Source: Promethearchaeia archaeon
GTDB taxonomy: Archaea > Asgardarchaeota > Lokiarchaeia > Sigyniarchaeales > SOKP01
Length of the DNA: 32,000 bases
Reading direction: 5' to 3'
Assembly: GCA_046497275.1 (NCBI GenBank)
Contig: JAWOFX010000007.1
Location: forward strand, 1-32,000
Of the stretch, positions 1 through 32,000 are shown one piece after another. Within the stretch, counting starts at the first letter, position 1. Each line of letters starts with the position of its first letter. The notes beneath the pieces are model-generated. The model had not been told where the DNA came from. It did not search any database and saw nothing but the letters and a program-made list of their open reading frames with translations. Position numbers and translations under genes: made by a program.

Positions 1-65
1 AAATTAATACATAGTCTTTAAACTCAAAATGTTTGCATTTTGGATAGGGTGGAATACATTCGCAA

Positions 66-147
66 TTATCGAATTTTTTACAATAAGAACAAAAATGAAA
101 AAAATTTGAAATTTTGCGGAGTCTAGACGATTTTATCGAATTTTTTA
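66..147. repeat. 15-bp exact direct repeat TTATCGAATTTTTTA (66-80 and 133-147)
   Basis: Read directly. Copies are 67 bp apart and each is preceded by CG 5 nt upstream. No third copy in register. Confidence 0.6.
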
Positions 148-193
148 AATATAAATTTTCAAATACATATAAAATAAAAAATATTAGTAGCGT

Positions 194-2485
194 ATGGATA
201 ATAGGGATTTAAGACTTTCTTGCGATTCGGGTCGTAGAAGATGTTCTGCCAATCATTCAGATATTTTTAGAGATGATAATGTTTTCATTATAAAACGGGA
301 ACGCATTGAAAAAATGGAATCGATGAGTGAAGAAAAAGGGCGTTATTCCGCCGAATCAGTGCGAATATCTCGGTCAAGATTTGCTTTAAGTGGATTGGAT
401 CGCCTTGCTAACCGCTCTCGAGCACTCGCAAACGATACTTTATATTTTTTGCGGCAGTATTATTTTTTTCATAATACAAATGATCCCGAGATAAGGGCAC
501 TTTATCGTAGAAATATAGGTAATAAATTTTACAAAACCATAAAAGAGTCCGAATATCCTAATGAGAAAAAAAATGCCGCTGTAGTGATTTTGAAAGACTT
601 ATTTGTTAAATTAAAGGCGTTGAAGAGTATTGTTCCAACGATAATGAAATTTATGGAATCCTACAAGGACATAGGATATTCTCCTTGTGCTCAAGCGATC
701 GTTAAATCCGTGTGTGAAACTTTTATCAGTCATCTAAAATTAATAGAGGAATGGGAAAACGCCCCCAAAAATCAACGCGAACAAAAACCATCACGACCTG
801 GTCTACCCCGATATTTTGGCAAAAAGATAGCGGGAGAGCGAGTGGGAAAGTGGAAATTGATTTATCCGAAGCAAAGGCTCGCTCACGCTGGGAACAAGGA
901 AAGCAAGGATAAGGCCCTCGAAAACCAGCAATATACTTGCTATATGTATGTGCCACCCTCATACGATCATTTAATCCCCCGAATACGAGTCAGAACAAAA
1001 GTGCTATCTCAATTGCTCAAAAACGGCGGGTTTGTGGAGATTATTCCTTGCGAGAAAAATTACTCATTTAACATCCAATATATCAAGACCAAAGAACAAC
1101 GAGCAAGAGAATATGGTTTTGATATCAATAGACACGAGAAAAACCCTAATCGAGCCATTTCTATCGACTTCGGAGTAAATAATTTCCTCACAGTTTTTAA
1201 CAATTTTGGTGCGAGATTTCCTATCTTTAGCGGATCAATGTTAAAGCGTTGGAACTATAGGATAAATCATAATATTCCCACACTACAACGTCGTGCTGAC
1301 GTGATTGCCGATGTGATAAAGCGATATGAAGAAACGGAAGCTCCATTAGAATCAATCATCAATTCTCGAATTCAAACCTATCACGACGAGTTCGGGAAAT
1401 TGAAAAGAATGATTCTCTATATTTTTAGGAAAATTTCTAATCTTTCAAGATTAGATATTAATAATTTAGACAATCAAGCCATTGTTCTCAAATGTTTTCG
1501 TTCCAAATCATTTTTTAAGATAGTAAAAAATACAAATTGGAACGATTTCAAGAAACTTGCTGAAAAGAACGGTCAGAGAATCTATAAAGGCATTTTTAAT
1601 AAAATTAGGAAAATTATCTTGATGGAGATTGCCCCACGTGAAAAGAATTCTCTCTTGCATAAGTATTTTCGCTATTTACAGAGTAAAAGAGATCGTAAGA
1701 TGAAAATTCTCAAAAAAATTTTAGGATATTCAATTCAGGATTTACAAGATTATTTGGAATCACTTGGGTTAAGGATTGATGAATTATGGGACAAATATGA
1801 CAGAGTGAAGAGAGATTCCATTAATAAGATTGCCAAAAAGTTAATGTATTATTGTTTATATTATAAAGTAGGAACGATTACTTTCGGTTATAATAAAGGT
1901 TGGCAAAATCAACGCAATAAAAAGATAAAATTGAATAAATTAACCAGAGATTTATTCGTTTCATTGCCATTTAACCAAATGTTCGAGAGAATTCAGCAAG
2001 AAGCGATTTATTTTGGAATAAATCTGGATTATACAACCGAATGGTATACCAGCAAATGTTCATATATCGACGATGAATCAATTGGGAAAAAACCAAATGA
2101 TGAATATATTGGATTACGCAGATTTACCCAGAACGGAGTAAAACATAATGGGTTATTTCGATCAAAGGACGGAAAAATCATTCACGGAGATATCAACGGT
2201 GCGGCTAATATCGGTAGAAAACAACATCCAAAATTATTTTCCAAACGAATGATCGCCTATATCTTATGTTTGATTTCCGATCCTCGCCGACGCCTAACCA
2301 ATCAAGCAAAACAAAGGGTTAATAAATTTATCACTACCCCGCCCATAAAATTTTCCCCTTCAAATGGAATTCCTACCAAAAAATTGAAAAGAAAAGAAAG
2401 GTTAAATAAAAGTAAGGTTAGACCACAAAGGCATCAAATGAGTCCAAGTAAATTTTTGGAAAAGACTCAAACTGCCTATGTGTAG
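194..2485 (+). CDS. tnpB: Large TnpB-family RNA-guided RuvC endonuclease (likely real start ATG 314 or 323)
   Basis: N-terminal LANRSRALANDTLYFLRQYYF and PGLPRYFGK motifs. RuvC-I AISIDFGVNNF (D325). The canonical RuvC-II position reads TITFGYNKGWQ (G instead of E), followed by TEWYTSKCS (E616). RuvC-III GLFRSKDGKIIHGDINGAANIGRK (D666). Confidence 0.85.
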   Translation: MDNRDLRLSCDSGRRRCSANHSDIFRDDNVFIIKRERIEKMESMSEEKGRYSAESVRISRSRFALSGLDRLANRSRALANDTLYFLRQYYFFHNTNDPEIRALYRRNIGNKFYKTIKESEYPNEKKNAAVVILKDLFVKLKALKSIVPTIMKFMESYKDIGYSPCAQAIVKSVCETFISHLKLIEEWENAPKNQREQKPSRPGLPRYFGKKIAGERVGKWKLIYPKQRLAHAGNKESKDKALENQQYTCYMYVPPSYDHLIPRIRVRTKVLSQLLKNGGFVEIIPCEKNYSFNIQYIKTKEQRAREYGFDINRHEKNPNRAISIDFGVNNFLTVFNNFGARFPIFSGSMLKRWNYRINHNIPTLQRRADVIADVIKRYEETEAPLESIINSRIQTYHDEFGKLKRMILYIFRKISNLSRLDINNLDNQAIVLKCFRSKSFFKIVKNTNWNDFKKLAEKNGQRIYKGIFNKIRKIILMEIAPREKNSLLHKYFRYLQSKRDRKMKILKKILGYSIQDLQDYLESLGLRIDELWDKYDRVKRDSINKIAKKLMYYCLYYKVGTITFGYNKGWQNQRNKKIKLNKLTRDLFVSLPFNQMFERIQQEAIYFGINLDYTTEWYTSKCSYIDDESIGKKPNDEYIGLRRFTQNGVKHNGLFRSKDGKIIHGDINGAANIGRKQHPKLFSKRMIAYILCLISDPRRRLTNQAKQRVNKFITTPPIKFSPSNGIPTKKLKRKERLNKSKVRPQRHQMSPSKFLEKTQTAYV

Positions 2486-2543
2486 TAGTTCTACCTAATA
2501 CCGATTCACGAAAGTGTTGCTGGTCGCAGAGAACGTGCACTCT
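2412..2543 (+). ncRNA. Putative omega/reRNA scaffold overlapping the tnpB 3' end (5' limit unknown, may start further upstream)
   Basis: Nested stems found by hand: 2424-2433/2473-2482, 2439-2443/2465-2469, 2444-2447/2456-2459, CAC-GAAA-GTG 2507-2516, 2488-2492/2530-2534. The position is where TnpB guide scaffolds are known to lie. Confidence 0.45.
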
Positions 2544-3452
2544 TTAAAATGCATTGCCTTCTTTTTTTTCCATATCTGAAATACGGTTTTCTAAAAGAGT
2601 TATGGTTTCGATCAAATTATTTATTTTTACATTCAGTTCTTGTACTTTATTTTCGATTGCTCCTATTCTATTCAAGGCCCAATTCAGAGAATTATCCTCT
2701 TCGTTTGGTTTTATTAACCAATTAAAAATATTTTTTATAAATTTACGATTCTCTAATTGATTTATTCCAAAATTAGGGTCTTTTGAAAATATATCTACAT
2801 CTCCAAGAGCAACTATTTTTCCTTTACCATAAGTTGAACAAGCTGAAAGAACATATTTCTCTTTTTTTTGATCTTGATCCCAATCATTAATCGAAGGATT
2901 ATATCTCTCTGACCATACATTATTGTTCAATTCAAGCAATATAATGGCATTACCCTTCAATAATATTGAACATGATCCTCCTATAACTACCTCTCTTAAT
3001 TGGTGAGTTATATCATGTTCTGGAAAAGATTTTATATTAAGGATACTTGTACTGTTTTGATCTAATTCTATTTTTTCCTTCAATATGGTTTTTTCAAAGA
3101 AGATATCAAAATATTTGCCCGAAATATCGTTAATATTTGTTTTTTGGAGAGGATCTCCTCCATATTCACTAATTAGAAGTAATGAGCCTCCTTGTTTAAC
3201 AAAATCTATAATATTATTGATTTCCGAACTTGAAAAATAATCATTTATAGGATTGCCTATGACCAAAATATCTACATCTATTAATAACTCATCAGTAATA
3301 TCAGAATTCTCATTTTTTATAATATCTTGATTAAGAGTTTTAAGGAGATTTAAAAAGTCAGAGTATTCACTTTCAGAGAGATTAAGCATTTCATTATGCG
3401 ATACATCAAATAAAATAGTGGATCTTTTTGAAAATGACATTATATAATCCAA
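2544..3452 (-). CDS. GIFT/DUF4350-like (GldG/IFT52-type, class I GATase-like fold) protein with C-terminal coiled coil
   Basis: ILFDVSHNE ... DILVIGNP ... FSSSEINNIIDFVKQGGSLLLISE ... GKGKIVALGD ... NRKFIKNIFNWL pattern, then heptad-rich tail (aa ~255-298). Confidence 0.6.
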   Translation of the reverse strand: MDYIMSFSKRSTILFDVSHNEMLNLSESEYSDFLNLLKTLNQDIIKNENSDITDELLIDVDILVIGNPINDYFSSSEINNIIDFVKQGGSLLLISEYGGDPLQKTNINDISGKYFDIFFEKTILKEKIELDQNSTSILNIKSFPEHDITHQLREVVIGGSCSILLKGNAIILLELNNNVWSERYNPSINDWDQDQKKEKYVLSACSTYGKGKIVALGDVDIFSKDPNFGINQLENRKFIKNIFNWLIKPNEEDNSLNWALNRIGAIENKVQELNVKINNLIETITLLENRISDMEKKEGNAF

Positions 3453-3760
3453 TTCGACTTATTTACCTCTTTAATAAAAATACAAATATAAAAATCATCC
3501 TATAGTTCAAATATATTTTTGGGTTCTTGAATTATATATCTTCGAACCATTCATTTTTAATATTAATATAAATTGTGTAATTTCAACAATAATATTGATG
3601 TTTTCTAAGAAATTAATTTAATTAAGGGATATAATAACAAAATTTTTTAAATTTTATTAAATAATCAATTTTGGAAATAGAATTATTAATATTTTTAAGA
3701 AAATGGCAATTCTTTTTTTAAAATCTGAAAACAATTAAAAAAGTTTACGTAAAATAGAAA

Positions 3761-5068
3761 ATGAGTAAAAATTCAAACACAATTGGGATTATAGGGCTTA
3801 GTTTTGGAGATGAGGGAAAGGGAAAAATAACAGATTATTTAGCTCAGAAAGCAGATATAGTTGTTCGTTTTCAAGGAGGAAATAATGCTGGTCATACAGT
3901 GGTACATAACAATAAAACCTTTAAATTCCATATTATGCCCTCTGGTGCTGTTCTTGAAAAAGAAGTGGTTATTGCTAATGGATGTGTAGTGGATCCTAAA
4001 GTTTTATTGAAGGAAATTGAAAATTTGGAAGCTCATAATAAAAATCTCAATTTAAAATTGAGTTCAACGGCACATGTTATATTTCCATTTCATAAAGTTA
4101 TAGATGGGCTTGAAGAGAAATTTAAGGGGGATTATAAAGCAGGCACTACAAAAAGAGGGATAGGTCCCACATATTCGGATAAAGCAGCAAGATTTGGTTT
4201 AAGAGTTTTCGATCTAATTCATCCAGAGTTATTGGAGAGAAAATTAAAAAGACTTTATGATATTAATAAAAAAGTCATTCATTGTTATGATCCTGATTGG
4301 ATTGGAGATTTTAATGAGATCTTAGAAAAATATAAAATATATGGTCAGAAACTAAAGAAATATGTCAAAAACACCGCTTATTATTTAAATACTCAAATAG
4401 ACAAAAATAAAAAAGTTATCTTCGAAGGTGCTCAAGGAACACTCCTTGGGATTGATCATGGATTTTATCCCTTTGGAACATCTTCAAATGCGAATTCTTC
4501 AGGTATCTCGAATGGAACCGGAGTTCCTCCCAACAAAATTGGACAAATAATTGGAATTATTAAAGCATATACTTCTAGAGTTGGGGAGGGAGCTGTACCC
4601 ACAGAATTATATAATGAAACTGGAGATTTAATTAGGGAACAAGGGAATGAATATGGAACCACAACTGGTAGACCACGTCGAGTAGGATGGTTGGATCTTT
4701 TTAATACAAAATATTCCGTTATGATAAATGGAGTTGAAAATATAGCTATAATGCTATTAGATGCTTTAGAAGGCATTGATCCATTGAAAATTTGTATTGG
4801 ATATGAATTGGATGATAAAATATTAGATAGTTGGCCTATTCAACCAGAAATAGTGGAAAAATGTATCCCAATTTATAAGAATCTTAAAGGTTGGGAAAAG
4901 AGACCAAGAACTGAATGGTCTTCCATCGCCAAGGAAGGATACGCATCGCTGCCAGAAGAAATGAAAATATATATTGATACAATTAAAAAGCATTTAGATG
5001 TTGAAGTTTGTATGATTTCTATAGGTCCTCAGAGAGAGGATACAATAGTTTTAAAGGAATTTTTTTAA
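3761..5068 (+). CDS. purA: Adenylosuccinate synthetase (long, 435-aa type)
   Basis: FGDEGKGK, RFQGGNNAGHT, GTTKRGIGPTY, FEGAQG, EYGTTTGRPRRVGWLD motifs. Confidence 0.97.
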   Translation: MSKNSNTIGIIGLSFGDEGKGKITDYLAQKADIVVRFQGGNNAGHTVVHNNKTFKFHIMPSGAVLEKEVVIANGCVVDPKVLLKEIENLEAHNKNLNLKLSSTAHVIFPFHKVIDGLEEKFKGDYKAGTTKRGIGPTYSDKAARFGLRVFDLIHPELLERKLKRLYDINKKVIHCYDPDWIGDFNEILEKYKIYGQKLKKYVKNTAYYLNTQIDKNKKVIFEGAQGTLLGIDHGFYPFGTSSNANSSGISNGTGVPPNKIGQIIGIIKAYTSRVGEGAVPTELYNETGDLIREQGNEYGTTTGRPRRVGWLDLFNTKYSVMINGVENIAIMLLDALEGIDPLKICIGYELDDKILDSWPIQPEIVEKCIPIYKNLKGWEKRPRTEWSSIAKEGYASLPEEMKIYIDTIKKHLDVEVCMISIGPQREDTIVLKEFF

Positions 5069-5093
5069 AAATGAAAAGGAAATAATAAAAATT

Positions 5094-5546
5094 TTAGGGA
5101 AGACTCTTAATTGATTTAGTTTCATACTTTTTACCACAATTATCACAGTAAACCATGCCTCTAGACAAAAGAAGTCCAGTTATTTTATCTGAAAATTCCA
5201 CACCGCATTCGGAGCAAAAATGAACCCCTTTAGGATTTTTTATTTGTATTCCACTAGTTCTGGGTCGATTTCGATATATTTCGCTATTAATTTCTTTTGA
5301 ACTATTAGTATTAATGGTTTTTTCAATAGGTTTTTCTTCTCCAAGAATAGCCTTATAAATCGCATGAAAAAATTTGTAGACACCTAAACATATGTAATAA
5401 ATTATAAAGATAGTTGCAACTATTATGGCAAATATTCCTACTATAACTAATATTTGAGCAAATAATGGTTGGATTATAAACCAATCTACAAATTTATTCC
5501 AATATTCAATAAACCAATTAAACGGATATGATTCCCAATTAACCAT
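5094..5546 (-). CDS. Hypothetical membrane protein with C-terminal zinc ribbon
   Basis: Hydrophobic segment aa ~28-58; CSEC...CDNC pair at the C-terminus. Confidence 0.6.
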   Translation of the reverse strand: MVNWESYPFNWFIEYWNKFVDWFIIQPLFAQILVIVGIFAIIVATIFIIYYICLGVYKFFHAIYKAILGEEKPIEKTINTNSSKEINSEIYRNRPRTSGIQIKNPKGVHFCSECGVEFSDKITGLLLSRGMVYCDNCGKKYETKSIKSLP

Positions 5547-5702
5547 TCAATTTTCCACCTTTAGTTTAGTAATTTGATAAATTGATTTTCTTAATTAAGA
5601 AATATTATAAATTAAATATTAAAAAAATGGAGTCCAATTGTTATTAGATTGAAATGATTTAATATAGTTTAAGAATGGATTTTGAATCAATATAGACAAG
5701 AA

Positions 5703-6263
5703 CTACTTAAAACAAATTAATCCAAATCTATATAGATTATTGACTGGAGGCCATTCAATATCTAAATCTAAATTTTTTACTGTTTTAGTTACGTGAATGC
5801 CCACAGCTTCCATAGAATATCTTATTTGATCAGGGAATCTGCATGGTTCTCCATCATCATAAGTACATCTTGGATAATCTTTTTTTTCACAGAGTCTACA
5901 ATGACCATCCCATAGAATAAGTTTTTCTTCAAATTTCTTATCATATTTATCTAAGAAAATAGCAATTTCTTTCTCCAACTCATCTCGAAGAATATTTTTC
6001 AAATAAAGTCTATTTCTTATAGTTTGCTCATTCTTGTAAGGATATTTGTGTTTTTGTTTTTTAACATATGAAGCCAAATCGAATTTTGTGTAAATTAAAA
6101 AAAACTTAAAATACTTAGAGATTTCGTCTTTCATATATGGTGCTTCAGGAGGACAGGCCCAGGAATGATTATAATTAGGACATCGGAAATTTTCACTAAT
6201 ACAATATTTTTGGACATCTGGGTCGAAAATAATGTCTTTGAAATTTATTTGTTGAGAAGGCAT
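5703..6263 (-). CDS. DUF2284-family predicted metal-binding protein
   Basis: CPNYNHSWACPP and GHCRLC...C...CRFPDQIRYSMEAVGIHV motifs. Confidence 0.8.
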   Translation of the reverse strand: MPSQQINFKDIIFDPDVQKYCISENFRCPNYNHSWACPPEAPYMKDEISKYFKFFLIYTKFDLASYVKKQKHKYPYKNEQTIRNRLYLKNILRDELEKEIAIFLDKYDKKFEEKLILWDGHCRLCEKKDYPRCTYDDGEPCRFPDQIRYSMEAVGIHVTKTVKNLDLDIEWPPVNNLYRFGLICFK

Positions 6264-6397
6264 TAAATTAGAAAAATTAAATCGACATAATAAATTTAAA
6301 ATAAGTAATTAATAGTTCTTAAAATAAATACGTAATAGATTTACCAAATTGTAATAAATAAGTATAATAATAATGAGAAAATATACTAAAAAAACTT

Positions 6398-6868
6398 TTA
6401 AGGAGATTTTAATCCTAAACGCTTTTTAAAATTAATTAATTTGAAAATCCTTATTTTTTCATTTTTCAATATTTCCCATTCTTCATTTTTTTCAAATCCA
6501 TGAGCGGAAAGGAAATTTGTAGAGAACTTACTTTTTCCTTCAGAAACCATTGTATTTTTGATTTTTTCTCGCTCTTCTTCATTCGAAACCTCTGTTAATT
6601 CTGCTTGGATTGTTATAAAATAGAATGTGCTTAAGTCTGGCTTAAGATCTTCAATAGAGACACATACATTATTGTTTCTCTCAAGAATTTTCTTCTTCTT
6701 GCCATAATCTGTAAAATGAAAATAAAGAGTGCTATTAGCATAAACATATTGAAATGGAGCAATATAAGGAAAAACACCATCAATAAAAGCAATTCTACAG
6801 ATATTATTTTTTTTTATAACGCTTTTTATCTCTTTTTCTGTCATTTGGGGTAACTTTATTGGTTCCAT
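6398..6868 (-). CDS. Pyridoxamine 5'-phosphate oxidase-like (NimA-type) flavin-binding protein
   Basis: ICRIAFIDGVFPYIAPFQYVY...LYFHFTDYGKKKKILERNNNVCVSI split-barrel pattern. Confidence 0.85.
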   Translation of the reverse strand: MEPIKLPQMTEKEIKSVIKKNNICRIAFIDGVFPYIAPFQYVYANSTLYFHFTDYGKKKKILERNNNVCVSIEDLKPDLSTFYFITIQAELTEVSNEEEREKIKNTMVSEGKSKFSTNFLSAHGFEKNEEWEILKNEKIRIFKLINFKKRLGLKSP

Positions 6869-6990
6869 AATTATTAAACTCCAGATTAAATAATTTATTC
6901 TTTAATTTCAATATTTCTAACTATAATGATTTGTGAAATTATTTATACTTATGGAAACAAAGTAATTCTAAAAATTTAATTAAAAATAGT

Positions 6991-8382
6991 TTGAAAATGT
7001 CTGAAAAAAAAAATTCAGAAAAAAAACAATTTTCTATATGGATACATTTTTCTTTTAATCTTGTAATGGTAATGCTACCTGCTACATATGGGCTATTTTC
7101 TACACAATTTTTCTATTTCTATGAGACTGTTATTAAGTTGGATGTTATATTTGTTGGCGCCGCTAATGTTCTTTTTTTAATATGGGATAGTATTAATGAC
7201 CCTATAATCGGTTTTTTATCAGATCGAAAAAGTCGATTTACAAAAAAATATGGTAGAAGATTTCCGTTTATCATAATTTTCGGAATTCCTACCCTTGTGT
7301 CATTAATCCTACTCTTTCTTCCACTTCCAGTGAACGCAGAGCTTAATCCTTGGCCTGTTTTCCTTTGGATCTTAATTTGGTTATTTATCCATGAATTCAG
7401 TTATACTGCGGTTAGTTTAACAAGAGCTCTTTTTCCAGAAAAGTTTAGGTCTGATAAGGAGCGTAGAAAAAATGCAGGAATAGGGATTATTACATATAAT
7501 TTAGGATTATTCATTGGATTGATTATTCCTTTTATTTTTATTACGGAGGAATCTTCTTCATTCTTAATAGCATCTCTTATTCTCGCTTTACCTTGTTTAC
7601 TATGTTTTTTCTTAGGCATTCCAGGAATTCGTGAAGAACCAGATATGATTAAGAGAGCTCTTGAAATAGAAAAAGAACCATTCTTTACAACAATGAAAAA
7701 AGCATTGAAAAAGAGAAATTTTGTAGTTTTTACCTTTGTTAATATTACGATTCAGTTATTTGCAGCATGTATACTTGCGTCTATAAACTACTGGGTGGAG
7801 GCAGTTTTACTTTTGCCAAAAGAAAGCCCAGCTGACGTGATTTTGATGATATTATGGTTCTTAGCAGGTTTAGGATCAATTATTTTATGGATTAAAATTG
7901 CCAGTAAATTCGGACATAAAAATACACAAGTTATTGGATTAATTGCAGTGTTTATTTCAATTATCCCTATCTTATTTGTTAGATCTTTTTTGGGTGCGAT
8001 CATTAGTTTCACAATTCTAGGAGTTGCTGCAGGAGCAAATACATTTGTTAAATATCCTATTTTCGGTGATATTATTGATGAGATTACTATCGAAGAGAAA
8101 AAACGGCAAGAGGGAATATATCAAGGCGTTTTAGTATTTTTTGATAGGATAGGCATTCTCTTTCAACCCATAATATTTACCATTGTTCATATAATCACCA
8201 ATTATAATCCAGATACCCCTGCTAACCAAACATTTTTAGCTCAACAAGGTATAATCGCTGCTATGACATGGATCCCTGCAATCTTCCTTCTTATAGCTGT
8301 GGTTATCTTTTGGAAATATTATGATTTAACGACGGAAAAAAGCACAAGGATAAAAGAAAAATTAGAAGAGTTGCAACTTTAA
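6991..8382 (+). CDS. MFS transporter, GPH (MelB-like) family
   Basis: WDSINDPIIGFLSDR...KYGRRFPF motif, D..DE...EKKRQEGIY motif, about 12 hydrophobic segments. Confidence 0.9.
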   Translation: MKMSEKKNSEKKQFSIWIHFSFNLVMVMLPATYGLFSTQFFYFYETVIKLDVIFVGAANVLFLIWDSINDPIIGFLSDRKSRFTKKYGRRFPFIIIFGIPTLVSLILLFLPLPVNAELNPWPVFLWILIWLFIHEFSYTAVSLTRALFPEKFRSDKERRKNAGIGIITYNLGLFIGLIIPFIFITEESSSFLIASLILALPCLLCFFLGIPGIREEPDMIKRALEIEKEPFFTTMKKALKKRNFVVFTFVNITIQLFAACILASINYWVEAVLLLPKESPADVILMILWFLAGLGSIILWIKIASKFGHKNTQVIGLIAVFISIIPILFVRSFLGAIISFTILGVAAGANTFVKYPIFGDIIDEITIEEKKRQEGIYQGVLVFFDRIGILFQPIIFTIVHIITNYNPDTPANQTFLAQQGIIAAMTWIPAIFLLIAVVIFWKYYDLTTEKSTRIKEKLEELQL

Positions 8383-8394
8383 TTTTTTTTTTTT
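8383..8394 (+). terminator. T12 tract, probable archaeal intrinsic terminator
   Basis: Twelve consecutive T immediately after the MFS stop codon. Confidence 0.4.
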
Positions 8395-8417
8395 AATACT
8401 ATATAAATGATATAATT

Positions 8418-10007
8418 ATGGATATTATAATTAAAAATGGGAAAATAATAGATGGAACAGGAAATCCTTGGTTTTACGCAGATATCGGGATAGAGAATGA
8501 AAGAATTGTAAAGATTAAACAAAATTTAGACGAAACTAGTGAAAAGGAAATTGACGCAAGAGGGATGATTGTGTGTCCGGGTTTTATTGACGCACATACT
8601 CATTCCGACTTAGTTGCAATTACTAATAAAACTGCCTTTAATTATATCACTCAAGGGGTTACAACTAATGTTATTGGTAATTGTGGATTCACAGCTGCAC
8701 CTATCAATCAAAATACTGTGAGTGATCTAATATCCTTAGTAGCACCAGATTTAGATGTGGATTTGACCAAATTATGGCAAAGTTTTGAGGATTTTCTTAA
8801 CTTCTTTGATGGAACAAGATTTACTATAAATTTAGCACCATTAGTAGGACATGGAACATTGAGAATCGCTGTTATGGGGCTTGAGAAAAGAATGCCAACA
8901 CCCGAAGAATTAACAGAGATGAAAAAGCTTATTGAAGAAAGCATGATAGCTGGCTCTTTTGGAATCTCTGCTGGATTAGAATATTTACCTGGAATGTTTG
9001 CTAAACCAAGCGAATTAATTGAATTATGTAAAGTGGTCTCAAACTATAATGGTATTTTTGCAGTTCATGTAAGAAATGAAGGAGATTTGGGAAAAGATGC
9101 TGTTGATGAGGCGATATATATTGCTCAAATGGCAAAAATACCGCTTCAGATATCTCATCTTAAACTAGATGGAAGAAAAAACTGGGGGAAAGCAAATGAA
9201 CGGCTTAAACAATTGGAAAATGCACGAGAAAATGGAATAGATGTAACCACTGATGTTTATCCATATACGTTTTGTATGACAGGTATTCATGCTCTCTTTC
9301 CAGATTGGGTCTTTGAAAATGGATTAGATAATGCTGTAAAGAAATTGGAAGAAGAAAAAATTAAAAATCAACTAAGAGAATATTATAAAAATGGGACTTC
9401 TATGTTAGCACCATCATCTTCTGAAGCATGGGATAATGTGATTTTATCGAATGCCAAGAATCCAAATTATAAAGGTAAATCTATCCTTAAAGTTGCTAAT
9501 GAGAATAACTTAGATATAATAGACGCAATGCGAGATATTATAACCACTGAGGGAATAGGAATGTTGGTAGCATTACAAGGTATGAATGAAAAAGATGTTA
9601 TAGAAATAGCTCAACATCCTTTATCTATGGTTGGTTCAGATGGAGAAGTCAGAGATATAGAAGATGATAAAATTCATCCGAGATATTACGGCACATATCC
9701 CAGATATTTAAGAAAACTTGTATTCGATGGAAATATTTTAAGATTAGAAGAGGCTATTCGCAAGATGACTTCATTTCCAGCAAATAAATTTGAGATAAAA
9801 AATAGAGGGTTAATAAAAGAGGGTTTTTTTGCTGATATCACAATTTTTGACCCTAATAATTTAAAAGATCAAGCAACCCTTGAAAAACCAAATAAAAAAT
9901 CTGAAGGAATAGAATTTGTAATAATAAATGGAAAGATTGTCTTAGAAAATGGAGATATGAAGAGGAAATATCCCGGGCGGGTTTTGAGAAATAACTCACA
10001 AAATTAA
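8418..10007 (+). CDS. N-acyl-D-amino-acid deacylase (D-aminoacylase), amidohydrolase family
   Basis: PGFIDAHTHSD, VIGNCG, HVRNE, SHLK, GSDG, HPRYYGTYPR motifs. Confidence 0.9.
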   Translation: MDIIIKNGKIIDGTGNPWFYADIGIENERIVKIKQNLDETSEKEIDARGMIVCPGFIDAHTHSDLVAITNKTAFNYITQGVTTNVIGNCGFTAAPINQNTVSDLISLVAPDLDVDLTKLWQSFEDFLNFFDGTRFTINLAPLVGHGTLRIAVMGLEKRMPTPEELTEMKKLIEESMIAGSFGISAGLEYLPGMFAKPSELIELCKVVSNYNGIFAVHVRNEGDLGKDAVDEAIYIAQMAKIPLQISHLKLDGRKNWGKANERLKQLENARENGIDVTTDVYPYTFCMTGIHALFPDWVFENGLDNAVKKLEEEKIKNQLREYYKNGTSMLAPSSSEAWDNVILSNAKNPNYKGKSILKVANENNLDIIDAMRDIITTEGIGMLVALQGMNEKDVIEIAQHPLSMVGSDGEVRDIEDDKIHPRYYGTYPRYLRKLVFDGNILRLEEAIRKMTSFPANKFEIKNRGLIKEGFFADITIFDPNNLKDQATLEKPNKKSEGIEFVIINGKIVLENGDMKRKYPGRVLRNNSQN

Positions 10008-10019
10008 GAATTAATAAGA

Positions 10020-11090
10020 TTAATCTAAATAGGTTTTTTCAATATATGGGCTAGTCATTGCCCTTAGGAGACATTCATAACTCATATTAAATTTAAGATG
10101 ATCCCCAACTGAGAAGTTATTATTTTTAATATCGCAAATTAGATAGTCACTTGAAGCACCCATTATATCTATATCATCATGTGGAAATAGTCCATTCTCA
10201 TCGATATCTTGCCTACCAATATCTAAGAGTGCTTGGGTTCTTGTCCCTTCTCCTCTATATTTCTCTTTAGTAAAAATTGAAGGTTCTCCAAAAGCATTAG
10301 TATAATAGTTTCCAATAGGATTTTTCGGTTTTTCACTCAATTGAACTATTTCAGACATTAAAGTAATTGTATTTTGTTTTAACTCTGGGATAGGACTATC
10401 TTCTATAGATTCAGCTCCCATAATAATTGCTGTGCCTAATCTTAGATTATTAATTAGTCCGATATCACCAGTTGTTTTTATCCAATTATAATTGGATGAA
10501 TTTCCCCCTGATATAAATTTTAGTTGAATATTAAATTTTTCTTGAATTTTTTGTGCTATTTGAGAGAATTTCTTCATGTTTTCTTTATCTGGAATTACTC
10601 CAGCAAAACATTTTAAATTTGTACCAATGCCTAATAATTCAACTCCTTTTAATTCGATGATGTCTTTAATGAATGAATCTAATTTTTTCGGCAGAATTCC
10701 TTCTCTGAGATCTCCCATCTCTACCATTACAATTATACCATGGATTTTATTTTGTTGAATCGCTTCATTAGAGAGTGATTTGATTACTTCTAACTCGGAA
10801 TTTAAACTAATATCTGCGTAGGTAACTACTGGTTTAATCTCAGAGAGGCTGGGATTTCTTATTAATATTAATTCTGCTTTTAGATTAGCATTATGAATAG
10901 TTTTAATATTATTTATTCTAGAATCGCCAATATATTTGATTCCAGCGTCAATCATAGTTTTTGCGATTTTAGGATCTCCTAAAACAACTTTAGTTATACC
11001 AATAATTGAAATATCTTTTTTTTCAAGGAATTTTCTTAAATATTTTGCGTTATATTTTATTTTCGAAAGATTTATCTCAACACAAGGCAA
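10020..11090 (-). CDS. PLP-dependent alanine/ornithine racemase family (Orr-like)
   Basis: GITKVVLGDP (PLP lysine), GDSRINN, MVEMGDLREG, NLKCFAG, SGGNSS, NLRLG, GASSDY motifs. Confidence 0.8.
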   Translation of the reverse strand: MPCVEINLSKIKYNAKYLRKFLEKKDISIIGITKVVLGDPKIAKTMIDAGIKYIGDSRINNIKTIHNANLKAELILIRNPSLSEIKPVVTYADISLNSELEVIKSLSNEAIQQNKIHGIIVMVEMGDLREGILPKKLDSFIKDIIELKGVELLGIGTNLKCFAGVIPDKENMKKFSQIAQKIQEKFNIQLKFISGGNSSNYNWIKTTGDIGLINNLRLGTAIIMGAESIEDSPIPELKQNTITLMSEIVQLSEKPKNPIGNYYTNAFGEPSIFTKEKYRGEGTRTQALLDIGRQDIDENGLFPHDDIDIMGASSDYLICDIKNNNFSVGDHLKFNMSYECLLRAMTSPYIEKTYLD

Positions 11091-11439
11091 ATATACACAC
11101 CGAATTATAGAAAATTATTCAATTTTATACTTATAATTTAATAGATTCTTGTTTATTTTGAAATTTATTAATTTGATTCTAATAAAAAATTTATATCATA
11201 GAAATCAAGTGCTAAAGGAATTTTATTTCTATGAAAGTATAAAGAATTAAAAGAAATATACATTAGATATTTAATTTTCCTGTATTATAGTATTTTAAAA
11301 TTGATTTAGGCTTTAAAGTCACTTTTAGGAGCGAAAAATCAATTCAAATAATTAGCATTTTTCGAATTTATTTTATGAAAATTAATGAAGATATTATATT
11401 TAAATGCTATAATTAGAAAGAAGAATAATTCTTCTTCTA

Positions 11440-12807
11440 TTAATCAGAATTTTTATATGAAGGGATATAACCTTTTTTCATAAGTAATTTCGTTTGATTT
11501 TGCGATTTTTCAATTATAGTTTTAGCTTCTTTATATAATTCCTCTTCAGTTAATTTTTTACGTGCTAATCCTTGTTCAATCGCTTTTAAACCAACAGCAA
11601 CAGCCTCTCTAATGAATATTTCTTCATAATCCATTGAAGGGATGATACATTCCTCAACCAAGCAACCTTCTATTCCTTGTACCAAAGAAGCTAATTCATA
11701 AGCTGCCGCTATACACATTTCATCAGTGATGGTTTTAGCCCTTACATCCAAGGTTCCTCTAAAGATTCCTGGAAACCCTAAAGAATTATTCACTTGATTA
11801 GCAAAATCAGATCTTCCAGTGGCTACAATACGTGCTCCAGCTTCTTTTGCGTCCCAAGGAAATATTTCGGGAATAGGATTAGCGCATGCAAAAACAATGG
11901 CATCTTGATTCATATTTTCAATCCATTCTTTTTTAATAACATTAGGTCCTGGAATACTTAAAGAAATCAAAACATCCGCATCTTTTAGTGCCACATCTAA
12001 TTTTCCTCTTAATCCTTCTGGGTTACTATTTTCAGCAATTTCACACTTATAATCTTCTGGACAGGTTAAATCAGATCTCCCTTCATATAATATTCCATTT
12101 GAATCCACAAAAATAGCATCTTGAATATTAAAGCCATCCTCTCTTAATAATCTTGAAATAGCAAAATTAGATGCTCCAATTCCATTAAATACCATTTTTA
12201 TTTCCTTTTTATTTTTCCCAACTATCTCTAAAGCATTAATTAAGGCTGCTAAAGTAACAGTGGCAGTTCCTTGCTGATCATCATGCCATACGGGAATTTT
12301 AATATCTGGATCTTTCCTAAGAAAATCAAGAATTTGAAAACATTTAGGTTTTGAGATATCCTCTAGATTAATCCCACCAAATGTAGGCTGAATTAATTTG
12401 ACAAATGAAATGAAATCTTCGCTATTACAGCAATTTTCATTTCCTATACAAAGAGGGAAGGCATCGACACCCCCTAAATATTTAAATAATAGTGCTTTTC
12501 CCTCCATTACTGGTAAAGAAGCCTCTGGACCTACATTTCCAAGACCCAAAACTCTTGAACCATCAGAAACGACGGCTACAAAATTCCATTTACTTGTATA
12601 ATCATAAACTTTTCCTATTTCTTTTGAAATCTTCTCACTCGGAGCAGCTACGCCGGGAGAATACCATATACCAAAATCTTCATGAGATTGAATCTGACAT
12701 TTCGGCATAATCTGAATTTTCCCTCGGTAAAAAGGATGCATTTTTAATGCTTTCTTACCCGGTTTTTTCGATTTTTCTATTAATTTTTCTTTAGTTATTT
12801 TATCCAT
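11440..12807 (-). CDS. NAD(P)-dependent malic enzyme
   Basis: VVSDGSRVLGLGN, EGKALLFK, GGINLEDI, HDDQQGTA, ATGRSDFANQVNN motifs. Confidence 0.93.
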   Translation of the reverse strand: MDKITKEKLIEKSKKPGKKALKMHPFYRGKIQIMPKCQIQSHEDFGIWYSPGVAAPSEKISKEIGKVYDYTSKWNFVAVVSDGSRVLGLGNVGPEASLPVMEGKALLFKYLGGVDAFPLCIGNENCCNSEDFISFVKLIQPTFGGINLEDISKPKCFQILDFLRKDPDIKIPVWHDDQQGTATVTLAALINALEIVGKNKKEIKMVFNGIGASNFAISRLLREDGFNIQDAIFVDSNGILYEGRSDLTCPEDYKCEIAENSNPEGLRGKLDVALKDADVLISLSIPGPNVIKKEWIENMNQDAIVFACANPIPEIFPWDAKEAGARIVATGRSDFANQVNNSLGFPGIFRGTLDVRAKTITDEMCIAAAYELASLVQGIEGCLVEECIIPSMDYEEIFIREAVAVGLKAIEQGLARKKLTEEELYKEAKTIIEKSQNQTKLLMKKGYIPSYKNSD

Positions 12808-12942
12808 TTTTCTAATTAATAAAGACGATTTATAATTGATATATATTAAAGTTCAAGTTCTCATTAGTTATAAGATATAACATTCCTATATTAAAAATAA
12901 AAATTAGAGCGAACTTATAAAAAATAAAATAAAAATTAGGAA

Positions 12943-14349
12943 TTACATTTTATTAAACTGTTCTTTTCTTGCGCCACATACGGGACAAACCCAACCATCA
13001 GGAATTTCCTCAAAAGGAGTTCCTGGTTCTATACCACCATCGGGATCTCCTTTAACAGGATCATATACATATCCACAAACCGAACACCTATATTTCCCCC
13101 CAAGTTCTTCAGAAGTCTTACTTATTTCCTTTTTCTCGGTGGGTTCTACTTTTGATTCCTCAGAAATTTCTCTAGATGGCAAATCATATAGATTAGGCAT
13201 CCCATGTTCATACTTCTTCATTGCATGTCGAGAGATGACTATCCGCTGAATTTCTGATGTACCCTCATAAATCTGAAAGAGTTTGGCATCTCTAAATAAT
13301 TTTTCTACTGGATATGTCTTAATATATCCGTATCCTCCAAAAATTTGAATCGCTTCCGTAGTGACTTCCATTGCTACATCAGATGCAACCGCTTTGGCAC
13401 ATGCGGAACTAATATTGTTATCTATTCCCTGATCAGCCTCCCATGCTGCTCTATAAGTCAATAACCTTGCTGCTTCAATATTTTTATACATTTCTGCAAT
13501 CTTAAACTGTATAGCTTGATAGTGATCAATACTTCTGCCAAACGCTTCTCGTGCTTTTGCATAATCAATTGAATATTCCATCGCTGAACGAGCGCATCCT
13601 ACAGCAAAAGCCCCAATCGCTGGACGTGTATTAGCAAATGTTTGCATAGCGAGAACAAATCCATAACCGGGTTTAGCTAGAACATTCTTCTTTGGAACTC
13701 GAACGTCATTCAATACCACAGAACATGTGTTTGAAGCTCTTTGCCCTAACTTTGGGATGTGTGCTCCGGTTCTAAGTCCTTCTGAATCAGTTGGAACTAT
13801 AAACGCGCAAATACCCCTATGCCGTTTTTCTGGATCAACAGTCGCGAAAACAGAGATGTAATCAGCATATCCAGCATTTGTAATCCAATATTTCGTTCCA
13901 TTTAATATGTAATCATCTCCTTCTTTTTTAGCTCTACATTGCATACCAGCAACATCAGAGCCCATACCTGGTTCTGAAGTTGCAAATGAGATTAATTTAA
14001 ATTCGTTAACCAATTCTGTCAAAATTCTTTCTTTTTGTTCTTTATTACCTCCAAGAACTATAGGTTCAGATCCTAAATTATTATCAAAAATAGAAGTTGC
14101 TATACCCGGACAAGCGGCAGCTATTTCTTCTACAACAATTACTGCTTCTAATAACCCTAATCCTGGACCTCCATATTCTTTAGGAATTCCTAAATTCAAT
14201 AAATCTTCTTCCCATGCTTTTTTAATAACTTCCATCGCCATAGTATTTTTTTCATCATAGTTTCTCGCAACTGGCAATACTTCTCTTATTGCAAATTCAC
14301 GCGCTCTTTTCTTTAGTTCTTTTTGTTTATCAGTTAATTGAAAATCCAT
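12943..14349 (-). CDS. Acyl-CoA dehydrogenase fused to a C-terminal rubredoxin
   Basis: [49 protein letters not shown]. Tail (12943-13095) [13 protein letters not shown]...[18 protein letters not shown] is a textbook rubredoxin. Confidence 0.92.
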
Positions 14350-14491
14350 TTAAAATTCCTCTTTTATATTTAAATCTTTTCTTATATGATATCTTACTTC
14401 TTAAAGATTATATAACTACACCATATAAATAGAATTTCTTTATATTTTGAAAATTTCAAGAAGATTTAAGAATTTTATAAAAAAAGATTTT

Positions 14492-15784
14492 TTATTTATC
14501 GATTTTAGAGCCACATACTGGGCAATAGAGTGATTCTTTAACGGTTGCTCCACATATTGGGCAAAGTTTAAGAGAGATTTTAGCTCTTGGAGGTTTTAAA
14601 GAGCTAATTGAGATTTCTTCTTGGTCTTTATTTTGGATCATTTCTGTGGCATTCTCTTGAATAGAAGAACTATTTAAAGTAGATATATCAATTTCAGTTC
14701 CAAAAAAACCACCAACTTTTACCTTTTTTTTTAATGGTGTGAACTTTTGGCTTTTCATTTCATGTTCATCTTCAGTAAAATCTTCTTCCGGAATATACTC
14801 CTCTGGTATTCTATACCTTTCCGGTTCTTCTGTCTCCTCTTGAGTTTCCTTAGCCATTTCTTTAATAATAGTCTCAACAAAATCTTTATCTAATTTTAAT
14901 AATGCTCCACACCTAGGACAGCGAAAAATATTGGAAAATCCAATTTTATTTGTTATTGAATATTCTGCAGCACAACAGCTATGAAAAGGAGCATTACAAT
15001 TATAACATTTATGCACCTCATCACTATAAGTCTCACATATTGGGCAAATTTCTTCTTCACATATTACACAAATGGTCTCATCTTCAAGGGAAATAGAAAT
15101 TAGATCAGTAGCTAATTTCTCATAGAATGTATAATCTTCTTCTAATATTCTATTTGTCTCTGTTTCTAAAATATTAACGTTTTCTTGAGCTTTAACCAAG
15201 GAGTTTAAATAAGTGTTGAGATTTTTGCGATCATTACAATATAATGTAGCTCCAAAAGTCTCGCTTGTGATAACCTTAAGCTTCACATCATCATCATAAA
15301 ATTTCTCCTCCCCCAATCGAATAATATTGATTTTTGTGGAAAAATTCTTAGCTTTCAAAATTAGATTATATAAAGCAGTGTGGTATTCATCTGATAAATT
15401 GCTAACAGAATCCGAAAATATGATTACTTGGTAAATTTTAGATTCTTTTCTGCTTCTTTTAAAAATATGTGCCAATATTTCATACAAACCGTTTTCAAAA
15501 TAACTTTGCTCTTCATCTTTCTCATCCCATAATTCATTAATGGTATTTATTAGATTTTCAGCGTTTTTATCATACAAGGTAAAAAGGTCTTTTCCCTGTT
15601 GAAAAAGAACTAAGCTATAAGTGACTTTTTTATTTAATTCGCTTTTTTCTTCGATAAATGAATCTATAGCTTTAAATAAAGTCTTCTTTTTTATGAAATC
15701 GGTAGTTATATCTAAATAAAAAATAATTTCTTCCGAATTTGTTGAAGTGTTCCTCTTATTATCCATCCTATTACTATTCCCCAA
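14492..15784 (-). CDS. vWA-like domain + C4HC3 RING/PHD-like finger + C-terminal zinc ribbon (likely start ATG 15766)
   Basis: IIFYLDITTD (degenerate MIDAS strand), QVIIFSDS, INIIRLG. Then CVIC-x4-CPIC-x9-CYNC-x4-HSCC-x17-CPRC, and a final CPIC...CPVC. Confidence 0.65.
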   Translation of the reverse strand: MGNSNRMDNKRNTSTNSEEIIFYLDITTDFIKKKTLFKAIDSFIEEKSELNKKVTYSLVLFQQGKDLFTLYDKNAENLINTINELWDEKDEEQSYFENGLYEILAHIFKRSRKESKIYQVIIFSDSVSNLSDEYHTALYNLILKAKNFSTKINIIRLGEEKFYDDDVKLKVITSETFGATLYCNDRKNLNTYLNSLVKAQENVNILETETNRILEEDYTFYEKLATDLISISLEDETICVICEEEICPICETYSDEVHKCYNCNAPFHSCCAAEYSITNKIGFSNIFRCPRCGALLKLDKDFVETIIKEMAKETQEETEEPERYRIPEEYIPEEDFTEDEHEMKSQKFTPLKKKVKVGGFFGTEIDISTLNSSSIQENATEMIQNKDQEEISISSLKPPRAKISLKLCPICGATVKESLYCPVCGSKIDK

Positions 15785-16041
15785 TTAGAAAATTAGAATT
15801 GAAATAGTTTATTATTCTTAATACTACTTTAAAACTAATATATTAGATTTCTTATTTATTTTTAATTTTTTAAAAAGATGTGATCTCTTAAAGTTTAAGC
15901 TCATATTTTTAGATTTTTAAAGTTGTTAGACTTCTCCTTAAAATTTTTTATCAATTTAAAAAAGCATCCTATACTTTAATTCTTGAAATTTTTTTGAAAA
16001 TTAGATGTATTTTTATTAATTAAATTATTAAAGTAAATGCA

Positions 16042-16542
16042 TTATTGATTATCGTTAATATCCTTTTCCAATTTTCTATATATTAATTTATTTTCTTTCT
16101 TAACAACTTTATAAGTTTTTCCGAAAAAACCACCGATACGTATCAATTTTTCATCTTCATAATCACCTTGCGAATTATTTTCATTTTCTTGGTTCTGGAG
16201 ATTATATTCGTGAAAATCAATTGGTTCTGGAATATTAACTTTAGGGAGGTTTATTTTTTTTTCACTTAATTTTTTAGATTGAGAAAATGTATCAAAATTT
16301 TCCTTTTTTTCTCTTTTTGATGGCTTTAAATCCTCTTTTTTAAGCTTTAGAAGACTACCACATTGAGGACATCGGAATATAAATGGAATTCCTATATTAT
16401 GATCAATTGAATAATCTAAAATACAACAATTATGAAAAACTTCTCCACAATCCTCGCAAATTTGGGAGAGAGCATTCCGTTTTATGAAATTTTTGGTTAA
16501 ATCCAAATAAAAATAAATTTCTTCTCTTTTTTTCTCTGGCAA
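16042..16542 (-). pseudogene. Tandem paralogue of 14492-15784 with an in-frame internal deletion of ~220 aa (CDS or pseudogene)
   Basis: EEIYFYLDLTKNFIKRNAL matches EEIIFYLDITTDFIKKKTL and is joined directly to CEDC..FHNCC..YSI...IG...IFRCPQCGSLLKL, which matches CYNC..FHSCC..YSI...IG...IFRCPRCGALLKL. The GGFFG motif is shared. Confidence 0.6.
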
Positions 16543-16697
16543 ATCTCGAATCCCGTTTTCCTATTATTATTTAACATAAATAAGAAGTTTCTTAAATGTT
16601 TTTTTATCCAAAAAAATTTATAAGGTGTATGTTTTCTATATTTTAAGAGTGTTATTCAATTTTTTGAGAGAATTTAAATAGTGTTAAGGATCCCAGA

Positions 16698-18698
16698 ATG
16701 AAAGAATTTTTAGAGAAATTAAACTTAAGTGAAAATTGTATTAGATTATATTTAAAAATTATAGGTAGGTCTCCGTATACTTATTATGAATTAAGAACCA
16801 TTCTTCCAGATATTGACGATGGAACTTTTGCGGATTCAATTGAAGAATTAATTAATCAAAAACTCTTAATTCCTATTGAATCTGAAGACACAGAGCTTTT
16901 AACTTATTATCTTGCCTATCCTCCAATAACACCTATATTAAATTATTATTCTAACATAGAAGAGAGCTTTACTAATATAAAAAATGCTTTGCAAGATCTT
17001 GTAGTTAAATCAGTCAATGAGATTTTTGAAAAAGAAAATAAGGTGGAAATGGAAAGCATTTATAATGAATTTAAAGATATTAAAAAGGATTTTGAGGAGG
17101 ATAGTTTATTACAAAAAAAGGATGCTGAAGACATTTCAAAAGAGATGGATAAAATAAAAAACCTTGAAACAAACATTGAAGATCTCAAGGCAAGAATTGA
17201 AACCATAGTTCAAAAACAATTTAGCAATTTAATTAAAACCATTACTCAAATAAGAAAAAATCTTATAAAAAAGATTCAAGAATTAGAGCTTAAAAAAAGA
17301 GAAGAAGGGGTGATTGAAGCTATTGAAGGAGTTTTTAAAGATCAGGTTGATAAGATGGTTAAAGATTTTACTAATCAAATAACCACCCTAATTAATCAAG
17401 AGTTTGAAAAATTACCTTTAGATTCAATCATCAATAAATCTATTCAACAGAGAAATGACTTTAAAATGTTGCTTTTGAATTTAATCTCTAGTTTCGAGAT
17501 GAAAATCAAAAAAATATCTGAATTAATTCAAAGCAAGAGAGAAGATTTTGATCCAAATATTCAAAATTTAAAAGAAAAAATCCTTGGTAAAATAAATACA
17601 ATAATTTATAACTCCGTAGATCAGATAGCTAATTTAAATCAACCCATCATAAGAGCATTGTCTAACTATGAGGAGTATAGTCTGAAAACAGAGAATCTAA
17701 AAATTGAAAATGTATGGGAAATTGAAACTCTTACTGAAATCAATGAACAAATTATTAATACCATCGGTAACTCAAGCGAGGAATTGGTTATTATTGTCCC
17801 AGAGTTGAAAAGTTTCCTAAAAATAGAATTATTCCAGAATCTTCCTAAAAATCTCAAGGTTAAAATAGCAAGTTCAGACCCCCATGTTAATAGTATGGTT
17901 ATGAAATTCAAAAGTATCAATAATCTTGAATTTAGACATTATGATAATGATTCTTTTATTGGATTAAAATCCGATAATAATTTAATTGCTATGGGGTTTA
18001 TAAATAAAGAGGAAGAAAATCCCTTAGATAATTTTAGTGGATTAGCAATAAACAATACTCAGTTAATCAAAGTATTTAAGGTGGCTTTATATAATGTTTG
18101 GTCTGCTGCTGAACCTGATTATGGAGGAACAAGAAGAACAACTGTCAGTTCTACATCTCCAGTCAGAGGTAGTTCAAGACCTGCAATCCCAAAGGAAACT
18201 CCTATTCAACCTGAACCTAAGATGAAACCAGAATCCACTTCAGAAACCATCAAATCTACCGATATAAAAGAATCAAAAAAAGTAGGGGATAAAAAGATAT
18301 CTGAAGATATTGGTGAGGAATTAAGAGCTTCGCTGGAAAAGACTCAGAAAATTAAAGAACAAAAAAAGGAGGCAAAGATTCCAAAAGAAGAAGCAGAAAA
18401 GAGAGATTATACATCAAAGATCTTCCCTAAGGCAGGAGATACTGCAGGTATGGAAATTAATAATGCATTTAATTCCTTATTACAAGAACTGAGTGATCTC
18501 ACAGGAGAGGCTTTTAGTAATAAATTAGAATCAATTGCAGATTTAATTTTAGAGAAACGCGGATTTTCTGTGACTCTTCATGATTTAAGAAGTACTATCA
18601 ATGATTATAAAGCTCAAAAAGGCCCTTTAAATATAGAAGAGCGAAATCGTATATTTGAGAAAATTGAAACTTGGAAGCAAAAACTCTTATTAAATTAA
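16698..18698 (+). CDS. TrmB-like wHTH + long helical/coiled-coil region + inactive PLD-like domain + linker + helical C-terminal domain
   Basis: aa 1-78 follow the TrmB pattern (LEKLNLSENCIRLYL...YLAYPP). aa 80-330 are heptad-rich. aa 338-472 resemble the TrmB effector/PLD fold with no HKD. aa 473-570 are P/S/T/E/K-rich. Confidence 0.6.
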   Translation: MKEFLEKLNLSENCIRLYLKIIGRSPYTYYELRTILPDIDDGTFADSIEELINQKLLIPIESEDTELLTYYLAYPPITPILNYYSNIEESFTNIKNALQDLVVKSVNEIFEKENKVEMESIYNEFKDIKKDFEEDSLLQKKDAEDISKEMDKIKNLETNIEDLKARIETIVQKQFSNLIKTITQIRKNLIKKIQELELKKREEGVIEAIEGVFKDQVDKMVKDFTNQITTLINQEFEKLPLDSIINKSIQQRNDFKMLLLNLISSFEMKIKKISELIQSKREDFDPNIQNLKEKILGKINTIIYNSVDQIANLNQPIIRALSNYEEYSLKTENLKIENVWEIETLTEINEQIINTIGNSSEELVIIVPELKSFLKIELFQNLPKNLKVKIASSDPHVNSMVMKFKSINNLEFRHYDNDSFIGLKSDNNLIAMGFINKEEENPLDNFSGLAINNTQLIKVFKVALYNVWSAAEPDYGGTRRTTVSSTSPVRGSSRPAIPKETPIQPEPKMKPESTSETIKSTDIKESKKVGDKKISEDIGEELRASLEKTQKIKEQKKEAKIPKEEAEKRDYTSKIFPKAGDTAGMEINNAFNSLLQELSDLTGEAFSNKLESIADLILEKRGFSVTLHDLRSTINDYKAQKGPLNIEERNRIFEKIETWKQKLLLN

Positions 18699-18758
18699 GC
18701 TCCTTTTATTCATTAAAATTGAAAATTTGAATGATGAACGATTGTTATTTTCCCTGAA

Positions 18759-19562
18759 TTAGAGTGAATTTTCACTTGATTTTTCTGTTTTATTGTTCTT
18801 TAGTAGAGTTCGAACTAGACCATACATGATATAAGCAAATATTATGCCTACACATCCGAAAAATATTATACTTGAAACAATTCCTACCATCTGTGTTGGA
18901 TTTAGGATCCCTATTATTCCAAATACAGGACAGAGAGGAGCAAATATTAAAAATAAGATATAAACACTTTTTCCTTTTTTCTCAAATTTGATGTGTGTAG
19001 TTATATTAGTCCATCCAAGAAAAATCATTAGAAACGGAATCAAAAAGTAAGATATAATTGGAAAAGGGTGAGTTAATGCCGAACTCCCTCCACCTGATTC
19101 AAAAACAGCATAAAAATAATTAGCATAAAAGAAAATCAATAGGAATAGCCCACTCATTGGGGTTGGAACCCCTGTATATCCGGGTGTTTTTGAAATATTA
19201 AATCTAGCTAACCTTAAAATACCTCCGAGGGCAAAAAGAATGCTTCCAATGATTATGAAAATGTCATAAATATTTCCAGTCCTGAAAGCTAAATAAGTTA
19301 AAAATGCTGGAGCAATCCCAAACGTTAAAGAATCATTTAAAGAATCTAATTGCTTTCCAATTTCATTTACTGTTTTTGTTTTTCGTGCAATATACCCATC
19401 AAGTAAATCTGTACCTATTGTGAAAGCCAAAAAGAAAAAAGCCCAAGAGATATAAGCTCTACCTCCTAATGTCGATATCACTAGAGCAAGTAAGCCTAGG
19501 GTAGTACCCGTGATTGTAATATAGTCCTTTAATTTAAGAAGATCTAGAACTCGATTAGACAT
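18759..19562 (-). CDS. pssA: CDP-alcohol phosphatidyltransferase (archaetidylserine/phosphatidylserine synthase-like)
   Basis: DLLDGYIARK...GKQLDSLND signature, FGIAPA, ILRLARFN, YTGVPTP. Confidence 0.8.
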   Translation of the reverse strand: MSNRVLDLLKLKDYITITGTTLGLLALVISTLGGRAYISWAFFFLAFTIGTDLLDGYIARKTKTVNEIGKQLDSLNDSLTFGIAPAFLTYLAFRTGNIYDIFIIIGSILFALGGILRLARFNISKTPGYTGVPTPMSGLFLLIFFYANYFYAVFESGGGSSALTHPFPIISYFLIPFLMIFLGWTNITTHIKFEKKGKSVYILFLIFAPLCPVFGIIGILNPTQMVGIVSSIIFFGCVGIIFAYIMYGLVRTLLKNNKTEKSSENSL

Positions 19563-19782
19563 ATATTATAGATTAAACATACTATAATTAAAATATTTCC
19601 TAATTTAATTTTAAGACTGCACGTCTTTAATCTGTATGTGTTCAGAGTGCTTAGAAAAGGAAATTTTCCTTGCCGACTAGATATAAATTTCCTAATGTTA
19701 GGTAATTCCAACTCCCTTTTTTCTAAAAATAAATAAATAAATAGTAGTTTTTTTATAACAATAATAACTCAAAAAATATTTT

Positions 19783-21111
19783 TTGATAAAAACCATTCTT
19801 AGCTACGTCCTAAAAATGTCTGATGCAGAATATCAAAATTTCATGGTCTTTGAACTATTAGACAACGGGGAGAGACAAAAAATTGAAGTAGATGAAGAAG
19901 ATTTACAATCCATCCTCGCTCCAGAACAGGTTTTCGTTATTTTAAATGAAGAAATAAGAAGAATTTATATCTGGAAAGGAGCAAAATCGCCTGTCCGGAA
20001 AAGATTCATAAGTTCACGTGTTGCAAGTGGTCTGCAAGAGGAATTAGTAAAAGTAGCTGCTTATCACCGATGTAAGATCGTAAGTGTTGACCAAGGCGAT
20101 GAACCTATTGAATTTTTGCAAACCTTCAATTTAGAATCAATGGAAGTCAAAGAAAGAGCAAAAGATATGAGATATATTCGAAATATTGATAAAGATCCTA
20201 CTATAGCTAAGGGAAGAGTAATTGAAAATGGAAAAATTCAAGTAGAGGAGGAGGAAGAGTATTATTCCCCAGCTTTGGAAGAATTGAAAAAAAAAGGGGT
20301 AGATATCTCCGTAGAGATGTCCAAAACAAGCTTAGATCCCTCCTCCGCGATATCATCTCCTAGAACAGCTAAAAAGCCTTATAGTCCACCAGGGAGCACC
20401 CCTCATAAACAATTCTCAGAGAGAAAATTAAACAAAAAAAAAATTATTGAGAAAATATTACAGCAAGAATTACTTGAAGACCATGAAAGGCAGAATCTAG
20501 TAATTGGAACCGAACTTTACGGATCAACTTCCAAAACAACAAATGTGTTTGGTGATGATATAGAAGAGATAGAATGGGAAAGAATAAAAAAAGTACCTGA
20601 GGGCATATATTTATTAGAGAATTATATTTTTCGAATCTATTTCGATAAAGATGCTGGGATAATAGAGGGTATTGAAATTTTAAAAAGAAAAACCAATGGA
20701 ACTGCTTCTTCGATGAATAAAACCTCTATTATAATGCCAAAAAATGGAGATACTCTTTCTGAAAAAATTTTAGGGATTGAATTGCCAAAAAATTATAATA
20801 GAGAAAATTTAATCATTGGACATCAATTATATGGTGCGATATCAAAAAAGGTGGAAGTTTTTGGAGAGAAGCAAACGGAAACAGATTGGGCCTTGGTAAA
20901 AAAAATTCCAAAAAATATAATTATTTTAGATTCTCATTTGTTTCGAATATATTTTAACCATGAAAATGAGACGGTAGATGCGATAGAGATACTTAAAAAA
21001 GAATCAAATAAAAAAAACAAGAATTATACTAAAAAACCATTACAAAACAAAGAAGAAAAGCCAAGATCGAATACTAAACGAAATCTACCTAAGATACCTA
21101 GCGCAGACTAA
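19783..21111 (+). CDS. Single gelsolin-domain protein with two tandem copies of an unrecognised 80-aa domain (likely start ATG 19816)
   Basis: VFVILNEEIRRIYIWKGAKS...IVSVDQGDEPIEFLQTF matches the gelsolin-repeat consensus. Internal repeats at aa 223-302 and 327-406. Confidence 0.75.
   Translation: MIKTILSYVLKMSDAEYQNFMVFELLDNGERQKIEVDEEDLQSILAPEQVFVILNEEIRRIYIWKGAKSPVRKRFISSRVASGLQEELVKVAAYHRCKIVSVDQGDEPIEFLQTFNLESMEVKERAKDMRYIRNIDKDPTIAKGRVIENGKIQVEEEEEYYSPALEELKKKGVDISVEMSKTSLDPSSAISSPRTAKKPYSPPGSTPHKQFSERKLNKKKIIEKILQQELLEDHERQNLVIGTELYGSTSKTTNVFGDDIEEIEWERIKKVPEGIYLLENYIFRIYFDKDAGIIEGIEILKRKTNGTASSMNKTSIIMPKNGDTLSEKILGIELPKNYNRENLIIGHQLYGAISKKVEVFGEKQTETDWALVKKIPKNIIILDSHLFRIYFNHENETVDAIEILKKESNKKNKNYTKKPLQNKEEKPRSNTKRNLPKIPSAD
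20449..21000 (+). repeat. Intragenic domain duplication (20449-20688 and 20761-21000)
   Basis: Ungapped hand alignment gives 36/80 identical residues. Confidence 0.9.
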
Positions 21112-21181
21112 TTATAAATTATTTTATTTTATTAAACCAACATTCCCAACTTCTTTTGATGATTATTTTGTTTGATTAATT

Positions 21182-21192
21182 AAAAAAAAAAA
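21182..21192 (-). terminator. T11 tract on the minus strand, probable terminator of the MFS gene
   Basis: A11 on the + strand, about 10 bp past the stop codon at 21202. Confidence 0.4.
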
Positions 21193-21201
21193 TTTATTTG
21201 A

Positions 21202-22491
21202 TTATCTTTCTATTTTAATTTCCTTGGCGAAAATAAGAGGAATCAGTGTAATTAAAGTAACAAATGCTGCTACATAAAATAATAGATCTGGAGGGACTAA
21301 GACGGGTGTCCCATCAAAAATTGCTTCTATACCGTATAGTGTATAAACCGTTCCGCCTATTATTGGCCCGATTATCATTGGGATTGTCCCCGAAAACAAG
21401 TTCCAATAACCGCTAAATTGCCCTCGTCCTTCTGGAGGGTATAAATCTTTTACCCAGGTGAAAGTACTAATTGATAGACCTGTATAAAATACAAAAGTTA
21501 TGATCCCAGCTATAATTAGAGTAATTAATTCTGCTGAAAGTCCCAATAAAAAGGTTCCTATACTAAGGAAAAGAGTTGAAAGTATAGTCATTTTTTTACG
21601 TCCAAGTTTATTAGTTAATTTTCCCAATGGAATAGAAAGTATAATTGATATCACTATTGCTACAGCCATAATTATTAATCCAAAAAGCAAATCTCCTCCT
21701 CCTATGGTGTATCTCAAGTAAATTAATAGATAAGGAAAAAATACCATTAATCCTATTTGCCAAGCAGCAATTATCAGAAGCACTATTATAAAATTTTTAT
21801 AATCAACAGAAGATTGCTTTTTAAAAGTATTTCTAATATGTTGATATGTAGAAATGGTCATAGGTTCAAGATATTGAGAATCTTCGGTCCATCTAACCCC
21901 CAATAATCCAATGACTGCTACAAGTATTCCTATTATTATAAAAAAAATATAATATCCTATGAAATCAATTAATAACCCCAAAGCTCCATAAACTATTAAA
22001 AATGAAATTAGCACGGTTATTTGTACAATTCCCATGGCTTTACTTCTTGTTTTTAGAGTAGTTATGTCAGTTACATATGCATTAAGTCCAGCATTCTTTA
22101 CTGTGGCTCCAAACACCGTCATTATTGAGTCAAAAAGGATTGCCGTAAATATTACAATTCCAAAACCAAGAAACGAAAACAATGCGCTAACAGGAAATAA
22201 AGCAGTTGTGACAGCCCAGAAAATAGTTCCATATAACAATAATGGTTTTCTCTTTCCTATGATATCGCTATAGGAACCAATTATTATTGTGGTTACTGTT
22301 CCAACAATAGTTGTTATATTTACGAGAAGTGCAACAGCAAAAGGCACTAAATCTTTTTGTCCTAACCCAATTAAAGTCTCACTAAGGAAATCATTATAAA
22401 ACTGATTCTCTACCGCCCAAGCAATTTCACCTGCTAAAGAAATTAAAAAAACACTAATTGATATATTTCGAGTTAATTTATCTTCACTCAT
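21202..22491 (-). CDS. MFS transporter
   Basis: GSYSDIIGKRKP and GKLTNKLGRKK motif-A copies; about 12 hydrophobic segments. Confidence 0.9.
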   Translation of the reverse strand: MSEDKLTRNISISVFLISLAGEIAWAVENQFYNDFLSETLIGLGQKDLVPFAVALLVNITTIVGTVTTIIIGSYSDIIGKRKPLLLYGTIFWAVTTALFPVSALFSFLGFGIVIFTAILFDSIMTVFGATVKNAGLNAYVTDITTLKTRSKAMGIVQITVLISFLIVYGALGLLIDFIGYYIFFIIIGILVAVIGLLGVRWTEDSQYLEPMTISTYQHIRNTFKKQSSVDYKNFIIVLLIIAAWQIGLMVFFPYLLIYLRYTIGGGDLLFGLIIMAVAIVISIILSIPLGKLTNKLGRKKMTILSTLFLSIGTFLLGLSAELITLIIAGIITFVFYTGLSISTFTWVKDLYPPEGRGQFSGYWNLFSGTIPMIIGPIIGGTVYTLYGIEAIFDGTPVLVPPDLLFYVAAFVTLITLIPLIFAKEIKIER

Positions 22492-22629
22492 GATAATTCA
22501 TATTGTTTAAAAGATCTAATAATAATTTTTCATTAATGTTAATTAATGTTTATATCTATAAATTGAATTTATAGAAATCAAAAAAAATATTAAATAATAA
22601 ATTAAGGAAGTAATATTTGAAATGAAATT

Positions 22630-22764
22630 TTAGGTATTTTTTCCTGACTGAGAGATAATAGTATGCATTTTTTCAACATTATCTTCTGAGATATCAGAAT
22701 CTTTACTATATTCTTTGAATTCTATATTCTCAATTCTCCAATATACTCCACCAAATTGACACAT
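22630..22764 (-). CDS. Possible 44-aa small protein or gene remnant (MCQFGGVYWRIENIEFKEY...GKNT)
   Basis: ATG to TAA frame translated by hand, with GAGGG about 11 nt upstream. Not in the ORF track because it is too short. Confidence 0.25.
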   Translation of the reverse strand: MCQFGGVYWRIENIEFKEYSKDSDISEDNVEKMHTIISQSGKNT

Positions 22765-23057
22765 ATTTATTTTAACCCTCTAAAATTTGAATTTAATTTT
22801 AATTTATAAAAGATGTCTCTAAATCCTCAATAATATATTCATTATCTTCACTAGAAGAATTATAGAAGAGATATTTAAATCTACATATTTTCTCATGATT
22901 AAAATGAAGGTAATAATCAAATCAATGGAAAATCGACAAAAATCTTGCATTTCTATGTAGAAGTGAAACAATATTAATTTTTTAAAATAAGAGTGTTAAT
23001 TTAATAAAAAAAAATATAATTATATATCTGAAAATATAAAGTTTCAATAGAGTAATA

Positions 23058-24704
23058 ATGAAACGCTTTGATTTTGATGTAAAAACACAAGATATTTTTA
23101 ATAGGTATTTCTCTTTTAATTTCGGAGGAACTTGGAAAAATTGGTTAGAGATCTCAACTAAAGATGAATTTATTGACTTATGTTTAAATAATTCTGGTTT
23201 AATAGAAATCGATCAAATTTTAGAAAAAATAATCAGTACTAAAACTGGATCAAGAGAATTTGCATTAAATTTAAAAGAGTTTCTGGGAGAATATGATTTT
23301 AAAAAACCACCAGTATTATGTCATACATCGGGAACAACAAACAATAATCCATCCGCTCTCAAATGGTTTCATATGTCTGAAGAGATAATAAAAAAGTTAT
23401 GGGTTCCGGGAATGCAAGCCATTTTTGAATCAAGTGGTTTAAGTTTTAAATCTTCAGCAATTATTTTTGTTCCTTCGAGAATGAATTTTGATGGAATAAA
23501 ATATTATGAAGATAATAAGTATATCTCATTATATTCCTCTGAATTTTCTCAGAGATTAGTATTATCTCAAATAAAGCCGAAATCATATTTATTATATCCA
23601 TATAAGGATGTTTTTAATCTTGAAGTGTTATCCTATATTTTTATGTTGGATGATATATCTGTAATTTCAGCTCCAGCAGCGACAATACTGAAATGGGCAG
23701 ATATTGAGCGATTAAAATCTGGTATTAAGAATTATATCGCTAAAACTAAAAAAGAGAAGAAAATCAATCTCGAGAATTTAGATATTATGCAAATGATTGA
23801 AAAAGAAGGTCTTGACATTGGAGTGAGAAAGATCCAAGAGCAGTTATCAAAAACAATTTCTGATGCTGTTTTAATCTTCAGCATAAGTTCTCTTAATGAG
23901 GAAAAGTGGGATCTAATAAGGAACTTTATGAAATGGAATCGCGGAGGAGAACGATTTACTAATTTATATGTTGCTTCTGAAATTGGTCCATTTGCTTCAA
24001 GTCTTCCTTTTCGTGAGTTTAAGACTTCCAGGGAAAATAAAATGTATGTATTCCCATTAACTCTGCCAGCCCTTGAATATAGAGGATCTATAAAATTAAT
24101 CACTGAAACTGAAGCAAATAAAGGACGTTTATTAGTGTCAAGAATGCATAACTCTCAACCATTAATTAATATTGATACTGATGATGTTATTACGGTCTTG
24201 GGGCAAAATTCTCTGCCAGTAATTGGCGGAGATATTTTACGAGGAGAGTTTAAATTAAAATATCAAATTAAAATTAATAATAAAATAAATAAACCAGCCA
24301 ATCCAGTAATTAGCGCTGGAAATTTTATGATATTTGATGAATTTGAGGTTAAAGATTCACAATCTCTTTTTAATTGTATTAATAGACAACTGCAGTTAAA
24401 AAATGATTCTCTCTTATTAATTAAATCGCAGAAAAACAATTCAAAATGGAGTTTAATTATACCAACTAATAAAGAAACTTCAGTTTTTGAACGGGACGTT
24501 AATAAAGTAATTTTTAATTGTCCAAATGAAAATAAATTTAAGAACGCGATTAGACATCATATTATCGATGTCAAAGATTTCAATGAAAAGTTGATAGATT
24601 TTTTTGAACCAAAAGAGAACGTATTACAAAAGGTACGTCAAGGAATTTATCCAAAAGGAATTCTGAAAAGATGGCCTTTGTATGTGGTAAGATCTGAAAA
24701 ATGA
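23058..24704 (+). CDS. ANL-superfamily adenylate-forming enzyme, GH3/LuxE/PaaK-like
   Basis: CHTSGTT P-loop-like motif, NLYVASEIG, INIDTDDVI (position of the Y.TGD motif). Confidence 0.6.
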   Translation: MKRFDFDVKTQDIFNRYFSFNFGGTWKNWLEISTKDEFIDLCLNNSGLIEIDQILEKIISTKTGSREFALNLKEFLGEYDFKKPPVLCHTSGTTNNNPSALKWFHMSEEIIKKLWVPGMQAIFESSGLSFKSSAIIFVPSRMNFDGIKYYEDNKYISLYSSEFSQRLVLSQIKPKSYLLYPYKDVFNLEVLSYIFMLDDISVISAPAATILKWADIERLKSGIKNYIAKTKKEKKINLENLDIMQMIEKEGLDIGVRKIQEQLSKTISDAVLIFSISSLNEEKWDLIRNFMKWNRGGERFTNLYVASEIGPFASSLPFREFKTSRENKMYVFPLTLPALEYRGSIKLITETEANKGRLLVSRMHNSQPLINIDTDDVITVLGQNSLPVIGGDILRGEFKLKYQIKINNKINKPANPVISAGNFMIFDEFEVKDSQSLFNCINRQLQLKNDSLLLIKSQKNNSKWSLIIPTNKETSVFERDVNKVIFNCPNENKFKNAIRHHIIDVKDFNEKLIDFFEPKENVLQKVRQGIYPKGILKRWPLYVVRSEK

Positions 24705-24757
24705 AACCATTTTTAATAAATAATTTTTTTACATTATTCGAATTTCATTAACTTAAT

Positions 24758-25090
24758 ATGCCCGATGAATTTGATTTTAAAAATTATGAGAATTTTGATG
24801 AATTTGCAGAATCCATCGAGGGATCCCGGTATATCCATGATGTTTATCTGAAAGCTGTTAATCATCCTGTCCGTAGGGAAATCTTGAAAATATTGAGCAT
24901 ATATGGGCAAGCATCGGAAGATAATCTCCACCAGAAACTAAAAGATAAAAACTTAATCAAAGATAAGACCAATTTGATATATAATCTTGATTATTTAAAA
25001 AAAGCTTTTTGTATTGAAAAGATTGAAAGGGAAGGGAAAGTTTTTTATAAAATTACAAAAAACGGTAAAATTATTGAGTACCTAAAATGA
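24758..25090 (+). CDS. ArsR-like winged-helix regulator
   Basis: LKAVNHPVRREILKIL ... LIYNLDYL ... YKITKNGK pattern. Confidence 0.75.
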   Translation: MPDEFDFKNYENFDEFAESIEGSRYIHDVYLKAVNHPVRREILKILSIYGQASEDNLHQKLKDKNLIKDKTNLIYNLDYLKKAFCIEKIEREGKVFYKITKNGKIIEYLK

Positions 25091-25091
25091 G

Positions 25092-25511
25092 TTATGTTTC
25101 ATATAATTTTTTATAACAACTACAACATAGTACTCCAATATTTATATTATATTTTTTTAATTTCTTGTTATTTATATTTCTTCTCATGTGTTCGACGAGA
25201 AATTCCTTATAATCTTTTAAATCTTCATCAAAATAAAGACTTTTTAAATTATAATAATGATTATAATTACCACAAACAGGACAACACGCGTACTTTTTTA
25301 TAAATTTGTTAAAGATTTTTCTCTCTCTTTCATTTAAGTTATTTAATTTTTTATCTGGATTCTTTAGAATCAACTCTTTTAACCTATTAAGTTCTTCTAA
25401 CATTTCATTTCTTAAACAGTTTTCATTAGATAATTCTGAGTTATTATAAGGTTCGGATGTTTGTTGTTCTTGATTTTTTCTGTTTTCATCAATATATTCA
25501 TATTTCTTCAT
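25092..25511 (-). CDS. Hypothetical protein with putative zinc-binding CCPVC...CCSC
   Basis: Two Cys clusters; otherwise unrecognised. Confidence 0.55.
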   Translation of the reverse strand: MKKYEYIDENRKNQEQQTSEPYNNSELSNENCLRNEMLEELNRLKELILKNPDKKLNNLNERERKIFNKFIKKYACCPVCGNYNHYYNLKSLYFDEDLKDYKEFLVEHMRRNINNKKLKKYNINIGVLCCSCYKKLYET

Positions 25512-25651
25512 GTATTCAACTGCTTCGTTGAAGAATCTAAGTTTTCCTCCTTGAGATTCTTGAGATAGTTCACTTTTCGTAATAGGTCACCTTGAGTTTC
25601 CTTAAATAAATAATAGTTATTTGATATTTTATTTTTTATCCTATTTAGAGT

Positions 25652-26938
25652 TTAAAACTTTATGAAAATATCTTTCTTATTATAAAAATCATTTTTATAA
25701 TCTTCAGTCAATCGCTTGTAATCAATGACTTTGGTGGGTGAAAAATATTCAAAATCGAATTGAACTTCATCTCCCGCCTCCTTTCCGGGAATAGGCATCA
25801 ATCTTGCCGTTAATGGTTTATTAAACTTAAGAGAAATAGTGCATATGTCTAGCAAAATATAAAATAATTCTCTTTCTGTTATAGAGCCAGGTAAGGGAAT
25901 ACAATCTAATCCAGTACCACATAAACAAGAATAAAGTAAAAGTGTATCTAAATTAAATTTTCCCTCTGATAAACGTTTTGAAATGGTGTAATCTTCAAAA
26001 ACAGGTTGCATAAATCCTGAGAACCCGATAGTCTTTTTTAAATCCTGTGGTATACTATTTTTAATTAATGCTACAGCGAAAGATGATCCATGAGAACCGA
26101 AATATTCGAAGCCTAATTTTTCTATTGCTGTTCCTATACTTTTATTTAGCTCTGGAAAAGGAGCAGGTGATAAATCTATTCCCTTAAAACGTATATCATG
26201 TCGAGTAGCTAGTTTTTCTGAGATCTTAAACAGAGAATTATGTATTTCTTTATATTTTTTCTCTAACTTTTCTTTAAATTCAGATATATTCTTAATCTCC
26301 TCAGTTATCTTGATAACCTCATCTGCCATTTCTAATGCTAAGCCAAATCCAGGTTTATCGGAGCTATGATAGGATGCTGGAAAAAAGGGAACATTTGATT
26401 CAGGTATCACATTTGAACTTACGCAAAAATTAAGATTTTTAAATGGATCTGAAGATAAATTTTTTATAATTTTAGCACTTGATTTGAGAGCAGATATATT
26501 TATTCCATTATTATTTGAAGCAACATTGATAGAAGAAAATAAATAATCAAATTTTTTCAAATATTCTGGAATCTCATTAAGTAGTAATTTCTCAAACACA
26601 CCAAAATTTTCAAGTTTATCTGCGAGCATAGAGCAACATGAAAAATAATCAATATTATATTGCTTAAATAAGTCTCTAATAATTTCAAACTGAATTCTTA
26701 ATCTTTGTAAAGTTTCTTTCAAATTCTCTTTATAAAAGGTTTGATCTGCATAAGAAAATAAAGGTTGCGAACAGATTCTTCTGCTTTGAACGTCTGAATC
26801 TATATTTTTAAATTCTTCAGTAAGATCTTCATTCAATCTTCGAAATTTAATAAGTTTTTCTTCTAAAGCATCTCTTAAATCTTCATCTTCCATAAGGAAG
26901 GGGATATTAGCACCAATAGTTATTGCTCTGATTTTCAT
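25652..26938 (-). CDS. DUF711 (UPF0210, PFL-like fold) protein
   Basis: KIRAITIG, NFCVSSN...PFFPASY, GIDLSPAP, GFSGFMQPVFED, CGTGLDCIPLPG, PLTARLMP motifs. Confidence 0.85.
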   Translation of the reverse strand: MKIRAITIGANIPFLMEDEDLRDALEEKLIKFRRLNEDLTEEFKNIDSDVQSRRICSQPLFSYADQTFYKENLKETLQRLRIQFEIIRDLFKQYNIDYFSCCSMLADKLENFGVFEKLLLNEIPEYLKKFDYLFSSINVASNNNGINISALKSSAKIIKNLSSDPFKNLNFCVSSNVIPESNVPFFPASYHSSDKPGFGLALEMADEVIKITEEIKNISEFKEKLEKKYKEIHNSLFKISEKLATRHDIRFKGIDLSPAPFPELNKSIGTAIEKLGFEYFGSHGSSFAVALIKNSIPQDLKKTIGFSGFMQPVFEDYTISKRLSEGKFNLDTLLLYSCLCGTGLDCIPLPGSITERELFYILLDICTISLKFNKPLTARLMPIPGKEAGDEVQFDFEYFSPTKVIDYKRLTEDYKNDFYNKKDIFIKF

Positions 26939-27036
26939 TAGAAATTTCTTTTTTTATTGAAAATTATCTTAAATAATAAATAAGTTAGGACTATTAAATA
27001 AGATTAGCGGAAAAAAAGTGTGAAAGTGTATTAAAT

Positions 27037-29427
27037 TTAAATTTCATCCAAACTTGCTTTTTCTTTTTGTTTGGGCATAGAAGGGACTTTCTTGCTGTAT
27101 TCACCAGGTTTTAAAGGACCTAGATTTTTAAGTTCTTCTGTGAATTCTTTAATGACTCGTGAAAATTTTTCTCCTTCTCCTGCAGACACACTTTCGATTC
27201 TAACTCGTTTCTCATTTAACCCAGATTCTGCTAACAAATCTCTTATGGATTTATAACGCGTACTAGCTTTAATAAAACCTGTTTCATAATGACAATCTTG
27301 AGGATAACAACCTGCGATTAAAACTCCATCAGCACCCTCTTTAAAACTCTCAAAAACTAATGATGGATCTAACATTGCAGTACACATCACTCTTATCGGC
27401 CGAACATTAGATGGATAATTAATTTTGCTAGTTCCAGCTAAATCTGCTCCCATATAGGAACACCAATTGCATAAAAATGCTATAATTAGAGGAGATTCGC
27501 TTTTACTTTTTAGAGTAGCTTTAATTTGTGCCTGAGTCTGATCTTTTGTGAATCCTGGAATATATAGTGCCTCATTTGGACACATAGCAGCACATGCTCC
27601 ACATCCAGAACAATTGGCGGGAATAATATTTAATTTATTATCTTCAATTTTGATTGCTTTATATATACATATATTTTCACATAAGCGGCATAAATCACAT
27701 TTTTCTGGAATATGATACACGATATGGGGATCCAATTCAACTTTTCCCTTCGAAATTAATGCTATCGCTTTAGATGCGGCACTTTCTGCCTGTGCGATAC
27801 TATTTGGGATATCTTTTGGTCCTTGAATGGCTCCCGCTATATATATCCCATTTACAGACGATTCAGAAGGTCTTACTTTAAGATGTCTTTCTAATAAAAA
27901 TCCATAGGGATCTTGGGATATGTTCAAAATTTTACTCAAATCATTTGTTCCCTCCGCGGGCTCGATTCCAACTGCTAAGACTACCATATCTGATTTATGT
28001 TCAAATATATTATCTCCTATGACATCTTCACCTTTAATGATTAATTCATCTGAGTTGTCACTTTTAACTATTTCAGAGATATTACTTTTAATGAATCTTA
28101 TTCCAAAATCCTCTCGACCCCTATTGTAAAATTCCTCACAATTTTTTCCAACTGCTCTAATATCTGTATAATAAATATTCACATTTATTTTAGGATTTTC
28201 CTTTTTCAATAGTATTGCTTGTTTTATTGATGCATTACAACAAACTTGACTGCAATATTCATGATTGATCTTTTTATTTCTAGACCCAACACAAAGAACA
28301 AAAGAAACTTTATTCGGTGGTTCTCCATTAGATGGTCTGACAACAACACCTTTAGTTGGACCGTCATTGTTTAATAATCGTTCCATCTGAAGCGTGGTTA
28401 TGACATCTTGATATTTTTGATAATTTAATTCTGCTAAAATTGAAGGATCAAACGTTTTAAGCCCTGTTGCAACTATGATGGACCCTACTTTAATATTGAT
28501 AAATTCGGGTTCTTGATCAAAAATTATTGCGTCTCTATCACAAGCTTGCTCACAAGCTTTACATCCAATACAATATTCCTCTATTATATTGGGATACAAA
28601 GGAATTGCTTGAGGATATGCAACATCAATTGCCTTTCTAGGAAAAAAAGTATCTTCAACATCGATTGGACATACTTCTCTACATATATCCACACATCCTA
28701 CACAATTCTCTTCATCTATATAGCGAGGTTTTTTCTTAATTTTAACTTTAAAATTTCCAATATATCCATTAACTTCTTCTATTTCAGAATATGCATAAAG
28801 TTCGATATTAGGATGTTCATTAACTTCTGACATCATCGGTCCTAAAATACAGATCGAACAATCGAGAGTAGGGAACGTTTTGTCAAACAGAGCCATATGT
28901 CCCCCAATGGTATTTTCTCTTTCTACTAAATAGACTTTATAACCCGCATCAGCAATAACTAATGCTGCCTTGATACCTGCGATGCCTCCTCCTATTATTA
29001 AAGTACTGGGGTTCACTTCCGCATGTTGGATATCTAAGGGTTCTAAAAGTTTTACTTGTTCTATTGCCATGTTAATTTGGTCAATAGCTTTTCTAGTTGC
29101 TTTCTGTGGTTGATTAGCATGAACCCATGAATTTTGTTCTCGAATATTAGCAAATGAAATTAAAAATCTATTTATTCCCGCTTTTTCTATCGTTTTTCTG
29201 AAAAGATTTCCATGTAGTTTAAAAGAACATGCGGCTATAACAACTCTATCGATCTGTTCTTCTTCGATTTTTTCAGTGATTTCTTTTAATCCGAGTTCTG
29301 AACATAAATAAGTCTGTTGATGTACGACAAGATCGGGATATTCAGAAAAATGTTCTATAATCTTTTCATTATTAATTACTCCTGAAATATTCTTTCCACA
29401 ATCGCATAAAAATAGCCCGATTTTCAA
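27037..29427 (-). CDS. hdrA: HdrA (FAD/Fe-S heterodisulfide reductase subunit A) fused to a C-terminal MvhD/FlpD domain
   Basis: FLCDCG, ANIREQ, IIGGGIAG, KTFPTLDCSIC, 2x[4Fe-4S] inserts, YCSQVCC. C-terminal FLCNWCSY.GAD...RVMC...GC..QDCHY (about 27100-27500) is MvhD-like. Confidence 0.92.
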   Translation of the reverse strand: MKIGLFLCDCGKNISGVINNEKIIEHFSEYPDLVVHQQTYLCSELGLKEITEKIEEEQIDRVVIAACSFKLHGNLFRKTIEKAGINRFLISFANIREQNSWVHANQPQKATRKAIDQINMAIEQVKLLEPLDIQHAEVNPSTLIIGGGIAGIKAALVIADAGYKVYLVERENTIGGHMALFDKTFPTLDCSICILGPMMSEVNEHPNIELYAYSEIEEVNGYIGNFKVKIKKKPRYIDEENCVGCVDICREVCPIDVEDTFFPRKAIDVAYPQAIPLYPNIIEEYCIGCKACEQACDRDAIIFDQEPEFINIKVGSIIVATGLKTFDPSILAELNYQKYQDVITTLQMERLLNNDGPTKGVVVRPSNGEPPNKVSFVLCVGSRNKKINHEYCSQVCCNASIKQAILLKKENPKINVNIYYTDIRAVGKNCEEFYNRGREDFGIRFIKSNISEIVKSDNSDELIIKGEDVIGDNIFEHKSDMVVLAVGIEPAEGTNDLSKILNISQDPYGFLLERHLKVRPSESSVNGIYIAGAIQGPKDIPNSIAQAESAASKAIALISKGKVELDPHIVYHIPEKCDLCRLCENICIYKAIKIEDNKLNIIPANCSGCGACAAMCPNEALYIPGFTKDQTQAQIKATLKSKSESPLIIAFLCNWCSYMGADLAGTSKINYPSNVRPIRVMCTAMLDPSLVFESFKEGADGVLIAGCYPQDCHYETGFIKASTRYKSIRDLLAESGLNEKRVRIESVSAGEGEKFSRVIKEFTEELKNLGPLKPGEYSKKVPSMPKQKEKASLDEI

Positions 29428-29630
29428 ATATATTCACTCAAAAATGGTTTTCAAATCTAATTTTATAATTCTAATTATTATAAATAATTATTAAAAATAA
29501 TCTTGACTCTTCATAAAAATAATTTTATCTTTACTAATTATTTTTCTCTAAAAGGAAACCAGTTTAATTTCAAAGATTCTTGCTTATCTGATTAAGAGTT
29601 GTAAATAGTGTAAAGTTAGAAATAATTCGA

Positions 29631-30257
29631 TTAATAACGCTTAGATTTTTTACATAAATCCTTCGGTAAAAAGGGAAAAACATTAAAAATATCAAAATCA
29701 TGCTCTTTCATTTTTAAAAAGAAGTTTTTCTCGATTTTGTATTCTCTGTGAGCCCATTGAGTAATCTCATCAGAAGTGTAATAACGCCCTTCATTTTGCA
29801 ATGATTTTTCCAGTCCTGGACACTCTCGAGTATATTTTCGAAAATTTCTTACACTAGTTATAAGCATATTCCAGCCTATTGGATAAGCTTTACATTGAAA
29901 AGGGCGCGCTTTATGTACTGTACAAAGATTTTCCTCGGAAAGGAAAGGACAATGCTCATCCTCACCTACAAATCGGAATCCTAGCGTTTTAAAGGAATAA
30001 TTTCTTCCTCTACTTGCACCTTTAGGTTTCCAATAAAAACTAGTTCCAATTAATTTAACATATTTTTCACAAAATGAAGTTAATGTAATATCTTGATCCA
30101 ATTCTTGATTCATATAATTAACTAAGCGAATGATATCTTCCTTGTATAAGAAAACTTCTCCACTATTAAAACCTCTGCAGCACTGCCCGCATTTTTGACA
30201 TGCAAAATGTATGCCATCTTTAAAAAACTTTGTAAGATTTATATTCGTCGAGGTCAA
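29631..30257 (-). CDS. YkgJ-family cysteine-cluster protein
   Basis: FACQKCGQCC ... CPFL...CTVHKARPFQCKAYP ... CPG. Confidence 0.85.
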   Translation of the reverse strand: MTSTNINLTKFFKDGIHFACQKCGQCCRGFNSGEVFLYKEDIIRLVNYMNQELDQDITLTSFCEKYVKLIGTSFYWKPKGASRGRNYSFKTLGFRFVGEDEHCPFLSEENLCTVHKARPFQCKAYPIGWNMLITSVRNFRKYTRECPGLEKSLQNEGRYYTSDEITQWAHREYKIEKNFFLKMKEHDFDIFNVFPFLPKDLCKKSKRY

Positions 30258-30456
30258 TATCCTTATAGGTCTTTAATTCTAAAGAATTAATTGTTTTGAA
30301 ATATTTAATATTTATGCTTACTAATTATTAGAAGAGAATTTATGGGTATTATGTTTAATTATTAATCTCATGATTTATTTCATATTTAAATGTTATATAT
30401 TAGAACATTGGTATTTTCATAGACTATTTAAATTAGTATTCTAAAAATAATAATTA

Positions 30457-32000
30457 ATGGGATTACTAAGTGAAGTTTTTCATGATCAATTAAAGACTGT
30501 TAGAAATATTTTTGAAAAACACGGTATTTCTCAAACTCAAAATTTTAAAAAATGGAAAAACGACTTCATTAAATTGTATAATGCAAAATCCGTAAATCTG
30601 GATTTATATACAAATTACTCAATTTTGTATTTTCTTTCTTATTATTTGATTAAAATATTTTTTGATAAAAAGCATCCTGAATCAGTTTGTATACTAAAAA
30701 AACCGACTTTTATTGAAATAAGAAGTAATATAATTGATGATTTTGAGTTTTTTAATTTGAAGAAAATTGCATATTTCGATCCTATTCTTAATTGTTTAAC
30801 TGATAAACAATTTTTCTTTTTTAGCTCATTAATACTAAAAATTTTTAAAAAAATTCAAGATAAAGAGATAGAAAATATTTATTATTTGGATTACGCAATG
30901 CAGAATCTTCTTTCTCCAAAATTGAGGCATAAAATGGGGGAATTCTACACACCTCCTTTTCTTACCAAAAAGATGACAGAGTATTCTTACAATTTTGGAG
31001 ATTACGTTCTTGATCCTTGTTGTGGATCGGGAAACTTTTTGCTTGCAATAATCGATACAATTTTAAAAAGAAATGAACCGATGAAGAATAAAATTGAAGC
31101 GATTGATAAGATCTATGGATTTGATATCAATCCAATGGCAATATTAATGGCGAGGATAAATATTCTTCTTTTGCTTGGAAAAAAAAATTCTAAAATATAT
31201 TCAAATCTGTACAATATTGACTGTTTAGAACCTGATAATAAAATTAAAGGCATTTTATTTGATTTGGTGATAGGAAATCCTCCTTGGTTTACATTAAGAG
31301 ATATGGTTTCTGTCCAAACTCAAAATTATATTAAAAATCTCGCTGAGGAATTACACATTAAGCCCCAGCCTAAAAATATTCTAAATATTGAGATTGCGAC
31401 AATTTTTTTTTATCAATGTAAAAATTTATACTTAAAAAATAATGGAAAGATCTTTTTTGTTTTATCTGAAGGTATAATAAATGGATCTCATGCTTCCAGA
31501 TTTAGAAATTTTAATAATTTAAAAGAGATTATTATATGGTCGTTTTCAAAACAAATTCAAAATTTATTTAACGTTAAGGCAGTGTGTTTATTTGCGATAA
31601 ATTCAGACAAAAAAAATAATAAACCCAAACAGATTCCTTGTTTAATTTTCGATCTTAAAAATAATAAGGAAGATCTAAAAAATTTCGATGAAATACAATT
31701 AGAAGTTAATAAAAAATTAAATTTCATACCTTATGATAAAATCCAAAAAGCAAATAAAGTTTATACTAAAAAATTAATTTCTGAGGAAGAATATAATCTT
31801 CTTGGGAATCTTGAAGAAAGTCCTTATAAAAAACTTTTTCATAAAGGTGCAGATTTAAATCCGAGAAATTTAATATTTGTAGAAATTACGGAAAAAAATC
31901 ACCGGCATGTAAATATAAATCCTGATGAGAAAATCTTTAAAAGAGCAAAAGTTCCATGGAATCACCATGAATTCGATAATGAAGTTGTTGAAAAAGAATA
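30457..32000 (+). CDS. N6-adenine DNA methyltransferase (Type IIG/IIL, Eco57I/HsdM-like gamma class), 3'-truncated by the window edge
   Basis: Translated by hand: open from ATG 30457 to the end of the window (514 codons). GEFYTP (aa 161), VLDPCCGSGNFL (D186), LVIGNPPW (N274). Confidence 0.9.
   Translation, partial: MGLLSEVFHDQLKTVRNIFEKHGISQTQNFKKWKNDFIKLYNAKSVNLDLYTNYSILYFLSYYLIKIFFDKKHPESVCILKKPTFIEIRSNIIDDFEFFNLKKIAYFDPILNCLTDKQFFFFSSLILKIFKKIQDKEIENIYYLDYAMQNLLSPKLRHKMGEFYTPPFLTKKMTEYSYNFGDYVLDPCCGSGNFLLAIIDTILKRNEPMKNKIEAIDKIYGFDINPMAILMARINILLLLGKKNSKIYSNLYNIDCLEPDNKIKGILFDLVIGNPPWFTLRDMVSVQTQNYIKNLAEELHIKPQPKNILNIEIATIFFYQCKNLYLKNNGKIFFVLSEGIINGSHASRFRNFNNLKEIIIWSFSKQIQNLFNVKAVCLFAINSDKKNNKPKQIPCLIFDLKNNKEDLKNFDEIQLEVNKKLNFIPYDKIQKANKVYTKKLISEEEYNLLGNLEESPYKKLFHKGADLNPRNLIFVEITEKNHRHVNINPDEKIFKRAKVPWNHHEFDNEVVEKE

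Follow-up and report, generated by a model that had tools for sequence, protein, structure and literature searches.

A TnpB-family protein with a conserved helical insertion in an Asgard archaeal element

In Cas12b, Cas12e and Cas12i, a helical domain (helical-II or REC2) lies between the bridge helix and RuvC-II. P0001, the product of a TnpB-family gene in the window studied here (the whole 32-kb stretch of DNA that was analysed), has a helical domain at the same position of this familiar Cas12 topology. The initial annotation had set the insertion at the Cas12 REC2 site, and its placement between the bridge helix and RuvC-II in the secondary structure of our model agrees with this, but the isolated domain has no fold match to any solved REC2. 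Also unlike these Cas12 proteins, P0001 has no CRISPR array or cas genes that we could find beside it.

REC2 insertions are general among Cas12 proteins and are the route by which monomeric forms reach the PAM-distal duplex (PMC10097598), and alpha-helical accretion has been described on the path from TnpB to Cas12b (PMC10691335). The REC2 of Cas12m2 is a kinked coiled coil (PMC10097598). P0001 is similar to Cas12m2 in having a coiled-coil arm on a compact TnpB-like core, by means of which Cas12m2 recognizes a duplex of ~17 bp (PMC10097598). Unlike that of P0001, the Cas12m2 coiled coil sits in the REC domain and not past the bridge helix, and Cas12m2 is CRISPR-associated and does not cut dsDNA.

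P0001 resembles ISDra2 TnpB and other IS200/IS605 TnpB proteins (PDB 8exa, 8h1j, and 8iaz) in its WED-REC-RuvC-TNB fold (VIA Z 14.2-15.7), in its D/E/D triad, and in the location of its gene, which is 3′-terminal in an element whose conserved right end lies ~70 nt after the stop codon and is followed by variable DNA. It differs from them in being almost twice as large, in carrying a ~148-aa helical insertion past the bridge helix together with REC and WED expansions, and in having a 67-aa basic tail and no zinc finger. The element differs as well: no TnpA match was found in cis or elsewhere in the P0001 genome, the left ends vary by subfamily, and some relatives are fusions of ~1,800 aa.

Two other groups of enlarged or unconventional TnpB systems are relevant. 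The eukaryotic and giant-virus Fanzor proteins (PDB 9b0l and 9cf0), which belong to varied transposons, are likewise enlarged TnpB-like nucleases (VIA Z 14.3 for the P0001 model against Fanzor2), but in this comparison, made by structure alone, P0001 is set apart by its archaeal host, its canonical Glu position, and a different set of insertions. The Asgard aCas1-associated TnpB proteins (Cas1H-Asgard-1 and -2; PMC10691335) are, like P0001, Asgard TnpBs in an unconventional element, and their tnpB genes are followed, past a hypervariable region, by a GTTCACTCA motif (PMC10691335). We rejected P0001 as a member of this group, as the genome has no Cas1 match and GTTCACTCA is absent downstream of the gene. 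Aloposons (PMC8813620) were also considered and are unrelated; TnpB is absent from that paper.

That P0001 is a real TnpB carrying a genuine conserved insertion is close to certain. Our preferred reading, with a probability of roughly 0.6, is that it is a zinc-finger-less TnpB endonuclease that would work with an omega RNA, take its guide from adjacent DNA, and carry a REC2-like arm; the nuclease activity, the omega RNA, the guide, and the role of the insertion are what we infer.

The P0001 protein

The gene is an intact ORF of 763 aa with an ATG start and no internal stops, in line with the oversized protein proposed in the initial annotation. Its parts are as follows.

194..2485, + strand: P0001, TnpB-family gene, with stop codon TAG at 2483-2485
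194..340, + strand: N-terminal 49 aa, poorly modelled (pLDDT <50 for residues 1-31), dN/dS 0.50
341..1123, + strand: WED and REC region, aa 50-310, from segment lengths and secondary structure, dN/dS 0.26
1166..1168, + strand: codon of D325, predicted RuvC-I catalytic Asp, motif ISIDFGVNN, invariant in 123 sequences
1235..1861, + strand: helical module, aa 348-556, from the full model and a separate domain model (pLDDT 94.3)
1289..1771, + strand: insertion proper, aa 366-526, from the spacing between conserved anchors, alignment, and dN/dS
2039..2041, + strand: codon of E616, predicted RuvC-II catalytic Glu, motif TTEWYTSKCS, invariant in the large-homologue alignment
2042..2188, + strand: TNB domain without zinc finger, with C622 as its sole cysteine
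2189..2191, + strand: codon of D666, predicted RuvC-III catalytic Asp, motif HGDINGAANIG, invariant in the large-homologue alignment
2264..2482, + strand: basic C-terminal tail, aa 691-763 (pLDDT <50 for 724-763)

Sequence profiles place P0001 in the TnpB family with scores of varying strength. The Pfam OrfB_IS605 match (40.3 bits) exceeded its cut-off of 30.5, whereas Cas12f1-like_TNB (aa 593-673; 22.2 bits) fell under its cut-off of 26.3 and NCBIfam guided_TnpB (57.6 bits) under its threshold of 100. The last of these matches is divided into two stretches because the insertion interrupts it. Pfam searches with the insertion, the tail, and the N-terminus gave no meaningful match. Searching PDB sequences with the single P0001 protein returned nothing, and a profile of 29 homologues matched a dead Cas12f alone, and weakly (E 0.004).

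The AF2 model (pLDDT 85, pTM 0.81) compares with ISDra2 TnpB at VIA Z 15.7 (rmsd 4.2, 330 of 341 residues aligned) and with Cas12f at VIA Z 15.8, and every significant Foldseek match of the model was a TnpB, Cas12, or Fanzor protein. The WED-REC-RuvC-TNB assignment comes from this model and these comparisons. The RuvC triad (D325, E616, and D666) is in canonical order and does not vary among 29 large homologues; in a set of 123 TnpBs, D325 never varies, and E616 and D666 are each kept in at least 90%. The claim of a catalytically intact TnpB is borne out, and P0001 is probably an active RNA-guided nuclease. The RuvC core has a dN/dS of 0.13. The TNB domain lacks a C4 zinc finger (0 CxxC pairs), as do the nearest short relatives, and zinc finger loss has been reported for some large TnpB branches (PMC10691335).

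Smaller expansions account for part of the additional length. A lesser REC insertion had been proposed, and the N80-P205 segment is indeed 126 aa long versus a median of 84 in 90 ordinary TnpBs (~42 aa of expansion); in the same 90, the mid-WED segment P205-P285 has a median of 55 versus 81 aa in P0001 (~26 aa). The proposed basic tail is also present: 67 aa (pI 11.6) follow P697, whereas the 90 ordinary TnpBs have 12 and the distant large group 7. This tail is confined to the close family, and its coding DNA overlaps the best-conserved 3′ stretch, where the candidate omega RNA scaffold lies; synonymous divergence is 0.42 in the tail versus 0.54 in the adjacent core.

The helical insertion and its possible roles

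The coordinates given earlier for a basic helical insertion were correct, and the distance between the anchors N358 and D541 is 184 aa, compared to a median of 36 (range 23-69) in the 90 ordinary TnpBs, for a net gain of ~148 aa. The number of residues that related TnpBs were said to have at this site (10-15) was too low, with 51-55 found in the nearest short relatives. In the model, the bridge helix is extended to 34 aa; a return helix, four short helices, and one more helix come next, and a 43-aa helix then leads into RuvC strand 4. The separate domain model forms a coiled-coil stalk with a small helical tip. The insertion has a net charge of +17 and a pI of 10.0, with 6 K/R positions at least 80% conserved. 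The pI of the whole protein is also 10.0, so this charge is not specific to the insertion.

Homologues with the same insertion, which the initial annotation proposed to look for in Asgard MAGs, number over 30 and were recovered in separate assemblies; they comprise 18 close, 12 distant, and 2 further ones, and every close or distant large homologue carries the insertion. The insertion-bearing homologues form a single clade (support 0.98) among ordinary short TnpBs in a tree of TnpB sequences built from core columns only. The insertion was, on this tree, gained once at the base of the clade, and it is under purifying selection (dN/dS 0.35). We found no published description of it in the literature.

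With the isolated insertion, Foldseek against the PDB returned nothing under E 0.076 and no Cas12 REC2 among the matches, and VIA-align against 48,161 chains gave generic antiparallel coiled coils and helical hairpins only, the best with Z 9.4 over ~85 residues. Matches in the ESM Atlas for aa 360-530 scored <0.9 with TM <0.5 and provided no lead. The absence of a fold match for the isolated insertion is no evidence for a new fold.

A REC2-like role, in which the insertion would hold the guide-target duplex, is plausible, and contact with the heteroduplex has somewhat less than an even chance. The insertion may also, as first suggested, allow a longer proofread guide or a different cut pattern. 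The ~150 aa lengthen bridge helix and return helix, the pair flanking the RuvC alpha-1 hairpin, and turn them into a coiled-coil stalk capped by a small tip of four helices. As we envisage it, the arm so formed would provide a REC2-like hold on the TAM-distal part of the guide-target duplex, gained independently of CRISPR.

The insertion may instead be a protein-protein module and not a nucleic-acid clamp. It might be a dimerization arm in place of the second Cas12f subunit, since dimerization lets Cas12f reach the distal duplex (PMC10097598), or it might provide a site where a host factor, or the N-terminal and protease-like portion of the giant fusion forms, could dock. Interaction scaffolds commonly take the shape seen here, a long antiparallel coiled coil ending in a small tip, and the insertion is kept in both the giant forms (P0250 and P0111) and the short forms. 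However, the short forms keep it under purifying selection without the N-terminal module, the monomer model packs the domain confidently on the rest of the protein (pTM 0.81), and the conserved basic positions suit nucleic-acid contact. A two-copy homodimer prediction of the insertion domain scored 0.02 versus a mark of 0.42 and is evidence neither way. On balance, we regard a protein-protein module as unlikely, though it is the strongest of the alternatives to a REC2-like arm.

The element, its copies, and its right end

P0001 is carried by an element of ~2.7 kb. Its non-coding parts and candidate RNA features are as follows.

1..193, + strand: surviving left portion of the element, comprising 5′ leader and probable promoter; similarity to paralogues starts at base 1 and continues upstream in the paralogues
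2315..2554, + strand: candidate omega RNA scaffold, mean column identity 76% over 19 copies
2486..2554, + strand: non-coding right end of the element, 69 nt, ending ...AAAATGCAT at 2554
2555..2574, + strand: candidate guide just outside the right end, different in every copy

The start of the window is the start of the contig and falls inside the element, so the left end is missing; the lost part is ~184 nt judged by copy L002 and up to ~240 nt judged by copies of the L003 type. Within the remaining leader, a palindrome at 121-128, GTCTAGAC, is conserved (three of the four paralogues shown have CGTCTAGACG), and a TATA-like A/T-rich stretch is found at 141-159. Left ends differ between subfamilies. 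The group-A copies are nearly invariant over ~100 nt 5′ of the ATG and have a common left boundary near ...TAGTCC..., with less distinct similarity ~25 nt farther out. An ATTAAT-like motif occurs in four left flanks and in an empty site, and copy L002 has a possible 5-bp ATGAA duplication.

The host is an Asgard archaeon, as first suggested: close homologues were found only in Promethearchaeota MAGs, and the element is present in a few Promethearchaeota (Lokiarchaeota-like) genomes. The IMG/VR viral contigs yielded only TnpBs of the ordinary kind, which match residues 527-700, and none from the large clade. The setting is also CRISPR-less, in accordance with the earlier description. No CRISPR array was found in the 32-kb window or beside the close and distant homologues examined, no adaptation genes (cas1, cas2, or cas4) were found among the called neighbours of the copies, and Cas1 (PF01867) had 0 matches in the genome, which is 98.9% complete. 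The same genome had 0 matches to Y1 TnpA (PF01797) or serine recombinase (PF00239), and neither a Y1 nor a serine transposase was found beside any copy among the neighbours examined. Y1 genes in two sister species adjoin ordinary short tnpB genes.

There are at least nine diverged copies of the element, at different sites. The lack of transposase matches raises the alternative that the copies are immobile, being host-retained paralogues that serve as RNA-guided nucleases or binders for defence, regulation, or genome rearrangement. Each copy is an isolated gene amid housekeeping genes. The paralogues are 72-81% identical in amino acids with dS ~0.7, for which reason they were judged old, yet nearly all are intact and under purifying selection, and for archaeal TnpBs as a whole little recent movement has been reported (PMC10691335). 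Against host retention, 16 copies have 16 unrelated right flanks, with no shared flank even between genomes of the same genus, and the distribution within the genus is patchy (two of the six other genomes). One empty site exists, in a sister species: the genes flanking L002 are 365 nt apart in this same-genus genome versus 2,764 nt with the copy. The triad is intact, while most exapted TnpBs are inactivated (PMC10691335). Contigs are broken by copies, as near-identical repeats do, and the age of the copies would be overestimated because metagenomic assembly hides near-identical ones. We find host retention quite improbable. 'Solo' 3′ fragments in sister genomes were also considered and rejected, as they are contig ends.

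A third alternative takes the oversized ORF for an artefact, whether a chimeric assembly, an unrelated nested fragment, or a decaying pseudogene. It could draw on the contig end inside the element and on several other copies that are truncated or carry stop codons, but the probability is negligible given the identical architecture in JGI, ENA, and NCBI assemblies and an insertion that keeps the reading frame, aligns over its full length, shows purifying selection, and folds with confidence.

We return to the reading of P0001 as an omega RNA-guided endonuclease. The right end of the element is sharp, with similarity among more than 30 copies ending exactly at 2554, and the variable DNA past it fits the OMEGA model (PMC10691335). 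The 69-nt right end contains a hairpin at 2507-2516 (CAC-GAAA-GTG), a stem pairing 2528-2531 with 2540-2543, and a possible pseudoknot between 2535-2539 and 2550-2554. In the proposed omega RNA helices, 95% of cells pair, and one-sided replacements of G-C by G-U, as read on the + strand, are numerous. Covariation in these helices (RNAalifold and a hand-drawn pseudoknot structure) was not above shuffles, single-sequence folding of the + strand was no better than shuffles (z -0.4), and an Rfam scan of 1-3000 had no match. An omega RNA is presumably encoded at the 3′ end of the element. Its transcription would cover the final ~250 nt, a conserved stretch comprising the gene's 3′ end and the right end, and would run on across the 2554 boundary, such that neighbouring host DNA would supply the guide. 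The protein-RNA complex would then cleave matching DNA by its single RuvC site.

Fusion relatives and implications

The full-length members of the clade are fusions of ~1,800 aa in which an N-terminal module is followed by a retropepsin-like domain and then by TnpB. The N-terminal 49 aa of P0001, which include a C-x6-C...H motif, align with the linker after the protease-like domain. The 763-aa form is apparently derived from the giant forms by loss of N-terminal sequence. Searches with the giant N-terminal modules found no match in NCBIfam or PHROGs and no usable match in the ESM Atlas, and hhalign found no homology between the alternative C-terminal half of P0251 and the TnpB profile. Several copies are 5′-truncated, the truncation points differing.

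We can offer a more speculative reading, which we hold to be doubtful, in which TnpB with its helical arm would be the C-terminal module of an undescribed Asgard mobile element whose complete form is a single polyprotein-like gene of ~1,800 aa encoding a ~900-aa module, then a retropepsin-like protease, then TnpB. Cleavage by the protease might release functional units from this protein, and the element would spread without a known transposase, anchored at its 3′ (omega RNA) end and leaving 5′-truncated copies such as P0001. If this is true, the REC2-like enlargement of TnpB arose in a transposon setting, before and independently of CRISPR. The ~1,800-aa fusions with a retroviral-type protease, along with the finding of no transposase, raise the question of how Asgard TnpB elements spread.

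According to the current view, Cas12 gained REC2 or dimerization to read the far guide-target duplex for CRISPR immunity (PMC10097598). Here, a CRISPR-less TnpB clade acquired a comparable helical arm in a Cas12b-like position and has retained it, which suggests that such enlargement is selectable in a mobile-element setting. The clade offers a natural test of what a REC2-like arm does on a minimal TnpB for guide length, mismatch tolerance, and DNA unwinding, and P0001, at ~760 aa, is a candidate for an RNA-guided nuclease that works as a monomer and comes from a group of archaea close to eukaryotes.

The enlarged TnpB and its insertion

In Pfam, the TnpB-family protein P0001 matched OrfB_IS605 at 40.3 bits, over the cut-off; its match to the Cas12f1-like TNB domain, at 22.2 bits, fell slightly short. 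The NCBIfam guided_TnpB match (57.6 bits) was split into two stretches and did not reach the cut-off of 100, because P0001 is interrupted relative to that model. AlphaFold2, given 123 aligned homologues, returned a model with a mean pLDDT of 85 and a pTM of 0.81, and all 45 Foldseek matches to it at E <= 0.001 were Cas12, TnpB, TranC or Fanzor structures. With VIA-align, the model superposed on ISDra2 TnpB (Z 15.7, rmsd 4.2 A, 330 of 341 residues aligned) and on a Cas12f (Z 15.8). The usual motifs contain the catalytic residues D325, E616 and D666, none of which varies across the 29 large homologues. The TNB domain has a single cysteine and no zinc finger, as in the nearest relatives of 434-441 aa; such loss is known for some large TnpB branches from a published census (PMC10691335).

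Features of P0001 and its predicted insertion (helices from the full and domain models)
194..2485 (+): TnpB-family gene P0001, one open frame of 763 codons, ATG start, TAG stop
aa 348-381: bridge helix, lengthened to 34 residues
aa 385-417: second long helix, returning
aa 427-476: small tip of four short helices
aa 481-508 and 514-556: two helices back to RuvC strand 4

Segment lengths between conserved anchor residues, P0001 versus the median of 90 ordinary TnpBs
REC: 126 versus 84 residues
Mid-WED: 81 versus 55 residues
N358 to D541: 184 versus 36 residues (range 23-69)
Tail after P697: 67 versus 12 residues

About 49 further N-terminal residues add to these excesses. The anchor-based lengths bear out where the initial annotation placed the main insertion (aa 366-526, nt 1289-1771); its figure of 10-15 residues at this site in related proteins was somewhat low, since the nearest short relatives have 51-55 between the anchors.

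Eighteen close homologues (63-81% identity) have the insertion in alignable form. It also occurs in 12 distant homologues (27-30% identity), with an anchor-to-anchor length of 151-161 residues, and in two more, with 188-189; all are drawn from JGI, ENA and NCBI assemblies. In a FastTree phylogeny of the 405 best-occupied core columns, from which the insertion columns had been trimmed, the 32 insertion-bearing proteins formed one clade (support 0.98) with no short TnpB inside it; the insertion therefore has a single origin in the P0001 lineage. This tree was midpoint-rooted, with members chosen by similarity to the query and Cas12 sequences left out; another enlarged protein, P0207, fell outside the clade. 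Pooled pairwise dN/dS among ten copies was 0.35 for the insertion, 0.13 for the RuvC parts and 0.26 for WED/REC; the insertion is a protein domain under constraint. Homologues, clade, dN/dS and models together confirm the oversized TnpB with a helical insertion. An assembly chimera or an unrelated nested fragment, the artefacts that the initial annotation had considered, and likewise a pseudogene, are dismissed by the recurrence of the insertion across assemblies, its confinement to one clade and its dN/dS.

When modelled separately, the insertion domain reached a pLDDT of 94.3 with the same helices as in the full model. By their layout in both models, the helix pair that forms the RuvC alpha-1 hairpin in minimal TnpB has been extended into a stalk that bears a tip. 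The net charge of the segment is +17 and its pI 10.0, with K or R at six positions in at least 80% of the 32 sequences; P0001 as a whole is equally basic.

Other additions occur at the N-terminus. P0001 carries the motif S-C-x6-C-S-x3-H-S-D at aa 10-22 (window 221-259), in a low-confidence part of the model, and the distant large homologues have a less strict version of it (C-x5-8-C followed by H); the motif may form a small metal-binding knuckle. An outlying large homologue, P0133, has an N-terminal DUF5667 (residues 132-192, Pfam E 4e-13), another N-terminal addition within the clade.

Copies, right end and left part of the element

Close homologues are confined to Promethearchaeota MAGs, and the family was found in two of six other genomes of the genus. 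Besides fragments, nine substantial copies (72-81% identity) occur in the host genome (3.85 Mb, 98.9% complete), of which eight have the full length or close to it. Many lie at contig ends, and the window itself begins at base 1 of its contig, C118. At the DNA level the copies are similar from window base 1 (further upstream in others) through exactly 2554; all copies terminate in ...AAATGCAT and diverge beyond, with 16 different, unrelated right flanks for 16 copies. The element is 2,728 nt long in copy L002. The two genes flanking L002 are 2,764 nt apart, versus 365 nt in a sister species; the latter interval is an empty site. The right end of the element in the window supplies the last three codons and stop of the convergent neighbour (2544..3452, -; 302 aa, of no assigned family), whose original C-terminus was thus replaced by the insertion of the element. 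Copy L002 is similarly placed, within the final codons of the gene to its left.

No CRISPR array was found within the 32-kb window or, in the neighbourhoods that the initial annotation had proposed to inspect, beside distant homologues. Cas1, Y1 transposase and serine recombinase were all without a match in searches across the host genome, and no insertion-clade member was found in IMG/VR. Two sister species each have a sole Y1 TnpA gene, at a contig end:

L117:42-407 (-): Y1 TnpA gene
L118:3246-3642 (+): Y1 TnpA gene

Each precedes the N-terminal part of an ordinary short TnpB outside the P0001 family, which belongs to a separate IS605-type element.

The best-conserved part of the element is its last ~240 nt (76% mean column identity among 19 copies), comprising the codons of the C-terminal tail and 69 non-coding nt; synonymous divergence is modestly lower there (0.42 versus 0.54). 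A hairpin at 2507-2516 keeps a 3-bp stem with a variable loop (GAAA, GCAA, AAAA, GAAU), and one copy has a compensated extra pair with the loop GCGA. A second stem carries a loop (2535-2539) that is able to base-pair with the terminal UGCAU (2550-2554). Departures from the proposed pairing are mostly G-C to G-U, tolerated on the + strand only. Overall covariation did not exceed that of shuffles (observed values were reached by 17-329 of 500), the single-sequence fold of the + strand was unremarkable (z -0.4), and no Rfam family matched; an omega RNA with a guide starting at 2555 is therefore proposed by analogy with the known biology of the TnpB family. The antisense strand of 2335-2554 folds better than shuffles (z -2.4), probably reflecting its G+U-rich composition.

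On the left, conservation over the ~100 nt before the start codon (window 100-193) exceeds that of the coding sequence. A palindrome lies at 121-128 (GTCTAGAC; of the four paralogues shown, three have the 10-bp CGTCTAGACG) and a TATA-like stretch at 141-159, and the region may act as promoter and operator. In the left part of group-A copies of the element, a conserved frame of ~60-100 codons, Cys-rich at its start (F-C-S-Y-C-K-K-F-x-N-C-x-C...), also runs antisense:

Window 1-193 (-): antisense Cys-rich frame, first ~64 codons left before the contig start
L014:7624-7809 (-): antisense Cys-rich frame
L002:1100-1315 (-): antisense Cys-rich frame

This frame had no Pfam match and is frameshifted in one copy.

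Giant relatives and 5' truncation

Some copies, from one JGI sample, have open frames of 1,234 codons or more that extend past the limits of the DNA examined. A 45-kb contig holds a full-length relative with the same right end as the element:

L133:1-3705 and L134:1-3705: frames open at the 5' end
L143:683-6142: P0250, full-length relative of 1,819 aa

P0250 consists of a ~900-aa region of no assigned family, a retropepsin-like domain, a linker and a TnpB with the insertion. Its retropepsin-like part shows LDSG(F/S) and IVLGLDAI motifs and matches Pfam RVP under the cut-off (E 0.002-0.003). P0111 (1,806 aa), from the distant group at 26% identity, is laid out in the same way, with the motif DTGA; in these fusions a DSG or DTG motif is thus joined by one of the ILG-D type. 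The initial annotation, made from the sequence alone, could not show that full-length relatives are giant fusions. The N-terminal part of P0250 recurs in two further giants, P0251 and P0252, whose C-terminal half is unrelated. In the host genome, L144 (contig C111:38867-41974, -) is a 1,758-codon frame whose N-terminal module is 58% identical to P0250 and which the TnpB query did not match; because P0251 and P0252 carry a non-TnpB half, it may be of their type, joining the module to a different partner.

The first ~45 residues of P0001 align with the linker of the giants. Other copies begin abruptly at differing points of the giant frame, with unrelated upstream DNA each time: among L006 (~1149), L007, L131 and L141 compared with L133, one starts within the LLDSGS codons of the protease active site, two ~100 nt later and one ~240 nt later. 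These 5'-truncated copies have their 3' end in common, and the family thus consists of 3'-anchored copies of variable 5' extent, together with subfamilies that differ in their left ends. Such a pattern is not an obvious product of classical IS200/IS605 peel-and-paste transposition. Our literature search found no paper mentioning TnpB and an aspartyl protease together; a polyprotein-type TnpB element would be the more novel reading, and we consider it unlikely.

Comparison with Cas12 REC2

Cas12b, Cas12e and Cas12i have a helical-II/REC2 domain between the bridge helix and RuvC-II. The P0001 insertion also follows the bridge helix and is therefore topologically analogous to that kind of REC2; it has no demonstrable homology with it, and P0001 stands in no CRISPR context. 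Searched in isolation, the insertion domain matched solely generic antiparallel coiled coils in Foldseek (E >= 0.076) and VIA (Z <= 9.4 over ~85 residues), with no Cas12 REC2 in either, and the ESM Atlas gave no lead. ISDra2 TnpB grips just ~12 bp of heteroduplex; a REC2 insertion reaching the PAM-distal end is found in every Cas12 but Cas12f and Cas12k, and that of Cas12m2 is a kinked coiled coil (Nakagawa et al., PMC10097598). From TnpB to Cas12b, alpha-helical subdomains were accreted stepwise (Altae-Tran et al., PMC10691335). Our literature search found no paper describing a P0001-type insertion; the closest described are ordinary TnpB and the Cas12 REC2 insertions, and insertion-clade sequences may sit unremarked in some branch of the published census tree.

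The interpretation first offered for this locus is partly supported: in Asgard archaea, TnpB has been enlarged independently and without CRISPR, at a site like that of Cas12b, with a single-origin clade and no array in the window or next to distant homologues; the suggested consequence for guide use, a longer proofread guide or an altered cut pattern, is a proposal. The enlarged Asgard TnpB is very probably functional.

Follow-up and report, generated by a model that had tools for sequence, protein, structure and literature searches.

The closest described relatives of the gene studied here are the one-domain gelsolins of Asgard archaea that carry an accessory domain X (1DGelX or GelX). In PMC7444086, the Thorarchaeota protein (Thor 1DGelX) is reported to bind actin with a Kd of 7.7 uM and to have nucleating, severing and bundling activities that need no Ca2+. 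ProGel, which has no X, is a very weak binder, with an affinity ~40-fold lower, and is without severing activity. The function of X has been in question since 2020. Akil et al. (2020, PNAS, PMC7444086) gave an I-TASSER prediction of X as a coiled coil and reported that X alone could not be expressed, and in bioRxiv 2025.11.30.690169 X is described as disordered and of unknown function. In L. ossiferum, B35_GelX was enriched in a Lokiactin co-IP; the row in the supplement of bioRxiv 2025.11.30.690169 was read as log2FC 2.28 with an adjusted p of 0.024, the table column having been fixed via the actin row (4.44).

In the window, i.e. the whole stretch of 32,000 nucleotides that was analysed, a genuine open reading frame is found at 19783-21111 on the + strand, opening with TTG 19783. 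ATG 19816 is the more likely start codon, since the closest homologues are 431 aa long and align with 100% coverage. The features of this gene, here termed GelXX, are as follows, with conservation given for 125 relatives.

19816..21111, +, whole gene: one-domain gelsolin with two X domains (431 aa from ATG 19816)
about 19831..20133, +, gelsolin domain of ProGel/1DGelX type (Pfam, ProGel match, 32% identity to Thor 1DGelX)
20164..20184, +, non-canonical D-M-R-Y-[IV]-R-N motif, placed like the WH2-like LKKT motif (conserved in 122/125)
20245, +, acidic patch EEEEEYY (sequence motif)
20260..20286, +, Y-[YF]-S-P-x-L motif past the acidic patch (conserved in 114/125)
20287..20430, +, Ser/Pro/Lys-rich linker, poorly conserved in the alignment of relatives
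20431..20691, +, first domain X, with its core repeat at 20449-20685: helix and five strands, long hairpin with Phe-Gly tip
20692..20742, +, short inter-repeat linker, partly conserved (pLDDT 73-78 in the tandem model)
20743..21003, +, second domain X, with its core repeat at 20761-20997 (repeat alignment, BLASTP)
21004..21108, +, basic tail, net +8, with terminal R-x-L-P-x-I-P motif at 21079-21099 (motif in 117/125)

The architecture proposed in the sequence-only reading (one gelsolin domain, two repeats and a basic tail) was thus recovered, as were the DMRYIR segment, the EEEEEYY patch and the tail motif at 20164, 20245 and 21079.

GelXX is the sole + strand gene between two minus-strand neighbours, a CDP-alcohol phosphatidyltransferase upstream and an MFS transporter downstream, and the same flanks were seen in the two-copy relatives that were fetched. 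A single contig from an independent DNA study covers 20190-21393 with one difference and bridges both repeats. Together with the same two-copy layout in 26 other 90%-identity clusters, this indicates that the tandem repeat is not an assembly artefact. RNA-library contigs from two studies also span the gene, and these could represent DNA carry-over. A joint from 21017 to 20424 in one RNA run was rejected as spurious, being a joining of A-rich stretches beside adapter-ended pieces. A sigma-70 promoter scan of the locus stayed at chance level, the sigma-70 model being ill suited to archaea.

Elsewhere in the window, ORF 194-2485 (+) encodes a 763 aa IS605 OrfB / TnpB-Cas12f-like protein (PF01385, with PF07282 weak), and ORF 2544-3452 (-) a GIFT-domain protein IFT52 (PF23355, E 1e-13). 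The acyl-CoA dehydrogenase at 12943-14349 (-) carries a C-terminal rubredoxin domain, and a relative has the same fusion at the syntenic position. ORFs 16042-16542 (-) and 14492-15784 (-) are neighbouring paralogues of the vWA plus RING/zinc-ribbon type. The 166-aa member aligns to residues 1-31 and 250-388 of a 468-aa protein that occupies the corresponding place in the relative L156, so that it looks like an internal deletion from which the vWA part has gone.

Gelsolin domain, Ca2+ site and short motifs

The N-terminal region matched PF00626 with an E value of 0.0011 at 19.2 bits, slightly below the 21-bit cut-off. Against solved gelsolins the best match was Thor ProGel (7c2f, E 1.7e-5), followed by Heim2DGel (E 8.8e-5). 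This is the only gelsolin domain of GelXX; the repeats differ from gelsolin in the order of their secondary-structure elements.

The residue nine positions past the Trp of WxG, where the Glu of the type II Ca2+ site is expected, is a Lys (K73 when numbered from the TTG, 19999-20001). The sequence-only reading had singled out this substitution; it is real, but it is no special feature of the present protein, as Lys occupies the position in 116 of the 125 relatives, Gln in nine and Glu in none. Thor 1DGelX has Arg there, and ProGel has Lys. The missing Glu is in line with published work, in which the one-domain gelsolins of Asgard archaea are stated to have no Ca2+ sites, and GelXX is probably Ca2+-independent, as had been proposed, judging from the type II Glu position.

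MRYI had also been likened to the WH2-like linker that follows the first gelsolin domain in other proteins. As regards position the comparison held: in 130/136 proteins the Met of MRY[VI] lies 18 residues past the Phe of the last helix. In four Thorarchaeota-family 2DGels the WH2-like motif, L[KR][KR]V, has its Leu at this same offset of 18; the corresponding offset is 19 in one Loki 2DGel and 22 in another. As regards sequence the comparison did not hold, the family consensus of [ML]-[RH]-Y-[VI] departing from the published definition of Leu, basic, basic, Thr/Val. The LVDV of a Loki 2DGel is a non-canonical WH2-like form able to bind actin, and MRY[VI] is a candidate variant of the same motif. 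No MRY[VI] motif was present in the Thor 1DGelX sequence. In the literature searched, the offset shared by MRY[VI] and the Thor 2DGel WH2-like motif is not described.

The C-terminal RxLPxIP string resembles a class I SH3 ligand (RxLPxxP) in the GelXX clade. In distant orthologues the first Pro is replaced by Lys and the string becomes more LKKT-like. An SH3 search (PF14604) of the same genome gave zero matches, and its controls were silent too. One single-X paralogue of this genome (L001:2177-3226, - strand, G000:C82) is without MRY[VI] and carries RxLPxIP directly after its gelsolin domain, at an offset of 16. Such a placement of RxLPxIP, after the gelsolin domain and not at the C-terminus, occurred in 1/177 proteins checked; this single case hints that MRY[VI] and RxLPxIP might share one binding site.

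Identity, spread and predicted fold of the repeat

The two repeats align over 79 aa, ungapped, with 36/79 identical residues (45.6%); the best 79-aa window in 300 shuffles reached a maximum of 19 and a mean of 14.9, which bears out the duplication noticed in the sequence-only reading. When compared with Thor 1DGelX, a profile of the repeat aligned to residues 173-255 of KXH72031.1 (HHalign 97.8%, E 6.9e-13). In pairwise BLASTP both copies matched the same protein (E 4e-7 and 2e-4), with an X identity of 28%. KXH72031.1 (P0296) was taken as Thor_1DGelX on the basis of the supplement of bioRxiv 2025.11.30.690169; in the genome that holds the exact 7C2F ProGel the GelX gene is cut at a contig end, and the comparison was therefore made with the protein. 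From this alignment, the repeat is assigned to domain X of Thorarchaeota 1DGelX, of which it forms the folded core. The sequence-only reading had regarded it as a novel module, and since it matches an already characterised domain X, that claim has to be given up.

The search of Asgard genomes with a repeat profile, which the same reading had suggested, revealed a wide distribution. A narrow profile built from 74 repeat copies matched 306 of 400 Asgard genomes, and a broader one matched 52/61 evenly drawn genomes and 27/28 of the high-quality ones. The carriers include a Thorarchaeota genome, Odinarchaeum yellowstonii, Freyarchaeum deiterrae, Promethearchaeum syntrophicum, L. ossiferum and Helarchaeota. 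An apparent lack of X in family f13 (narrow profile 0/31) proved to be a sensitivity artefact, the broader profile matching 3/3; families f23, f24, f25 and f33 gave no X match in the few genomes searched. A match of X to a plant-NLR-like LRR protein (P0257, E 4e-4) was attributed to chance.

Of the 77 cluster representatives long enough for the test, 76 have X behind a single gelsolin domain. Genomes of the Thorarchaeota family encode 2DGels and short ProGels besides one long protein with a single gelsolin domain, and it is this long protein that bears X. The present genome encodes five X-bearing gelsolins, of which GelXX alone has two copies and the other four are single-X. MK-D1 has four X-bearing genes, compared with the two 1DGelX reported. 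In L. ossiferum, B35_Gel1 (UYP47899.1; L098 / P0405), to which bioRxiv 2025.11.30.690169 ascribes a gelsolin domain and a disordered domain, contains a clear domain X (E 1e-15), and the X of a third gelsolin of this species (UYP48730.1; L101 / P0407) is divergent. Other arrangements were observed as well. P0256 combines an N-terminal X with an unrelated zinc-ribbon-containing region and has no gelsolin domain, and may be a mis-called start or a chimera. In P0259 (Helarchaeota) a Gel-X part is followed by a long coiled coil. Rho_N/HeH modules are frequent in the tails of single-X relatives. In the present genome, one single-X gelsolin lies ~4 kb from a divergent actin-family gene (G000:C180:11182-12030 and C180:16325-17407).

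A structure model of the repeat, also suggested beforehand, was beta-rich as expected. AlphaFold2 predicted one helix and five strands (pLDDT 92.9, pTM 0.80, five of five models in agreement), with a long hairpin whose tip is a near-invariant F/L-G. Searches with X against Pfam and solved structures led to no clear family assignment, and structural neighbours of the model with a TM above 0.5 were confined to models of Asgard gelsolin clusters. The helical X domain named in the sequence-only reading derives from the I-TASSER coiled-coil prediction and disagrees with the AlphaFold2 model, which gives an ordered alpha/beta fold; in Thor 1DGelX only one helix follows the homologous part. The model thus calls the coiled-coil prediction into question and leaves membership of the 1DGelX/GelX family untouched.

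For the tandem X1-X2 the model reached a pLDDT of 80.6 and a pTM of 0.66 with an ordered linker, but it was built from 29 sequences and two of the five models failed (pLDDT 46 and 41). It hints that X1 and X2 may be packed on each other. Complex prediction for the homodimer of a single-copy X gave 0.31 against a mark of 0.42, with controls at 0.00-0.01, a value that speaks neither for nor against a dimer. Mean net charge was -2.3 for X1 and -3.3 for X2. In the two-copy clade the hairpin of either copy carries about -3.3, compared with about 0 in single-copy relatives, and the conserved surface positions differ between X1 and X2.

Duplication history and possible roles of the second copy

Two X copies were present in 26 of the best 120 homologous clusters and one copy in 94. 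Among the matches listed, tandem pairs occurred in at least 11 genomes of four genera within one family. The 27 sequences of two-copy relatives have diverged to ~50% identity with the invariant residues kept in each copy, and both copies look maintained. In a 174-row tree computed in quick mode, X1 and X2 of 27 proteins formed separate clades (SH-aLRT 99). A more careful tree of 43 rows, which left out most single-copy rows, recovered the X2 clade (98/91), and X1 was unresolved at the root under midpoint rooting. The separate clades suggest one old duplication with retention of both copies.

Two further two-copy proteins, P0122 (L157:1815-3143) and P0127 (L160:3001-4443), are more distant and fall inside a different clade (99/93). 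Both genes adjoin an AbrB/MazE-PhoU gene. The AU test rejected a single origin, with p 0.0009 for all first copies together and p 4e-13 for all second copies. The separate clade and this test suggest at least two independent duplications; X has apparently been duplicated in tandem at least twice and possibly three times, with gene conversion between the copies as the alternative to repeated duplication. The tandem form is thus judged to be real and recurrent.

GelXX very probably regulates actin (Lokiactin) in the way Thor 1DGelX does. This reading is based on the match of X to Thor 1DGelX, the co-IP of B35_GelX, the missing Ca2+-site Glu, the offset of MRY[VI] and the presence of Lokiactin in the genome. 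Across the family, Lokiactin sequences are 95-99% identical; this genome encodes two close paralogues with 81% identity (G000:C156:92403 and C84:44108; L120, L121), besides more divergent actin-family genes.

By homology, the gelsolin domain would sit in the cleft of Lokiactin between subdomains 1 and 3 with no need for Ca2+, and the MRY[VI] segment would run along the LKKT site of actin, as the WH2-like linker of the 2DGels does. X would then direct the protein to the filament side, as hypothesised by Akil et al. (2020); that X binds filament sides directly has about an even chance of being right. Two X domains on a flexible linker could provide more avidity or bridge two filaments, shifting the balance of severing, nucleation and bundling known for Thor 1DGelX, and the basic tail may add weak electrostatic binding. 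The most likely explanation, which we hold with middling confidence, is that GelXX severs, nucleates or bundles actin without need of Ca2+ and that its filament-targeting modules are doubled. Several points count against this explanation: the acidity of X (-2.3 and -3.3) is untypical of F-actin side binders, the co-IP of B35_GelX indicates neither direct contact nor the binding domain, the gelsolin domain is just 32% identical to the assayed Thor protein, and MRY[VI] lies outside the published WH2-like definition.

Other roles of X were also considered. X might self-associate, dimers of single-X proteins showing two gelsolin domains and XX being a single-chain pseudo-dimer or a chain-forming unit. 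Two gelsolin domains per dimer would account for nucleation and bundling, and recurrent tandem duplication with a short linker is, by our inference, often seen in homodimer domains. The pTM of the tandem model with its ordered linker is above the ~0.5 that serves as a rule of thumb for two free domains, and X1 and X2 keep different surface positions. The small alignment and the failed models behind this prediction speak against such weight being placed on it, as does the available text of PMC7444086, in which no oligomeric state is given for 1DGelX, and self-association is considered rather unlikely. Somewhat less probable still is an anchoring role, in which X would tie the gelsolin domain to a partner protein, or to a membrane by way of the Phe-Gly tip of the hairpin, and the doubling would give a double anchor. 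The long hairpin with its near-invariant tip would suit this role, and according to PMC7444086 GFP-1DGelX was located at nuclear-envelope/ER-like regions of U2OS cells with weak filament association. The Rho_N/HeH tails of single-X relatives imply that the family tethers elsewhere. On the other hand, the hairpins of the two-copy proteins are acidic, which argues against binding to anionic lipids here, and the locus holds no co-oriented partner gene.

The duplication may also be near-neutral, with GelXX working exactly like a single-X GelX. The prevalence of single-copy clusters and the four further single-X gelsolins of this genome would fit such a view, but both copies are intact in at least 11 genomes of four genera among the matches listed, their invariant residues have outlasted the divergence of the 27 sequences, and the duplication recurred, the AU test rejecting one origin; this explanation appears improbable. 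Compared with all of these, the doubled filament-targeting module is preferred. A broader proposal goes beyond it, namely that X is a domain of undescribed fold, specific to Asgard archaea, that binds actin filaments (or pairs with itself), and that its repeated doubling in Lokiarchaeia converted a severing GelX into a bivalent filament cross-linker with a non-canonical WH2-like linker. We regard this as speculative and rather doubtful. If true, a new actin-regulator function would have arisen by multiplying an accessory domain and not the gelsolin domain.

Comparison with known gelsolin systems

The 1DGelX/GelX family and its domain X are already known, and GelXX is a lineage-level variant of them, not a new system. 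In the text of the literature searched on GelX and domain X, neither a two-X form nor a beta-rich fold of X is described. For X there are now boundaries (about 85 aa), an alpha/beta model of high confidence and a distribution that is nearly pan-Asgard; it also occurs in proteins not called GelX (B35_Gel1), with as many as five X-bearing genes in one genome. The X-X tandem found in nature and the one-copy orthologues in cultured strains offer a dose series of 0, 1 and 2 copies for the role of X.

On its sequence, GelXX is a member of the Lokiarchaeial 1DGelX/GelX family in which X has been tandemly doubled. The Lokiarchaeial subfamily is marked by MRY[VI], Y[YF]SPxL and the C-terminal RxLPxIP at the frequencies listed above. 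The gene is assigned as the orthologue of L. ossiferum B35_GelX (UYP44381.1), with which it shares 37% identity over 325 columns, the three motifs and the domain order. MK-D1 DSAG12_02979 (QEE17147) belongs to the same subfamily. Unlike GelXX with its two copies, both of these proteins are single-X.

Thor 1DGelX resembles GelXX in having one gelsolin domain without a Ca2+ site, a low-complexity linker, an X and a basic C-terminus. GelXX differs from it by the second X and by MRY[VI], YYSPAL and RxLPxIP, whereas Thor 1DGelX has an amphipathic helix after X. Thor ProGel (7C2F) is the best solved gelsolin match and shares the Lys at the Ca2+-site position, but it consists of that domain alone and lacks linker, X and tail. 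With the Asgard 2DGels (7C2G/7C2H/7WHF/7WHG) and eukaryotic gelsolin, GelXX has in common the gelsolin fold and a conserved four-residue motif equally spaced after the first domain. These proteins possess two or more gelsolin domains and GelXX possesses one; in the former the gelsolin domain is doubled and controlled by Ca2+, whereas in GelXX a non-gelsolin domain is doubled and the type II Glu is missing.
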